Part shown: positions 1 through 64,000 of the stretch, piece after piece
How the letters are laid out: the number at the start of each line of letters is the position of its first letter
Position numbering within the stretch: position 1 is the stretch's first letter
DNA from: an uncultured Chloroflexia bacterium
GTDB lineage: Bacteria > Chloroflexota > Limnocylindria > Limnocylindrales > CSP1-4
NCBI GenBank assembly: GCA_963833225.1
Contig: CAWHXD010000017.1
Coordinates: forward strand, 288,001-352,000
Direction: 5' to 3'
Length of the DNA stretch: 64,000 nt
The notes under the pieces: model-generated
The model's database searches: none
What the model saw: the letters and a program-made list of their open reading frames with translations, nothing else
Told to the model about the DNA's origin: nothing
Made by a program: the position numbers and the translations under genes

Positions 1-459
1 GAGCCCCCGCTCGGCCCGCAGCTCCTCGAGACGCAGGAGCGACTCCCCCACGTGCTCACCGTGGAGGACGACCTCCGCGCCGTAATCGAGGCACGCCGCG
101 ACCTTGGACTGGACCGCCCCCGCCGGCATCACCACCGTCATCGGCACGCCCGCCTCACGGGCCGCCCACGCGTATGCCTGGCCGGCGTTGCCGGCGGAGA
201 TCGTGATCGCGCCGTGCAGACGCTCCTGCGGGGTGAGCGACGAGATCCTCGACAGCGCCGCACGAGCCTTGAACGAGCCCGTCTTCTGGAGGTGGTCCGC
301 CTTGAGGTACAGGCGCCCATCCGCAAGCTGGGTGCCAACGCGATCCCCCGCCACCCGCGCGGCGGTCGTCGATGTCAGCATCGGGGTGTGGTGGATCCGC
401 TTGCCCAGCAGCGTCCGGGTCTCGCGGATGCCGGCAAGGGTCACGGGCGACTGGCTCAC
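1..459 (-). CDS. PLP-dependent threonine/serine ammonia-lyase, N-terminal part (runs off window)
   Basis: Manual translation: MSQSPVTLAGIRETR...IHHTPML...LYLKADHLQKTGSFKARAA...TISAGNAGQAYAWAA. Shows the PLP-lysine motif SFKxR and the SAGN loop. Confidence 0.85.
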   Translation of the reverse strand, partial: MSQSPVTLAGIRETRTLLGKRIHHTPMLTSTTAARVAGDRVGTQLADGRLYLKADHLQKTGSFKARAALSRISSLTPQERLHGAITISAGNAGQAYAWAAREAGVPMTVVMPAGAVQSKVAACLDYGAEVVLHGEHVGESLLRLEELRAERGL

Positions 460-551
460 GCCGCCGAGTATGGGGCCATCGCCCCGGCTCGCGCGACCGC
501 GCGACGCAGCTGTGACTTGCGTCCTTGCGCAAACAGTGAGAAACTGGCCGC

Positions 552-848
552 GTGATCGACATCATGGGCAGCACCGACGAGGATCGCAGCCGGTTTGCGG
601 CTGTGGCCCGGGCGCTCGGTGACCCCAAGCGGCTGTGCGTCCTGGAATCCCTCGCCGGTGGCGAGGCGTCCGTGGGCGAGCTCGCCACGCGGGTCAGCTG
701 CCAGGTGCCGAACATGAGCCAGCACCTCGCGGTGCTGCGCTCGGCCGGGCTCGTCACCGCTCGCCGCGATGGCAGCACGGTCTACTACCGCCTCGCGGAC
801 CCCAGGGTGCTCGAGGCCTATCGGGTTCTTCAAACCATCGCCCGCTGA
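552..848 (+). CDS. ArsR/SmtB family transcriptional regulator
   Basis: ALGDPKRLCVL...SVGELA...NMSQHLAVLRSAGLV...RDGSTVYYRL winged-helix signature. Confidence 0.9.
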   Translation: MIDIMGSTDEDRSRFAAVARALGDPKRLCVLESLAGGEASVGELATRVSCQVPNMSQHLAVLRSAGLVTARRDGSTVYYRLADPRVLEAYRVLQTIAR

Positions 849-896
849 ACGGGACGAGACAGGTCCGCCGTCCTGGCGGAAGAAAGGAGCCGCCCC

Positions 897-1241
897 TTGG
901 CGGAGATCAAGCAGGCGACTGACGATACGTTCGAGGCGCTGGTGCTCAACAACGACAAGCCGGTGGTGGTCGACTTCTGGGCCGCCTGGTGCGGGCCCTG
1001 CAAGATGGTCGCCCCCGAGATGGAGAAGCTGGCCGCCAAGTACGAGGGCGTGGTCGACGTGGTCAAGGTCGATGTCGACGCCAACCCGCGGTTGTCGCAG
1101 GCGTTCGGGATCATGAGCATCCCGACCATCGCGTGCTTCAAGCCAGGCGAGCAGCCCCAGGGCGTCGTCGGCTTCCGGCCGCTCGACCAGCTGGAGCAGG
1201 CGTTCGGCCTCACCGCGCTCGCGACGGCCCCGCAGAACTAG
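897..1241 (+). CDS. trxA: Thioredoxin
   Basis: VVDFWAAWCGPCK active site and SIPT cis-Pro loop; AAAGGAG RBS before the TTG start. Confidence 0.95.
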   Translation: MAEIKQATDDTFEALVLNNDKPVVVDFWAAWCGPCKMVAPEMEKLAAKYEGVVDVVKVDVDANPRLSQAFGIMSIPTIACFKPGEQPQGVVGFRPLDQLEQAFGLTALATAPQN

Positions 1242-1263
1242 CCTCTCCCTTCCCCAGCGTCCC

Positions 1264-1291
1264 ACGACCCTGGCCCGTCGGCCGGGGTCGT
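1264..1291. terminator. Hairpin between convergent genes, probable terminator
   Basis: ACGACCCTGGCC-cgtc-GGCCGGGGTCGT stem with one G.U pair. Confidence 0.55.
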
Positions 1292-1307
1292 TCCATGTCC
1301 AGCGCGA

Positions 1308-1706
1308 TCAGTCGCTGGCCGCCCGCCGGTGCGCCGATCGGATCCACGCCTCCGCGCGATCGAGCGCGAACCGGTCCACCACGATCGGCGTGAACGCAAT
1401 CCACCCGGCGCCACGTGGCGAGGTGAGCGTGTCCCCCGTCCGCAGCGCCGCCTTGGCGACCGCCGCATCCAGCGAGACCTCGAGCACGTCCGGCAACAGC
1501 ACGGCGAACGGCCGCCCGCCGGTCAGGTACGCGACCGACTCTCCATCCCGCACCCGCTCCACTCCGTCGAGGTCATCGACCACGGTCTCGACCCGCTCGT
1601 CCAGGGTCTCGTCGACCTCGGCCGCGGCCTCGAGCGCGGCGGCGGCCGCCTCGGACGGGTCAAGCGGCGCCGCATCGTCGACGTCGTCGGTCTCGTCGCC
1701 GGCCAT
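1308..1706 (-). CDS. Hypothetical protein with acidic N-terminus, weakly MmcQ/YjbR-like
   Basis: Coding-like segment MAGDETDD...GRPFAVL...GAGWIAF...AWIRSAHRRA of the 1308..2078 ORF. Confidence 0.6.
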   Translation of the reverse strand: MAGDETDDVDDAAPLDPSEAAAAALEAAAEVDETLDERVETVVDDLDGVERVRDGESVAYLTGGRPFAVLLPDVLEVSLDAAVAKAALRTGDTLTSPRGAGWIAFTPIVVDRFALDRAEAWIRSAHRRAASD

Positions 1707-1744
1707 CGGGTCGAAGTGCCCGTTGCCGGACCGCGGGCCGCCTG

Positions 1745-2230
1745 TCACGAGACAGCCGAGAGGATGGCCCGGAGGTCGGCGAGGTGCTCGTCGTAGTGCT
1801 CCGTGGTCTCGCCGAACAGCCACTCCTGGTTGGCGGCATGCTTGATCCAGCGCGACTCGGGGACCACCGTCAGGTAGCCGCGGAGCTCGCCGGCAACCTC
1901 GCCGAAGCGCGCCCGGAGCTCGTCGAGCGGCATCGCCCGATAGCGCTCCACAGCCTCGTCGTTGATCCGGTCCCGCGCCTCCGGTGACACCGACCACTCG
2001 GCCTCGAGTCGTTCCATCGTCGGGCTCCGCTCGCCGACCGCCAGCTCCTTGGCCGTCGCAAGGGCCTCCTCCTGGCACAGCAGGATGTGGCCGATCAGGT
2101 CTCGCCCGGACCAGCCGTGGGCGGCCTCCACCGGCGTCGAGAGCCGCTCGTCGGTCAGCGCGAGCAGCGCCTCATATCCGCGGAACGTATCGCGTTCGTC
2201 TTCGAGGAAGGAGAGGGCATCGAGATACAT
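1745..2230 (-). CDS. DinB-like four-helix bundle protein
   Basis: GWSGRDLIGHI and EHYDEHL His motifs. Confidence 0.8.
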   Translation of the reverse strand: MYLDALSFLEDERDTFRGYEALLALTDERLSTPVEAAHGWSGRDLIGHILLCQEEALATAKELAVGERSPTMERLEAEWSVSPEARDRINDEAVERYRAMPLDELRARFGEVAGELRGYLTVVPESRWIKHAANQEWLFGETTEHYDEHLADLRAILSAVS

Positions 2231-2278
2231 GACCGCATGGTAGTCCCGCTGTCGCGTCCCGATCCGCCGACCGGGCGG

Positions 2279-2620
2279 TCAGTTGAGGCGTTCCTGCCAG
2301 TCCGGGGGTACGCGGTCGGCCGGGCCGGGCCGGGCCTGGTCGAGTGGCCGGTTCAGTGGCGGCGCCAGCTCAGGCCCGTCCACGGGCTCGCCAGCGGCAA
2401 AGTCCCAGAACCAGTCCTCGCCGGGCTCGAAGCTCCGCGCCACCGGATGACCGGCGTCGGCGGCATGGCGGGTCGCGTGGCGGTTGGGCGAGGAGTCGCA
2501 GCAGCCGATGTGCCCGCAGGCGGCGCACCGGCGCAGGTTGAGCCACCAGCCGTCACCGGCCAGGCATTCCACGCAGCCGGTGCCGCTGGGCGGCACAGAG
2601 GGGTCGATCGGGACGGGCAT
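2279..2620 (-). CDS. UBP-type zinc finger protein
   Basis: CVECLAGDGWWLNLRRCAACGHIGCCDSSPNRHATRH...SFEPGEDWFW. Confidence 0.9.
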   Translation of the reverse strand: MPVPIDPSVPPSGTGCVECLAGDGWWLNLRRCAACGHIGCCDSSPNRHATRHAADAGHPVARSFEPGEDWFWDFAAGEPVDGPELAPPLNRPLDQARPGPADRVPPDWQERLN

Positions 2621-2741
2621 TCGGCACCTCGAAGCCTGCGGGTCGGGCCGAGCACCATGCATGGGACGCGCGGACCGGGCCGACCGTGCCCATCGTACGT
2701 GGTGGGCACGCCGCTGGTCGCGCGATGCTAGAGTCGCCTCG

Positions 2742-3443
2742 ATGAGCGACGACGTCCCGTTCCGCCTGCCGCCGGTGGACCCGTCCGTGGCCGACGATGT
2801 CCCCTCCGCCTCCCTGTCGCCCGAGCTGCTGGCCGCCCTGCTGGCCGACGGTGATGACGAGCTGGCGGCGTGGACCCTCCAGCACGCGATGGAGGACTCG
2901 TCGCGGACGGCGGTCTACGACGGGATCCTGCGCGATGCCATGACCCTCGTCGGCGAGAACTGGTCGACGGGCCGCTGGTCGGTGGCCGAGGAGCACCTCG
3001 CATCGCGCACGCTGCTCCGGACCCTCGATCGCATCGGCCCGGAGCTCGGGCCGGAGGGCCGCATCGGGTCGCTGGCCGTCCTCGCAGGCGTGGCCGGCGA
3101 GCAGCACATGATCGGGCTCGTCTGCCTCGAGCACACCCTCGCCGAGGACGGCTGGACCGTCGCGAATCTGGGAGCCGACCTGCCCGCCGCGGATCTCGGT
3201 ACGTTCGTGGCCCGCAACGAGATCGCCATCGTCTGCCTGTCCGCGCTCGATCGAGGCCTGGTGGGCAGCCTGGCCGATTCGGTGAAGGCGGTCAAGGACG
3301 CGAACGCCGGGATCCCCGTGATCGTGGGCGGGCAGATCGCCGCGGTGCCCGGCCTCGCAGCGACGGTGGGCGCCGACGGCGTCGTGCATTCGCTCGCCGA
3401 GGCGGTCGCTAGCGCGCGGAGTCACCGCCCGCGTCCGCCCTGA
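2742..3443 (+). CDS. Stand-alone cobalamin-binding protein (four-helix cap plus Rossmann domain, CarH/AerR-like)
   Basis: W-x9-EH ([12 protein letters not shown]), ExHxxG (EQHMIG), LS and IVGG motifs; no HTH. Confidence 0.85.
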
Positions 3444-5247
3444 TGCAGACGGAGACCGGCTCCCGGTACTCCCCGAAGACCTCGCGCAGCACGCGGCATT
3501 GCTCGCCGAGGGTGGCATAGGCCTGGGCGCAGCGGATGAAATGCGGCATCAGGTTCGTCTCGCTTGTTCCGGGCCGTGACGCCGCCTCGCGCAGCCCGGC
3601 CAGGGCCGCCGCCACCGCGACCCCGTCACGGTCCGCCCGGACCCGGGCCAGGCGGGCCAGGTGGCGCTCCTCCGAGCCAGCGGGCACCGACAGCACGGGA
3701 ACCCGGATCGGCTCCGCGTTCACGTACCGGTTGACCCCGACGATCGCGCGCTCGCCGGCATCGAACTCGCGCTGGAAGCGGTACGCCGAGTCGGCGATCT
3801 CGCGCTGCGGATAGCCCTCCTCGATGGCCCTGGTCATCCCGCCACGCCGGTCGATCTCGTCGAGGTACCGCCAGACTTCGCGCTCGACCCGGTTGGTCAG
3901 GCTCTCGACAAACCACGAGCCTCCGAGCGGGTCCACGGTGGACGCCACGCCCGTCTCCTCGAAGATCACCTGCTGCTGCCGCAGCGCGAGCAGCGCGGCC
4001 TCGGCGGTGGGGACGGCGAGCGCCTCGTCGTAGGCATCCGTGTGGAGCGACTGCGTCCCACCCAGGATCGCGGCGAGGGCCTGGGTCGCGACGCGGGTCA
4101 GGTTGTTGAGCGGCTGCTGCGGGGTCAGCGATACGCCCGCGGTCTGGGTGTGGAAGCGCATCCATGTCGAGCGCTCGTTCTCCGCCCGGTAGCGCTCGCT
4201 CATCAGCTTCCACCAGATCCGGCGCGATGCCCGGAACTTGGCGATCTCCTCGAAGAAGTCCGAGTGGCTGTTGAAGAAGAAGGACAGCCGCGGGGCGAAG
4301 TCGTCAACCCGGAGTCCGCGAGCGATGGCCGCCTCGACGTAGGCCATGCCGTCGGCGATGGTGAACGCGAGCTCCTGGACGGCCGTCGAACCCGCTTCGC
4401 GGATGTGGTAGCCGCTGATGGACACGGTGTTCCAGCGCGGCAGCTCGCGCGTCCCGAACTCGATCGTGTCCACGACCAGGCGCATCGACGGCTCGGGCGG
4501 GAACAGGAACTCCTTCTGGGCAACGTACTCCTTGAGGATGTCGTTCTGGATCGTGCCCTCGAGCCGTGCCCGGGGCACGCCGGACTTCTCGGCCGCGACG
4601 ATGTACATCGCCCAGATCGGCGCCGCCGGCGCGTTGATCGTCATCGAGGTGCTCACGCGATCGAGCGGCAGGCCCTCGAGCAGCAGCTCCATGTCGGCGA
4701 GGCTGCTGACCGCGACGCCGCACGTCCCGAACTCGCCCTCGGCCTCCGGGTCGTCCGTGTCGTAGCCGTAGAGCGTCGGCATGTCGTAGGCGACCGACAG
4801 GCCGGTCTGGCCGGCGTCAAGCAGCTGGCGGAAGCGGGCGTTGGTGTCCTCCGCGCTGCCGAATCCGGCGAACATGCGCATGGTCCACGGTCGCGAGCGG
4901 TAGCCGGTGGGATGGATGCCGCGGGTGAACGGCGGCTCACCGGGCATGCCCAGGTCGCGGAGCAGGTCCGCGTCGGCGTAGGGGCCGGCGCCCGTGCGCA
5001 GTGGATCGCCATGGTGGTCGACGGCGGTCGGTCCGCCGGGACCCGGGTGCTCGTACGGGCCGGTGGGCGTCGTGCCGTGATCGGCGTCACCCGCCAGGTC
5101 CCACGGACCGTACAGGCCCTCGACCGGAAGATCGCCGAGGGTGGTGAATGCGTCGCGGCGCTCCGGCAGCCGGTCGAGCGAGGGGGCGAGGCGCTCGATG
5201 CGCCACATGCGGCGGCGCGAGGCCCAGGGGTCGGTGGGATCGCTCAT
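3409..5247 (-). CDS. Methylmalonyl-CoA/acyl-CoA mutase large (substrate-binding) subunit, without a B12 domain
   Basis: [53 protein letters not shown] motifs. The real stop is probably after EPVSV (~3443), obscured by one extra base. Confidence 0.92.
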
Positions 5248-5305
5248 GGTCGCCGACTCTAGCACCCGGTCCCGACGAGCTTCCGCCGGCCGGCGTCAAG
5301 GACTC

Positions 5306-5390
5306 GATCCGCGCCATCGTCGGCGCTCGGGTCCGCGCCCGGATCCGCGCCACACCATCGTCGGCGCTCGGGTCCGCGCCGGTATCCGCG
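5306..5390. repeat. Two-copy imperfect tandem repeat
   Basis: CCATCGTCGGCGCTCGGGTCCGCGCC at 5314-5339 and 5355-5380. Confidence 0.8.
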
Positions 5391-5611
5391 TTCCGTTGAC
5401 TGGGAGTCCTCGGAATCGCCGGCGCCGGCATCGGAGAGCCCGATCCGTTGGCTGGGAGCCACCGAAATCGCGGCCGGTGCCCACCAGTGCGGACTCCGGC
5501 GCAACGAAACCGGCGGATCGACGAGCCAAGCGGCGTTCGCGTGGACTGGCAGTCCACGCCCGGCGAGCCTGCGGCTTGGGCAACGCGACAGCGATCGATT
5601 GGCGATCAAGG

Positions 5612-6034
5612 CTACGGGTCGTCGCAGCTGACCATGTCGTCGGAGAAGTAGCCGCACGCGACCAGCACGGGCTCGCGGCCCTCCATCGTGAGCAGCGCGG
5701 CCCAACCGTCCTCCGGGAAATCCGCGCGTTCACTCCAATCCGGGGGCGCGTCGCGGACATCGACCGCGACCAGGCGCGCTGGCAGCGGCTCGGTGAACAC
5801 CAGGTCCCGGCTGAGGCGATCGGAGATCGAGATCCTGGTGTCGTGGCAGGCGGCTGCGCTCGACGTCGAACAGGTGACCGTCGGAGGCTGGAGCTCCCGG
5901 CAGAGCAGGAAGCCCGCAACGGCGAGGACACCGATGGCGACGACCAGCGCCCCCGCCAGCAGCCGCTGAGGCCCAACACGCCTGACGTCGTTGCCGTGCT
6001 CGAGTGGAGCGTGATCCGTGATCGTCACTCCCAT
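5612..6034 (-). CDS. Hypothetical membrane-anchored protein with Cys pairs
   Basis: One TM segment (LLAGALVVAIGVLAVAGFLLC) followed by a Cys-containing domain. Confidence 0.55.
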   Translation of the reverse strand: MGVTITDHAPLEHGNDVRRVGPQRLLAGALVVAIGVLAVAGFLLCRELQPPTVTCSTSSAAACHDTRISISDRLSRDLVFTEPLPARLVAVDVRDAPPDWSERADFPEDGWAALLTMEGREPVLVACGYFSDDMVSCDDP

Positions 6035-6117
6035 CCCCTGTCGCTGCTTCTCGCGCCGCCTATTGGCCACACCGTGATGAGACCGGCCTCACCGTGACAC
6101 CGGCGCTGCCGTGTCAC

Positions 6118-6732
6118 TCAGGGGGTGCCGAGGGTCTCCAGCAGGGCGGCCACCTTCGCGTCACCGAGATCCGCCGCGAGCAGGACCCGGACCACGTCCT
6201 CGCCCGCCACCTGCCAGGCGACAACCGTCTGGCCAGTGCCATCGGAGCCGAGGACGTCAAGCCGCTTCGCGGGAGTCCCTCCCACGGTCGTGTCGGAGCG
6301 CTGGAGCTTCTCCGTCCGGCGCGCGCTCTCGGCCGACAGGGCATAGAACTCCAGCATCTTCGTCGCGTCCAGGCCGTCCGCCTTGAACACGGCGAGGGTC
6401 AGGCCGCTCGTGCCGCCGGTCTGCCACGTCGCACCCGCGAACCGCAGCCCGGCGATCCCCGCATCGGCGAGCGATCCCAGCGCCTCGGGCGAGCAGACGC
6501 GGCCACTGTCCACGCTGTCCGGCGCTCGGCCCTCGTAGTCAGTGGCGAGCATGGCCTCGAGCTCCGGGTACGCACCCGGCTGCTGGCCCTCAGCGGGACA
6601 GGGAGCGGCTGGATCGAAGGTCACGACCACGGGATCGGACGCCGCGCAGGCGCCCAGCAGCAGCATGACGGCAAGCAGGCCGGCCGGGGCGAACAGGCTG
6701 GCCAGGAGGGGGCGGCGGCGATGTGTGGACAT
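6118..6732 (-). CDS. Putative lipoprotein
   Basis: Basic N-terminus, hydrophobic core and lipobox LLGAC. Confidence 0.75.
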   Translation of the reverse strand: MSTHRRRPLLASLFAPAGLLAVMLLLGACAASDPVVVTFDPAAPCPAEGQQPGAYPELEAMLATDYEGRAPDSVDSGRVCSPEALGSLADAGIAGLRFAGATWQTGGTSGLTLAVFKADGLDATKMLEFYALSAESARRTEKLQRSDTTVGGTPAKRLDVLGSDGTGQTVVAWQVAGEDVVRVLLAADLGDAKVAALLETLGTP

Positions 6733-6928
6733 TGCCGTGTGAGCGTACCGGCAGCGGCCTCAGCACGCCGGGCGGCGCGTCGCCACAGGGGGGCCGGTGG
6801 CCGTGTTGGCTCCCCCTTTGGTGCGCCCATGGCCGTCTGATGGTCCCGAGGGGTCCCCCGTCAGATGGTCCGGGCGGTGCGCGGGTGCGCCTGACCTTCG
6901 CTCGCCGCTGCCCCGGACGCGAGGCCCA

Positions 6929-6957
6929 TTGAGCCTCCATGGGTCGGCGGTTACGTT
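6929..6957 (+). promoter_or_regulatory. Candidate sigma70 promoter pointing into a non-coding region
   Basis: TTGAGC-N17-TACGTT. Confidence 0.45.
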
Positions 6958-7157
6958 GTCCCTGCGTTCGAAACGCGCCGACCCACGACGATCCGGGAGC
7001 ACCCTGGGGCGTCGGCCACGGATCGACCGGCCGGACAACTCGACCGTTGGGGACGCCTGACGGCACGGGGGTACCGTGCTCCGATCACGAGCCGAGTAAC
7101 TGGGCACCTCGGCCATCAGGCCCGGACGTACGAGGGCGGCTGCACTGATCAGGCGTC
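6935..7157 (+). ncRNA. Candidate structured ncRNA with a circularly permuted tRNA-like domain (two-piece-tmRNA-like or YrlA-like; 6S-like is an alternative)
   Basis: T-arm GCG-TTCGAAA-CGC (6964-6976), acceptor-like strands 6979-6985 and 7008-7014, GGATCGAC loop motif, helices 6942-61/7033-45 and 7052-60/7149-57; no convincing ORF. Confidence 0.45.
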
Positions 7158-7173
7158 ATCTGCACCCGTCATC

Positions 7174-7204
7174 TGCACCCCCGGTTCGTTGGGCCGGGGG
7201 TGCG
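7174..7204. terminator. GC-rich hairpin, probably a bidirectional terminator
   Basis: GCACCCCCGGTTC-gttg-GGCCGGGGGTGC; preceded by a 13-bp tandem duplication CGTCATCTGCACC (7154-7179). Confidence 0.55.
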
Positions 7205-7262
7205 TTCATGTCCCCGACGCCCCATCGCCGGTCGAGGGCGTCCGAACCGACGCGCGGCTTAG

Positions 7263-8289
7263 TGAAGTTCCCCGGTGAAGATGAGACTGGGTAGCGTGCC
7301 CTTCGAGGAGGGCACGGATGCCGGAGGTCAGGTCTCGGTCCTATGCGAACCCGCGGCGTCTGCCGCGCCGGAACCACTACCAGGAGGGCCCGGACTTCCT
7401 GTTCGTGGCGACGCAGGGTGGTCGTCCCCCTGACCTGGTCCTCGGGCCAGGCATCGCGGCGGTCGTTCGACGCCGCCGGGCCGCGCTCCGGCGCTGGGCG
7501 GAGGGAGTGCCGCTCGCCGGGATCTGCGCCGAGACCGGGTGCAGCCGGGCGAGCCTGTTCCGCTGGCGCACCCGCTTCGAGCAGGACGGTCTTGATGGAC
7601 TCCGGGATCGACCCCGGGTGGGACGACGGAGCGATCTGCCGCCCGCGCTCGAGCGGCTCATCCTCACCGTCCGCCTGCTGACCTACTGGAACAGCCGGCG
7701 GATCGCCGCCGAGTTCCGGAGGCGATCCGTCTGGCCGCTGACGCACGGCCAGGTCGACCGGGTCCTCGCCCGCCACGGGACGCACCGTCCGAGCTACGTC
7801 CGGACGCCGGGTCCGCGCTACGAGCGGGCCACCGTCAACGAGCTCTGGCACATCGACCTCAAGGGCCCGTTCTACTTCGTCGGGGCGACCGGCCTGGACA
7901 CCGTTCGTCGCGATCACCCGCACGATGCTCAGCCGCTTCCAGCGCAGCCTCTCCGAGCTCGCGATCCGCCACATCCGGACCCAGATCGACACGCCCTGGA
8001 CGAACGGCAAGATCGAGGCGTTCTGGCACACGCTTCAGGCGGAGGTCCTCGACCGCCAGCAGCTCGCCGATCTCGCCGCTGCCGAGGCGGCCGTCACCGG
8101 TTACGCCGGCTACTACAACTACCACCGGCTCCACGGCGAGCTCGACTGGCAGACACCGGCCGAGCGGTTCGACGGCACGCCGTTCACCGACCGCGGCTTC
8201 GGCAGCGTCCCGTCCCTCGCCGGCGTGGCCGCTCTACTCGACGCGATCCTGGCCGCCTGAGCCAGTCTCATCTTCACCGGGGAACTTCA
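7263..8289 (+). mobile_element. IS481-family insertion sequence, internally deleted (non-autonomous)
   Basis: Perfect 28-bp terminal inverted repeats (7263-7290 and 8262-8289) and a 5-bp target duplication CTTAG (7258-7262 and 8290-8294). Confidence 0.9.
7318..8260 (+). pseudogene. IS481-type DDE transposase pseudogene
   Basis: HTH (SRASLFRWRTRFEQDGLDGL) and ELWHIDLK, then a frame change at ~7893 into TPFV...NGKIEAFWHTL...YNYHRLH. The segment carrying the second catalytic Asp is missing. Confidence 0.85.
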
Positions 8290-8290
8290 C

Positions 8291-9028
8291 TTAGCGGTAG
8301 GGGTTCGACTGCCAGCCCGGCCGCGGCGGCCGGTGCACCCGCCTGATCCCACGGCGGTCCAATTCCGCCACGATCACCCGTGCCGCCATCGCAACGTCCG
8401 GCTGACGGACGATAGTGCTGGCGAGCCAGTCGATGTAGCTGGGCTCGAACGCCGCGATCTCGCCCAGCGTGTGGCCGTGGAACTTGCCGAAGGTGACCTC
8501 GGTCTCGAGCGCGTCGCTGAGCGCGGGCGGTTCTGGGGCCACGTGTCCAGCCCGGCGACCGCGCTCCATCGGGCCCGAGGGCTGCGAGGCGCGAAGCTCC
8601 GGTTCGGAGCGGTCATGGCGGAGCGGCGGCTGGCCCGTGAGCGAGAGCCGCAGCCCCGGCGGCGTCGTCGTCTGGTTCCGCGGATGGAATGTGGCGCTGG
8701 TGTCCACCCGTCCCGTCACCGGGCGGCTGCGGACGGCTGGGGGTGGACCACCGGCCTTCCATTGCGGATCCTGGGTGGCCGAGGTTCGGGCGCGGTCCGC
8801 CGGTGACCCGGGGCGGCGGCGCGGCTCATCGTCCGCTCCGGCACGCGTGAGGGCGGCGTAGGCGGCATTGATCTCGGCCATCCGCCGCGTGGCGCGCCGG
8901 GCGACGTCGGGATCGTCGCCGGTCAGGTCCGGGTGATGCCGGCGCGCGAGGGCACGCCAAGCAGCCTTGATGGCGTCGGGCGGGGTGCCCGGCGCGACGC
9001 CAAGCACGAGATGCGGATCCTTGGGCAC
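8291..9028 (-). CDS. J-domain (DnaJ-like) protein with C-terminal FGK..YIDW domain
   Basis: DPHLVLGV...HHPD...EINAAY J-domain; C-terminal VTFGKFHGHTLGEI...SYIDWL. Confidence 0.85.
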   Translation of the reverse strand: MPKDPHLVLGVAPGTPPDAIKAAWRALARRHHPDLTGDDPDVARRATRRMAEINAAYAALTRAGADDEPRRRPGSPADRARTSATQDPQWKAGGPPPAVRSRPVTGRVDTSATFHPRNQTTTPPGLRLSLTGQPPLRHDRSEPELRASQPSGPMERGRRAGHVAPEPPALSDALETEVTFGKFHGHTLGEIAAFEPSYIDWLASTIVRQPDVAMAARVIVAELDRRGIRRVHRPPRPGWQSNPYR

Positions 9029-9047
9029 GTGCCCGAGTGTATCGCCG

Positions 9048-9143
9048 GGCCGACGGAGGTCGCACTGGCGCCGCGATCCCGTCGGGCGCCGGGGGCCTGT
9101 CGGCCGACGCAGGTCGCACTGGCGCCGCGATCCCGTCGGGCGC
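9048..9143. repeat. Two 42-bp palindromic direct repeats, period 54
   Basis: GGCCGACG(G/C)AGGTCGCACTGGCGCCGCGATCCCGTCGGGCGC at 9048 and 9102. Confidence 0.85.
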
Positions 9144-9440
9144 GGGGAGCCCGAACGGTCTCAGCGCGGAACGGGCTGGGCGCCCGGCGCCTCAGACGTC
9201 ACGCGAGGCGCGCCGGGGGGCAACAGGTGAGGCTCCAAACGCCCGATCCGGCGCGCCGCGTCCTCGTTGGGGCGCCGGGGGCCCGCTGGGCGCCAGGGGC
9301 CCGCCGTCCGTCGGCGGGAGCGCCCTGGCGCGGGTGGCCCGCCGCCGGCGCGACCGCCTCGCACCCGCCGTCGGCGCAGGCGCCCGGGCGCCGCGGCTCC
9401 CTCGCTTGACAGACCCGCCCGCCGGGGGTCCGATTCGCGC

Positions 9441-10562
9441 ATGCTCCGCCTCCACCGGGCCCACCGCGCAGGTCTCGTCGCCGCCGTCGCTGCCCTGCCT
9501 CTCGCCCTCGCCTACCGCTTCGCGCTCGTCTATCGCCTTCGTGCCGGGTACCCGCAGCGCCACCCACCCGCCTACCGGCCGGACATCGCCGGGCTGACCT
9601 GGGACGAGGTCCTCGTCCCCAGCTCGGATGGCGTGGAGCTGCCCGGGTGGTTCATCCCTGCCGGCAACAATCGCGCGCCCGGCGTGGCGCTGATCCACGG
9701 CTGGGAGTCGGCGCGCGACCGCACCCTCCCTCACGCCCAGATCCTCCACGCGGCGGGGTTCCATGTCCTCACGATCGACGTCCGCGGCCACGGCAGCAAC
9801 GGGCCGGAGGCCCTCCCCCTGTCCGCGGGCGAGTACGCAGCCGATGCCCGAGCCGCCGCCGCCTGGCTCCGCGCGCGGCCGGAGGTGGATCGCGTGGCAC
9901 TCCTCGGCCATTCGATGGGCGCCGCCGGTGCGCTCGTCGCAACGGCCGATGACCCCGATATCAGCGCGGTGGTCGCGGTCGCCGCACCGGCCGATCCGTC
10001 CCGCCTCACGCGCCAGACCTTCCGCCTCGCCAGGCTGCCGATCCCGGGCGTCATCGCCTGGCCGCTCGCCTGGTTCACGACCCGCGTCTACCTCCGACCC
10101 CGCGGTCACACGGTCGCATCGATCAGCGCGACGCACGCGGTCCGGGCCATCACCGTGCCGGTCATGCTCTGCCACGGGACCGACGACGGCGTCGTGCCCT
10201 TCTCCGACCTTGGCCGGCTCGCGGCAGCCCGCCGGGCCGCCCGGCCCACCGCCGTCACCGAGACCCACGTCGTCGCGGATGGTCGGCATTCATGGCTGTA
10301 CGAAGATGCGCCATACCGGGCCGCGATCGCGCGCTTCCTCGCCACCGCGCTGGGCGGCCCCCTCGCGCCCGAGACGGCAGCCGCCGTCGCCGCGACCGTC
10401 GACGCCCGCCGCCTGCCCGACCCGGAGCGACTCGCCACCCTCGACGAGCAGCCGGGCGGTCTGCGATCGCTGGTGCTGCTCATCCGCCGCCACGAGCTTC
10501 GGCCGTCGGTGGCCGATGCCCCGGGTGTGGCTCTCGCGGCCCCCGAAGGGGCCGGACGATGA
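9441..10562 (+). CDS. Alpha/beta hydrolase with N-terminal membrane anchor
   Basis: IHGW, DVRGHG, GHSMG nucleophile elbow, HGTDD and GRH; upstream TTGACA at 9406. Confidence 0.9.
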   Translation: MLRLHRAHRAGLVAAVAALPLALAYRFALVYRLRAGYPQRHPPAYRPDIAGLTWDEVLVPSSDGVELPGWFIPAGNNRAPGVALIHGWESARDRTLPHAQILHAAGFHVLTIDVRGHGSNGPEALPLSAGEYAADARAAAAWLRARPEVDRVALLGHSMGAAGALVATADDPDISAVVAVAAPADPSRLTRQTFRLARLPIPGVIAWPLAWFTTRVYLRPRGHTVASISATHAVRAITVPVMLCHGTDDGVVPFSDLGRLAAARRAARPTAVTETHVVADGRHSWLYEDAPYRAAIARFLATALGGPLAPETAAAVAATVDARRLPDPERLATLDEQPGGLRSLVLLIRRHELRPSVADAPGVALAAPEGAGR

Positions 10563-11086
10563 ACGTCTGGGACGCGGTCCACGCCAAGCGGGCGGTGCGC
10601 GAGTTCTCGGACCGACCGATCCCGGACGAGGCGCTCGACCGGATCGTCCGGGCCGGGACTCGCGCCCACAGCTCCAAGAACCAGCAGCGCTGGGCATTCA
10701 TCGTGGTTCGCGACCGCCAGCGGCTCGCGGCGCTCTCACGCACCGGGCGGTACGCCGGTCATCTCGCCGGTGCCGCCGCCGCCGTGGCGCTGGTCACGCC
10801 GGATCCCGAGGGACCCGGACAGCCACTCAGCGTGGTCTGGGATGTCGGCGGCGCAGCCGCGCAGATGATGCTGGTCGCCTGGGAGCTGGGCATCGGGAGC
10901 TGTCCCGCCACCGTGTACGAACAGGCCGTTGCGCGCGAGATCCTGGGCTACCCGGAGGACCGATGGTGCGAGTACGTCCTGTCGTTCGGCTACCCGGCGG
11001 ACCCCGAACGGCTCACGGCCCCGAACCGGGCGGGTGGCCGACGCCCGATTGCCGAGGTGGTCCATCGCGAGCGCTGGGGGGGCTGA
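10559..11086 (+). CDS. Nitroreductase family protein
   Basis: KRAVREFSDRPIP...AHSSKNQQRWAF...ELGIGSC...FGYP; ATGA overlap with the upstream gene. Confidence 0.9.
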   Translation: MNVWDAVHAKRAVREFSDRPIPDEALDRIVRAGTRAHSSKNQQRWAFIVVRDRQRLAALSRTGRYAGHLAGAAAAVALVTPDPEGPGQPLSVVWDVGGAAAQMMLVAWELGIGSCPATVYEQAVAREILGYPEDRWCEYVLSFGYPADPERLTAPNRAGGRRPIAEVVHRERWGG

Positions 11087-11093
11087 TGCCTCG

Positions 11094-12368
11094 CTAGCTC
11101 GTCGCGTCGTCGTAGGTCGGGTCGTCGCGCTCGACGTCGAGCGCGTCGAGCGCGGAGGTGCTGCCGGCGTGCGCCTGCTCCGGGGCCGGCGCGCCTTCGG
11201 CCAGGTAGGACTCGATCGCCATGTCCAGGCCCACGTCCCGGCCCGCCTGCTCGGACAGCAGCCACTTGTGCTCGAGCACGTCGCAGTACGCCTGGACCAC
11301 GTCGCGATCCGGGCCCACCCAGGATCGGATCCGGGCGAGGGTCGGTCGATAGACCTCGCGCAGCCACCGGTCGGTCGCCTCCTCCGACGACACGCTATGG
11401 CCACCCGACCACTCCAGCCAGCAGCGGTACTCGGCAATGTCGTTGAGCAGGATCCGAGCCTGTCCCTCGAGCGTGCGCAGCTTCGTCCGCCGCTCCAGCT
11501 CGTTGGCGTGGTACCGGCGTGTCGTGACCAGCGTCCGGAGGCGAACCGTCCCGGCCGGCTCGACCGGGTCCACCTCGACATCCACCGAGAACCCCAGGTC
11601 GTTGAGCCCACGCAGCCTGGCGCGGATGGCACGCCGGTCGCCGGGGATGAGGTCGGACACGTCGTGCAGCTCGTGCCACACCGCGTCGTACCGGACACGC
11701 ACGCTTTCGGCAGCCTCGATGGCGGCGTCCACGTCTTCCGGCCGGTCCTGGTAGGCGGCAAGGTCGGCAAGACCGAAGGCGACGTTCTCCACCAGGATGT
11801 CCAGGTCGAACCGCCGCTGGCCATCCGAGAGACCAGGGTGGACCTCGGATGTCTCGGCATCCACCAGGTACGCCTGGATGCGGTCGCCGTCTCGTCGGAA
11901 CAGGGTGTTCGCCAGCGAGCAGTCGCCCCAGAAGACACCGCCCCGGTGCAGGTCGACCAGGAGCAGCGCCATGGCGTCGAGGAGGCGATCGAGGTAGCCG
12001 GCGCTCACGGAGCGCAGGCGCATCAGGAGTCGGCGGTACTGCATCGAGTGGCGCAGGTACTCCGTCACGAGCACGGAATCTCCGCGCTCCAGCCGGTCCG
12101 CGAGGCCCACGGCTCGCACCGATGGCAGCCCGGCATCCTCGAGGTGGCGGAGGACGGAGAACTCGCGGCTGGCCACGGCCGCCGGCAGCTCCTTGAGCGC
12201 GTAGACCGTGCCGTCGTGGACAAGAAAGCGGACCAGGTGCCGCGATGGCCCAACGGGCAGGTCCCGGAACTCCTGGCTCGGATCGTTCCAGCTCGCGAGC
12301 GGCAGCTCCCAGGGCAGGTCGAGCAGCGAGGCAACCTCGTCGCGGAGCCGGAGACGGGGAAAGCTCAT
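11094..12368 (-). CDS. DUF4032 / Kdo-WaaP kinase-like protein
   Basis: SRHLVRF...ALKE...FWGDCSLANTLFRRD...YLVDAET...VLEHKWLLSE. Confidence 0.85.
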   Translation of the reverse strand: MSFPRLRLRDEVASLLDLPWELPLASWNDPSQEFRDLPVGPSRHLVRFLVHDGTVYALKELPAAVASREFSVLRHLEDAGLPSVRAVGLADRLERGDSVLVTEYLRHSMQYRRLLMRLRSVSAGYLDRLLDAMALLLVDLHRGGVFWGDCSLANTLFRRDGDRIQAYLVDAETSEVHPGLSDGQRRFDLDILVENVAFGLADLAAYQDRPEDVDAAIEAAESVRVRYDAVWHELHDVSDLIPGDRRAIRARLRGLNDLGFSVDVEVDPVEPAGTVRLRTLVTTRRYHANELERRTKLRTLEGQARILLNDIAEYRCWLEWSGGHSVSSEEATDRWLREVYRPTLARIRSWVGPDRDVVQAYCDVLEHKWLLSEQAGRDVGLDMAIESYLAEGAPAPEQAHAGSTSALDALDVERDDPTYDDATS

Positions 12369-12406
12369 CGAGACGTGCAGGGAGCCTGGGCGCGGGTTGC
12401 CCGGAG

Positions 12407-12847
12407 TCAGGGCCGTTTGCGCAGGTAGGCGGCGAGCCCGGCGTCGTAGCCCAGCGACTCGAACAGCTTGCGTGCCTCCGGCCGATGGTGGCCGGCCGTG
12501 ACCTCGAGGAAGGCCGCACCGCGCTCGGTGGCCACCCGCTCGGCCTCGGTCATCAGCTGGCGGCCGATGCCCCGCGCCCTGACCCCGGGGTCCACCACGA
12601 GGGCGACGATCCGCGCGAACCGCTCGTCCGTCTCGAACCGCGGCATGACGTGGAACGCGATGAAGCCGATCACCTCGCCGGATGCCTCGGCCGCGAGCAC
12701 CCCGGAGTCATCGGTGGTGAACCGCTCGATGCGGGCCGCCAGGTCCGACGCACCGGCGGGATAGCCCTCATCCGTGAGGAGACTCGCGAACCGCTCGGCA
12801 TCGTCGGCCGTGGCGGGTCGCACCGTGACAGCAGCAGCGTCGCTCAT
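12407..12847 (-). CDS. GNAT N-acetyltransferase
   Basis: LVVDPGVRARGIGRQLM acetyl-CoA motif A. Confidence 0.88.
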   Translation of the reverse strand: MSDAAAVTVRPATADDAERFASLLTDEGYPAGASDLAARIERFTTDDSGVLAAEASGEVIGFIAFHVMPRFETDERFARIVALVVDPGVRARGIGRQLMTEAERVATERGAAFLEVTAGHHRPEARKLFESLGYDAGLAAYLRKRP

Positions 12848-13545
12848 GGGGCGATGGTACCCGGCGCCGCCGCTCCCGACACCGGCTGACGGCCCTCGGT
12901 CACGATGACGTGCGGCCCGGCCGGGCCGCCGGCGAGCAGCAGCTGGCGCCCGAAGGGCCCGTTTCGCGGCGAGCCAGCGGTGATCCCCCTCGCGCCGGCC
13001 GCCACGAGCCACGCCTCGAGTCCGGAGACCGGCCGGACATAGATCGCGCACGGTCCCTCGCCCTCCCGCGCCAGCGAGGCTGCTGCACGCCCCTCACGGA
13101 CTGGCTCCAGGAGGACCGTCCAGGTGCCCGGCAGCCCGCCGCCCGAGCGCAGCCGCGAGATCGCGTCGAGGTGTTCGTCCTCGACCGATCCCCCGGCTCG
13201 GGGACCAAGCCACATCTCGAGCTCCCGTTCGGCGCCGTCCAGCTCCACGGTCGCCCAGCCCAGGCCGAACAGAACAACCGGTGGCGAGGCGCCGGCCTCG
13301 TGCGCCGGCGGCTCCTCGCCGTCGGGGACGGGCTCCAGGATCAGCCGCCCCGCGGCGCGGGCGTGGTCGGTGGCCGCTTCGCGGATCCAGGGACGCACCT
13401 CGAGAAGCGCCGAGCCAAGGTCCAGCAGCCGGGCACCCGGAGCGAGACCACCAGCCCAGACCGGCACCTCCAGCCTCCGGGCCAGCTCCGCCGCGAACGC
13501 CACGGGTTCGCGCGCCTGCCACGTCAACCGCGCCCAGAGCCTCAT
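12844..13545 (-). CDS. Hypothetical protein, degenerate VOC/glyoxalase-like
   Basis: 4-bp overlaps with both neighbours; VLLEP...EGEGPCAIY...GPFGR segment. Confidence 0.6.
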   Translation of the reverse strand: MRLWARLTWQAREPVAFAAELARRLEVPVWAGGLAPGARLLDLGSALLEVRPWIREAATDHARAAGRLILEPVPDGEEPPAHEAGASPPVVLFGLGWATVELDGAERELEMWLGPRAGGSVEDEHLDAISRLRSGGGLPGTWTVLLEPVREGRAAASLAREGEGPCAIYVRPVSGLEAWLVAAGARGITAGSPRNGPFGRQLLLAGGPAGPHVIVTEGRQPVSGAAAPGTIAP

Positions 13546-14372
13546 CCGAACAGCAGGTCCGGGGACTCGCCGACGGAGGCGAACCCGAGGCGTCCATAGA
13601 GCCGGAGGGCGGGTCCGTTGCCCGAGAACACGCCGAGGTAGGTGCGCCCCGCGACATGCCCGCCCGCAACCGTCATCGCGTGCCGGGTGGTCAGGGCGGC
13701 CAGCCCGCGCCCCCGATGGCCAATGACCGTCCCGATGGACGACAGGTAGGTGAGGCCATCGAACGTGGTGGCCTTCGCGGCAGCGGCCGGCTCGTCGTCC
13801 ACCCGGGCGAGGACCAGCACGATCCGCGGATCGTCGATGGTCGCCGCCAGCTCGACCGCCAGCTGCGCGGCGCGACCCGGTTGCGCCCCGAATGACTCGG
13901 CGAGCACGAGCGCAAGGTCGTCGACATCGGCGGGTCCCGCATCCGCGGCCGACCGGATCGCCTGCAGGGTGACACCCCGTCCCAGCTCGATCGGGCGCAC
14001 CGGCGGGCTCGAACCCGGATCGTCGAGCACCATCAGGTGCCCTCCGCCAATGTCGTGGAACCCATGGGCGACAAGGCGGTCCACGAGGTCCGCCGGGGCC
14101 GAGCCCACGGGTGACGGCCAGACATGCGGCCGACGGCCGAGGCTGGCGAACAGGGCCAGCGCTTCGGTGAGGCGGCGATCGAACCCGGCCGGCTCGTCAG
14201 GCCAGCGCACGCTCACCATTCGGTTCCAGAACACGTCCGTGTCGCGCGGGTCGTGGAGCACGACGGCATGACCCAGCTCCAGGACATCCCGGGCGGGGAT
14301 TGCGTGCGCACGGGTCTCGTGAAGCTCGAGCCTGCGGATGGCCGCGTCGTTGACCGTGAGGTGGCGGATCAC
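13542..14372 (-). CDS. GNAT N-acetyltransferase (FR47-like C-terminus)
   Basis: IGTVIGHRGRGLA...NGPALRLYGRLGF. Confidence 0.85.
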   Translation of the reverse strand: MIRHLTVNDAAIRRLELHETRAHAIPARDVLELGHAVVLHDPRDTDVFWNRMVSVRWPDEPAGFDRRLTEALALFASLGRRPHVWPSPVGSAPADLVDRLVAHGFHDIGGGHLMVLDDPGSSPPVRPIELGRGVTLQAIRSAADAGPADVDDLALVLAESFGAQPGRAAQLAVELAATIDDPRIVLVLARVDDEPAAAAKATTFDGLTYLSSIGTVIGHRGRGLAALTTRHAMTVAGGHVAGRTYLGVFSGNGPALRLYGRLGFASVGESPDLLFG

Positions 14373-14441
14373 GCCGCCACGGTACCGCTGGAGGCGCAAT
14401 CGGAGCTGGGCGGGCCTGCTGGGCGGGCCTGCTGGACCGGC

Positions 14442-15452
14442 CTAGCGGCGCGCGACGATCGCCGTTGCCCCCGACGGAAGGTCGATCAGCTCGGGCGTGG
14501 TCACGCCCGCATCGGCGAACCAGCCCAGCGCCTCCGACCGCGTCACCAGGCGCGTGCCCATCAACAGCTCGTCGAGCTGGACGCCGGCAAGCAGCTCCGC
14601 ATGGCGCGTCTGGAGCTCGTCTGGATCCGTTGGCAGGTACCAGTCGAGCGCCACCAGCCAGCCCCCCGGCGCCAGCGCTGCCACCGCCGACCGGATCGCT
14701 GCCACGGGATCGGCCAGTTGGTGGAGCGCGTATTGGAAGTAGGCGAGGGTCGCATCACCCTCGTGGTCGATCGTGGTCACGTCGTCCTGCTCGATGGTGA
14801 TCCGGTCGCCCAGCACCGCGGCCGCGACGGCCGCGCGCGCGCGGGCGACGGAGTCCGCCTCGAACTCCACCCCGACCAGGTGCGTGCCCGGGAACCGTCG
14901 GGCCATCGCGATCAGCCAGCGGCCTCCGCCGCAGTGGATATCCAGGATCCGCGAACCCGGGGCCAGGTCAAGCACGAGCTGCGGCACGGCCGGCAGCACC
15001 TCGCCAAAGAAGACGGCAATGTCCTGCACCGTGAGCCGCTCGATCGCCTCGCGGTATCGGTCCGGCCGGCTCGCGAGCGGAACGCCCGTGCGGAGCACGT
15101 CGGGAAGACTCGCAAAATCGAGGCTGCCGATGGCTGCGTGCAGATACTGGCCGCCGAGGTACTCCGGGCGGTTGGCGTCCAGCAGGATGCGGGCGATGTC
15201 GTCGGCCAGCCGGATCCGCCCGTCACCAGCCGGCTCGACCAGGTCATGGGCCACGGCCCCCCACGCCCAGCGGGTGATCAGTGACGGGTCCGTGTCCGTT
15301 CGCCGCGCCAGCTCCTCCGGGGTGAGCCCCGGCACCCCCGCGCCCCGCAGGCGCGCGAACAACCCGAGCTTGATGCCGGTGACCGCGTACCACGCGCGGT
15401 AGAAGCCACCGAGACTGGCGACCAGGTCATCGAATCGGTCGTCGAGCTGCAT
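14442..15452 (-). CDS. Class I SAM-dependent methyltransferase with N-terminal winged helix
   Basis: ILDIHCGGG motif I; N-terminal LGLF...LTPEELARR. Confidence 0.85.
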   Translation of the reverse strand: MQLDDRFDDLVASLGGFYRAWYAVTGIKLGLFARLRGAGVPGLTPEELARRTDTDPSLITRWAWGAVAHDLVEPAGDGRIRLADDIARILLDANRPEYLGGQYLHAAIGSLDFASLPDVLRTGVPLASRPDRYREAIERLTVQDIAVFFGEVLPAVPQLVLDLAPGSRILDIHCGGGRWLIAMARRFPGTHLVGVEFEADSVARARAAVAAAVLGDRITIEQDDVTTIDHEGDATLAYFQYALHQLADPVAAIRSAVAALAPGGWLVALDWYLPTDPDELQTRHAELLAGVQLDELLMGTRLVTRSEALGWFADAGVTTPELIDLPSGATAIVARR

Positions 15453-15501
15453 GGGAGCATTGTGGCATGCAACCGATGGCGCGCCGCTCGGGTTCTGAAC
15501 C

Positions 15502-16086
15502 GTGATGGACGACACGGAGCTCGCTCGCCGCCTCGCCCGGGATCTGGACGGATCGTTCGAGATCCTGGTCCGCTCCCACGTGGACCGGTGCCACTCGATC
15601 GCCCTGCGGCTGACCGGCAGTCCTCACGATGCGGAGGAGATCACCCAGGACGCCTTCATCCGTGCCCACCGTGCGCTCAGCGGCTATCCACCGCAGCGGA
15701 TCGAGGAGCTCCGGGTGCGTCCGTGGCTGGCCACGATCGTGCTCAACCTGTGCCGGAACCGTGCCCGCTCAAGACCCAGGACCGCCCACGCGTCGCTGGC
15801 GACGCTCGCCGAGATGGGCCTCGAGCCGGCCGCCGGCGCCGACTCGGACCCTGCGGGCCTCGCACTCGCCGGATCCGCCCGTGACCGGCTCGCGGCGCAC
15901 CTCGCCGCGTTGCCCGAGCGCTACCGCGTCCCCGTCGTGCTCCGCCATGTCGACGACCTCTCGTACGCCGAGCTCGCCGCCGTCCTCGGCCGTCCCGAGG
16001 GCACCCTGAAATCCCAGGTCCACCGCGGCCTCGCGCTCCTCCGGGAAGCGATGGCCGGTACCGACCTGGAGGAGCTGACCGCATGA
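15502..16086 (+). CDS. ECF (sigma-70 group 4) RNA polymerase sigma factor
   Basis: DAEEITQDAFIRA...WLATIVLN region 2; LPERYR...LSYAELA...GTLKSQVHRG region 4. Confidence 0.92.
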   Translation: MMDDTELARRLARDLDGSFEILVRSHVDRCHSIALRLTGSPHDAEEITQDAFIRAHRALSGYPPQRIEELRVRPWLATIVLNLCRNRARSRPRTAHASLATLAEMGLEPAAGADSDPAGLALAGSARDRLAAHLAALPERYRVPVVLRHVDDLSYAELAAVLGRPEGTLKSQVHRGLALLREAMAGTDLEELTA

Positions 16087-16895
16087 CCCGTTCGCTGCAC
16101 CCGACCCTCACCGACGACGCCCCCGGCGCGTTTGGAGCGCTGGCGGTGCCCGCCCCGCCGCACGTGGCCGACGACGTCCTCGTCGAGGTCGGCCTCGCCG
16201 ACCGGATGGCGCCGTTCCCGTCGCCAATCGGGACGCTGTGGATCGCCTGGAACGGTCGTGGCGTCGCCGAGGTGGAGCTTGCCGACGATGGCGCCGATGC
16301 CGTGGCCCGGCACGAGACCCGGTCCGGACGTCGCACGATCCCCTCGGACGGGCTGCCCGTCGCGCTCGCGGATGCCTTCTCCCGTCGCCTCGCCGGCGAC
16401 AGGCGGGTGCGCGTCTCGCTCGACCTGCGCGGTCGTACGGAGTTCGAGGTGTCCGTGTGGACCAAGGCGCTTGAGATCCCTCGGGGTGAGGTGCGCCCGT
16501 ATGGGTGGATCGCTGCGGAGATCGGGCGCCCGAAGGCCGTCCGCGCGGTTGGGACGGCCCTCGGCCACAACCCGGTCCCGCTCATCGTCCCCTGCCACCG
16601 CGTCGTGCGCACCGACGGCACCATCGGCCAGTACAGCCTCGGCGGGCCCGGCAACAAGCGGACGATCCTCGCTGCAGAGGGCCTGGACCCGGACGCGCTG
16701 GAGGAAGCCGCCCGGCGTGGCGAGCGGCTGTCCGGGTCCACCACGACCCGGATCGTCTGCTGGCCGACCTGCCGCCACGCCCGGCGGACGCAGGAGCGGT
16801 ACCGGGTGTCGTTCCGCTCCCTGCGCGAGGCGGGGGCTATGGGGTATCGCCCGTGCAAGGTGTGCCGCCCCACGGCGATCGCGACGGCCGCCTGA
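16083..16895 (+). CDS. ogt: Methylated-DNA--protein-cysteine methyltransferase with C-terminal Ada Zn-binding domain
   Basis: RAVGTA...NPVPLIVPCHRV active site; C-terminal CWPTC...RPCKVCRP. Confidence 0.9.
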   Translation: MTRSLHPTLTDDAPGAFGALAVPAPPHVADDVLVEVGLADRMAPFPSPIGTLWIAWNGRGVAEVELADDGADAVARHETRSGRRTIPSDGLPVALADAFSRRLAGDRRVRVSLDLRGRTEFEVSVWTKALEIPRGEVRPYGWIAAEIGRPKAVRAVGTALGHNPVPLIVPCHRVVRTDGTIGQYSLGGPGNKRTILAAEGLDPDALEEAARRGERLSGSTTTRIVCWPTCRHARRTQERYRVSFRSLREAGAMGYRPCKVCRPTAIATAA

Positions 16896-16959
16896 CACAG
16901 GGCCGCCGCCCCGGCGAACGGCCCTGGTCCACTGCCAGGCCGTCATGGCGGCCCCGGAA

Positions 16960-17023
16960 ACGACAGAACCCCCGACCCGCGAGCCGCGATTTCGGCTCAG
17001 CGGGAGCGGGGGCTCCGTGTCGT
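16960..17023. terminator. Long imperfect hairpin between convergent genes
   Basis: ACGAC..CCCCG..CCCGC GAGCCG / CGGCTC..GCGGG..CGGGG..GTCGT. Confidence 0.5.
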
Positions 17024-17053
17024 CAGGCGGTGTTCAACCGCCCCTGGTCCGGG

Positions 17054-17716
17054 CTAGCGGTTGCGAGCGCGCCGCCGCGTGGTCGGCAGCAGGGCCAGCG
17101 TCGAGCCCGCAAGCAGGAGGAGGACAAACGGGAGACCCACACCCGGTCCACCCGAGGAGTTGTCGAGCCCATCGGTCGGCGGCGGCGTGATGCGCGGGGT
17201 CCCGGTCTCGGCCTCAACGGTCCCCGTCGGGGTGGCCTGGGGCGTCGGGGTGACGTCGGGCGTCGGGGTCGGAGTGACCTCGGGCGTCGGGGTCGGGTCA
17301 GGCGTCTGCGACGGCAGCGGCGAGGGATCCTCGCAAGCCTCGATCGAGCGGTCGAACGTCTTGCTCCATCCCTTTGACCCGGTCGGGTCGTCCCAGGCGG
17401 ACACGACGACCTTGGCCGTGTGCGATGCGGTCGGGGGCGTCACGGACCAGGTGTGGCTGTACGAGGATCCGAACGAGAACGGGGAGCCACTCACGGCGAC
17501 GTTGTCGATCGAAACCGCGACGGTGTTGGAGCCACCGCTGTTGTAAGCCGCCAGGTTGACCTTGAGGCCGTCCTGACAGGTCAGGGTCACATTGGGTGTA
17601 TGGGCCGACACGCCGCCGGCAAGCGCCAGCAGCAGGGTGCCTGCCATGAGTGCCGACAGCGCGGAGCGGACGCTCCGTCGCCCAGCGGTGCGGCCGAAGC
17701 CGAATCCCCGAGACAT
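17054..17716 (-). CDS. Secreted Pro/Thr-rich surface protein with sortase-type C-terminal sorting signal
   Basis: Signal peptide (..GGVSA-H), PT linker, then TPPPTD, hydrophobic helix and RRRARNR tail. Confidence 0.75.
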   Translation of the reverse strand: MSRGFGFGRTAGRRSVRSALSALMAGTLLLALAGGVSAHTPNVTLTCQDGLKVNLAAYNSGGSNTVAVSIDNVAVSGSPFSFGSSYSHTWSVTPPTASHTAKVVVSAWDDPTGSKGWSKTFDRSIEACEDPSPLPSQTPDPTPTPEVTPTPTPDVTPTPQATPTGTVEAETGTPRITPPPTDGLDNSSGGPGVGLPFVLLLLAGSTLALLPTTRRRARNR

Positions 17717-17900
17717 TTGCGATGACCTCCCCGGTATCGATTCACCCACCGCGGGGCGATACACCCGGCGGCGGCGCCGGTCGTCCAAGAAACCGGCAGT
17801 GGATAAGGACTCCCCGATGGTACTCGTCCGGGAACGCCATTGGTACCAGGCGATCGATCTCGTGGTGCGTGGCGGCACCCGCCGGACAGCCCCACCGACC

Positions 17901-19106
17901 TCAGCCTGGGCGCGTGAAGCCCTGCGCCGGCCATGGCTCGCAGCGGAGGGGCCGGTCCTCGCGATAGCCGAGCGCGTAGTCCGCCTGGATGAGCGTGTGG
18001 AGCTGGCTGGTGCCCTCGTAGATCACCGCCGCCTTCGCATTGCGCAGGTAGCGCTCCACCGGGAACTCGCTCGAGTACCCGTTGGCGCCGTGGATCTGGA
18101 TGGCGTCGAGCGCGGCGCGCACGGAGTGCTCCGTGGCATGCCACTTGGCCAGCGAGGTTTCGCGCGTGTTGCGCAGGCCCTGGTTCTTGAGCCAGCCCGC
18201 CCGGAGGACGAGCAGCCGCCCGGTCTCCGTGCCGGCGGCCATGTTGGCGATCATCTGCTTGACCAGCTGGTGCTGGCCGATCTCCCGCCCGAACGTCTCA
18301 CGCTCGTGGGCGTACCGGAGCGAGGCGTCGAGACATGCCTGGGCCAGGCCCACCGCACCGGCCGCGACCGTGTAGCGGCCCTGGTCGATGGCGCTCATGG
18401 CCACCAGGAAGCCCTCCCCTTCCTCGCCGATCCGGTTCTCGATCGGCACCCGGACGTTCTCGAAGTCGATGAGGCCGGTATTGCCCGCCCGGATCCCAAG
18501 CTTCCCGTGGAGCGTGCCGGTGGTGAGGCCCGGCATGCCCCGCTCCACCATGAACGCCGTGATGCCCTGGTGCCGCTTCGTCCGGTCGACCGACGCAAAC
18601 ACCAGGAAGTGGTCGGCAAGGTCGGCGAGACTGATCCAGATCTTGTGGCCGTTGAGGACATAGCTGTCACCGTCCCGGCGCGCGGTCGTCGCCAGCGAGG
18701 CGACATCCGTGCCGGCCCCCGGCTCGGTCAGGCCGAAGGTCGCCAGCTTGTCGCCCCTTGCCTGCGGCACCAGCCAGCGCTGCTTCTGCTCCTCGGTCCC
18801 CCACTGGAGCAACGTGAGGCTGTTGAGGCCGACGTGGACGCTCTGCACCACCCGGAAGGCGGTGTCTGCCCGCTCCAGCTCCTCGCACAGGAGCGCGAAG
18901 CTGATGTAGTCCATGCCCAGGCCGCCGTACTGCTCCGGGATCGGCGCACCAAGGAAGCCAAGGCCCGCCATCTTCGCGAAGACCTCGCGGTGAACCTCGG
19001 CGCCGGCATCCCATTCGCGGATATGGGGCAGGATCTCGGCCTCGACAAACGCGCGGGCGGTGTCGCGGACGAGGCGGTTCTCGTCGGTGAGGGAGAAGTC
19101 GATCAC
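17901..19106 (-). CDS. Acyl-CoA dehydrogenase
   Basis: FGLTEPGAGTD, LNGHKIWIS, QIHGANGY, IYEGTSQL. Confidence 0.95.
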   Translation of the reverse strand: MIDFSLTDENRLVRDTARAFVEAEILPHIREWDAGAEVHREVFAKMAGLGFLGAPIPEQYGGLGMDYISFALLCEELERADTAFRVVQSVHVGLNSLTLLQWGTEEQKQRWLVPQARGDKLATFGLTEPGAGTDVASLATTARRDGDSYVLNGHKIWISLADLADHFLVFASVDRTKRHQGITAFMVERGMPGLTTGTLHGKLGIRAGNTGLIDFENVRVPIENRIGEEGEGFLVAMSAIDQGRYTVAAGAVGLAQACLDASLRYAHERETFGREIGQHQLVKQMIANMAAGTETGRLLVLRAGWLKNQGLRNTRETSLAKWHATEHSVRAALDAIQIHGANGYSSEFPVERYLRNAKAAVIYEGTSQLHTLIQADYALGYREDRPLRCEPWPAQGFTRPG

Positions 19107-19180
19107 GGGAGGGCCTCAGGTGCGGACGTCGCGGGGCGCCGCCGCATCCTACCGGGATCGGGCCCTCCTATACTCCGGCC

Positions 19181-20479
19181 GTGGACACGAACGACGCACC
19201 AACGCTTGATCTTGCCGCCCTCGCCGGGCCCAACATGTCGCCGGTCCTTGGCCGCTACATGGACCGCAGCTGGTCACACGGGGTCGGTCACCGCCTGTAC
19301 GACACCGCCGGGCACGCCTACCTCGACTTCGCCAACGGGATCGCCGTCACCGCGCTCGGTCATGCGCACCCGCGCGTCACGGCGGCGGTCCATGCCCAGG
19401 TCGACCGGCTGATGGGACCCGTGCATGCCATGGGCTTCGCCGAGCCGACCGTCAAGCTCGCGGCGATGCTGGCGGACACGTTCCCGGACCCGCTCGACGC
19501 CGTGCTGTTCCTCAACTCCGGGTCGGAGGCGATCGACGGGGCGATCAAGCTCGCCAGACGGGTGACCGGGCGTCCCGCGATCCTCGCGTTCCGCGGCGCC
19601 TTCCACGGCCGGACCATCGGGGCGACGAGCGTCACGACCTCCGCGCTCAACTACCGCCGGGGGTACGAGCCGCTCCTCCCGAGCGTCTACCACCTGCCGT
19701 TTCCGGCCGTATACCGCGACTTCGACGACGACGAGGACGCCGCCACCGAGGCCTGCCTCGCCCACCTCGATGACCTGCTCGCCACCACCATCGCGCCGTC
19801 ACAGGTGGCGGCCGTCCTGATCGAACCGGTCCAGGGCGAGGGTGGCTACTACCCGGCACCAGCGGGGTTCCTCCGAGCGCTGCGGGCGATCTGCGACGAG
19901 CACGGGATCCTGCTGATGGCCGACGAGGTGCAGTCGGGCTACGGCCGAACGGGCGAGATGTGGGCGTTCCAGCATGCGGGGATCGTCCCCGACGTCGTCT
20001 GCGTCGCCAAGGCCATTGCCAACGGGCTGCCGCTGTCGGCGATCGTGACCAGCCGGGATATCCAGGAACGCTGGGGCCGCGGCGCGCACGGCACCACGTA
20101 CGGCGGCAATCCAGTCGCCTGTGCCGCCGGACTGGCCGTGCTCGAGACGATCCGTGACGAAGGGCTCGTCGCCAACGCGCGCGCCCGGGGCGCGGAGCTG
20201 GCCGGCGGCCTCCGGGAGCTCATGGCCGAGCATCCCTCGATCGGCGACGTCCGGGGTCCGGGCCTGATGATCGGGGTGGAGTTCGTCCGCGACCGTGACA
20301 CGCGGGAGCCGGACGGCGCCCTGGCCGAAGCCATCACGGCCCGCGCCGCGGAGGCGGGGCTGCTCCTGCTCTCGTGCGGGATCCACCACCAGGTGATCCG
20401 CTGGATCCCACCTCTGGACGTGACCGTGCCAGAGGTCGAGGAGGCGCTGCGCCTGTTCGAGAACGCGCTCCAGGGCTGA
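19181..20479 (+). CDS. Class III aminotransferase (4-aminobutyrate aminotransferase-like)
   Basis: NSGSEA, AFHGRT, EPVQGEGG, DEVQSGYGRTG, AKAIANG, HGTTYGGNP. Confidence 0.92.
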   Translation: MDTNDAPTLDLAALAGPNMSPVLGRYMDRSWSHGVGHRLYDTAGHAYLDFANGIAVTALGHAHPRVTAAVHAQVDRLMGPVHAMGFAEPTVKLAAMLADTFPDPLDAVLFLNSGSEAIDGAIKLARRVTGRPAILAFRGAFHGRTIGATSVTTSALNYRRGYEPLLPSVYHLPFPAVYRDFDDDEDAATEACLAHLDDLLATTIAPSQVAAVLIEPVQGEGGYYPAPAGFLRALRAICDEHGILLMADEVQSGYGRTGEMWAFQHAGIVPDVVCVAKAIANGLPLSAIVTSRDIQERWGRGAHGTTYGGNPVACAAGLAVLETIRDEGLVANARARGAELAGGLRELMAEHPSIGDVRGPGLMIGVEFVRDRDTREPDGALAEAITARAAEAGLLLLSCGIHHQVIRWIPPLDVTVPEVEEALRLFENALQG

Positions 20480-20546
20480 CGGTCGGCCTGCGCAGCCCGT
20501 TCAGGGACGGGGGGTTCCCTACCTGCCCCGGATCATCGACCGCCGA

Positions 20547-20741
20547 TCAGCGGTTCCGGGTGAGGAAGGCCATCACGTCCTCAAGGCGGAAGCGCCGGTC
20601 CCCGCGCTTGCACACACGGTAGAACGGAAGCTCACCGCGGTCGCCAAGGCGCTTCACGGTGTTCACGTGGAGGTGGAGCATCTCGGCAACCTCGCTCGCG
20701 GTGAGCATCGGGCCGAGGTCGTTGATCGCCATTGACGCCAT
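20547..20741 (-). CDS. Small MerR-like/excisionase-type (HTH_17, BldC-like) DNA-binding protein
   Basis: MLTASEVAEMLHLHVNTVKRL..RGELP.YR...GDRRF. Confidence 0.85.
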   Translation of the reverse strand: MASMAINDLGPMLTASEVAEMLHLHVNTVKRLGDRGELPFYRVCKRGDRRFRLEDVMAFLTRNR

Positions 20742-20919
20742 TCGTTGCCTCTGTCATACCGGCAGTCGGTCGGCCGCGGAGGGCACTGCGGTGCGGTCCG
20801 GCTTGCTGCTGAGTGGAGTGTCGGAGTTAGAAGCGGCATCGTGAAGCCGTACTCTCGTCTACCCGGTGGTACCAGCGAGCACGAGAGACGCGTCCACGGG
20901 GGTTCGGCGGGCCAAGGAG

Positions 20920-21296
20920 TCAGCGGCGGAAGCGCCCGACCGGGGCCGGGACCGCGCGAGCGGCGCTTGGGGGCACAACCATGCGTCGATCGATCGCGAT
21001 CACCGGCCCCCGGGCAATCGCCACCGGCGCGGCGAACCGCGCACGGACGACGGTCGCCATTGTGGGAGAAGCGGGCCGGCGGCGCACGACGTCGGCGCAT
21101 GGAGGTGATGTGGGCCCGCGACGCGGCCGCGGCGGGGGCGGCGATGTCGCCTACCGGGGGCCGGGTCGGCCGCCAGCGCCGGCTCGGAGGCGGAGACCGG
21201 GGCCGGACCTGACCCGCCGAGAGCCGCAGCGGCGAGGAGGGCGATGGCGACGATCCCGAGCCGGTGCCGGGTCGGGGCCGGATCGTGGGAGCTCAT
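20920..21296 (-). CDS. Possible small secreted protein, apparently with two frameshifts
   Basis: Signal-like N-terminus (RHRLGIVAIALLAAAALGG). Removing one base near 21157 and one near 21097 gives a continuous ~124-aa frame ending at TGA 20920. Confidence 0.3.
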
Positions 21297-21321
21297 CGCG
21301 GCCCACCATCGCCCGGATCCG

Positions 21322-21678
21322 TCACGCGTCGCCCGCCCCCGTGCGGAGCCTGACCTCGAGCAGCGCCAGCTCCGCCGTCGGCGGGAACGAGCGCAGCTCA
21401 TTGCAGCCCGGGCAGATGGCCTGGGACGGGCCGATGACATCGTCGTGCTCAAGGGCGCCATCGAACCCGCACGAGCAGGCCAGTCGCAACTCGAATGGGT
21501 CCACCGTCAGCTCCGCGCCCTCCAGCACGGTGCCGGGCACCAGCATCTCGAACGCCTGGCGCAACACGTCGTCCGGGATCGTGGTCGCGCGCTGGACGGC
21601 CACGAGCGAGACCGGCGACCCTCCTGCGCGGGCGATCGCCGCGTCAACGAGCGCTGCCACCAGGGACACCTCATGCAC
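21322..21678 (-). CDS. hypA: Hydrogenase nickel metallochaperone HypA
   Basis: N-terminal MHExS Ni motif (GTG start); CSC and CPGC Zn ligands. Confidence 0.88.
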   Translation of the reverse strand: MHEVSLVAALVDAAIARAGGSPVSLVAVQRATTIPDDVLRQAFEMLVPGTVLEGAELTVDPFELRLACSCGFDGALEHDDVIGPSQAICPGCNELRSFPPTAELALLEVRLRTGAGDA

Positions 21679-22138
21679 GCCGATGCGCCTCCACGACTCG
21701 CGCAACGGCGTCGGCGGCGCGCTCCACGGCGGCCGCCACGACGGGCGTCATCCGCTCCCCCACCTCAAGGGACGCAGGTCCCACCGAGACCACCACGACC
21801 GGAGGCGCGGTGCCCCAGAGCTCGCGGGCGAGCCCCACCAGGCCCGCCGGATCCAGGTGGTGGGTCCACGCGGTCCCGGCCTCGCCGGCCGCCTCCAGCC
21901 GGCGCACGGTCACACGACCCGGCTCAGCCTCCGCGTCGGCATCGACCAGGACCAGGAGCGACGCCCCGCTGGCGTCCTGGGCGAGCTCCGGCGTCAGCTG
22001 GTGCTCGCTGCGGATCGCCACCCCGGCCATCCGCGGATCGCGTTCCAGGCGCGCGGCCACCGCGGGTCCCGCGCCGTCGTCGGAACGAAGCGGGTTGCCG
22101 TACCCGATCACGAGGATGGGGCCGGACGCCACCGTCAC
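21671..22138 (-). CDS. hoxW: Hydrogenase maturation protease
   Basis: LVIGYGNPLRSDDGAG, HQLTPELA, VDA, THH motifs. Confidence 0.9.
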   Translation of the reverse strand: MTVASGPILVIGYGNPLRSDDGAGPAVAARLERDPRMAGVAIRSEHQLTPELAQDASGASLLVLVDADAEAEPGRVTVRRLEAAGEAGTAWTHHLDPAGLVGLARELWGTAPPVVVVSVGPASLEVGERMTPVVAAAVERAADAVARVVEAHRRA

Positions 22139-23556
22139 CGGGCGATTTCGCCCAGGATCTCGCCGCCCGGGGCGAGGAGCTGGATGCGCAGCGCCATCTG
22201 CCCCAGCGCATGGGTGGAGCAGGACAGGCACGGGTCGTAGCAGCGGATGACCGCTTCGACCCGGTTGAGCATCGATTCCTCGAGCCGGTCGGCCTTGACG
22301 TGCTTGCGGGCAACCTGGAGCACGGCGCGGTTCATCGCCGCGTTGTTGTGCCCGGTCGCGATCACCAGGTTCACCCACTCGACGAGCCCGTTCTCATCCA
22401 CCTTGTAGTGGTGCATGAGGGTGCCGCGAGGGGCCTCGGCGACACCGATCCCCTCGAGCCGGTTGATGCCGGCCGTCGACCGCGTGCGGTGGTCGAGGAT
22501 GTCGGGGCCCCGGAGCAGCAGCTCGATCTTCTCGATTGCGTGCAGCGTGTCGATCAGGCGCGCGTAGTGGTAGTGGAAGGACGAGCCCGCGACACGGCCC
22601 ACGCGCCAGCGGAACTTCTCGAGCTCCTCGTCGGCGCGCGGTGTGCCCGTGCGCTCGGCCACGTTGAGCCGGGCCAGCGGTCCCACGCGGTAGATGCCGT
22701 CGGGGTAGCCCATCGGCTTCCAGTACGTCGTCTTGAGGTAGGACCACGGCTCAACGGCCTCGCCGATGTAGTCGTTGAACGCCTTGGGGTCGATCTTGTC
22801 GGCCAGGAAGTGCCCGTCGGCATCCACGACCCGGATCCAGCCGCCGTAGTGGTCGACGTTGCCCTCGCGATCGACGAGACCCATGAACGCCGAGCGGAAG
22901 TTGCCGAAGGTGGCCGCCTCCTCCTCCCAGCGCAGCATGTCCGTCTTGTACCAGGCGATCGCCCGTTCGGTGGCCGCCAGGGCCTCCGGAACGCCGGCCA
23001 GGATCCGGTCACGGACCTCCTCGGTGAGCTGGAACGCGACGCCACCCGGGACGATGCCCGTTGGATGGATCCGCTTGCCCCCCAGCCATTCGATGATCTG
23101 CTGGCCCCACTTGCGCAGCCCGATTCCGTCTCGGGCGAGGGCCGGGTTCTTCTGGGCCACCCCCACGATGTTGCGGATCGCGGGATCTGCGTCGAACCCG
23201 AACAGCAGGTCGGGCGACGAGAGGTGGAAGAACGAGAGCGCGTTGCTCTGGACGATCTGTCCGAGGTTGATGATCCGCCGGAGATCCGCACCGGTGGGCG
23301 TCGGCTCGACGGCCATGATGTCGTCCACCGCCTTGGACGAGGCGATGAGGTGGCTGACCGGGCAGATTCCGCAGATTCGGGCCATCAGCGCCGGCATCTC
23401 GTGCACCGGCCGGCCCTGGGTGATCCGCTCGAAGCCGCGGAACTGGGTGACGTGGAAGTGCGCGTCGACGACCTCGCCGCGGTCGTCGAGCTGGATCGTG
23501 ATCTTGGAGTGGCCCTCGATCCGGGTGACGGGATCGATCGTGATCGTCTGGCTCAT
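22135..23556 (-). CDS. hoxH: Bidirectional NAD-coupled [NiFe]-hydrogenase large subunit (group 3d)
   Basis: PVTRIEGH, L1 RICGIC, L2 DPCLSCSTH followed by a cleavable tail. Confidence 0.95.
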   Translation of the reverse strand: MSQTITIDPVTRIEGHSKITIQLDDRGEVVDAHFHVTQFRGFERITQGRPVHEMPALMARICGICPVSHLIASSKAVDDIMAVEPTPTGADLRRIINLGQIVQSNALSFFHLSSPDLLFGFDADPAIRNIVGVAQKNPALARDGIGLRKWGQQIIEWLGGKRIHPTGIVPGGVAFQLTEEVRDRILAGVPEALAATERAIAWYKTDMLRWEEEAATFGNFRSAFMGLVDREGNVDHYGGWIRVVDADGHFLADKIDPKAFNDYIGEAVEPWSYLKTTYWKPMGYPDGIYRVGPLARLNVAERTGTPRADEELEKFRWRVGRVAGSSFHYHYARLIDTLHAIEKIELLLRGPDILDHRTRSTAGINRLEGIGVAEAPRGTLMHHYKVDENGLVEWVNLVIATGHNNAAMNRAVLQVARKHVKADRLEESMLNRVEAVIRCYDPCLSCSTHALGQMALRIQLLAPGGEILGEIAR

Positions 23557-23567
23557 CGTCGGTCTCC

Positions 23568-24098
23568 TCAGCGCCCGAACCGGGCGCCAGCGACCTCGGG
23601 GGTCCGACCGGACAGCAGGTCGTCAAGCAGGGTGTAGATGATGTCGGCGCTGGGCGGGCAGCCCGGTAGGAACACGTCCACGTCCACGAACCGGTTGACC
23701 GGCTGCGAGGTGGGCAGAAGCTTGGGCACGACCTGGTCTGGGACCATCCGATTGAGCGTCGCATTCTCGAGGTACGCCCGGTCCAGGAGAGGCCCCGGGC
23801 CGATGGGATTGCGCATCCCGGGCACGTTGGAGGTCACGGCGCAGTCCCCGAAGGCGATCAGCACCTTCGTCCGTTCGCGGACCGTCCTGATCCGCTCGAG
23901 GTCGTCCTCGCTGGACACCGCGCCCTCGACGAGACAGACGTCGACGTTCTCGGGGAACTCCTTGATGTCCACCAGCGGACCGTAGACGAGGTCCGCCCGG
24001 GAGAAGATGTCGAGCAGACGCTCGTCAAGGTCCACGAGCGACATGTGGCAGCCCGAACAGCCGTCGAGCCAGACCGTTGCAACACGCGGCTTGGTCAC
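23568..24098 (-). CDS. hoxY: [NiFe]-hydrogenase small subunit
   Basis: WLDGCSGCHMS, EGAV, GDCA, PGCPP. Confidence 0.93.
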   Translation of the reverse strand: MTKPRVATVWLDGCSGCHMSLVDLDERLLDIFSRADLVYGPLVDIKEFPENVDVCLVEGAVSSEDDLERIRTVRERTKVLIAFGDCAVTSNVPGMRNPIGPGPLLDRAYLENATLNRMVPDQVVPKLLPTSQPVNRFVDVDVFLPGCPPSADIIYTLLDDLLSGRTPEVAGARFGR

Positions 24099-24808
24099 AG
24101 CCCACGCTCCTCGGTGTGGACCCGCATCCAGGGCAGGAACGGGCGCTTGTGCCTGGAGCCCGCCGCGACCGGCCGGCCCTTCTCGAACAGGGCACCGGTG
24201 GGACACACCTGGACGCACTTCCCGCAGCTGGTGCACGTCGTCGAATCGCCCCACGGGATGCCCATGTCCGCCTGGACCCGGGTCTCGAGGCCGCGATGCA
24301 TCACGTCCCAGACGTGCGCTCCCTCGATCTCGTCACAGACCCGCACGCAGCGCAGGCACAGGATGCAGCGGTTGTGGTCCAGGCCGAACAGGCGGTGAGT
24401 CAGGTCGACGTCCACCTGGGGGTTGATCCGCGGCAGGTCGAAGTGGGTGACCTTGAGCTCCTCGGCCATGTCCTGGAGCTCGCAGTGATTGTTGGCCACG
24501 CAGACGGCGCACACGTGGTTGCGCTCGAGGAAGATCATCTCCGTCGCAGCGCGGCGGTACTCCTCGAGCTCCTCGTCGTGCGCGGTGACGTCCATGCCCT
24601 CGGCGATCTGCGTCACGCAGGCCGCGGCGAGCCGCGGCGAGCCTCCGATCTTCACCACGCACAGGCGGCAGGCGCCTCGGTCGTGGATCCCCGGCAGGTG
24701 GCACAGGCCCGGGATGTCGATCCCGTTCTCCTCGGCCACCTCCATGATCGACTGGCCCTCGTTGCCGGCGACGTCCTTGCCGTCGATCCGGAGCGTGTAG
24801 ACGGTCAT
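24095..24808 (-). CDS. hoxU: Diaphorase Fe-S subunit
   Basis: LCH...[40 protein letters not shown]. Confidence 0.95.
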
Positions 24809-26465
24809 GCCATCACCTCCGCCGGCTGATCGATCTCACAGACGCCGGCGGGGCACCGCTTGTCCACGATGTGGGCGAGGTACTCGTCCCGGAAGTAGCG
24901 CAGCGTGCTGAAGATGGGATTGGGGGCGCCCTGCCCCAGGCCGCACAGGCTCATCCGCTGCACGACCTTCGCGAGGCGCTCCAGCTGGGCAAGGTCGGCC
25001 ATGTCAGCACGGCCCCGGCAGATCTTGTCCAGCAGCATCCACAGCTGGGTGGTGCCCACCCGGCACGGGACGCACTTGCCGCACAATTCGTCCCGGCAGA
25101 AGTCCTGGAAGTAGCGCGCGACGTCCACCATGCACGAGGTGTCGTCCATCACGATCATCCCACCCGATCCCATGAACGAGCCGAGCTCGATCAGGGACTC
25201 GTAGCTGACGTTCGTGTCGAGGAACTCGGCCGGGATACAACCGCCGGACGGGCCGCCCGTCTGGACCGCCTTGAACGGGCGGTCGTCGATGATTCCGCCA
25301 CCGATGTCGTAGATGATCTCGCGAAGGGTCATGCCCATCGGGACCTCGACGAGGCCCGTGTTCACGACCCGCCCGGCGAGGGCGAACACCTTGGTGCCCT
25401 TGCTCTTGCCGATGCCGATCGAGCTGTACCAGTCGGCCCCATTGCGCAGGATCGTGGGCACGTTCGCGAAGCTCTCGACGTTGTTGATCAGGGTCGGGCA
25501 GCCGAACAGGCCGCTGACCGCCGGGTACGGCGGGCGTGGTCGCGGGGTGCCACGCTTGCCCTCGACCGACTGGATGAGGGCCGTTTCCTCGCCGCACACG
25601 AAGGCGCCGGCGCCGAGGCGGATCTGGATGTCGAACGTGAACGAGGTGTCCGCGATGTTCGAGCCCAGGAAGCCGGCCCGCTGGGCCAGCCGGATCGCGT
25701 TTCGAAGGCGGGTCACCGCGAGCGGGTACTCCGCGCGGCAGTAGATGTAGCCCTCGGTCGCGTGGACCGCGAAGGCCGCGATCGCCATGCCCTCCAGGAC
25801 GCGGAACGGGTCACTCTCGAGGACGCTGCGGTCCATGAACGCGCCGGGGTCACCCTCGTCGGCATTGCAGATCACGTACTTCTGCGTGCCAGGCGCCTTG
25901 GCCACCGTCGTCCACTTGAGGCCGGTCGGATAGCCCGCGCCCCCGCGGCCGCGCAGCCCGCTCTCCGTGATCACCTCGCGGACCTCGGTGGAGGTCATGT
26001 CGGCCAGGACGGTGTTGAGGGCTTCGTAGCCACCGCGCTCGACGTAGTCGTCGAGGCTCTCCGGGTCGATGCGACCCATGTTCTCGGTGGCGACGCGGAG
26101 CTGCTTCTCGAAGAACGGACCCTGCGGCTGGGGCGTGTCCGCGTCCGTGACGGTCCTGAGCGCCTCGACGATCGGGGCGACGCGCATCGGGCGTGACCGC
26201 GCTGAACAGCTGTCCCGTCTGTGGGATCTCCACCAGCGGCCCAGCGGCGCACAGGCCGAGGCAGCCGACGCGCTTGACGACGACGTCGGTCAGGCCGGCC
26301 TCGGCGGCCGCCTCGCCCAGGCGCAGCGTGATGTCGTGGGACTGGGCAGAGACAGCAGGAGGCCGCCTCGCACACGTAGGCATGCGCGCGCACCGGCCCC
26401 TCGTGGATCTCCTCCGTGATCACGCGGCGGCGGATCGGCCGCGCCGCGGCAGGCTGCTCGCTCAC
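24805..26465 (-). CDS. hoxF: Diaphorase FMN/NADH subunit (NuoF-like) with two apparent +1 frameshifts (~26352, ~26182)
   Basis: N-terminal 2Fe-2S motifs (VCEAASC...[10 protein letters not shown]) spread over three frames; [32 protein letters not shown]. Confidence 0.9.
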
Positions 26466-26953
26466 ATCGCCTCCAGCTGGGCGACCAGGTCGCCCACGTT
26501 GACCTTGCCTCGCGCCTCGCCATCGACCACCGCCGCCGGCGCCAGGCTGCAGGCCCCGAGGCAGCGGGCGGTCAGCAGCGAGACCTTGCCGTCGGCGGTT
26601 GTCTGCTTGGGCCGGAGGCCCAGCTGCCGCTCAAGACCGGTCAGGATGTCCTTGGCCCCGTTGATGTAGCAGGCGGTCCCGGTGCACACGACGCAAGTGT
26701 GCTCACCCTGCGGCTTGAGCGTGAAGAACGAGTAGAAGGTCGCCACCCCGTAGACCCGCGAGTGCGGAACGCCAAGGGTGTCGCCGACGTAGTGCAGCGC
26801 GGCCTCGTCGAGGTAGCCGAACGCCTCCTGCGCCGAGTGAAGCGCCTCGATCAGCGCCGCGGGGCGGTCGCCCATCCGACGCATCCGCGTCTCGACGATC
26901 TTCCAGCGCTTGTCATCGCTGGGCGGCGCTGGCTTGGCGTATAGAGCGGGCAT
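26462..26953 (-). CDS. hoxE: Bidirectional hydrogenase subunit HoxE (NuoE-like)
   Basis: DKRWKIV..LIEALH..Q..FGYL, VCTGTACY, RCLGAC. Confidence 0.93.
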   Translation of the reverse strand: MPALYAKPAPPSDDKRWKIVETRMRRMGDRPAALIEALHSAQEAFGYLDEAALHYVGDTLGVPHSRVYGVATFYSFFTLKPQGEHTCVVCTGTACYINGAKDILTGLERQLGLRPKQTTADGKVSLLTARCLGACSLAPAAVVDGEARGKVNVGDLVAQLEAM

Positions 26954-27051
26954 CCCCACCCTCCGTTGGGTGCTGGCGTGGCGCCGGAGTGCCGGCGCGT
27001 ATCGTCGCAGGTTCAGGCCAGAGTCCGGGCGACGCCGGATCCAGCACCCTG

Positions 27052-27081
27052 AGCCTACGGGCGCTCGTCGTCCGCTTTCAA
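27052..27081 (-). promoter_or_regulatory. sigma70-type promoter of the hox operon
   Basis: TTGAAA-N18-TAGGCT on the minus strand, ~100 nt upstream of hoxE. Confidence 0.6.
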
Positions 27082-27181
27082 GGCCGGGAGTCCCCACCAG
27101 GCGGGCCTCCGCGAGCATGCCCGCGGGCCGACCGGTCCGCAGACCAAGGCCGAATGGACCGCCGCGCCTTCGGACGCTCGC

Positions 27182-27703
27182 TCAGGACCGGACGCCGAGG
27201 GGGATCCGCCACCGGGTCCGCCAACGTCCACCCCGGTCCTCCACGAGGACCTCGATCGTCGCCGCGCGCCGTTCCAGGGGCAGGGCGGACAAGGCATCGC
27301 CCAGGATCCGGTCGAGCGCGATGTCGGCGGAATCGGCGAGCGTCAGGTGCGGGACGATCTCGTCGAACAGGCCTTCGTACGGCAGGTACCCCGGGTAGCG
27401 GGCCATGACGGCCTCGGTCAGGCGCACGAAGGGCTCGGCTGGCTCGGGCACGAGGTAGGCAACGCCGGGGAAGCGCCCGACCCGCCGGAACTGGACGTCG
27501 AACGGTGGGTGCGTCCCGGCGATCTCGGCCAGCTCAGCACGGACCTCGAGGGTGAGGCGGGCAGCGGGCAGGAACGGGAACAGGATCGTGACATGCCCGG
27601 GCACGCCACCGGCAGCCGACCAGTCCCATTGCCGTCGGATCCGGACCAGGCTCGGCGGCAACGGCACCCGGACGATGATCGCGCTCCGCGTCTCGTCGCC
27701 CAT
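27182..27703 (-). CDS. 2H phosphoesterase (2'-5' RNA ligase family)
   Basis: Two HxT motifs: GHVTI and PHLTL. Confidence 0.88.
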   Translation of the reverse strand: MGDETRSAIIVRVPLPPSLVRIRRQWDWSAAGGVPGHVTILFPFLPAARLTLEVRAELAEIAGTHPPFDVQFRRVGRFPGVAYLVPEPAEPFVRLTEAVMARYPGYLPYEGLFDEIVPHLTLADSADIALDRILGDALSALPLERRAATIEVLVEDRGGRWRTRWRIPLGVRS

Positions 27704-27772
27704 CAACCGACGCTCCTGACCTTGCGCGCGGCGCCTTCGCCGGGATCCTTGCCCGGATCGATGCCCGGCGGG

Positions 27773-27848
27773 TGGCGCCCCCGGCAGGAATCGAACCTGC
27801 GACCTACCGCTTAGAAGGCGGCTGCTCTATCCGCTGAGCTACGGGGGC
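27773..27848 (-). tRNA. tRNA-Arg (anticodon TCT)
   Basis: GCCCCCGTAGCTCAGCGGATAGAGCAGCCGCCTTCTAAGCGGTAGGTCGCAGGTTCGATTCCTGCCGGGGGCGCCA cloverleaf with CCA end. Confidence 0.97.
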
Positions 27849-27999
27849 CGTTCGCGGGTCCGAGTCTAGCGCGATGCCGACCACCGACTCACCGCCCCCG
27901 ATAGGCCGATCGTCCCAGTTGCCGGCGCGCACCACGGTGCTACGCTGGCCGCCCTTCGCGCCGGAGCCCAAGCTGGCGCGTTCCTGATCGAGCCCGGGA

Positions 28000-29412
28000 A
28001 TGCCCGACCGGATGTTGTCACGAACCAGGCCAGTCGCCGGGGGCCAGCTCGCCCTCGAGCTCCCGAGTGCCCTTCCGTTCCTCGCGATCGAGCCCGAGTG
28101 GAAAGGCCAGCCGCGCCTGTGGGGCCACAGCCTGCACCCGATGTGCTCGTATCTCGCGAGCTTTCCGGCCGCGCTCGCGCATGCGTTCATCGCCCGCTAC
28201 ACGCGGCCGGGGGACGTCGTGCTGGATCCATTCAGCGGTCGCGGGACGGCGCCCCTGCAGGCCACGGCCGAAGGGCGGATCGGCGTCGGCAACGACCTGA
28301 ACCCGCTCGCCCAGGTGCTCACGACCGCCAAGCTGGACCCGGCGACATCGGCCGAAAGCCGCACCCGGCTCGCGGCCCTGCGCCTCGCCTGGGGGGCCGA
28401 CGCGCCATCCTGGCTCGCGCTCGCCGATCGCGTGAAGGCTCGCCCCGGCCATCCATCGGCGTTCATCCCGGCAGCCGGCTCTGGCGACGGGCCCGATGCA
28501 CGAACGGAGTCCGTCCCCGACGAGGTTGCGCTCGCCTTCCACCCGCGAACGCTGGCCCAGGTCCTGCTGCTGCGCAGCCAGCTCGACGCCGATGCGCGAC
28601 CGGACCGGTTCCTGCTCGGAGCGATGGTCGGGATCCTCCACGGGAAGACCCCGTCCTACCTGTCCACGATCATGCCCAACACGTTCAGCATGGCCCCCCG
28701 GTACGTGCGGGGCTTCGTGGCCTCCACCGGCTACGAGCCGCCGGAGCGAGACGCCTTTGACGCGCTCGCGGCCAAGCTGGACCGGCTGTATCGCCAGCCG
28801 CTGCCGACGGCGACCGGCATCGCCCTCAATGGCGATGCCCGAACGGCCGGCAGGCGTGCCCGGGCGGCGCTTCGTGCCAACGGCCTGCCGGATCGTGCGC
28901 GCCTCGTGGTGACCTCCCCGCCCTACCTGCGCGTGCTCAAGTACGGCTACTACAACTGGCTGCGCACGTGGCTCCTGGGCTACGACCCCGCCGTGATCGA
29001 TGCCGACCTCGATGCCGCCCACCGCCGCGAGCCGTACCTGACGTTCATGCGCGAGGTCCTCGCCGACCTCCGACCGGCCATGACCGACGACGGGATCGCC
29101 GTGGTGGTCATCGGCGACGTGGAGATGGACCGGGGCAAGCCGTCAAGCGATGGGATGGGATTGGCGGAGCGCGTGTGGGAGGAGGCCGCGCTCCCCGCGG
29201 GATACCGCCTGGCGGGCGTGGTCCGTGATGAGGTGGCCGCCAACCGGAAGATGACGCGCCTGTGGGGCGAGCAGGCCGGCCGCGCCACCAAGACCGACCG
29301 GATCCTCGTGATGGGCGCCAGCGAGGCGGGTCGCCGCCGGGCGCTTGCCACGGCCGACCTGCCCATCGACTGGACCTGGCCGCCGTCGAGGCTGAGGGCG
29401 ATTCCCGGGTAG
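28000..29412 (+). CDS. Site-specific DNA amino-methyltransferase (N4-C/N6-A), orphan
   Basis: Motif X/I YLASFP...VLDPFSGRGT precedes catalytic VTSPPY. Confidence 0.88.
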   Translation: MPDRMLSRTRPVAGGQLALELPSALPFLAIEPEWKGQPRLWGHSLHPMCSYLASFPAALAHAFIARYTRPGDVVLDPFSGRGTAPLQATAEGRIGVGNDLNPLAQVLTTAKLDPATSAESRTRLAALRLAWGADAPSWLALADRVKARPGHPSAFIPAAGSGDGPDARTESVPDEVALAFHPRTLAQVLLLRSQLDADARPDRFLLGAMVGILHGKTPSYLSTIMPNTFSMAPRYVRGFVASTGYEPPERDAFDALAAKLDRLYRQPLPTATGIALNGDARTAGRRARAALRANGLPDRARLVVTSPPYLRVLKYGYYNWLRTWLLGYDPAVIDADLDAAHRREPYLTFMREVLADLRPAMTDDGIAVVVIGDVEMDRGKPSSDGMGLAERVWEEAALPAGYRLAGVVRDEVAANRKMTRLWGEQAGRATKTDRILVMGASEAGRRRALATADLPIDWTWPPSRLRAIPG

Positions 29413-29460
29413 CCGCCCTCGCGCCGCGGTATCGCCGCGGGGTAGCATCTGGCCAGCGCC

Positions 29461-31671
29461 ATGACACACCGTCTGTTCACGCTCTCCCCGATCCTTCGCG
29501 TTGCCGCGGCCTGCGTGCTGCTGCTCGCGTCCGCGATGCCCGTGCGCGCGGCGGGCGAGCTGATCCGCCTCCAGACCGAGGTCACGGACCAGGCGGGTGT
29601 CCTCACGGCGGCCGAGGAGCGCGAGGTCTCGAGCGCCCTCGCGCAGCTGCGCGACGACGCCGGGGTCCAGCTGTTCGTCGCCTACATCGACACGACCGCG
29701 GGCGAGGACATCAACACCTGGACCAGCGACACCGCCGACATCAGCTCGCTCGGCGGCAACGACGCCCTGATCGTCGTGGCGATCGAGGACCACACGTACT
29801 CGATGTGGGTGGGCCCGGCGCTCGACGAGCTCACCAACGACGCCATCGACTCCATCCTCGTCGACGGACTGGAGCCCGCCCTGGTCGACGGGGACTACGC
29901 CGGAGCGATGATCGCGGCCGCCAGGGAGACGGGCAGGGCAGTCGCCGAGGCCGGCCCGGTCGCAACCGACACCCCGGCAACGCCGGCAACCCGCACGGCC
30001 GCCCCGACGGTCGCACCCGGAACGACGGGATCCACGGGCGGCGGCTTCAACATCACCCCGATCCTCGCCTTCCTGCTCGTCGTCGGCGGCCTGTTCCTCG
30101 TCGCTCGCTGGATGATCACGAAACGGACCCGGGACAAGGCTGGAGCCGTCATGCGGGACCAGCTCAACACCGAGGCCAACCGGGCCCTCCTCGCGGCCGA
30201 CGAGGCGCTCAAGGATGCGGCCAACGACGTCGATTTCGCGGCTGCCCAGTGGGGCGATGCGGAGGTCGTTCCCTACCGCGACGCGATCCGCCAGGCGAAC
30301 GAGGAGCTGCGGGCCTCGTTCGCGCTCCGCCAGAAGCTCGACGACGCGTTCCCGGAGAAGCCGCCCGAACGGGTGCAGATGCTGCGCGAGGTCATCGCCC
30401 GGTGTGCGAAGGCCCAGCAGCTCCTCGATGCCCAGGAGCAGCGCTTCGACGACCTCCAGGAGCTCCAGCGGGTCGCCCCCGACCAGCTCGCCGCCCTCCC
30501 TGCCACCATCGCGGCCCTGCGCACCAGGATGGCGGCCGCAGAGCAGACGGCAGCGCGACTCCAGGCCACCTACGCGCCCACGGCCACGGCGTCGGTGGAG
30601 GGCAACATCGCCGAGGCCGGCAAGGCTCTCGATGCGGCTTCGACGGAGGCCGAGCGCGGTGGCGCGGTCGTCGCCACCAAGCCCCCCGAGGGCGTCGTGG
30701 CGCTTCGCCGCTCGCAGGAGGCGCTCGCCCGGGCAACCCAGCTCGTCGAAGGGATCGAGCGCCTGGCTGCCGGGCTTGACGATGCTGCGGCCCGACTCCC
30801 TGCGGAGCTCGATGCCGCCGCGGCCGATGTCGCTGCCGCCCACGACGCGATCGCCAGGCTCAGCCAGGCCCCTGGTGGCCCACCACTCGATGGGGCCTCA
30901 CCTGGTGACGCGGACCCGGCAGCGGCGCTGCGAGCCGCCGAGGGCGCGCTGGACGAGGCTCGACGGGCCGCGCAGGCCATCCCCATCGACCCACTCGCCG
31001 CCATCCAGCGGGCCACGGCTGCCAACCAGGCGGCAGACGCGATCCTCGCCCAGGTCGCGACCGTGCAGGCACAGGCCGCGCGGCGGCGGCAGGTCGTCGA
31101 GGCCGCGATCGCGAGCGCCCAGGGCCACGTCACGCGGGCCACGGACTTCATCACCACCCGCCGCCACGGCGTCGGGGAGACCGCGCGAACCCGGGCTGCC
31201 GAGGCGTCGATGCGCCTCGACGAGGCGCGAACGCTGGCGGCCACGAACCCCGAGGGTGCCGCGACGAGCGCCAACCGGGCGACTGCCCTCGCCGACGAGG
31301 CCTACCGGCTGGCCGCCGGCGAGTTCGACAGCTGGAACCGCGCTGGTGGCCCGGTCGCCGGCCCCTACGCCGGCGGTGGTGGCGGTGGCGACATCGCCGG
31401 GGCCGTCCTCGGTGGCGTCATCGGGGCCGTGCTGGCCGGTGCGGCCCGCGGTGGCAGTGCGGGTCGCCGGGGCAGCGGCTGGGGTGGCAGTCCATGGGGC
31501 GGGTCGGGTGGCATGAAGACGGGCGGCTTCGGCGTGCCGCGGGGTCCGATCGGCGGACGTTCCTCCGGTCGAACACGAGGCGGCGGTTTCAGCCTGCCGT
31601 CGGGCGGCGGAGGATCCCGGGGCGGCGGTGGCGGTGGCGGTGGCGGCCGCGTCCGCGGGGGTCGCTGGTAG
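29461..31671 (+). CDS. TPM-domain membrane protein with long helical region and Gly/Arg-rich tail
   Basis: Signal peptide, VTDQAGVL...VQLFVAYI...LIVVAIED TPM domain, TM helix, Ala-rich coiled coil, C-terminal GGRW. Confidence 0.85.
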   Translation: MTHRLFTLSPILRVAAACVLLLASAMPVRAAGELIRLQTEVTDQAGVLTAAEEREVSSALAQLRDDAGVQLFVAYIDTTAGEDINTWTSDTADISSLGGNDALIVVAIEDHTYSMWVGPALDELTNDAIDSILVDGLEPALVDGDYAGAMIAAARETGRAVAEAGPVATDTPATPATRTAAPTVAPGTTGSTGGGFNITPILAFLLVVGGLFLVARWMITKRTRDKAGAVMRDQLNTEANRALLAADEALKDAANDVDFAAAQWGDAEVVPYRDAIRQANEELRASFALRQKLDDAFPEKPPERVQMLREVIARCAKAQQLLDAQEQRFDDLQELQRVAPDQLAALPATIAALRTRMAAAEQTAARLQATYAPTATASVEGNIAEAGKALDAASTEAERGGAVVATKPPEGVVALRRSQEALARATQLVEGIERLAAGLDDAAARLPAELDAAAADVAAAHDAIARLSQAPGGPPLDGASPGDADPAAALRAAEGALDEARRAAQAIPIDPLAAIQRATAANQAADAILAQVATVQAQAARRRQVVEAAIASAQGHVTRATDFITTRRHGVGETARTRAAEASMRLDEARTLAATNPEGAATSANRATALADEAYRLAAGEFDSWNRAGGPVAGPYAGGGGGGDIAGAVLGGVIGAVLAGAARGGSAGRRGSGWGGSPWGGSGGMKTGGFGVPRGPIGGRSSGRTRGGGFSLPSGGGGSRGGGGGGGGGRVRGGRW

Positions 31672-31747
31672 CGGCGAGCAAATCGGGGCTCGACGGATCG
31701 ACCGGGCGAGCCGAGAATCACCGGACTTGCACCAGTGGGAGGCACCA

Positions 31748-32476
31748 ATGGCACAGACCTCGATCCTCGGCCGTATCGGGCAGCTCGTCAGAGCGAACGT
31801 CAACACCCTCCTCGACTCCGCCGAGGACCCGGAGAAGATGCTCGACCAGCTGATCCGGGACTTCACCAATAACATCGCGGAGGCCGAGGAGGCGGTCGCC
31901 CAGACGGTGGGCAACCTGCGCCTGCTCGAGGATGATGCCCGCGAGGCACGCGGCGCCTCGGGCGAGTGGCTCACCAAGGCCCGGGCTGCGTCTGACCGTG
32001 CCGAGACGCTCCGGACCCAGGGCAACACGGCCGAGGCGGACCGCTTCGACAGCCTGGCCAAGCTCGCGCTGCGCCGCCAGATCTCGTTCGACGAGCAGGT
32101 CCACACGTTCGATGCCCAGATCGCCCAGCAGACAGAGCTGACCGACAAGCTCAAGGACGGCCTCAACCGGCTGCGCGTCAAGCGAGAGGAGCTGGTCCAG
32201 AAGCGCGACGAGCTCGTCAGCCGGGCCAAGATGGCCCAGGCGCAGATGCAGGTCCAGCAGACCCTCAAGACCGTCTCCGTCCTCGATCCCACCTCGGAGC
32301 TCAACCGGTTCGAGGAACGCATCCGCCGCCAGGAGGCCCAGGCGCGCGGCATGGAGGAGATCGGGACGTCCTCGATCGAGGACCAGTTCGCCGAGCTCGC
32401 GAGTGGAGAGGAGGACCTCGAGGTCGAGGCACGCCTCGCCGAGCTCAAGGCGGGAACGGGCGGCACCGGAGCCTGA
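31748..32476 (+). CDS. pspA: PspA/IM30 family protein
   Basis: SILGRIGQLVRANVNTLLDSAEDPEKMLDQ...FEERI...VEARLAELK. Confidence 0.93.
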   Translation: MAQTSILGRIGQLVRANVNTLLDSAEDPEKMLDQLIRDFTNNIAEAEEAVAQTVGNLRLLEDDAREARGASGEWLTKARAASDRAETLRTQGNTAEADRFDSLAKLALRRQISFDEQVHTFDAQIAQQTELTDKLKDGLNRLRVKREELVQKRDELVSRAKMAQAQMQVQQTLKTVSVLDPTSELNRFEERIRRQEAQARGMEEIGTSSIEDQFAELASGEEDLEVEARLAELKAGTGGTGA

Positions 32477-32504
32477 CACCCGTCAGGCCAACCAGCCACC
32501 GATC

Positions 32505-32538
32505 GAAGGGGCCGCCCACCATGCGGCCCCTTCTTCGT
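32505..32538 (+). terminator. Intrinsic terminator after pspA
   Basis: GAAGGGGCCGC-ccaccat-GCGGCCCCTTC followed by TTC. Confidence 0.7.
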
Positions 32539-32619
32539 CCCGAGGCGCGTGACTGGCACCGGGCTCGGGCGCTCAGACGGCTCCCGGCGCGGACGCGCTT
32601 GGGCTAGCATGACCAATCG

Positions 32620-32847
32620 ATGATGCAGATGTATCCCCCGTCCGACCTCGCCTCCATGGATCCCCTGGTCCTGATGAAGAACCTGGACCACGTGCGGATG
32701 ACCAGCCGGCGCCTCTCCTACATCCTCCAGCAGCAGGTTCACCTCTACACGCCGGAGGCGAACCAGATGCGCGAGCAGATCGACCGCTACGTCGAGGCTG
32801 AGCGCCAACTCGAGGGCGAGATGGCCCGGCGGCGCATCCGCGCCTGA
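32620..32847 (+). CDS. Small hypothetical helical protein
   Basis: Strong GC3 codon bias; TAGCAT -10 just upstream. Confidence 0.7.
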   Translation: MMQMYPPSDLASMDPLVLMKNLDHVRMTSRRLSYILQQQVHLYTPEANQMREQIDRYVEAERQLEGEMARRRIRA

Positions 32848-32891
32848 GTCCGGCGGGCGCCCGCAGCGCTCCAACGGCGCCCAGGGCCTGA

Positions 32892-33263
32892 TCAGGCTGC
32901 CGCGATCTCGGCTTCCGCGTCGGCCGTCGCGGTCTCGGCCCCGAGGTCCTTGCCCGCGGTGTCCACGCCAGTCTCCTGGCGCGCTGTCTCCAGCGCGGCC
33001 GCTCGGGTCGCCCGTCGCGCCGCCTGCTCCTCCGCGGTGATCCGCTTCACGAGCTCCGCCAGGCGCGGCGTCTGGAACAGGCTGAACCCCACGCCGATCT
33101 CCGAGAGCGCATCGTGGCCCATGCCACGGAACAGCCCCCGCGTGGCCACCGCACACATCTCGTCATAGAGCTCGGGCCAGCCGACGCGGCGTCGCTCGTA
33201 GCAGAACCGGACGAATGCCTCGGCCTCGGTCGTGGGCTGGCTGGCGGGGCCCGCGTGCAGCAT
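32892..33263 (-). CDS. Hypothetical protein
   Basis: GAGGAGG RBS; globular-looking core FVRFCYERRRVGWPELYDEMC. Confidence 0.7.
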   Translation of the reverse strand: MLHAGPASQPTTEAEAFVRFCYERRRVGWPELYDEMCAVATRGLFRGMGHDALSEIGVGFSLFQTPRLAELVKRITAEEQAARRATRAAALETARQETGVDTAGKDLGAETATADAEAEIAAA

Positions 33264-33437
33264 CGATATGGGTCCTCCTCACCCGTTGAACACGCGTCAT
33301 CACGGCCGGCAAGCGGGCGGAACTGGCCCGACCACCGGCAGCACCCCCTGGTTCGCCGGGACCTTCACATCCCTGGACTCCGGAGGGTCCGGCGCTCCGT
33401 CCATGCTACGGGCTGCGGACCCCTCCCCGGTAGGGGC

Positions 33438-33523
33438 TTCTCCACCACCTGCCCACCCGAGTTGTCCACACGCCACGCCGCCCGGTGGACAGGCGGTCCG
33501 AATGGGCAACATCCTGTGGACGC
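33438..33523. promoter_or_regulatory. Cluster of DnaA-box-like 9-mers
   Basis: Perfect TTGTCCACA at 33462 plus five degenerate copies; three forward then three reverse. Confidence 0.5.
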
Positions 33524-33576
33524 CCGGCGGCGGATCCGCTGGACGCCGTCGTCCAGATGGGCTAGGGCCGTCGGCT

Positions 33577-34665
33577 TCAGGGCCTGGCGTCGGCTCGCAG
33601 CTCCAGTCCAAGCCCGGGCCGGTCGGCCAGCCGCCACCGCTTGTCAGGCCCGATGTCCAGGCCCGCGACGGGGTCCTCGGCCAGGAGCAGACAGCCGTCC
33701 AGGTCCACCCACTCGGCGAGCGAGGACACGGCGGCAGACGCCGCGATCCCGATCGACGTCTCCTCCATGCACCCGAGGAAGGTCCGGAAGCCGAGCTCGC
33801 GCGCCCGCTCCAGCATTCGCCGTGCCGGACCGATGCCACCGCATTTCGCGAGCTTGACGTTGACCCCGGCGACGACTCCCACCAGGGCGTCGAGGTCTTC
33901 GATCGTCACGGCGCTCTCGTCGGCCACGATCGGCAGGTGGGTGCGCTCCTGCAGCCAGCGCAGGTGATCCAGGCGGCGAGCCGGGAACGGCTGCTCGATG
34001 AGCTCCACGCCCAGCCGGACCAGGTCGGGCAACAGGGCAATGGCGGTCTCCGGGGCCCAACCGGTGTTCGCGTCCACCCGGATGGGGCCCGCGTAGACCG
34101 CGCGGACCGCCTCGAGCGTCTCGATGTCGGACGGACCCCCGAGCTTGATCTTGAGGGCGGGGAAGTCCCCGGCACGGCTCGCGCGCTCGGCCACCACGGC
34201 CGGCTCGTCGATCCCCAGCGTGAAGTCGGTGGGCGGCAGCTCGCCCTGGAGGCCGAGGAGGTCACGAACCGACAGGCCCAGTCGCTTGCCCGCCAGGTCA
34301 TGCAGGGCGATGTCGATCGCGCACTTGATCGCCCCGTGGTGACCGATCGTCGCGGCCATCAGCCCGCCTGCGTCCTCCAGGCCCGCGCGGACGTCGTCGA
34401 GCTGGCCACGCAGGTCCTGCTCCACGGACTCGAGCGCGCCGAGCAGCAGGGGGGCCACGGCGGCCATCGTCTCCGGGGTCTCGCCGTAGTAGCTGCCGGG
34501 ATAGCCCTCCCCGATCCCAACCGGGCCGTCCGGGCCGTCGGCCTCGTCGCGGAGCTCGGCCACGATGGTGGTGATCCGCCGGCCCTCGCCGGGCGCCGCC
34601 CGCGCGATGACAAACGGGTCCCGCAGCGGCAGGTCGAGCGTTCGAAGCCTGATCGCGAACGTCAC
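33577..34665 (-). CDS. Dipeptide epimerase (enolase superfamily, DgcA-like)
   Basis: LKIKLG, RVDANTGW, IEQP, ADES, NVKLAKCGG, GCM, DLDG. Confidence 0.92.
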   Translation of the reverse strand: MTFAIRLRTLDLPLRDPFVIARAAPGEGRRITTIVAELRDEADGPDGPVGIGEGYPGSYYGETPETMAAVAPLLLGALESVEQDLRGQLDDVRAGLEDAGGLMAATIGHHGAIKCAIDIALHDLAGKRLGLSVRDLLGLQGELPPTDFTLGIDEPAVVAERASRAGDFPALKIKLGGPSDIETLEAVRAVYAGPIRVDANTGWAPETAIALLPDLVRLGVELIEQPFPARRLDHLRWLQERTHLPIVADESAVTIEDLDALVGVVAGVNVKLAKCGGIGPARRMLERARELGFRTFLGCMEETSIGIAASAAVSSLAEWVDLDGCLLLAEDPVAGLDIGPDKRWRLADRPGLGLELRADARP

Positions 34666-35780
34666 GACAACGCCCCCTCTGGCGCCGCTGTCACCCAGGG
34701 CAGCACGTCGACGCCAGCCTCGATCGCCTGCCACAGCGCATCGCCTCCGAAGCGCACCGGGTCCGCGACCTGCAGGCCCGTCTCGGCCGCCGTGGCCTCG
34801 ATGACCCGTCGCGCCTCCGCCTCGTCCGGGATCAGCGACGTGTTGAGGGCGACCGCGACGACCTTCGACGGCGCCACCAGAGACGCGATCTCCTCGTGGG
34901 CCCGGATGAAGCCCGGCAGGGGCTTGATCGGGAAGCGGCGCTCCGGCTCTGGGTCGAGGTCGTGGTCTGCCATGCCCGGCATGTGGACGAGGATCATCGC
35001 GTGCGGAGTGGTGCCGTGGATCAGGCCCAGCGTGACGCTGCTGTACGCCGGATGGTCGAGGGAGCCCTGACCCTCGACGATGACCCAGTCGCCACGCCGC
35101 TCCCCCTCCTCGGCAAGCCACTCGGCGGTTCCCTGGACGAAGTCCGCGATCACCCGATCCACGGCCACCCCCCAGCCCTCGATCATGATCCCCGTCTGGC
35201 CGGTGGCGACAAACGACGCCGACCGGCCGGCCGCCACGGCGGCCCGCCGCAGCTCGAGCGCGACGGACATCTTGCCGATCGCACAGTCCGTGCCGACGGT
35301 CAGGATGACCCGCTTGCCAGGGGCATGGAGACGGCCCCTCGCAGTCTCCATCCGCTCGGGTGGCCGCCGGTAGTCGACCAGCCGCACGCCCCCCGCCCGG
35401 GCCGCATCGGCAAACTCGGGATCATCACCGAGGAACGTATGGAGCCCGGAGAGGACGTCAAGGCCCGAGCGGATGGCGGTCAGGATCGCCGAACGCCACT
35501 CGTCCGGCAGCCGGCCACCGGTGGGCGCGATCCCGATCAGCAGGGCATCGGCGCGGGGGAGGAACCCGAGGGCGGCATTGAGCGAATCGACGATCGGGAT
35601 ATCGAAGCGCCCCGAGTCGCCCAGCCACTCTCGGACATTGCGGCCCGCCTGGGTCGAGTCGATGACCGCGACCACCCTGTCGGTGCCGTACCGGATCACG
35701 CCCATCGCGGTCTTGCCGTGGTGGTAGCCGAAGTTGCCCTCGGCAAGGATCACGAGGCGGCGATCGGGTGTGGCGGACAT
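34662..35780 (-). CDS. DUF1611 protein (DgcN-like)
   Basis: GKTA, SGLH, VGTDCAIGKM, ATGQTG, VEGQGSL.HPAYS. Confidence 0.92.
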   Translation of the reverse strand: MSATPDRRLVILAEGNFGYHHGKTAMGVIRYGTDRVVAVIDSTQAGRNVREWLGDSGRFDIPIVDSLNAALGFLPRADALLIGIAPTGGRLPDEWRSAILTAIRSGLDVLSGLHTFLGDDPEFADAARAGGVRLVDYRRPPERMETARGRLHAPGKRVILTVGTDCAIGKMSVALELRRAAVAAGRSASFVATGQTGIMIEGWGVAVDRVIADFVQGTAEWLAEEGERRGDWVIVEGQGSLDHPAYSSVTLGLIHGTTPHAMILVHMPGMADHDLDPEPERRFPIKPLPGFIRAHEEIASLVAPSKVVAVALNTSLIPDEAEARRVIEATAAETGLQVADPVRFGGDALWQAIEAGVDVLPWVTAAPEGALS

Positions 35781-35823
35781 GGGCCCTTCCAGCGGTCGAT
35801 GTGGTGGACCCGGCGAGTCTACC

Positions 35824-35857
35824 GAAACGAGGAACGCCCCCGGCGGACCGGAGGCGT
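35824..35857 (-). terminator. Terminator after tRNA-Glu
   Basis: ACGCCTCCGG-tccg-CCGGGGGCGT followed by TCCTCGTTTC on the minus strand. Confidence 0.55.
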
Positions 35858-35871
35858 CTGGCGGTTCGAGT

Positions 35872-35948
35872 TGGTACCGCATACCGGATTCGAACCGGTG
35901 ATCTCCGCCTTGAGAGGGCGGTGTCCTGGGCCTCTAGACGAATGCGGC
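35872..35948 (-). tRNA. tRNA-Glu (anticodon CTC)
   Basis: GCCGCATTCGTCTAGAGGCCCAGGACACCGCCCTCTCAAGGCGGAGATCACCGGTTCGAATCCGGTATGCGGTACCA. Confidence 0.97.
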
Positions 35949-36022
35949 GCGGGGCTGGACGGAACGTCCGACCGGCGACGGAGGATAGCAGGACCGGCGC
36001 GGACCTCGCAACGTGGATGGGG

Positions 36023-36895
36023 TCAGAGCCGGTGGCTTTCGAGGAACGCCCGGAGCGTCTCCGCCACCTGCAGATAGCCCTGCTCGCCAAGGACGAGGCC
36101 ATAGTGGGAATGGGCGCCGAACGGCTCATACGGGGCGTCGAGCCAGTCGGCGAGACGCTCGACACCCGGTTCCGGCACCTGGAGGTCCAGGCCGCCGCCG
36201 ATGACGAGGCGCGGGACGTCCGGGAGGGAGGCACGGTCGACCGGGACGCCGGTGAGCAGCTGGCGCTTGGCCCGCCCGGACTCGAACGGCTTCTGGCCGA
36301 GCATGTGCTGGATGCGCAGCACATCGGCCACGGTGAGGTCCCGGTGATCCCGGGCCAGCTTCTCGGGGAGCGTCTCCCAACCCAGCTCAGAGCGACCGTA
36401 GGCGTCGGGGATGTCACGCACCACGTGCAGGCGCGCCGGTTCTCGGAGCTCCCGCGGGCCTTCAGGGGCAATCAGCACATAGGCGACCACGGGCGCGCGC
36501 TCGATCGCCTTGAGCACGAGCAGGCCACCCAGGCCATGGCCCACCGCGACGACGTTCGGACCAAGGCGGTCCATGGCCGCCACGACGTCCTCCGTGTAGG
36601 ACTCGATGTCGAGCGTGGCCGGATCCGCAGTCTGCGACCAGTAGTGGTTGCGGAGGTTGAGGGCGTGACCCTCCCAACCTCGACCCGCGAAATGGTGCAG
36701 GAAGCGTTCCCAGACCCAAGACCCGCCAAGCTCGCCATGGACGAACAGGATCGGCTTGCGCCGGGAGCGGCGCTCCGGCAGCCACGACTCGATGTAGAGC
36801 CCGCGCTCGGGCAGCTCGATCTCATCTTTGCGAACGGGACGGCCGCTGGTGGCGGTGCGGGGGAGGATCCGGTCGCCGGGAATGAGGTCGGTCAT
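36023..36895 (-). CDS. Alpha/beta hydrolase-fold protein lacking the catalytic Ser
   Basis: ILFVHG, ALNLRNH, VGHGLGG (expected GHSxGG), GGLD, HSH. Confidence 0.8.
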   Translation of the reverse strand: MTDLIPGDRILPRTATSGRPVRKDEIELPERGLYIESWLPERRSRRKPILFVHGELGGSWVWERFLHHFAGRGWEGHALNLRNHYWSQTADPATLDIESYTEDVVAAMDRLGPNVVAVGHGLGGLLVLKAIERAPVVAYVLIAPEGPRELREPARLHVVRDIPDAYGRSELGWETLPEKLARDHRDLTVADVLRIQHMLGQKPFESGRAKRQLLTGVPVDRASLPDVPRLVIGGGLDLQVPEPGVERLADWLDAPYEPFGAHSHYGLVLGEQGYLQVAETLRAFLESHRL

Positions 36896-36912
36896 CGAGT
36901 TGCCATCCTTCC

Positions 36913-38231
36913 CTACCACTCGTGCGGGTTGAGCACGAGCCCGGTGAGGGCCTTGGGATAGAAGTAGGTCGACTTCTGGGGCATGACGTCGCCGTCGCGG
37001 GCGACCGCGAGGATCGACGCGACCGGCGTGGGTTCGAGCAGGAAGGCGGCGTCTGCTCCATCGGCGCCGACCTCGAGCGAGGGCTGCGGCTTCGGCGGCA
37101 CTCTTGTGATAGGTGATCCGCCCGCCACCCGCCACGGCCGGCGGCATCGATGCCGGCAAGCCGCTCGAGCGCCACCCCGAACAGCGAGACGTCCAGGGCG
37201 CGGACGGCGGCATTGGCGTCGCCGGTGGCGAGTTGCCCAAGGGCCTCGCGGCGCGCCTTCAGCAGCCAGGCGCCATCCCGGGTTCGGAGGCCGAACCGAC
37301 CCTCGCCACCGGCCAGCCCGCCCGCGGCCTCGAACCGTGCCACGAGGTCGCCGACCGGCAGCTCGGTGACGTCGAACAGCTCGGGCAGGCGGCCCACGAG
37401 CGCGGCGGTTCCCCCCGCTCCCAGGCCGCGGACAACGCGATGCGTGGGCAGGACCGTGAGCGGGGCCGCGGCATCGAGGAACAGCATGAGCAGGAAGTCG
37501 AACGCGGGGTCCTGCTCCGCGGAGCCCTGGCGCCGCTCGTCCCGATAGCGGGTCGCCGTCTCGTACCGGTGGTGGCCATCGGCGATGAACACGGGACCGG
37601 CCGCGGCCGCGGCGATCAGGGTAGCGGCGGGCGAACCCTCGCCCTCGTCGGGCACCACCCACAGCCGGTGTCGCACGTTGTCGTCGTCCGTCACGTCGGC
37701 CACCGCGGGTCCCACCATCGCGGCGGCAAGCGCCGACGCGGTGCCCCGGGCGGTGCCCTCGTAGAGCCCGACCACCGGCGACGTGTTGATTCCGGTCGCC
37801 CGCAGCAGGCGATACCGGTCCTCCTTGGGGGCGGCGAGGGTTCGCTCATGCGGCAGCACCGAGGACCCGGGTCCAAACGGCTCGATCCGGAGCCGGGCGA
37901 AGAACCCGCGCTGGACGCGCTCGATGTCCGTCCCGGGAACGCGATAGGCCTGCTCGTACACGTACACGGAGGGCCGCGGGTCCTTGCGCAGCGTTCCGTC
38001 CGAGCGCCAGGTGGCGAGGGTCCGGGCGGCTCGCCGGTAGCGCTCATCGGGGTCCTCGCCTGGCTGGCCATCGGGCAGGTCGAGACGGACGCTGTTGCGG
38101 GGATGGCGGGCGAGCAGATCGCGATGGAGCTCAGCGCCGATCACGTCATAGGGAGGGGCGACGACCAGGCTCAGGTCGCCCACCGTCTCGGGGTCGTAGC
38201 GGAGGGCGCGGAAGGGTCTGATGTCGGGCAC
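36913..38231 (-). CDS. DUF1015 family protein with two apparent +1 frameshifts (~37140, ~37082)
   Basis: [38 protein letters not shown] and C-terminal [11 protein letters not shown] in different frames. Confidence 0.88.
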
Positions 38232-38450
38232 GAAGTCCTCTGGGCGCGTTGACGGTGCGGTGCCGGCACGACGCAGGGGGCGGCGGGGGCGCTCGGGGGC
38301 GTGCGGCCCGTGCATCGTACGATAGGTGCGGACGGCTGGCCACCGGGCGTCGGGGCCGCCGTGCACGCTTGGGGGCACGTTGTGCAACTTTCCGGGGGGT
38401 CCGGGCGTCATGGGGCAGACCGTCCACCCGCTCGAGATCGAGGAGCCCGA

Positions 38451-40901
38451 GTGACGCTGCCGCGTCTCGCCCGTCCCCTGCGCGCGCTCGTCGCGCTCGT
38501 GGCCGCCGGGTTCCTGCTGCTCGGCGTCACGTCACCCGGCGGAATCCTCGCCGCGGGTGACGGCCCCACGATGGCGGCTCGGGCCCTGATCCAGGGGCAC
38601 GTGCGCCAGGGCGGCTGGTTCGCGATCGCCGTTGACCTTGAGAACGCCGGCCCGACGGTCACCGGCGAGCTCCGGGTCGCTGGCGGTCCGGACTCCAGGA
38701 CCCGGTTTGGAACCAAGGTCGAGCTCGCGACCGGCTCCCGCAAGACGTACCTGCTCTATGCTCAGCCGCCGTCGTTCGGGGGCAACCTCACCGTCCAGCT
38801 CGTTGACGGTGACCGGGTCGTCGCCGAGGCCAAGGTCGCCATCGCGCTGCACGACCAGTCCCAGCTCGTGGTCGGCGTGGTGTCCGAGAACCCGGCACGG
38901 ATCGTGTCGGAGCTCAAGCTCCTGCCCAGCCAGACGGGGGCGATCCCGGCGATCGCGACGTTGACCCCCGCGGATCTGCCGGAGCGGATCCAGGCCTGGG
39001 CACCGCTCGACAGCATCGTGTGGCAGGACACGGACAGCTCGTCGCTGACCCCTGCCCAGCTCCAATGCCTGCGCGGCTGGATCGCGGGCGGCGGTCGACT
39101 CGTGATCGTCGGCGGCACTGCCGGTGCAGACAGCCTGTCGGGCTTCCCGGACGACCTCCTCCCCTATCGGCCGGACAGCGTGCTCGACATCGACCCGCAG
39201 TCCCTTCGGCCGATCTTCGGCGGACTGCCCGACGCCGCCACGACGCTCACCGCCTACGCGGGAGCGCCCGGGGCCGGGCGCGTCCTCGCGACGTCGGGGG
39301 ATCGCGTGATCGCCGCGGATCGAAGCGTGGGCAGCGGCACCGTGACGCTGCTGGGCTTCGACCCCGCCACCTCCTGGCTCGCCAACGGTGACGACTGGGA
39401 CACCCCGCTCTGGCGGCGGCTCCTGCCGCCAAGGAGCACGGGGGCCGTCTCCCTCGCCGACGACTCCGGGATCGTGTCCGCGGTCATGAACCTGCCCAGC
39501 CTCGCGCTGCCGCCCATCGGTGGCCTGCTCGTGCTGCTGTTCGGCTACGTCGTGCTGGTCGGGCCGGTCAACTACGTCGTCCTGCGCCGGATCGACCGGC
39601 GCGAGTGGGCCTGGATCACGGTTCCCGTCCTGATCCTCGTGTTCACCCTTGGCTCGTTCGGGATCGGCGGGCTGCTCCGGGGGTCCGACGTGATCATCCA
39701 CGAGGTGGGGATCGTGCGCGGCGCCCCGGGTGTGACGTCCGCCACGATCCAGTCCTACCTCGGCATCTTCAGCCCGTCGCGGACCACGTACCAGGTCAGC
39801 GTCCCGGGCGATGCGCTGCTCGCGCCGCCGATGAACGGTGACATCTTCGGCAATGGCGCCGGCACTGCCCTCGACGTCCTCCAGGGCGACCCGTCGCGGG
39901 TCCGTGACCTTGACGTCGGCTTCGGGTCCATTCGCACGATCCGCGCGGAGGCGAGCGCCACCGCCCCTGAGGTCACCGCCGATCTTCGGCTGGCCGACGG
40001 GCGACTCCAGGGCACAGTCACCAACGAGTCGTCCAGCACGCTCAGCGACGCCGCCATCGTCGTCGGTTCGTCGGCGTTCAAGCTGGGCGACATGGCTCCA
40101 GGTGAGACGGCCAAGGTGGACATGAGCGTGGCGACCACCTCGTTTGACTGGAACCCGCTGTCAGAGCGGATCTTCGGCCCGATGAACTGGGACGGGTCTG
40201 CCCTCGACGAGGCGGGCCAGCGCACCCTGGTCCGGCGGGCCGTCATCGACCAGATCTCGGTGGACCCGATGACCGGTTTTCCCAACGCGATCTCCAGCGA
40301 CGGGGCGATGCTGCTCGCGTGGGGCACCGATCCCGTGGTGCCGCTCGAGCTCGAGGGCCAGACCGTCCGCCGTCTGGCGAACGTGTTGTACGAGATCCCG
40401 TTCCCGTACGCCGTCAGCGGCAAGGCGGTGTTCGCGAATGACCTCATCCGGACCGCCGTCCTGGACGTAGGCGCCAACTTCTTCATCAAGGATCCAGCGG
40501 CGCTCAACCTCGGGACGGGCACGGTCCGTGTCTCGTATCGCCCCATCCCGTTTGGGGGCAGGTTCGAAGCCAGCCGGGTGGTCGTGCTCATGAGCTTCGG
40601 CGGCGAGATCGGTGTGCCGGGCGGTCAGGCGAAGGCGCTCCAGGAAGCGATTCGCTGCGATCCTGGAGAGGATGGCTGCAACCCTCCCCAGGATGGGCTG
40701 CCGGACATCGAGGTCCTCGACCGCCGCGCCGGGAGCTGGGTGCAGTTCCGCCACATGGCCCAGGGCACACCGTACGAGCTGGAGGACGCCGCCCGCTGGG
40801 TCGATCCGGCCACGGGCGAGCTTCAGGTCAAGTTCGTGAACGAGCGCACCGACCAGGTGTACTTCCAGTTCATGGTGCGGCTTGAAGGGACGATCCAATG
40901 A
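38451..40901 (+). CDS. Large exported/membrane protein with GATase-like domain and central TM hairpin
   Basis: Signal peptide; LRGWIAGGGRLVIVGG; YVVLVGPVNYVVLRRIDRREWAW TM motif. Confidence 0.8.
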   Translation: MTLPRLARPLRALVALVAAGFLLLGVTSPGGILAAGDGPTMAARALIQGHVRQGGWFAIAVDLENAGPTVTGELRVAGGPDSRTRFGTKVELATGSRKTYLLYAQPPSFGGNLTVQLVDGDRVVAEAKVAIALHDQSQLVVGVVSENPARIVSELKLLPSQTGAIPAIATLTPADLPERIQAWAPLDSIVWQDTDSSSLTPAQLQCLRGWIAGGGRLVIVGGTAGADSLSGFPDDLLPYRPDSVLDIDPQSLRPIFGGLPDAATTLTAYAGAPGAGRVLATSGDRVIAADRSVGSGTVTLLGFDPATSWLANGDDWDTPLWRRLLPPRSTGAVSLADDSGIVSAVMNLPSLALPPIGGLLVLLFGYVVLVGPVNYVVLRRIDRREWAWITVPVLILVFTLGSFGIGGLLRGSDVIIHEVGIVRGAPGVTSATIQSYLGIFSPSRTTYQVSVPGDALLAPPMNGDIFGNGAGTALDVLQGDPSRVRDLDVGFGSIRTIRAEASATAPEVTADLRLADGRLQGTVTNESSSTLSDAAIVVGSSAFKLGDMAPGETAKVDMSVATTSFDWNPLSERIFGPMNWDGSALDEAGQRTLVRRAVIDQISVDPMTGFPNAISSDGAMLLAWGTDPVVPLELEGQTVRRLANVLYEIPFPYAVSGKAVFANDLIRTAVLDVGANFFIKDPAALNLGTGTVRVSYRPIPFGGRFEASRVVVLMSFGGEIGVPGGQAKALQEAIRCDPGEDGCNPPQDGLPDIEVLDRRAGSWVQFRHMAQGTPYELEDAARWVDPATGELQVKFVNERTDQVYFQFMVRLEGTIQ

Positions 40902-41872
40902 CCAGCATCGTCCGAGCGACGGGCATCGTGAAGCGGTACGACCGGACCGTTGCCGTCGGGGGTCTCGATCTCGACGTGGCGGCTGGGGAGATCTTCGGGC
41001 TGGTTGGCCCCAACGGCGCCGGCAAGACCACGACGCTGCGCATCCTGGCGACCCTGCTCGTGCCCGACCAGGGCGACGCCGAGATCGCCGGTGCATCGGT
41101 CCGCCGGAATCCCAACGACGTGCGCCGCGTCCTCGGGTTCATGCCGGACAGCTTCGGCGTGTACGACGACATGAAGGTCTGGGAGTACCTGGACTTCTTC
41201 GCCCGCTGTCACGGGATCCCCGCCGAGCGACGCCGGCGAATGATCGGCGACCTGCTGGAGCTCGTCGATCTGGGTTCCAAGCGGGATGTCTACGTCCAGG
41301 CACTCTCGCGGGGCATGCAGCAGCGCCTGTGCCTGGCGCACGCGCTCGTGCACGACCCGCAGGTGCTCCTCCTCGACGAACCGGCGTCCGGGCTCGACCC
41401 GCGCGCGAGGGTCGAGCTCCGGGAGCTGCTCCGTGAGCTGCGGAACCTGGGCAAGACCATCCTGATCTCTTCGCACATCCTCCCCGAGCTCGAGGAGCTG
41501 TGCAGCTCGGTCGCGATCATCGACTCCGGCCGGGTGCTCGCCCACGGCCGCGTCGCCGAGATCGAGAAGCGGCTGCGCGTTGGCGCGGTGCTCCATGCCC
41601 GCGTCCTCGGCGAGCAGGAGGCACATGAAGCCGCCCGCACCTGGTTCGCCGGCCAGCCGGACGTGGTGACGTCGGACGTGCTCGCCGACGGGACGATCGA
41701 GATCGGCTTCCACGGTGATGACGACGGCTCCGCCGCACTGCTCGCTCATGCGGTCGGCGCAGGGCTGCGCGTCGCCGCGTTCTCCCGTGCGGCGAGCGAT
41801 CTCGAGGAGCTGTTCCTCCAGGTCACCGCTGCGCCGACCACACCCCCGGAGGCACCCCGATGGCAGAGCTGA
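40898..41872 (+). CDS. ABC transporter ATP-binding protein
   Basis: GPNGAGKTT, LSRGMQQR, LLLDEP, SSH. Confidence 0.95.
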   Translation: MTSIVRATGIVKRYDRTVAVGGLDLDVAAGEIFGLVGPNGAGKTTTLRILATLLVPDQGDAEIAGASVRRNPNDVRRVLGFMPDSFGVYDDMKVWEYLDFFARCHGIPAERRRRMIGDLLELVDLGSKRDVYVQALSRGMQQRLCLAHALVHDPQVLLLDEPASGLDPRARVELRELLRELRNLGKTILISSHILPELEELCSSVAIIDSGRVLAHGRVAEIEKRLRVGAVLHARVLGEQEAHEAARTWFAGQPDVVTSDVLADGTIEIGFHGDDDGSAALLAHAVGAGLRVAAFSRAASDLEELFLQVTAAPTTPPEAPRWQS

Positions 41873-42933
41873 TGGGCCCGGCCGCGGCGCCCGTGCCGCC
41901 GGGCGCTCCGGGTCGCCGGTTCCGCGGGCTGCGCGAGGTCGGCTCCGGCATGGCCGCAGTCGGCGTCAAGGAGCTCCGGGGCCGGATGCGCGGAAAGCGC
42001 GCCTTCGTGATCCTCACCATCCACCTGCTGCTCGTGGCTGGCTTCGCGTGGATGATCGAGTCGCTCGCCGAGCGCTCGTTTTCGAGTGGCTTCGGATCGG
42101 CGTTCTCCGCCTCGTCCGAGATCGGGCGCGGGATGTTCACCGCGATCATCTTCCTGCTCACGCTGATCACGCTGATCCTTGCTCCGGCGTCCACCGCCGG
42201 AGCGATCTCGCTCGAGCGCGAGAAGCAGACGCTGGATCTGCTGACCACCACGCCGATCTCGTCGCTGGCGATCGTGCTGGGCAAGCTCCTCTCCGCCCTG
42301 TCCTGGATCCTCCTGCTGCTCCTCGCTTCGATCCCCGTCGTTGCGCTCGTGTTCACGTTCGGAGGCATCGCCCCCGACGACGTGCTGCGGGCGTACGTCG
42401 TGCTGCTGGGGACGGCGTTCGCGTACGGCGCCATCGGCCTGTTCGTGTCGGCGCTCGTCAAGCGCACCCAGGCCGCCACGGTGATCAACCTCGTGGCCGT
42501 CATCTTCCTGACCGCGGGCACCGGATTCCTGTTCATCTTCTGGGTCGCGATGACGGGCAACTCCGGGTTCCTGCCCGATCAGGCCGTCCGCGACCGGAAC
42601 CCGATCGAGGAGCTCACCAGGCACCCACCCGAGGCCCTGATGTGGTTCAACCCGTTCGTCGCCCAGGTGGACGTCCTGTGCGGCACGGAGACCGGCTTCG
42701 GCGGCACGTGTCAGGTCATCGCTGGGGTCACCAACCAGGAGGCCCTGGTCAACGGGGACGTGTCCGGCAACTTCGGCGCCATGCGCGACACGTACTGGCC
42801 GCGCAGCGTGGCGGCGATGCTGGTCGCCTCGGTGCTCCTGGTGATCCTGTCCGTCCAGCTCGTCTCGCCGACGCGGCGCTGGCGGATCCGCCGCGGTCGA
42901 ACGCGGCGCCCTCCAGTCGGCGGTGATGCATGA
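41860..42933 (+). CDS. ABC-2 type permease
   Basis: KELRGRMRG...ISLEREKQTLDLL...LGKL; about 6 TM helices; GGAGG RBS. Confidence 0.9.
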   Translation: MAELMGPAAAPVPPGAPGRRFRGLREVGSGMAAVGVKELRGRMRGKRAFVILTIHLLLVAGFAWMIESLAERSFSSGFGSAFSASSEIGRGMFTAIIFLLTLITLILAPASTAGAISLEREKQTLDLLTTTPISSLAIVLGKLLSALSWILLLLLASIPVVALVFTFGGIAPDDVLRAYVVLLGTAFAYGAIGLFVSALVKRTQAATVINLVAVIFLTAGTGFLFIFWVAMTGNSGFLPDQAVRDRNPIEELTRHPPEALMWFNPFVAQVDVLCGTETGFGGTCQVIAGVTNQEALVNGDVSGNFGAMRDTYWPRSVAAMLVASVLLVILSVQLVSPTRRWRIRRGRTRRPPVGGDA

Positions 42934-44897
42934 TGTCGCGCCTCCGTCCACCGCGCGCCTCCGCCCGCCGGGCCGCGCTGTCGTCGGCGACGATGTATGT
43001 CCCAGCGGACCCGGCCTCGCTCGGCATCTCGCTGGACCCCGTCCTGTCCGAGATCCGGGCCGGTCTCGCTCCCCACCGGCGGCGGCTGTGGCTGCGGCGG
43101 GCCACGCGTCGCGCGTGGTCGGTGGCTGCCGCGGTCGCCGTGGCGGAGCTCGTCCTCGCCGTGGCGCAGCGCATGCTGCCGCTCGAGGGGGCTCCCCTGC
43201 TGGCGCTCGCACTCCCGGTCCTGGGGATGCTGGGCCTCCTTGGGCTGGTCGTTCGTGCCCGACCGTCGCTCGGGGAGACGGCGCTGGCCGTCGACGCCGA
43301 GGGGGGTTCTGGCGATGCCGTGGCGTCGTCGCTCGCCTTCGCCGTCCAGTTGCCGGCCACGGCAGGCCCTTCGGCGACGGCCAGTGACGGGCTGATCGCC
43401 GTGGATGGCGCCTTTGACATCACCGAAGCCGAAGCAAGGTTCGTGCGGCGGCAGCGCCGCGACGCCCTCGGCCGCCTGCGGCTCATCGATCCGGCGCTGT
43501 TCCGCCCGCGGTTGGCGCGCCGGCCCGCCCTGGTGGCGCTCGTTGCGGCGGCGCTGGTGGCGCCTGCCGTCCTGATCCCGAACCCGATGGACCAGGTCAT
43601 CGCGCAGAACCAGCAGATCCGGCAGGAGGCGGAGCGCCAGGCGGAGCGCGTCGACCAGATCGCGAAGACCCTCGAGAGCCGCGGCGCCGACCTCCAGGAT
43701 CCGAGGACCCAGCTCGCAGAGCAATTGCGCGAGCTCGCTGAGCGGCTGCGCACCGACCCGGGCAGTCTCGAAGCGAACCTCGCCCGCCTCGGCGCCGTTG
43801 AGGACGGGGTCCGGGCGCAGCTGGACCCGTCCAACGAGCAACGCGCCGCCTCGATCGCCGCGCTCTCCCGCTCGCTGTCGCGGGCGGCGACGGGCAACGC
43901 ACAGGCGAACCCGGCCGGTGACCCGAAGGAGACCCAGAAGGACGTCAGCGCGCTCGGCGACAAGGTCGACGGGATGACCCAGGATGAGCGCGACGCGCTC
44001 GCCCGCCAGCTGGCGGAGCTCCAGGGGCAGGCCAGCCAGGCAGACGGAGCGGCGGGCCAGGCTCTTCGTGACGCCGTGGCCAGCCTCACGCAGGGTGACA
44101 GCGAGGGTGCCAAGGCCGCGCTGGACCGCCTGGGTGACGCGCTCGCGGGTGCGAACGACCGGGTGCAGACCAACCGCGATCTGGCATCCGCCGCGTCCGA
44201 ACTCCAGGACGCGCGGCGAGACCTCGCCAATGCCGGCGGCCAGCAGGGCGGCCAACAGGGTCAGACCGGCCAGCAGGGCACTGGGCAGCAGGGCAACGGC
44301 CAGCAGGGCAGCCCCAATCCGTCAGCCTCCAGCAGCGGCCAGGGCAGCGGCGGCAGCCCGAACCCGTCCGCGTCGGGACAGGGGCAGGGCCAGGGCCAGG
44401 GGCAAGGCCAGGGCCAGGGGCAAGGCCAGGGTCAGGGGCAAGGCCAGGGTCAGGGCCAGGGTCAGGGGCAAGGCCAGGGTCAGGGCCAGGGTCAGGGGCA
44501 AGGCCAGGGTCAGGGCTCCGGCGGCTCACTCGGCGGCGGCGGCTCGAACGCGTCCCACCTCGGCACCGGAACCTCGTCCGGCGGGCCGCCCCCTGGTCCC
44601 ACGAACCCCAACCGGCCGAGCGAGCTCGGCGGAGACCTCGGCTCGGTCTTCGCCCCGTTCGACCGCCTCGGCCGACCGGGCGATCCGTCCTATGTCGCGG
44701 GCTCCGGTGGTGACGGCCAGACGCAGCAGGGCAGCCAGCAGGGACAGGGCAGCAACAACGGATCCTACGTCCCCTATGCCGATGTCTACGGGGACTTCTA
44801 CAGCTACGCGCTCACGACCCTCGACCGCTCGTACGTCCCCATCTCGGTGAAGGACTACGTGCGCGACTACTTCAGCTCGCTCGACCCCGGTCGCTGA
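42930..44897 (+). CDS. Membrane-anchored coiled-coil protein with (GQ)n tract (DUF4175-like architecture)
   Basis: Three hydrophobic segments, Q/A-rich coiled coil, GQ repeat, C-terminal VPISVKDYVRDYF. Confidence 0.8.
   Translation: MMSRLRPPRASARRAALSSATMYVPADPASLGISLDPVLSEIRAGLAPHRRRLWLRRATRRAWSVAAAVAVAELVLAVAQRMLPLEGAPLLALALPVLGMLGLLGLVVRARPSLGETALAVDAEGGSGDAVASSLAFAVQLPATAGPSATASDGLIAVDGAFDITEAEARFVRRQRRDALGRLRLIDPALFRPRLARRPALVALVAAALVAPAVLIPNPMDQVIAQNQQIRQEAERQAERVDQIAKTLESRGADLQDPRTQLAEQLRELAERLRTDPGSLEANLARLGAVEDGVRAQLDPSNEQRAASIAALSRSLSRAATGNAQANPAGDPKETQKDVSALGDKVDGMTQDERDALARQLAELQGQASQADGAAGQALRDAVASLTQGDSEGAKAALDRLGDALAGANDRVQTNRDLASAASELQDARRDLANAGGQQGGQQGQTGQQGTGQQGNGQQGSPNPSASSSGQGSGGSPNPSASGQGQGQGQGQGQGQGQGQGQGQGQGQGQGQGQGQGQGQGQGQGQGQGSGGSLGGGGSNASHLGTGTSSGGPPPGPTNPNRPSELGGDLGSVFAPFDRLGRPGDPSYVAGSGGDGQTQQGSQQGQGSNNGSYVPYADVYGDFYSYALTTLDRSYVPISVKDYVRDYFSSLDPGR
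44376..44516 (+). repeat. Hexanucleotide coding repeat, about 23 Gly-Gln units
   Basis: GGN-CAR repeats with a higher-order CAGGGGCAAGGCCAGGGT pattern. Confidence 0.95.
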
Positions 44898-44932
44898 TCC
44901 GGTTCGAGCGCGCCGACCCAACCGGAGGACCC

Positions 44933-45964
44933 ATGGACGCTTCCGCCGCCCCGGCCGGATCTCCCGCACCGGCCGAACCGCACCGCATCGCCCCTGAGGC
45001 GTTCGCCGAGCGCACACGGGCGATCGAGGCCGAGATCGGCAAGGTGATCGTCGGCCAGCGGGAGCTGGTCCGGCACACGCTGGTCGGCCTGCTGGCCAAC
45101 AGCCACGTCCTGCTCGAGGGCGTGCCCGGCCTCGGGAAGACGATGCTCGTCCGGACGATCGCGGACGTCATCGACTGCTCCTTCAACCGCGTCCAGTTCA
45201 CCCCGGACCTGATGCCCGCGGACATCACCGGCACCAACATCCTGATCGAGGAGGGCGGCGCCCGGGTCTTCCGCTTCCAGCCAGGCCCGATCTTCGCGAA
45301 CCTCGTCCTCGCCGACGAGATCAACCGGGCCACGCCAAAGACGCAGTCAAGCCTGCTGGAGGCGATGCAGGAGCACCAGGTCACCGTCGCCCGCAACCGC
45401 TACCCGCTCGACCCGCCCTTCTTCGTGCTCGCGACCCAGAACCCGCTGGAGATGGAGGGCACCTATCCGCTGCCGGAGGCGCAGCTCGACCGGTTCCTGC
45501 TCAAGGTCATGGTCCCGTTCCCGTCCGAGGAGGACCTGATCGCGATTATTGACCGCACGACCGGGGCTGATGCCCCGCAGGCGAAGCCCGTGGCCACAGC
45601 CGCGGAGATTGTCGAGATGCAGCGCCTCGCGCGGGCGGTGCCCATCGCCCCGCACATCACCGCGTACGCGGTCTCGGTGCTCGCAGCCACGCACCCGGAC
45701 AATCGACGGGCGCCATCGCTGGCGCGCCAGTACGTGCGCTACGGGGGCTCGCCGCGTGGAGCCCAGGCGCTGGTCACCGCGGGCAAGATCCTGGCCCTCA
45801 TGGACGGCCGGTTCAACGTCTCGGTGGACGACGTCCGTGCCGCGGCGATGCCGGCCCTCCGTCACCGGGTGATCCTCAACTTCGAGGGCGAGGCCGAGGG
45901 CATCACCACGGAAGCCGTGGTGCGCTCGATCCTCGACGAGGTGGCGCCGCCCTCGGTCGAGTAG
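44933..45964 (+). CDS. moxR: MoxR family AAA+ ATPase
   Basis: EGVPGLGKT, RVQFTPDLMPADITG, LADEINRA, ATQNP, LPEAQLDRF. Confidence 0.96.
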   Translation: MDASAAPAGSPAPAEPHRIAPEAFAERTRAIEAEIGKVIVGQRELVRHTLVGLLANSHVLLEGVPGLGKTMLVRTIADVIDCSFNRVQFTPDLMPADITGTNILIEEGGARVFRFQPGPIFANLVLADEINRATPKTQSSLLEAMQEHQVTVARNRYPLDPPFFVLATQNPLEMEGTYPLPEAQLDRFLLKVMVPFPSEEDLIAIIDRTTGADAPQAKPVATAAEIVEMQRLARAVPIAPHITAYAVSVLAATHPDNRRAPSLARQYVRYGGSPRGAQALVTAGKILALMDGRFNVSVDDVRAAAMPALRHRVILNFEGEAEGITTEAVVRSILDEVAPPSVE

Positions 45965-45977
45965 GCGACGCCGCGAC

Positions 45978-46982
45978 ATGGCCATCTCCCCCACCCCGCC
46001 CCAGGAGCCGGGCGCAACCCCGGCTGGCGAGGACGTCCCAAAGGCCGCCGCGGAGGCACCCGGCAAGCCGATCGGGGTCCGCTCGTTCCTCCCCAACGAG
46101 CTCGATCCGACCGTCTTTGACGAGGGCTTCCTGCGCCAGCTGGAGCGGCTGGGCGTGCTGATGAAGCAGCCCGTCCGGGGCGGGCTCAAGGGTGGGCGCC
46201 GGAGCGTCAAGCGGGGGCAGAGCGTCGAGTTCGCCGACTACCGCGACTACAGCCTTGGCGACGACCTCCGCCAGCTCGACTGGAACGTGTACGCAAGGCT
46301 GGAGAAGCTGTTCGTCAAGCTGTTCGTCGAGGAGGAGGACGTGACGATCACGTTCCTGCTCGACGCCAGCCCGTCCATGACATACGGGCGCCCCCAGAAG
46401 CTGCTGTTCGCCAAGCGTGCCGCGGCCGCGCTCGGGTACATCGCCCTGGCCGGAGAGGATCGTGTGGTCACGACCGCGCTGGCGGGACGCACCGCCCGCC
46501 GGCACAGCGGTCTGCGCGGATCGGGGCGCATCTTCCGGCTCCTGGGCAACCTGTCCGGGATCCAGCCCTCGGCAGGCGCGACGGACCTGCTCGCCGCCGC
46601 GCGCCACGCGGCCGCCATGCTCTCGGGCCGTGGGGTGGTCGTGCTGCTCTCCGACCTGCTGGATCCGTCCGCGGACCGGGTGATCCGCGAGCTGGCGGCG
46701 ACCGGCTCGGAGCTCATCGTCCTGCACACCCTCTCACCCGAGGAGCTGGACCCGCCGCTCGAGGGCGACCTCAAGCTGGTGGACGCCGAGACGGGCGAGG
46801 GCATTGACATCACGGTCGACCTCGCCGCGCTCGACGACTACCGGGCGCGCCTGACCGCCTGGCAGGAGGGCCTCGAGGATCTCGCCCGGAAGCGTCGCGC
46901 GTCCTACGTGCCGATCGCCACGGACACCCCGCTCGCCGACCTCGTGTTTGCCGAGCTCCGCCGACGGCGGGTGGTGGGCTGA
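45978..46982 (+). CDS. DUF58 (vWA-like) protein
   Basis: GQSVEFADYRDY..GDDLRQLDWN; LLDASPSM; LSD. Confidence 0.93.
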   Translation: MAISPTPPQEPGATPAGEDVPKAAAEAPGKPIGVRSFLPNELDPTVFDEGFLRQLERLGVLMKQPVRGGLKGGRRSVKRGQSVEFADYRDYSLGDDLRQLDWNVYARLEKLFVKLFVEEEDVTITFLLDASPSMTYGRPQKLLFAKRAAAALGYIALAGEDRVVTTALAGRTARRHSGLRGSGRIFRLLGNLSGIQPSAGATDLLAAARHAAAMLSGRGVVVLLSDLLDPSADRVIRELAATGSELIVLHTLSPEELDPPLEGDLKLVDAETGEGIDITVDLAALDDYRARLTAWQEGLEDLARKRRASYVPIATDTPLADLVFAELRRRRVVG

Positions 46983-46983
46983 C

Positions 46984-49080
46984 GTGAGCTTCATCACGCC
47001 GCTCGCGCTCGCAGGCCTGCTGTTCGTGCCCGTGGTTGTGGCCATGTACCTGCTCAAGCTCCGGCGGGACGAGGCCGTCGTGCCGTCGACCCTGCTCTGG
47101 CAGCGCCTGGTCGCGGACGTCGAGGCGAACGCCCCGTGGCAGAAGCTGCGCCGGAGCCTGCTGCTGCTGCTCCAGCTCCTGCTGGTGCTGATCCTGGCGT
47201 TCCTTGCCGCTCGCCCCTTCATCGAGCGCCCGGCGGGCCTGGCCGGCGACATCGTGCTGGTGATCGACACCTCGGCGTCGATGCAGGCAACCGACGTGTC
47301 GCCAAGCCGGCTCGATGCCGCCAAGGCGGCCGCGATCGACGCCCTGAAGGAGCTGCCCGCCGGCGGCAAGGTCAGCGTCATCGCCGCGGGGCGGACCGCG
47401 CGCGTCATCGCCAACGGCACGACCGACATGGGCAACGTCAAGCAGGCGATCGCAGCCATCGCCCCGACCTCGGACATCGGCGATCTGGGCGACGCCCTGC
47501 AGCTTGCCTCGGCACTGGCCGCGCGGTCCGGCGACGCGGAGATCCTGGTCGCGACCGACGCTGCCCTCGCGACGGTCCCCTCGGGGACGCTGGAGGCGCC
47601 GGTCCGGGTCCTGCAGGTGGGCCGTGAAGCGAAGAACGAGGCGATCGTGGCGCTGGCCGTCCGGACGGCACCCAGCGGGCTGTCGCACTCGGCGTTCATC
47701 TCGGTGGCCAACCTGGGCCTCGAACCCGCGGAGCGGCGAGTCCAGCTGTACGCCGACGGCGTCCTGCGCGATTCGCGCTCGCTGTTGCTCGATCCACAGC
47801 GCAAGACCGACATCTCCATCGACGACATCGACGATCCCGACCACCCGGCGTCCGTGATCGAGGTCCGACTCCTCGCCAAGGACGAGACCTCCACGGCGGC
47901 CCCGGATCCCCTCGCTGTCGACGACCGCGCCTGGGCCATCGTCCCCCCGGCGCGGCTCCGCACGGTGCTCCTGGTGGGTGAGGGCGACCCCTACCTCGAG
48001 ACGGCCCTCTCCTACCTGCCCGACACCGAGCTGTACGGGGTCGCCCCCGACGCCTATGGGCCGGGGACGAAGCCCGAGCTGTTCGACCTCATCATCTTCG
48101 AGGGCTTCCTGCCGGCTGAGCTGCCGGCCAAACCCATCCTCGCGATCGCTCCGCCGGCGTCATCGCCGCTGGGCAGCGTGACCGGCACGCTCACCAATCC
48201 GGGGATCGGCTCCCTCGATGCGACCGACCCGATCCTGCGCTATGTCGACCTCACGACGACCCACGTCGGGGAGGCGGTGAAGCTGGACCTGCCCGCGTGG
48301 GCGCGGCCGGTCATTCCGGGACCTGGTGGGGCCCCACTGCTGTATGCGGGGCGCCTCGCCGGACGCCCCGCCGCCGTGCTCGCGTTCGAGCCACGTCGCT
48401 CGGACCTGCCCCTCCAGGTGGCGTTCCCGGTCCTGCTGGCCAACCTCGCCGGCGAGCTCCTCGGCGGCTCGGAGACACCAACCGATGCGATCGCCCCGGG
48501 GGCCCCGGTGACGCTCGCCATCCCGCAGGGCGCGACCGGCGTCCAGGTGGAGCGGCCGGACGGCTCCATTGACGAGCTCGTCGCGCCGACGGGCAGCACG
48601 GGCTCCGTGACCTTCGGGCGAACGGATCTCCTCGGCATCTACACGGTCACGCCGATCTCGGGCCCGGGCACGACGCCGGGCACCTCGGCAGCTCCGATCG
48701 CGACCACCTCCCAGTCTGCTGGTGGGTCGCCCGCGGCCGGGTCGCCGGGCGCTTCGCCGACGTTCCGCCCGGCCGACCCCGGCGCTCCCGTCCGATTCGC
48801 GGTCAGCCTGCTAGACGTGGATGAGTCGCGAATCGCGCCCGGTGACGCGGCGAAGCTCCAGGCGATGGGTGCGCCGGTCGCGAGCCCCGGCACCGGCGGC
48901 GCCGCTCCCAGCGAGCCGCGGCCGAACGCCCGCGACGAGATCTGGATCCCGATCCTCCTGGTGGCCCTCACGGTGCTCACGATCGAATGGCTGGTCTACG
49001 AGCGAGACACGCTGGCCCGGCTCCGTCGGGGCATCTCGTCGCGGCTGCGCCGGGGCCGTCAGCCCACGCGGGGCGGCTGA
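46984..49080 (+). CDS. BatA-like N-terminal TM plus vWA domain protein
   Basis: MSFITPLAL...PSTLLW...ARP; MIDAS DTSASM; C-terminal TM. Confidence 0.88.
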   Translation: MSFITPLALAGLLFVPVVVAMYLLKLRRDEAVVPSTLLWQRLVADVEANAPWQKLRRSLLLLLQLLLVLILAFLAARPFIERPAGLAGDIVLVIDTSASMQATDVSPSRLDAAKAAAIDALKELPAGGKVSVIAAGRTARVIANGTTDMGNVKQAIAAIAPTSDIGDLGDALQLASALAARSGDAEILVATDAALATVPSGTLEAPVRVLQVGREAKNEAIVALAVRTAPSGLSHSAFISVANLGLEPAERRVQLYADGVLRDSRSLLLDPQRKTDISIDDIDDPDHPASVIEVRLLAKDETSTAAPDPLAVDDRAWAIVPPARLRTVLLVGEGDPYLETALSYLPDTELYGVAPDAYGPGTKPELFDLIIFEGFLPAELPAKPILAIAPPASSPLGSVTGTLTNPGIGSLDATDPILRYVDLTTTHVGEAVKLDLPAWARPVIPGPGGAPLLYAGRLAGRPAAVLAFEPRRSDLPLQVAFPVLLANLAGELLGGSETPTDAIAPGAPVTLAIPQGATGVQVERPDGSIDELVAPTGSTGSVTFGRTDLLGIYTVTPISGPGTTPGTSAAPIATTSQSAGGSPAAGSPGASPTFRPADPGAPVRFAVSLLDVDESRIAPGDAAKLQAMGAPVASPGTGGAAPSEPRPNARDEIWIPILLVALTVLTIEWLVYERDTLARLRRGISSRLRRGRQPTRGG

Positions 49081-52079
49081 TGGGCATCCACTTCGAGGCA
49101 CCGCTGGCGCTGCTGCTCCTGCCGCCCCTGGTGGCACTGGTGGTGATCCTCCACCTGTCGTCCCGACGCCGGCTTGGCGTTGGCCGGCGCAGAGCAGCCC
49201 TGGCGGTTCGATGGCTGCTGCTCTCGGTCCTCGTGTTCGCTCTCGCGGGATTCCAGCTTGTGCTGCCGGTGGACCGGCTGGCCGTGGTGTACGTCGTGGA
49301 CGTGTCGGACTCCGTGGGCACGGCTGGCCGCGAGGAGGCCCTCGCATACCTCCGCGAGAGCCTCGCGGCCAAGCGGGACGAGGACGTGGCGGGGATCGTC
49401 GCGTTCGGTGGCGACGCGCTGGTTGAGCGGCTCCCGGCCGAGCTCTCCGAGATCGACCGGATCGCCTCGACGCCGGTCCGCAGCGCGACGGACATCGGCG
49501 CGGCCCTCCGCCTGGCCGGCGCGCTGTTCCCCGATGACGCCCAGAAGCGGATCGTCCTGCTGTCCGATGGCAACGACACGACGGGGTCCGGCCAGACGGA
49601 GGCGGCCCTCGCGGCCGCGCGCGGGATCCAGGTCCAGACGCACCTGACCGGCCTCGCCGGCGCCGACGAGGTGCTCGTCGAGCGGCTGACGGCCCCGTCG
49701 ACGGCACACCTCGGCGAGCAGGTGCAGGTCAGCGCGGACATCACGTCCACGGTCGCCCAGCCCGCGACCGCACGCCTGTACGTGAACGGCGAGCTGGCCG
49801 CGACCCAGCCGCTGGACCTCGCGGCGGGCGCCAACCGGGTCGACTTCGAGTTCACCGCCAAGGACGCCGGCTTCCTCCGGTTCCGGGTCGTCGTGGAGGC
49901 GGCGCGCGACACCTTCAACCAGAACGACCGTGCCGACGCCAACACGATCGTCAAGGGTGAGCCGCGCGTGCTGGTCGTCAAGGGCGACGAGGACGTCGCC
50001 CAGCAGCTGGTGGCGGCGCTCGAGACGGAGCGCCAGACGGTCGCCACCGTGATCCCGGAGGCGATGCCCGCCGACCTCGCCGGCCTCGCCGACTACGACT
50101 CCATCGTGCTCGTGGACGTGCCTCGGCTGCGGCTGACGGACACGCAGCTCACGGCGCTCCAGGTGTACGTGCGGGACCTCGGCCGGGGCCTGGTGACCAT
50201 CGGCGGCCCGCAGGCGTACGGCGCCGGTGGCTACACGGACACACCGCTGGAGGAGACGCTGCCCGTCGACATGGGCGTGCGCGACCGGACCAAGCAGCCC
50301 GATGTCGCCCTGGTGGTCGTGATCGACAAGTCGGGGTCCATGGACGCGTGCCACTGCAACAGCTTCAACGGCGGGATGGGCGGCGGTTCGGGGATCGCGG
50401 GCGTCCGCAAGGTCGACATCGGCAAGGAAGCGATCCTGCGCGCCGCCTCCGCCCTGACCGCCCGCGACGAGTTCGGCGTCGTCGCCTTCGACGAGCAGGC
50501 GCACTGGGTCATCAAGACCGCGCCGCTGGGCGGGATCACCGACATCGCGGGCGCGATCAGCGGGATCCAGCCACTGGGCCAGACCAACATCTTCTCGGGC
50601 CTGGACACCGCGGTGCAGGCCCTCAAGTCGGCGACCGCGACCCGCCGTCACATCATCCTGCTCACGGACGGCTGGTCATCGAGCGGCCAGTACGACGACA
50701 TCCTGGCCCAGATGAAGGCCGCCGGCATCACGCTCTCGACGGTGGGCGCGGGCGGCGGTGCGAACCCATTCCTCGAGCAGCTCGCGAGGGCTGGCGGCGG
50801 CCGCTTCTACGCCGCCGTCAACCCGGCGTCCATCCCCGACATCTTCCTCAAGGAGACGCAGCAGGTCTCGGGGCAGCAGATCGTGGAGGAGCCGTTCTTC
50901 CCGATCAAGACCTCCAGCTCGCCGATCCTGCGCGGGATCGACGGGGGGCTGCCGAGCCTGCTGGGATACAACGGCACGACCGCCAAGCCGGCGGCCCAGA
51001 CCGTGCTCGTCACGGCGCGCGATGATCCGCTCCTCGCGCAGTGGCAGTACGGCCTGGGGCGGGCCGTCGCCTGGACCTCGGACTCGACCGGGCGCTGGGC
51101 CAAGAGCTGGATCGGCTGGGCCGGCTTCTCCCAGTTCTTCAGCCAGATGGTGGGCTGGACGTTCCCGGGCGAGGAGAGCGGCGGCATCGAGGCCGCCTTC
51201 GTGGATCGCGGCGGCCGTCCCTACCTGCGGGTGGAGAGCGTCAACGCCGACGGCTCGGCACGCGACTTCTACGCGACACGGGTGGCGCTCGTGGGTCCGG
51301 ACCTCGAGCCGGCCGCGGTGGACCTGTCCCAGGTGGCGCCAGGCGTGTACGAGGCGCCCGTCGCCTCGCTCCAGAGCGGCGCCTACGCCGTCCGCGTGAC
51401 CCAGACGAAGCCCGGTGCTGCGGCCCTGGGCCGGACGCTCGGGCTGGTGGCTCCCACGCCGGCCGAGTACCGGCTGCTGGGCGCCAACGAGCCGCTCCTG
51501 GCAGCCATCCGGTCCGCGACGGGTGGGACCGAGGTCACCACCCCGGCCGCCGTGTGGGTCCACGACCTGCGGACGACGAGCCGGTATACCGACACCTGGC
51601 CGTGGCTGCTGGTCCTGGCCCTGGTGCTCTGGCCGCTGGACATCGCGCTGCGGCGTGTCTCGATGGGCCGGCGGGAGATGGCCGATGCACGGCGCTCGAT
51701 CGCGGAACGCGTCCGGGGACGGCGCGTCGCCCCACGCAGCGTGACGTCGGCGTCGATGCTCGCCGCGCGAGGGCGGGCCGGGTCGGCGGGTGCCCGCTCC
51801 GCGATCCTGCGCGAGGCGGCGTCCGGGGTCGAGCCGGTGGTTCCGACCCCCGTGGCCCCGGTGCCTCCGGCTTCGGCGGCTCCGGACGCGGCGGCTCCGG
51901 CGCAGGGACCTGTGACTCCGGCTTCAAGCGAACCGCCGCCGCCCCCAGGCGCGGTGACGCCTCTGCCACCGCCCCCCACCGGCACGGCTCCCCCATCCCC
52001 GCCCGCGGCCCCGGCCCAAGCCACCGCCGACGACACGCTCGCCCGGCTGCGCGAAGCGAAGCGCCGATCCCGCTCGTGA
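49080..52079 (+). CDS. Double-vWA plus glutamine-amidotransferase-like membrane protein
   Basis: DVSDS/LSDG and DKSGSM/LTDG MIDAS motifs; GLVTIGGPQAYGAGGY; PLLAQWQYGLGR. Confidence 0.9.
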   Translation: MGIHFEAPLALLLLPPLVALVVILHLSSRRRLGVGRRRAALAVRWLLLSVLVFALAGFQLVLPVDRLAVVYVVDVSDSVGTAGREEALAYLRESLAAKRDEDVAGIVAFGGDALVERLPAELSEIDRIASTPVRSATDIGAALRLAGALFPDDAQKRIVLLSDGNDTTGSGQTEAALAAARGIQVQTHLTGLAGADEVLVERLTAPSTAHLGEQVQVSADITSTVAQPATARLYVNGELAATQPLDLAAGANRVDFEFTAKDAGFLRFRVVVEAARDTFNQNDRADANTIVKGEPRVLVVKGDEDVAQQLVAALETERQTVATVIPEAMPADLAGLADYDSIVLVDVPRLRLTDTQLTALQVYVRDLGRGLVTIGGPQAYGAGGYTDTPLEETLPVDMGVRDRTKQPDVALVVVIDKSGSMDACHCNSFNGGMGGGSGIAGVRKVDIGKEAILRAASALTARDEFGVVAFDEQAHWVIKTAPLGGITDIAGAISGIQPLGQTNIFSGLDTAVQALKSATATRRHIILLTDGWSSSGQYDDILAQMKAAGITLSTVGAGGGANPFLEQLARAGGGRFYAAVNPASIPDIFLKETQQVSGQQIVEEPFFPIKTSSSPILRGIDGGLPSLLGYNGTTAKPAAQTVLVTARDDPLLAQWQYGLGRAVAWTSDSTGRWAKSWIGWAGFSQFFSQMVGWTFPGEESGGIEAAFVDRGGRPYLRVESVNADGSARDFYATRVALVGPDLEPAAVDLSQVAPGVYEAPVASLQSGAYAVRVTQTKPGAAALGRTLGLVAPTPAEYRLLGANEPLLAAIRSATGGTEVTTPAAVWVHDLRTTSRYTDTWPWLLVLALVLWPLDIALRRVSMGRREMADARRSIAERVRGRRVAPRSVTSASMLAARGRAGSAGARSAILREAASGVEPVVPTPVAPVPPASAAPDAAAPAQGPVTPASSEPPPPPGAVTPLPPPPTGTAPPSPPAAPAQATADDTLARLREAKRRSRS

Positions 52080-52185
52080 TACAACCCTCACGCACGTGGC
52101 CCGCCCTCCCCCGTCGGGGTCTCTGGCAGGATGGGGCCCGCGGGACGGTGCCGGGATCCGGTGGCTGGAAAGGGAGATCGAAGGC

Positions 52186-53043
52186 ATGACAGACCAGGAG
52201 ACGATGCGTCGAACACGCCGAGCGGTGCTCGGTGCCGCCCTCGGTGGCGCGGCCGCCGTCGCTGCGGGCTCGCTCCGGCCACTCGAGGTGCGGGCCGCCG
52301 ATGGCGGCAATGCGCTCCTCGGCCAGGCGAACGAGTCGACGGCCCAGACGAGCTTCGAGAACACCGATCCAGGCGAGCCGTCGCTGGTTGGGATCCAGGC
52401 CTCGGGCGGCATCGGCGTGGTGGGCTCGTCCATCGGCGGCGCGGGCGTCCACGGGTCCTCCGATGGCAAGTCGGGGGTGTGGGGAACCTCCGGGGAGCAG
52501 GCCGGCGTGTGGGGCAGCTCCGGGGAGGACAGCCTGGCGACCGTCGAGCCCGGCGAGACCGGCGTGTACGGGTACGCCAACACCTCGATCTACTCCAACG
52601 GCGTGTGGGGCGATTCCATCGACGGCGCCGGCCTCTACGGAACCGGCTACTACGGCCTGTACGCGCTGGGTGGCATCGCGGTCCAGGGTGACTCCGGGCC
52701 GAGCGGCGTCGGGGTGTACGGCTGGACGGGCAACGCCGCCCCGCCCACCCCATCCGCGGGCGTGGGCGTCTACGCCAGGGCCGAGACCAACGATGAGACC
52801 GCGCTCCAGGTGGTCGGCAAGCTCAAGTTCAACCGGTCCGGCACCCGCAGCATGAAGACTTCCAGGAAGACCTTCCCGTACAACGGCATGACCTCGAGCT
52901 CGCAGGTGTTCGCGGTCCTGCAGACGAACCGGTCCGGCGTGTACATCCGGTCCGTCAAGCCGCAGAGGGACCAGTTCACGGTGCGCCTCTCCAAGTCGCC
53001 GGGCAAGAAGGTGACGTTCAGCTTCATCGTCATCAACGGGTAG
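52186..53043 (+). CDS. Tat-exported Gly-rich repeat protein
   Basis: TRRAVLGAALGG twin-arginine signal; repeated GV(Y/W/H)G units. Confidence 0.75.
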   Translation: MTDQETMRRTRRAVLGAALGGAAAVAAGSLRPLEVRAADGGNALLGQANESTAQTSFENTDPGEPSLVGIQASGGIGVVGSSIGGAGVHGSSDGKSGVWGTSGEQAGVWGSSGEDSLATVEPGETGVYGYANTSIYSNGVWGDSIDGAGLYGTGYYGLYALGGIAVQGDSGPSGVGVYGWTGNAAPPTPSAGVGVYARAETNDETALQVVGKLKFNRSGTRSMKTSRKTFPYNGMTSSSQVFAVLQTNRSGVYIRSVKPQRDQFTVRLSKSPGKKVTFSFIVING

Positions 53044-53315
53044 CGGCCATGCAGCGAACCGCATCGGCGCGATCCAAGCCCGCGATCCGGGACCAGTCGA
53101 AGGGACTTCGCGTACCGTCCGAGTCCCTTCGGTCGAGGAGCGCGATCCACCCAGCCAACGCCAAGGCGCCCCGCGGGTCCAGCGGGAGCCCCGGCCAGGC
53201 ACGGAAGCTGGGCGGTGTGCGCCCCGCGAGTGAGCCCGAGCCGGGCGCCTGACAATTTCGCCTGGTCGTGCGCCAGCGCCCCCCCCGCGGGCGCTGGTGC
53301 TAGCCTCCGGCTGAC

Positions 53316-53777
53316 ATGGCACTCCGCACGGCCAGCCTCGCCAAGCTGATCCTCGCGGCCGCGCTCCTCGGCGGGTGCGGCACGATCTCCACGACGCCGC
53401 CACCGGCGACGCCGACGGACTTCCCCGGGCTCGCCGGGCGACTCAACGCCGCCGGGATCAAGGTTGCGGACTGGGTGTCCGGGGAGGCCGGCTGCAACGA
53501 CACTGAGCTGCGCAAGACCGCGATCCGGTTCGAGGCCCACGGCCTGGACCAGGCGACGCCGGTGACGCTCTACCTCTACGTGTTCCGCAACCGTGATGCG
53601 TTCGAACGAAACCGTGCATCCATCGGGCCTTGCGCCGCCGCCTACGTGACCGACCCGGACACGTTCGAGGAGATCGAGCAGTCGCCGTACGTCCTGACCA
53701 GCCAGGGACCGTGGGCGACGGGGTTCGAGGCCGCGCTGCGGGCGACCCTGGAGACCGCGGCGGGCACCGGGGGCTAG
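53316..53777 (+). CDS. Putative lipoprotein
   Basis: Lipobox LLGGC; TAGCCT -10 upstream. Confidence 0.75.
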   Translation: MALRTASLAKLILAAALLGGCGTISTTPPPATPTDFPGLAGRLNAAGIKVADWVSGEAGCNDTELRKTAIRFEAHGLDQATPVTLYLYVFRNRDAFERNRASIGPCAAAYVTDPDTFEEIEQSPYVLTSQGPWATGFEAALRATLETAAGTGG

Positions 53778-54013
53778 GCCAGGCGCGGACCTCGCGGCGG
53801 CGCGGGCCGTCCTGCTCGGCGGGCGAACGAACATCCCCAGCGCCAGCGGACCGCACCCCAGCCCACCGGACCGTGGCCCGCGGGTCAGGGGCGAGTACTG
53901 GCGCGGACCACACCCGACCGCACCCGACTCAACCGGGACCCTGACCGTCCTCTCACGGAGCGAAGGACAACCGGGCCGTCGTTCCGGGACCGGGCTGCGC
54001 AGATGCTCTGGGC

Positions 54014-54850
54014 ATGGACCTCTCTCCCCGCTCGCGTCGAGCCCTCGCCACCGTCCTCGCGCTGGTGCTCGCGGCGGAGACGCTATCGGCCGTCGCCGTG
54101 GCAGCCGCCCCGCGGATCGTCACACATTCGCTGCCCGCGCAACCCGCGGCCGGCGTGGTGCTCGCCGCCGAGACGGTGCCCGGACCCGCCCTGGGGCCCG
54201 TCGAACCCCTGTCCTGGGCACGCGCCGACGACGAGCCCGATATCCCGAGACTGTCCACGCTCCTGGTCAACCAGGCGGCGGCAGCGGCGGCCGCGGAGGA
54301 GGCCGGTGCATCCGACGGCGAGTCCGGGGCACGGGATCGCTCGACCGGCTCGTCCACCAAGGACACCGCGAAGGCGAAGGCGAAGGCGAAGGCGAAGCGG
54401 AAGGCGGCGTCCAAGGACGATCAGGCCGACCGCCAGTCCAGCCCGTCCTACTCCGGCACCAATCACGTCTGGATCCCATCGCTGGGCATCAGCCGGTCGA
54501 CCCGCTGGTTCCCGTGCGATCGGCAGCGCCCGCCCGACAACTACATGTACCGCTGGGGCTGCGCCGGGACGAACAACGTCTACCTCATGGGCCACGCGTA
54601 CAGCGTGATGAAGCCCCTTCACGACGCCTACGTGAGCGGGCGGCTGCGCAAGGGAACCAAGGCCTGGTATGCCGATCCGAACGGGAAGGTGCACGTCTAC
54701 GCCGTCCGCTGGTGGAAGGTCACCCTTCCGACGACCGACGCCGCGTGGGCCTGGGCTGCCCAGGCTGTGCCGTCGATGACGCTCCAGACGTGCGTTGGCA
54801 AGAACAGCAAGTACCGGCTGATGGTCCGCCTCGTCGAGGTCAAGAAGTAG
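54014..54850 (+). CDS. Sortase-family protein
   Basis: N-terminal anchor; VWIPSLGI; catalytic His (LMGH), Cys (TLQTC) and Arg (YRLMV). Confidence 0.82.
   Translation: MDLSPRSRRALATVLALVLAAETLSAVAVAAAPRIVTHSLPAQPAAGVVLAAETVPGPALGPVEPLSWARADDEPDIPRLSTLLVNQAAAAAAAEEAGASDGESGARDRSTGSSTKDTAKAKAKAKAKRKAASKDDQADRQSSPSYSGTNHVWIPSLGISRSTRWFPCDRQRPPDNYMYRWGCAGTNNVYLMGHAYSVMKPLHDAYVSGRLRKGTKAWYADPNGKVHVYAVRWWKVTLPTTDAAWAWAAQAVPSMTLQTCVGKNSKYRLMVRLVEVKK
54368..54397 (+). repeat. (GCGAAG)5 encoding an Ala-Lys linker
   Basis: Five perfect hexamers. Confidence 0.9.
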
Positions 54851-54905
54851 CCTCGAGACCGGCGGCACGACGCTTTCGCCGCGTTCTTGCTAGCCTCAGC
54901 CCCGC

Positions 54906-55583
54906 ATGTCCGAGCCTGCCGTCCCGCCCACCCCTCCCGCTCCCAGCGCGTCGGTGCTGCGACGCGCGATCCTCGTGCACCTGCGCCGCAGCGGCCCCTC
55001 ATCTCCCGACACGATCGCCACCGCCATCGGCGCAAGCCGCAGCGGCGTCGCGCAGCAGCTGCGAGCTCTCGACACCGCTGGGCTGGTGACCCGGGCCTCC
55101 ATGCGTCACGGCGTGGGCAGACCGCGCCATCTCTACGACGTCACGGCCGATGCGCAGGACCTGTTCCCTTCCAACTATGACGGCCTCGCCACCGGGCTCC
55201 TGGCCGCGATCCTCGAGGTCGGGGGCGAGACCCTTGTCGAGGACGTGTTCGCGGCACGCCGGCGGCAGGCCCAGGCGCACCTTCGTGGACGATTGGTCGA
55301 GCGGCTGCCGGCCGATGCCCCGCTCGAGCACCGGGTGCGTGAGCTCGCCCGGCTCCAGGACGAGCTGGGCTACATCTCGGAGGCGCGAGTCGACCCCGAC
55401 GGGATCCGGCTGCTTGAGCACAACTGCGCAGTGCTGGACGTGGCCCGGGGCAATCCCGCGGCCTGCCGGGCGGAGCTCGACCTGTTCCGCGAGGTCCTGG
55501 GCACCGAGGTCACGCGCGAGCGCCACATCGCGACGGGAGACCGATGCTGCGAGTACCGGATCGGCAGCCCGACCCCCTCGTAG
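54906..55583 (+). CDS. SufR-like HTH transcriptional regulator
   Basis: Winged helix ending GVGRPRHLY, FPSNY, then HNC...C.AEL...CCEY Cys pattern. Confidence 0.85.
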   Translation: MSEPAVPPTPPAPSASVLRRAILVHLRRSGPSSPDTIATAIGASRSGVAQQLRALDTAGLVTRASMRHGVGRPRHLYDVTADAQDLFPSNYDGLATGLLAAILEVGGETLVEDVFAARRRQAQAHLRGRLVERLPADAPLEHRVRELARLQDELGYISEARVDPDGIRLLEHNCAVLDVARGNPAACRAELDLFREVLGTEVTRERHIATGDRCCEYRIGSPTPS

Positions 55584-55616
55584 GGGCCCGTGGTCATGCG
55601 CCCCCGTGGGCCGCGG

Positions 55617-56672
55617 TCAGCCCTCCTCGCGCTCCACGACCTCCCGCGGCGCGGGCTCACGAACGGCGCGGGGCACATCGGACACGTTGGGGACGAAGGA
55701 CGCGGCAAGCGACGTCGCCGCGATCTGCTCCTGCTCCGAGAGCGACAGGATCCCCAGGCGGCTGAGGGTGGCGAGCTCGTCGCGGATGTAGGTCCGATTC
55801 ATCTCGGGACCGTCGGTGCTGATCGCGTAGCGGACCCCGTTGCGCCGGAACTGGTCAAAGATCCAGCGGAACTCGTCCCAGCCCGATACCACGCCCGTGT
55901 TGAGGTTTGACGTGGGGCAGATCTCGAGCACGATGCCCCGCTCGCGGAGCATCGTCATGGTGTGCGGATCGTAGGCCGCCTTGACCCCGTGCCCGATCCG
56001 GTCAGGCTCCAGGATCTCGATGACCCGGGCGACCTCCTCGACCGGACCTGACTCGCCGGTGTGGACGGTGATCCCAAGCCCGTGCTGCCTCGCTCGTCGG
56101 AACAGCCGGCGGTAGTCGGCGACGCGGAAGGTGGCCGACTCGGGGCCCGCGATATCGACCCCGACGACCCCGCGGTCACGCCACGCGATGGCCTTCTCCG
56201 CGATGATCTCGTTGAGCTCGTAGGGGAACGCGCGGTCGAGGCAGAAGATGAGCCCGGGCTTGACCGGGTACTCGAGCGTGGCGCGGTCCATGCCGCGGAC
56301 CGCCGCCGCGATGATGTGGTCGAGATCCTGCTCGCCGCCCCGGTTGCGCTTCATCGGGTTGAAGCGCAGCTCCGTGGTCGTGATGTTGTTCTTGCGGTAG
56401 GCCCCGCCCACGACCTCGTAGACGGCGCGCTCCACCGCGATCGGGCTGGACTGGATGAGCTCCGTCCAGTGGAACAGCTGCAGGTACCCGTCGAAGCTCC
56501 GGGCCCGCCTGGGGTGGACCGTGATCAGGTCGCGGAACTCCCAGTAGTCGCGGGTGGGGAGCTTGATCCCCTGGGCATGGGCGATGGACCACATGATGGC
56601 CGGGGTGACGGCCGCACCGAGGTGGCAGTGCAGCTCGGCAAGGGGGATCTTGCGGCTGATCGTGGAGGGCAT
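55617..56672 (-). CDS. add: Adenosine/adenine deaminase
   Basis: ELHCHLG, VHTGE, RIGHG, EICPTSN, STD. Confidence 0.88.
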   Translation of the reverse strand: MPSTISRKIPLAELHCHLGAAVTPAIMWSIAHAQGIKLPTRDYWEFRDLITVHPRRARSFDGYLQLFHWTELIQSSPIAVERAVYEVVGGAYRKNNITTTELRFNPMKRNRGGEQDLDHIIAAAVRGMDRATLEYPVKPGLIFCLDRAFPYELNEIIAEKAIAWRDRGVVGVDIAGPESATFRVADYRRLFRRARQHGLGITVHTGESGPVEEVARVIEILEPDRIGHGVKAAYDPHTMTMLRERGIVLEICPTSNLNTGVVSGWDEFRWIFDQFRRNGVRYAISTDGPEMNRTYIRDELATLSRLGILSLSEQEQIAATSLAASFVPNVSDVPRAVREPAPREVVEREEG

Positions 56673-56714
56673 GTGCTGCAGGATATCGCGGGTGTCCCCG
56701 GGAGCCGTCCGCGA

Positions 56715-57770
56715 TCAGCCGGTGGCCAGGCCCGGCACGACTCGGCCCTCCGCATCGAGGGTGGCGCGGCGGCGCAGGTTGCGCAGCTCGGCGCCCGGCA
56801 CCTGGTCCCGTGCGTGGTAGCTGGACCGGACCAGCGGGCCCGACTCCACGTGGCGGAAGCCCATCGCGAGGGCCTCGGTCTTCATCTCCGCGAACTCGTC
56901 GGGGTGGTAGTAGCGTTCGAGGGGAAGGTGCTCCGTCGTGGGCCGCAGGTACTGGCCGATGGTCAGGATGTCGACGTCGACCGCGCGCAGGGCCTCGAAC
57001 GCCTCGGTCATCTCCCCGCGCGTCTCGCCGAGGCCGACCATCAGGCTGCTCTTGGTGTGCGCCGCGTTGCCGTACTCGGCCGCATACGCCTTCGCCCGCT
57101 CGAGAACGGAGAGCGTGCGATCCCAGCGGGCCCGCTTGCGGACGGGCTGCTGGAGGCGCTTCACGGTCTCGAGGTTGTGGTTGAGGATGTCCGGCCCGGC
57201 GTCCATGACCGTCCGGAGCGGAGCTTCCTCGCCATTGAAGTCCGGGATCAGGACCTCGACGCCCATCAGCGGGCTGCGCTCGCGGATCTCGCGGATCGTG
57301 GCCGCGAACGCGCCGGCACCACCGTCGGGCAGGTCATCACGGGCGACGCTCGTCACCACGACGTGGTCCAGGCGCATGGCGGCGACGGCCTCGGCCACCC
57401 GGCGCGGCTCGTCGTCGTCGAACCAGGTCGGCCGGCCGGTCTTGATGGCACAGAAGCCGCAGGCGCGGGTACAGACGTCACCGAGGATCATGACCGTCGC
57501 GGTGCGCTGGTCCCAGCACTCGCCGACGTTGGGGCAGACGGCCTCCTCGCAGACCGTGTTGAGGTTGAGGCCGCGCAGGAGCCCCTTGAGGTCGTGGTAG
57601 TTGTCGCCCGACGGCATCCGCGACTTGATCCAGTCGGGGTGGCGGCGTGGCGGCCGGGTGCCGTCCGCCGCCGGCGTGAACGGTCCGCCGCCCATCGCGA
57701 TGGAGATCGCCGAGGCAGGCGCATGCGCGTGCGCGGGGCTGGGCTCGAAGACGGGGAGCTCGCGTGCCAT
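56715..57770 (-). CDS. lipA: Lipoyl synthase
   Basis: CEEAVCPNVGEC, CTRACGFC, VRSSY. Confidence 0.97.
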   Translation of the reverse strand: MARELPVFEPSPAHAHAPASAISIAMGGGPFTPAADGTRPPRRHPDWIKSRMPSGDNYHDLKGLLRGLNLNTVCEEAVCPNVGECWDQRTATVMILGDVCTRACGFCAIKTGRPTWFDDDEPRRVAEAVAAMRLDHVVVTSVARDDLPDGGAGAFAATIREIRERSPLMGVEVLIPDFNGEEAPLRTVMDAGPDILNHNLETVKRLQQPVRKRARWDRTLSVLERAKAYAAEYGNAAHTKSSLMVGLGETRGEMTEAFEALRAVDVDILTIGQYLRPTTEHLPLERYYHPDEFAEMKTEALAMGFRHVESGPLVRSSYHARDQVPGAELRNLRRRATLDAEGRVVPGLATG

Positions 57771-57817
57771 GAAGCGAGTGTACGACGGGTCGGTGGGGTA
57801 GGTGGCGGGAGCGGGGG

Positions 57818-59293
57818 CTAGTAGACGGAGGTCTCCGGGCCGACGGCCTCGAGCCAGTCTTTGATGTCCCGGAGGAGAGCCGCCCCACCCGCGCCGTCGT
57901 TGGCGCGGTGGTCGATGCCGAGGACCATGTTCATGATCGGGCGGATCGCGATGACGTCGCCGTCCTCGCCGCTGACCACGACCGGCCGCTTGGTGATCGC
58001 CTCCATGGTGACGATGCCGACCTCGGGCACATTGAGGATGGGCATCACCAGGTTCGTGCCCAGGTAGCCCGTGTTGTCGACCGTGAACGTGCCCCCGCCG
58101 AAGTCGTCCAGGCGGAGCTTGCCTGCCCGTGTCCGGTTTGCCACGTCCGTGATCGCCATGTTGAGGCCGTGGACGCTGAGCGTGTCCGCGTCCCGGATGA
58201 CCGGGACGATGAGCCCCTCATCCATGGCGACCGCGACGCCGATGTTGATCCGGCGCTTCGCGACGAGCCCCTGCTCGGTCCAGTTGGCGTTGAACGTCGG
58301 GCTGCGCTTGAGGGCCTCGGCCGCGGCCTTGACGACGAACGGGACATAGCTCAGCCCGATCCCCTCCTTCGCCTGGTAGGCCTTCTTCATCCCCTCGCGC
58401 AGGCGGACGAGCCGGCTCGCATCGATCTCCATCTGGATGTACGCGTGGGGAGCCTGGAGCGCACGGGTCATCTGGTTCGCGATGCCCTTGCGCATCTGGG
58501 TCATCGGGACGAGGACCTCGTCCGCGCCGGCCGGGAACTCGATCGCGTGGCCGGCGGCCAGCTTGGTCGTGGCGGCGGATCCAGCGCTGCCGGCGGGTGC
58601 CGGCGCCCCGGCCGATGCGGGCGCCCCGCCGGTCGCGGTAGCGGCCGGGGCCGCCGCGGGGGACGGCGCCGCGGGGGATGGCGCTGCGGGGGCAGCCGGG
58701 CCTGCACCCGTCCGGACGGCCTCCACGAAGGCGATCACGTCTTCGCGGGTGATCCGGCCGCCGCCGCCGGTGCCCGAGATCTGGGCAGGCTGCAGATCGT
58801 GCTCCCGCAGGAGCCGGCGGACCGCGGGGGTCATCCGCGCGTTGGGGTCATGGACGGCGGGGGCGGAGGCGGCGGGGGGCTCTGGGGCGAGCGCGGCGTC
58901 GGGGGCGGACGGGGCGGGCCCGGCGGTGGCGGCTGCGCCGGCGACGGGAGCCTGCTCGGGTTCGGACCCGGTGTCGGAGGCGGAGGCGGAGGCGGAGGCA
59001 GGCACGGTGGCGACGTCAGGGGCGGTGGACGCCGCGGCCGACGCGCCGGCTCCCTCTTCCTCGGTCTCGATGACGGCGATCTCGGCGTTGTTGGGGACGG
59101 TGTCGCCTTCCTGGGCCAGGATCTCGGTGAGGACCCCCGCGTACGGTGATGGCACCTCGGCGTTCACCTTGTCGGTGATGACCTCGAGGAGGGGTTCGTA
59201 CTTCGCGACCGTGTCACCGGGCTGCTTGAGCCAGCGTCCGATCGTCCCCTCCGCGACACTCTCGCCGAGCTGGGGCATCGTCACCTTGGCCAA
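57818..59293 (-). CDS. 2-oxoacid dehydrogenase E2 (dihydrolipoamide acyltransferase)
   Basis: MPQLGESV...TDKV lipoyl domain, TPAVRRL..GTGGGGRIT binding domain, DHRANDG. Confidence 0.95.
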   Translation of the reverse strand: MAKVTMPQLGESVAEGTIGRWLKQPGDTVAKYEPLLEVITDKVNAEVPSPYAGVLTEILAQEGDTVPNNAEIAVIETEEEGAGASAAASTAPDVATVPASASASASDTGSEPEQAPVAGAAATAGPAPSAPDAALAPEPPAASAPAVHDPNARMTPAVRRLLREHDLQPAQISGTGGGGRITREDVIAFVEAVRTGAGPAAPAAPSPAAPSPAAAPAATATGGAPASAGAPAPAGSAGSAATTKLAAGHAIEFPAGADEVLVPMTQMRKGIANQMTRALQAPHAYIQMEIDASRLVRLREGMKKAYQAKEGIGLSYVPFVVKAAAEALKRSPTFNANWTEQGLVAKRRINIGVAVAMDEGLIVPVIRDADTLSVHGLNMAITDVANRTRAGKLRLDDFGGGTFTVDNTGYLGTNLVMPILNVPEVGIVTMEAITKRPVVVSGEDGDVIAIRPIMNMVLGIDHRANDGAGGAALLRDIKDWLEAVGPETSVY

Positions 59294-60660
59294 TGGTCTG
59301 CTCCTCCGATGCGGGCGGTTCGCGAGGGACGCGACGAATTGTGGGGGCTAGTGTCGCGCATCCCGCGCGTCCATGCCCAACCTGGGCCCCGGATCGGCTG
59401 ACGTGGACGGCGCGGTCCCACTGCCGCGGATGCCACGTCGTCGCGAAGCCAGATTCCGATCGCTGCCGGCCGCATCGAATCACCTGCCGTCGCCCGGATG
59501 TCCCGGACCACGGCCTCGAGGTCGACGGCACCCCGCTGGCGCGCGTTGAACGCCGCGACGATCAGCGACGCATCGACCCGGGCGCGGTCGAACCGGCGGT
59601 CCACCGCGCGCTGAAGCAAGCGTCGGAGCGGCTGAGCCGCCGCCGCCGCGACGAGGGTGGATCCGGCCACCGCAAGGGTCTCGCTGGAGGTGACGTTCGC
59701 GAGCGCCCACTGAAGTGCGAGGTTGCCGAGGACGAACGTTGCCACCAGCAGGAAGCTGAGCAACATGTATGCGATCGAGCGGCTGATCAGGCGGTCGATG
59801 TCGTACAGGCGATAGCGCAGGATGGCCAGCGTGACCGCGGCCGGGACCAGGGCCAGGGTGACCGGTCCCAGCAGGCTCAGCACATCGGACGAGATGTCGA
59901 CGAACGTGGGCAGGGTGGTCACCGCAAACAGCACGATCGCGGCAAGCATCCACTTGAGCTGCTGACGCTCATCCCCACGACCACGGCGGAAGCGAACCGC
60001 GATCGAGGCAACGCCCATGGACAGACCGACCAGCATCGCCACGAAACCGCCGGCTACCCCAAGCGCGCCGACCCACTCGGGCACCCCCGGAATCGCCAGC
60101 GGGTTGGGTGGCGTGCCAGGGTCGATCCGGTCGCTGCCGAAGATGGTCGCGAGCGTGGACGCGGCGAGCACCCCCACGAGTGCCAACGTCGGAACCCTCC
60201 AGCGAGGTCCGGGCAGCCGGCCGTCCGGGAACAACAGGGGCACGAATGCCAACATGACCACGACGAACAGGACGACCATCGCGGCACCCATCGCTCCCGC
60301 GGCGCCGGCGACCGCCGGCATCGCGTCGGCCCCCAGCCCGACCACGCCGAAGCCGAGAAAGACGCCAACGCCGAGAGGCGCGGCGGCCAGGAACAGCCAG
60401 CCGATTCGGTTCCCCGGTCGAAGCCGCACGAGCAGCCACCCGAGCGAGGCCAGCCATGCGAGAACGGGCATGAGCTCGACGACCGACAGCTCGGTGCTGT
60501 GGTCACCGGGAGCGAGCGCCGCCGGGAGCCAGACCCAGAGCAGGATGATTGAGCCGGCGACGGACAGGAGCCACACCGCGCTCGCGGCCAACCGCTCCCC
60601 GCCCGACGCACGCACGTCGGTCTGGGCACGGGCGGCACGCTGATTCAGAGGTGTGACCAC
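59281..60660 (-). CDS. Multi-pass membrane protein resembling a sensor input region, with no output domain
   Basis: About 10 TM helices; PGNRIGWL, FPDGRLP..RWR, ERQQLKW, AILRYRLYDID, VDRRFDR motifs. Confidence 0.75.
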   Translation of the reverse strand: MVTPLNQRAARAQTDVRASGGERLAASAVWLLSVAGSIILLWVWLPAALAPGDHSTELSVVELMPVLAWLASLGWLLVRLRPGNRIGWLFLAAAPLGVGVFLGFGVVGLGADAMPAVAGAAGAMGAAMVVLFVVVMLAFVPLLFPDGRLPGPRWRVPTLALVGVLAASTLATIFGSDRIDPGTPPNPLAIPGVPEWVGALGVAGGFVAMLVGLSMGVASIAVRFRRGRGDERQQLKWMLAAIVLFAVTTLPTFVDISSDVLSLLGPVTLALVPAAVTLAILRYRLYDIDRLISRSIAYMLLSFLLVATFVLGNLALQWALANVTSSETLAVAGSTLVAAAAAQPLRRLLQRAVDRRFDRARVDASLIVAAFNARQRGAVDLEAVVRDIRATAGDSMRPAAIGIWLRDDVASAAVGPRRPRQPIRGPGWAWTRGMRDTSPHNSSRPSRTARIGGADHWPR

Positions 60661-60717
60661 GACCCGATCGTCGCGGGGGACCGTTCCGGGAGCGTTACGG
60701 GGGCGCTCCCGACGCCA

Positions 60718-61701
60718 TCAATACGCGGCGAGCTTGCGGATCGCGTCGGCGATGCGGGCCGGGTTGAGCAGGAACCACTCCTCGAGGACGTGGTTGTAGG
60801 GCATCGCCGGCACGTCCGGGCCCGCGACCCGCGACACCGGCCCGTCGAGGTAGTCGAACGCCTCCTCGGCGACGATGGCGGCGATCTCCGCGCCATACCC
60901 GCCGAACTTGTTGTCCTCGTAGGCGATGAGGCACTTGCCGGTCTTGCGCACCGACCCGAGGAGCATGTCGCGATCGAGCGGCCGCAACGTCCGCAGGTCG
61001 ACCACCTCTACCTCGATCCCCTCTCCGGCCACCCGCTCCGCGGCCTCAAGGCTGTAGGCCACCATCAGGCCGTAGGCAACGAGCGTCACGTGCCGTCCGG
61101 GCCGCCGGATCGCCGCCCGCCCGAGGGGCACGGTCCAGTCCCCCGCCGGCACGTCGCCGCGCACGGACCGGTACATCTTCTTGTGCTCGAAGAACAGGAC
61201 CGGGTCCTCGTCCCGGACCGCCGACTTGAGCAGGCCCTTGGCGTCGTACGGGGTCGACGGGATCACGACCTTGAGCCCGGGGACGTGGGTGAAGAACGCC
61301 TCGACCGACTGGCTGTGGTACAGCGCGCCGTGGACGCCGCCGCCGTAGGGGGCGCGGACCACCATCGGGAGGCCGATCCCGCCGTTGGTGCGATAGCGCA
61401 TCCGCGCGGCTTCCGACACGAGCTGGTTGAACGCCGGGTGGATGAAGTCCGCGAACTGGATCTCGGCGATGGGGCGCAGGCCGTTGATCGCGGCCCCGAT
61501 CGAGGCCCCGATGATCATCGATTCGGTGAGCGGGGTGTCGATGACGCGCGCGTCACCGAACTCGGTCCACAGCCCGTCGGTGGCGAGGAACACGCCGCCC
61601 TTGCGCCCGACATCCTCGCCCAGGACGATCACGCTGCTGTCGCGCTGCATCTCCTCCACGAGACCTTCGCGGATCGCCTCGATCATCGTCCGGATGGCCA
61701 T
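60718..61701 (-). CDS. 2-oxoacid dehydrogenase E1 beta subunit
   Basis: GEDVG..GGVF, DTPLTE, EIQFADF, HSQS, DLRTL.PLD. Confidence 0.95.
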   Translation of the reverse strand: MAIRTMIEAIREGLVEEMQRDSSVIVLGEDVGRKGGVFLATDGLWTEFGDARVIDTPLTESMIIGASIGAAINGLRPIAEIQFADFIHPAFNQLVSEAARMRYRTNGGIGLPMVVRAPYGGGVHGALYHSQSVEAFFTHVPGLKVVIPSTPYDAKGLLKSAVRDEDPVLFFEHKKMYRSVRGDVPAGDWTVPLGRAAIRRPGRHVTLVAYGLMVAYSLEAAERVAGEGIEVEVVDLRTLRPLDRDMLLGSVRKTGKCLIAYEDNKFGGYGAEIAAIVAEEAFDYLDGPVSRVAGPDVPAMPYNHVLEEWFLLNPARIADAIRKLAAY

Positions 61702-62775
61702 CAGCCGTGCCTCCCGGTCAGCCCGGGGCCGGACGGGTGCCAGGGCGGCGGCGGCTCGTTGGCCGCCGGATCCGCGTACACGCCGTCGAGCGCCGTGAAC
61801 GGGTCGGCATCCGGCTCGGCCTCCGCGTGATCGGTGGCGTCCTCCACCAGCGCGGCGATCTCCGTGGCCAGGGCGCGCCTCGAGGTCCTCGGTCAGCACG
61901 CCGGCATCGCGCAGCTGGGCCCGGAAGATCGGCAGCGGATCGTGGGCGCGGCCCTCCGCCAGGTCAGACTCGGAGCGGTACTTCGTCTGCTGGTCGTCGG
62001 AGCTGTGCGCCGTGAGCCGGGTGACCACCGCCTCGACCAGCGTCGGCCCGCCTCCGGACCGCGCCCGGTCCACGGCCTCGCGCCCGACCCGATAGCACGC
62101 GAGGACGTCCGTCCCGTCGACGACCACGCCCGGGATCCCGTAGCCCGCCGCACGGGCGGCCACGCTGCCGCCGCCGACCTCTCGGTCCAGGGGCACGCTG
62201 ATCGCGTAGCCGTTGTTCTCGACCACGAACACGAACGGGAGCTGGTGGATCGAGGCGAAGTTGAGCGCCTCGTGGACGTCACCCTGGTTGGAGCTGCCCT
62301 CGCCCATCATCGCGACCGCGACCTGGCCGGTGCCGCGGATCTTCGCGGCCAGCGCGATGCCCGTCGCGTGCAGGATCTGGGTGGCCACCGGCGACGAGAC
62401 CGACACGATGTGGTGGGCCGGAGCGCCGTAGTGACCGGGCATCTGGCGCCCGCCCGAGCCCGGGTCGGAGGCCTTGGCGTACTGGGCGAGCATCACGTCG
62501 CGTGGCGTCATCCCGAACGCGAGGCAGGTGGCGATGGAGCGATAGAACGGGGCGACCCAGTCGTGACCCCGGCGCAGGGGCCAGGCAAGGCCGACCTGCG
62601 CGCCCTCGTGGCCCTGGCCGCTGATCACGAACGACAGGCGCCCGGCCCGGTTGAGCACCCACATCCGCTCGTCGATGGCCCGCGCGAGGGCCACGGTCCG
62701 GTACATGGCGAAGAGGTCCGCGTCGGACAGGCCGACCGATGCGGCGAGATCGCTGGCCCCGTGGGTGTCCGTCAT
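61701..62775 (-). CDS. 2-oxoacid (branched-chain-type) dehydrogenase E1 alpha subunit, +1 frameshift at ~61872
   Basis: ISGQGHE, GRQMPGH, GEGSSNQGD...ENN TPP motif, HSSDD..YR; corrected C-terminus ends in a TGATG overlap with E1 beta. Confidence 0.92.
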
Positions 62776-62822
62776 TCCATCCCTCCCGTGGACGGGCGGA
62801 TCGGCATGGATATGGATGGCCC

Positions 62823-64000
62823 CTAGAAGTTGATGGCCCGGCCGTCGACCGCCATCGCGGTCTCGCCCAGGATCTCCGAGAACGTGGGGTGGGCGTGGGT
62901 CGTCGCCCCGATCTCCCAGGGCGTCGCCTCCAGGGTCATGGCCAGCGACGCTTCTGCGATCAGGTCGGTGGCGTGCGGCCCGATGATGTGGATGCCCGAG
63001 CGTCTCGTCGGTGTCGCGGTTGGCGATGATCTTGGTGAAGCCCTCGTACTCGCCCCCGATGATCGCCTTGCCGATCGCCTGGAACGGGACCTTGGCCACC
63101 TTGACCGGGAGGTCCTGCGCCTCGCACTGCGCCTGGGTCAGCCCCACCGAGGCGATCTCCGGGCGGCAGTAGGTGGCGCGGGGCTGCTTCACATAGTCCA
63201 TCTCGTGGACATCCGGGTCGCCGACGATCGTGTGGACCGCGATGATCCCCTCGTGGGCCGCCGTGTGCGCGAGCTGGAGCCCGCCGACGATGTCCCCGAT
63301 CGCGTACAGGTGCGGCTCCTTCGTCCGCAGGTGGCCGTCCACCTTGACGAGGCCGCGATCGAGCTCCGCGCCCGTGGTCTCGAGGCCGACGTCCTCCGTG
63401 TTCACGGCACGGCCGGCCGCGACCAGGAGCATCTCTGCCGCGAGCTCCTTCGCCTCGCCGCCCTCGGGGCCAACCGTCAGCCGCACCCCGCCGTCGTCGG
63501 CGATGACGCTGGTCGCGTCGAAGCGGGCATTGGTGATGACCGTGATCCCGCGGCGATTGAAGCTGCGCTCGAGCTCCTTGCTGACCTCGGCGTCCTCGAG
63601 CGGGACGATGGCCGGCAGGTACTCCAGCAGGGTGACCTTCGCGCCGAGGTCGTGGTACATCGACGCAAACTCCACGCCGACCGCCCCGGCCCCGACCACG
63701 ATGATGCTGGCCGGCATCGAGTCGCTCCGGAGCACGTCATCGGAGGTCACGATCCGCTTGCCGTCGGGGACGATCCCCGGCAGCGACTTGACCCGCGAGC
63801 CCGTCGCCAGCACGACATCCGTGCCGCTGAGCACGCGCTCGCCACCCGCGCCCGGGGTGCCGTCCTCGCCGGCCAGCTGCACGCGGACCTTCGTCGGCCC
63901 GTCCAGCCGGCCGCGCCCGGCGATCCAGGTCACGTCGTTCTTCTTGACCAGGCTCTGGAGGCCCTTCCACATCCGGGTCACGACCTGCTCGCGCCGCTTG
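62823..64000 (-). CDS. lpdA: Dihydrolipoamide dehydrogenase (5' end outside window), +1 frameshift at ~62996
   Basis: ATGS, GAGAVGVE, AIGD, LAH; corrected C-terminus GIHIIG...HAHPTFSE...GRAINF*. Confidence 0.93.

Follow-up and report, generated by a model that had tools for sequence, protein, structure and literature searches.

Permuted, two-piece tmRNA has been reported from some members of the alpha- and beta-proteobacteria and the cyanobacteria, and from jakobid mitochondria; its gene carries the T-arm first, the two pieces rebuild a tRNA-like domain, and the tmRNAs of jakobid mitochondria occur without the tag and the pseudoknots (PMC3985003). The raiA motif RNA is described as a well-folded transcript that is made independently from a single gene copy; many of its nucleotides are conserved, and it has no expression platform (PMC10861870). 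A first-pass annotation, made from the DNA letters alone, had read a short intergenic element of a Chloroflexota genome as a circularly permuted two-piece tmRNA, or as a non-chargeable tRNA mimic derived from one. Here, we compared that element with its homologues. The RNA gene stood and the tmRNA identity did not. The locus is very probably a real structured RNA gene, and its best explanation, which we hold with moderate confidence, is a stand-alone, lineage-specific structured non-coding RNA that would act in trans, perhaps through a protein or ligand partner. No described RNA family takes in this RNA.

The DNA examined was a 64-kb high-GC window (that is, the whole stretch of DNA analysed) from an uncultured Chloroflexia bacterium, of which the region 6600-7500 was inspected directly. 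Codon-phase GC is flat across 6740-7340, which leaves about 580 nt as non-coding. The element lies in this interval, and the genes around it are entered in Table 1. On the left side, neither the lipoprotein-like protein nor the 152-aa protein received a family assignment in NCBIfam or Pfam. The gene at 3409-5265 (minus strand) encodes an acyl-CoA mutase large subunit without a B12 domain of its own; it overlaps tail-to-tail, by about 35 nt, a plus-strand gene (2484-3443) for a protein with B12-binding and B12-binding_2 domains, which also gave a weak CarH-like match far below the cut-off. The B12-domain protein, the mutase and the lipoprotein form a cobalamin-related neighbourhood that adjoins the RNA. 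Because these neighbours are B12-dependent, cobalamin and other riboswitches were looked for, and Rfam gave no match to cobalamin, c-di-AMP or other riboswitches on either strand. Elsewhere in the window, a 1,087-aa open reading frame (60721-63981, minus strand) joins an N-terminal pyridine-nucleotide disulphide oxidoreductase (E3-like) to E1_dh, Transket_pyr and Transketolase_C domains; it encodes an unusual 2-oxoacid dehydrogenase in which E3 and E1 are fused, or else the frame has been called too long.

On the right side, an IS481-family insertion of 1,027 bp (7263-8289) stands between the RNA and the convergent DnaJ-like gene. It is flanked by a 5-bp direct repeat, CTTAG (7258-62 / 8290-94), has terminal inverted repeats of about 28-34 nt that are 97% identical, and has gone in precisely at the DnaJ-like gene's stop codon, separating this gene from the terminator of the RNA. 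This insertion is missing in 11/11 related loci. Its transposase is split, the HTH part being read in the frame of 7318 and the rve_3 part in that of 7925-8260, and GC3 shifts phase near 7850-7900; since the transposase is split, the insertion is probably inactive or dependent on a frameshift. Comparison with plasmid and phage records gave no similarity.

To collect homologues, we used a genome scan anchored on the adjacent lipoprotein, which yielded 11 loci, taken as 20-kb stretches, and, with the window, 12 sequences. All 11 come from metagenome-assembled Chloroflexota (uncultured Chloroflexia, Candidatus Limnocylindrales or Chloroflexi bacterium RBG_16_72_14). The 12 sequences represent about seven lineages, all reached through one syntenic anchor, and the covariation that they offer is thin. 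Amino-acid identity of the lipoprotein across the 11 loci is 46-65%. The intergenic element was kept in 11/11 loci in identical position and orientation, at a nucleotide identity of 70-87% (blastn) and with nhmmer E-values from 3e-13 to 4e-79, and its conservation roughly equals or exceeds that of the neighbouring coding DNA. Across the 12 sequences, 77 of 174 core positions are invariant and the mean column identity is 80%; the invariant positions often fall in bulges, internal loops and the tail. The RNA gene was found as a single copy in each of the 12 sources, with nhmmer E-values between 1e-45 and 1e-64. When the core was turned into a covariance model, this scored the 12 copies at 131.6-178.6 bits and the next best site, in 273,454 bases, at 15.7 bits; we count one copy per locus because this model finds nothing else above 15.7 bits.

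Gene order in the relatives is the divergent lipoprotein gene, the element and the 3' end of the convergent DnaJ-like gene, which ends 4-40 nt past the terminator hairpin. The DnaJ-like neighbour is convergent; therefore the element is no leader of a downstream gene. A riboswitch or other cis-acting leader calls for a regulated gene downstream on the same strand, and in all 11 relatives with enough flank the neighbour is convergent; gene position thus excludes a cis leader. Furthermore, the alignment of the conserved core holds indels of 1, 2, 4 and 5 nt. No open reading frame is shared across the 12 homologues, and two of them are without any frame of at least 25 codons on either strand.

Comparison also set the limits of the gene. 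The first-pass annotation had placed a promoter, TTGAGC-17-TACGTT (6929-34/6952-57), before the RNA and a hairpin (7174-7204) after it, and the comparison puts its 5' and 3' boundaries at these very elements. The spacer between the -35 and -10 boxes is 17 nt long in eight sequences, 16 nt in one and 18 nt in three, and its sequence is not conserved. We take the site for a promoter rather than an RNA helix because conserved hexamers flank a non-conserved spacer of near-fixed length. Strict sigma-70 promoter and terminator scans returned no site, and the hairpin has no canonical T-run; with the sigma-70 scan empty, the promoter call depends on the conservation pattern. From that pattern we infer a sigma-70-type promoter at 6929-57, which would start transcription near 6964. 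By the same promoter signature, the segment 6935-61, which the annotation had taken for one strand of a stem, lies upstream of the transcript.

The strand follows from the pairs themselves. G-U pairs make up 64 of the 663 paired cells of the whole consensus, and we assign the RNA to the plus strand because these cells would be A-C mismatches on the opposite strand. The terminator hairpin, which in the relatives also lies beside the point where the convergent DnaJ-like gene ends, has a U-G on the plus strand at one pair in four sequences. The predicted RNA is about 245 nt long in the window and about 232 nt in the relatives, which are without the 13-nt duplication: its second copy is missing from 11/11 relatives and occurs in the window only. 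The duplication lengthens the tail and leaves the conserved core and the hairpin unaffected. A further, strongly conserved block (6832-6905) precedes the promoter and lies some 100-170 nt before the start of the divergent lipoprotein gene; we found no conserved helix in it on either strand. Its composite motif occurs once per locus at this block in 11 of 12 sources, with two other matches elsewhere. The block looks like an operator and is putatively common to both divergent units.

Table 1. Features of the predicted RNA gene and of its surroundings (window numbering).
Feature	Position	Strand	Remarks
Conserved upstream block	6832-6905	none	Two GATGGTCC boxes 25 nt apart and a GC-rich composite motif; kept in 12/12
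-35 box	6929-6934	+	ATTG core invariant in 12/12
-10 box	6952-6957	+	TACGTT; TACGGT in some relatives; TAGTCT/TAGTGT in L007/L009/L010
Whole predicted RNA gene	6964-7210	+	5' end inferred from promoter, 3' end from terminator
P0, 5'-terminal 3-bp hairpin	6964-6976	+	T-loop-like 7-nt loop; in 9/12 sequences
P1, closing helix	6977-6984 / 7134-7140	+	100% of cells paired over 6 pairs
P2, hairpin with 5-bp stem	6993-7007	+	95% of cells paired; loop 5-9 nt, sequence free
P3, long irregular arm (94 nt)	7008-7101	+	Helices paired in 90-100% of cells
P3, lower pairings	7008-09/7100-01; 7012-16/7091-95; 7019-24/7083-89	+	A7087 bulged
P3, upper pairings	7029-34/7074-80; 7039-42/7066-69	+
P3, apical hairpin	7045-51/7056-62	+	Conserved four-base loop 7052-55; pairs in 97.6% of cells
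P4, 4-bp hairpin with 4-nt loop	7111-7122	+	Stem invariant in 12/12
Conserved 3' tail, predicted single-stranded	7141-7150	+	7/10 positions invariant; none paired in consensus
13-nt tandem duplication (7154-66 = 7167-79)	7154-7179	+	Copies 100% identical; between core and terminator
Terminator hairpin, 10-bp stem	7175-7203 (7175-84/7194-7203)	+	Both-sided changes in 5/8 counted pairs
Lipoprotein-like ORF, 204 aa	6118-6732	-	Left of RNA element, divergent
ORF, 152 aa		-	Left side
Methylmalonyl-CoA-mutase-family gene	3409-5265	-	Left side
IS481-type transposase, two frames	from 7318		Right of element
DnaJ/ExoX_C gene	8291-9028	-	Beyond the IS481-type transposase
tRNA-Arg(TCT)	27773-27848	-	Ordinary tRNA gene
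tRNA-Glu(CTC)	35872-35948	-	Ordinary tRNA gene

A consensus of 56 pairs was computed with RNAalifold on the 12 sequences and scored on the same alignment that produced it; 95.9% of its 663 cells are paired. Both-sided changes occur at 14 pairs, compared with 0-3 when the partners were slid by 1-3 columns. The observed covariation score was reached by 0 of 500 shuffles, in a control that favours structures derived from the same sequences. Folded singly, the window sequence is only mildly better than its shuffles (plus strand, z = -2.10, with 4 of 200 shuffles equal or better; minus strand, z = -1.67). When each sequence was folded singly and without constraint, P1 and the middle of P3 were recovered in 12/12.

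The helices differ in how much change they display. In P3, both-sided changes were found at 7022/7085, 7023/7084, 7029/7080, 7030/7079, 7032/7076, 7046/7061 and 7050/7057, and much of the arm near its base is invariant. P1 has one compensatory change, from G-C to A-U, in L005. Because the stem of P4 is invariant, covariation neither supports nor contradicts it. P0 varies: in L007, L009 and L010, P1 lies 10 nt closer to the -10 box and the P0 loop has another sequence. The same invariant strands could pair in another way (6977-82/7011-16 together with 7091-94/7137-40), against which only L005 argues. Two compensatory changes also occur in a local pairing, 7020-26/7040-46, which is at odds with P3 and was left out of the model; an alternative or switching fold may exist.

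We then set the tRNA-like arrangement of the first-pass annotation beside this consensus. Every string that it had named is in the DNA, at 6935-39, 6942-47, 6955-61, 6979-88, 6989-7007, 7008-14, 7015-27 and 7033-52, as are the 3-bp hairpin with a T-loop-like 7-nt loop (6964-76), the 9-bp complement 7052-60/7149-57 and TAACTG (7097-7102). In the window there are local resemblances to a two-piece tmRNA. A T-loop-like hairpin comes first, directly before a strand complementary to 7009-16, and is followed by a G-rich strand in which GGGG precedes a GGAUCGAC-like string; this T-arm-first order is that of permuted tmRNA genes (PMC3985003), and the total size and the possession of a promoter and a terminator are also comparable. 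The annotation had named a lack of conservation and covariation as refuting its reading; both are present, but the covariation supports another fold than the one proposed. On the 12 sequences the tRNA-like arrangement pairs in 73.2% of cells overall, and the helices that covary cannot coexist with a tRNA-like domain, the very thing that a two-piece tmRNA rebuilds and that is missing here.

Taken piece by piece, the proposed joining helix has its 5' strand upstream of the predicted start, and its promoter-spacer segment pairs in 59.2% of cells; a further joining segment, 6955-61/7033-39, pairs in 71.4%, with one pair unpaired in 10/12. What had been named a T-arm is 3 bp only, pairs in 88.9% of cells and is missing or altered in 3/12. 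The presumed acceptor stem (6979-84/7009-14) pairs in 83.3% of cells and has a C-C mismatch in 12/12, its other five pairs being invariant or nearly so; in the consensus fold both strands have other partners. Neither the G3-U70 alanine determinant (no G-U at position 3) nor an encoded CCA after the acceptor strand is present in any of the 12 sequences. Of the GGGG taken for the tmRNA 5' end, the first two G lie in P2, and the intervening hairpin that the annotation had drawn at 6989-7007 is itself conserved, with 95% of cells paired. The supposed D-loop motif, GGATCGAC, turned out to be one strand of the helix with 7083-89; there, A-U changes to G-C or G-U and U-A to C-G or U-G. The 9-bp helix 7052-60/7149-57 is complete only in the window and its nearest relatives, L008, L001 and L002; elsewhere it shrinks to 2-4 bp, and over the 12 sequences 76.3% of its cells are paired. 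The apical hairpin of P3 is in competition with this helix, which we treat as lineage-specific or fortuitous.

The features outside the tRNA-like part fared no better. The third pair of the pk1-like stem forms in 1/12 sequences. The frame from 7104 reads as had been given, and the 12 sequences share no tag frame after TAAC, no common ending and no ...AA-stop; the length of this segment varies by 8-12 nt, not in threes. Since the tmRNAs of jakobid mitochondria do without a tag, the missing tag alone is not fatal. ARAGORN found no tmRNA in the window, in the region searched by itself in tmRNA mode or in the 11 loci, and the Rfam tmRNA-clan models gave no match even at E<=10 on the window region, L007 and L006. 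At a lowered threshold (80%), ARAGORN drew two 94-99-nt 'tRNAs' within 6700-7450, a Pro at 7012-7105 and a Val on the other strand; we regard these as noise, given that the default and tmRNA modes return none and that their span is the P3 arm. A longer non-coding RNA with a permuted tRNA-like module, as the annotation saw it, also recalls YrlA and the bacterial Y RNAs. Here that module is not conserved, and, in keeping with the annotated lack of smpB and rsr, a scan of 50 open reading frames of the window turned up neither an SmpB nor a TROVE/Ro60 domain.

Searches of known families were extended to all 4227 models of Rfam 15. At the gathering score, the whole window gave nothing except the two tRNAs, and these two genes are its sole Rfam or ARAGORN matches; an open reading frame for a LigT-type 2'-5' RNA ligase (27185-27706) directly adjoins tRNA-Arg. 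At E<=10, nothing relevant fell on 6700-7450 or on its counterparts in L007 and L006, and at E<=1 nothing was found on the whole of L003, L005 and L011. Sub-threshold matches (ffh sRNA, the L31 leader, miRNAs and Streptomyces sRNAs) fall on the terminator or the flanks and were set aside. In the open-access literature searched we found no description of this RNA or of a permuted tmRNA in Chloroflexota, and open-access full texts held nothing relevant for Limnocylindria or for structured non-coding RNA with covariation in Chloroflex*.

Among described RNAs, the raiA motif RNA and the other large orphan structured non-coding RNAs are alike in kind. They too are independent, single-copy transcripts (the transcript being a predicted one here) of about 200 nt or more, with many highly conserved nucleotides outside the helices, a multi-stem fold backed by covariation and a gene context that does not reveal function (PMC10861870). 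The present RNA differs in that the Rfam raiA model does not match it in sequence or structure; it also belongs to a different phylum, has no pseudoknot in its predicted fold and is so far known from 12 genomes, against more than 2,500 species for the raiA motif. It resembles the raiA motif RNA in kind only and is no member of that family.

On the preferred reading, a stand-alone gene would give a plus-strand non-coding RNA of about 230-245 nt that starts near 6964 and ends at the hairpin 7175-7203. The RNA would fold into a core made of the closing helix P1, the hairpin P2, the 94-nt arm P3 with its four-base loop and the hairpin P4, with the conserved single-stranded tail between this core and the terminator. 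We suggest that it acts in trans, as a tertiary-structured molecule that may bind a protein or, less likely, a small ligand; this is proposed because nearly half of the core is invariant across a bacterial class and no gene lies downstream on the same strand. In how its nucleotides are conserved, the RNA is closer to riboswitch aptamers, ribozymes and RNP RNAs than to base-pairing sRNAs. If the RNA gene is taken as real, binding of a protein or ligand would be its tentative mode of action, put forward as a possibility short of a probable one. We do not expect the RNA to work as a tmRNA, as a riboswitch leader or simply as a base-pairing sRNA.

The alternative that survives best, although we consider it unlikely, is a base-pairing regulatory sRNA in which the tail 7141-50 or a conserved loop would be the seed and the rest a stabilising scaffold. 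A stand-alone unit with its own predicted promoter and terminator fits such an sRNA, as does an invariant, predicted-unpaired tail just 5' of the terminator, the usual seed site. However, sRNAs of this type normally conserve the seed and the terminator only, whereas here the invariant positions are spread over the core, and the terminator is without the U-tail used by Hfq-type sRNAs. Complements of the tail in the window and the loci were scattered one-mismatch matches without a pattern.

The RNA might instead be a divergent relative of 6S RNA, able to bind RNA polymerase because it mimics an open promoter; we judge this very unlikely. In such a model, P1 would serve as the closing stem and P3 as the terminal arm, and the central bubble would consist of the junction strands together with P2 and P4. 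Size and an independent transcription unit suit this model, and the layout, a terminal helix followed by a loose middle of two junction strands and a long arm, is that of a stand-alone, abundant-type RNA such as 6S RNA (SsrS). Sequence conservation among 6S RNAs is low, so family models can miss them. Against this, the 6S models gave no match even at E<=10 on three homologues, where a strong one would, by the first-pass annotation, have refuted its own reading; the closing helix is only 6-8 bp long, the junction strands carry conserved hairpins, the fold is branched rather than rod-like, and the sequence is conserved far above what is typical of 6S.

It is highly improbable that the locus holds no RNA gene. 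It would then be a conserved DNA region that controls the divergent lipoprotein-mutase operon, a gene for a small protein, or no more than the stretch where the DnaJ-like gene terminates. Its position between divergent and convergent genes would suit a reading of this kind, the operator-like block lies just upstream, and the hairpin could equally terminate the DnaJ-like gene. Nevertheless, compensatory changes that keep helices and 64 G-U cells on one strand are unexpected of protein-binding DNA; the absence of a shared frame and the frame-breaking indels speak against a protein, and a conserved core of about 240 nt is far longer than a terminator. Finally, the permuted tmRNA or tmRNA-derived tRNA mimic is scarcely credible and may be taken as largely refuted already, its order of tmRNA-like strings being outweighed by the acceptor, T-arm, joining-helix, pk1 and tag results given above.

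A fourth lineage with permuted tmRNA, which would have been striking if true, is thus not borne out, and the case illustrates that tmRNA-like strings in GC-rich sequence can arise by coincidence. To our knowledge, no non-coding RNA has been described from this bacterial class. Orphan RNAs as conserved as this one have repeatedly proved to be RNP subunits, ribozymes or sensors. Quite possibly, though we stop short of calling it probable, the RNA is the founding member of an undescribed class of medium-sized, tertiary-structured non-coding RNAs specific to uncultured Limnocylindria-type Chloroflexota, with nucleotides conserved to the degree seen in riboswitches or RNPs; it could then be the RNA subunit of an undescribed RNP or sense a ligand in trans, and the conserved operator-like block might couple its regulation to that of the divergent lipoprotein / B12-dependent mutase operon. 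If expressed, it would be a well-delimited orphan structured non-coding RNA from a class known only through metagenome-assembled genomes.
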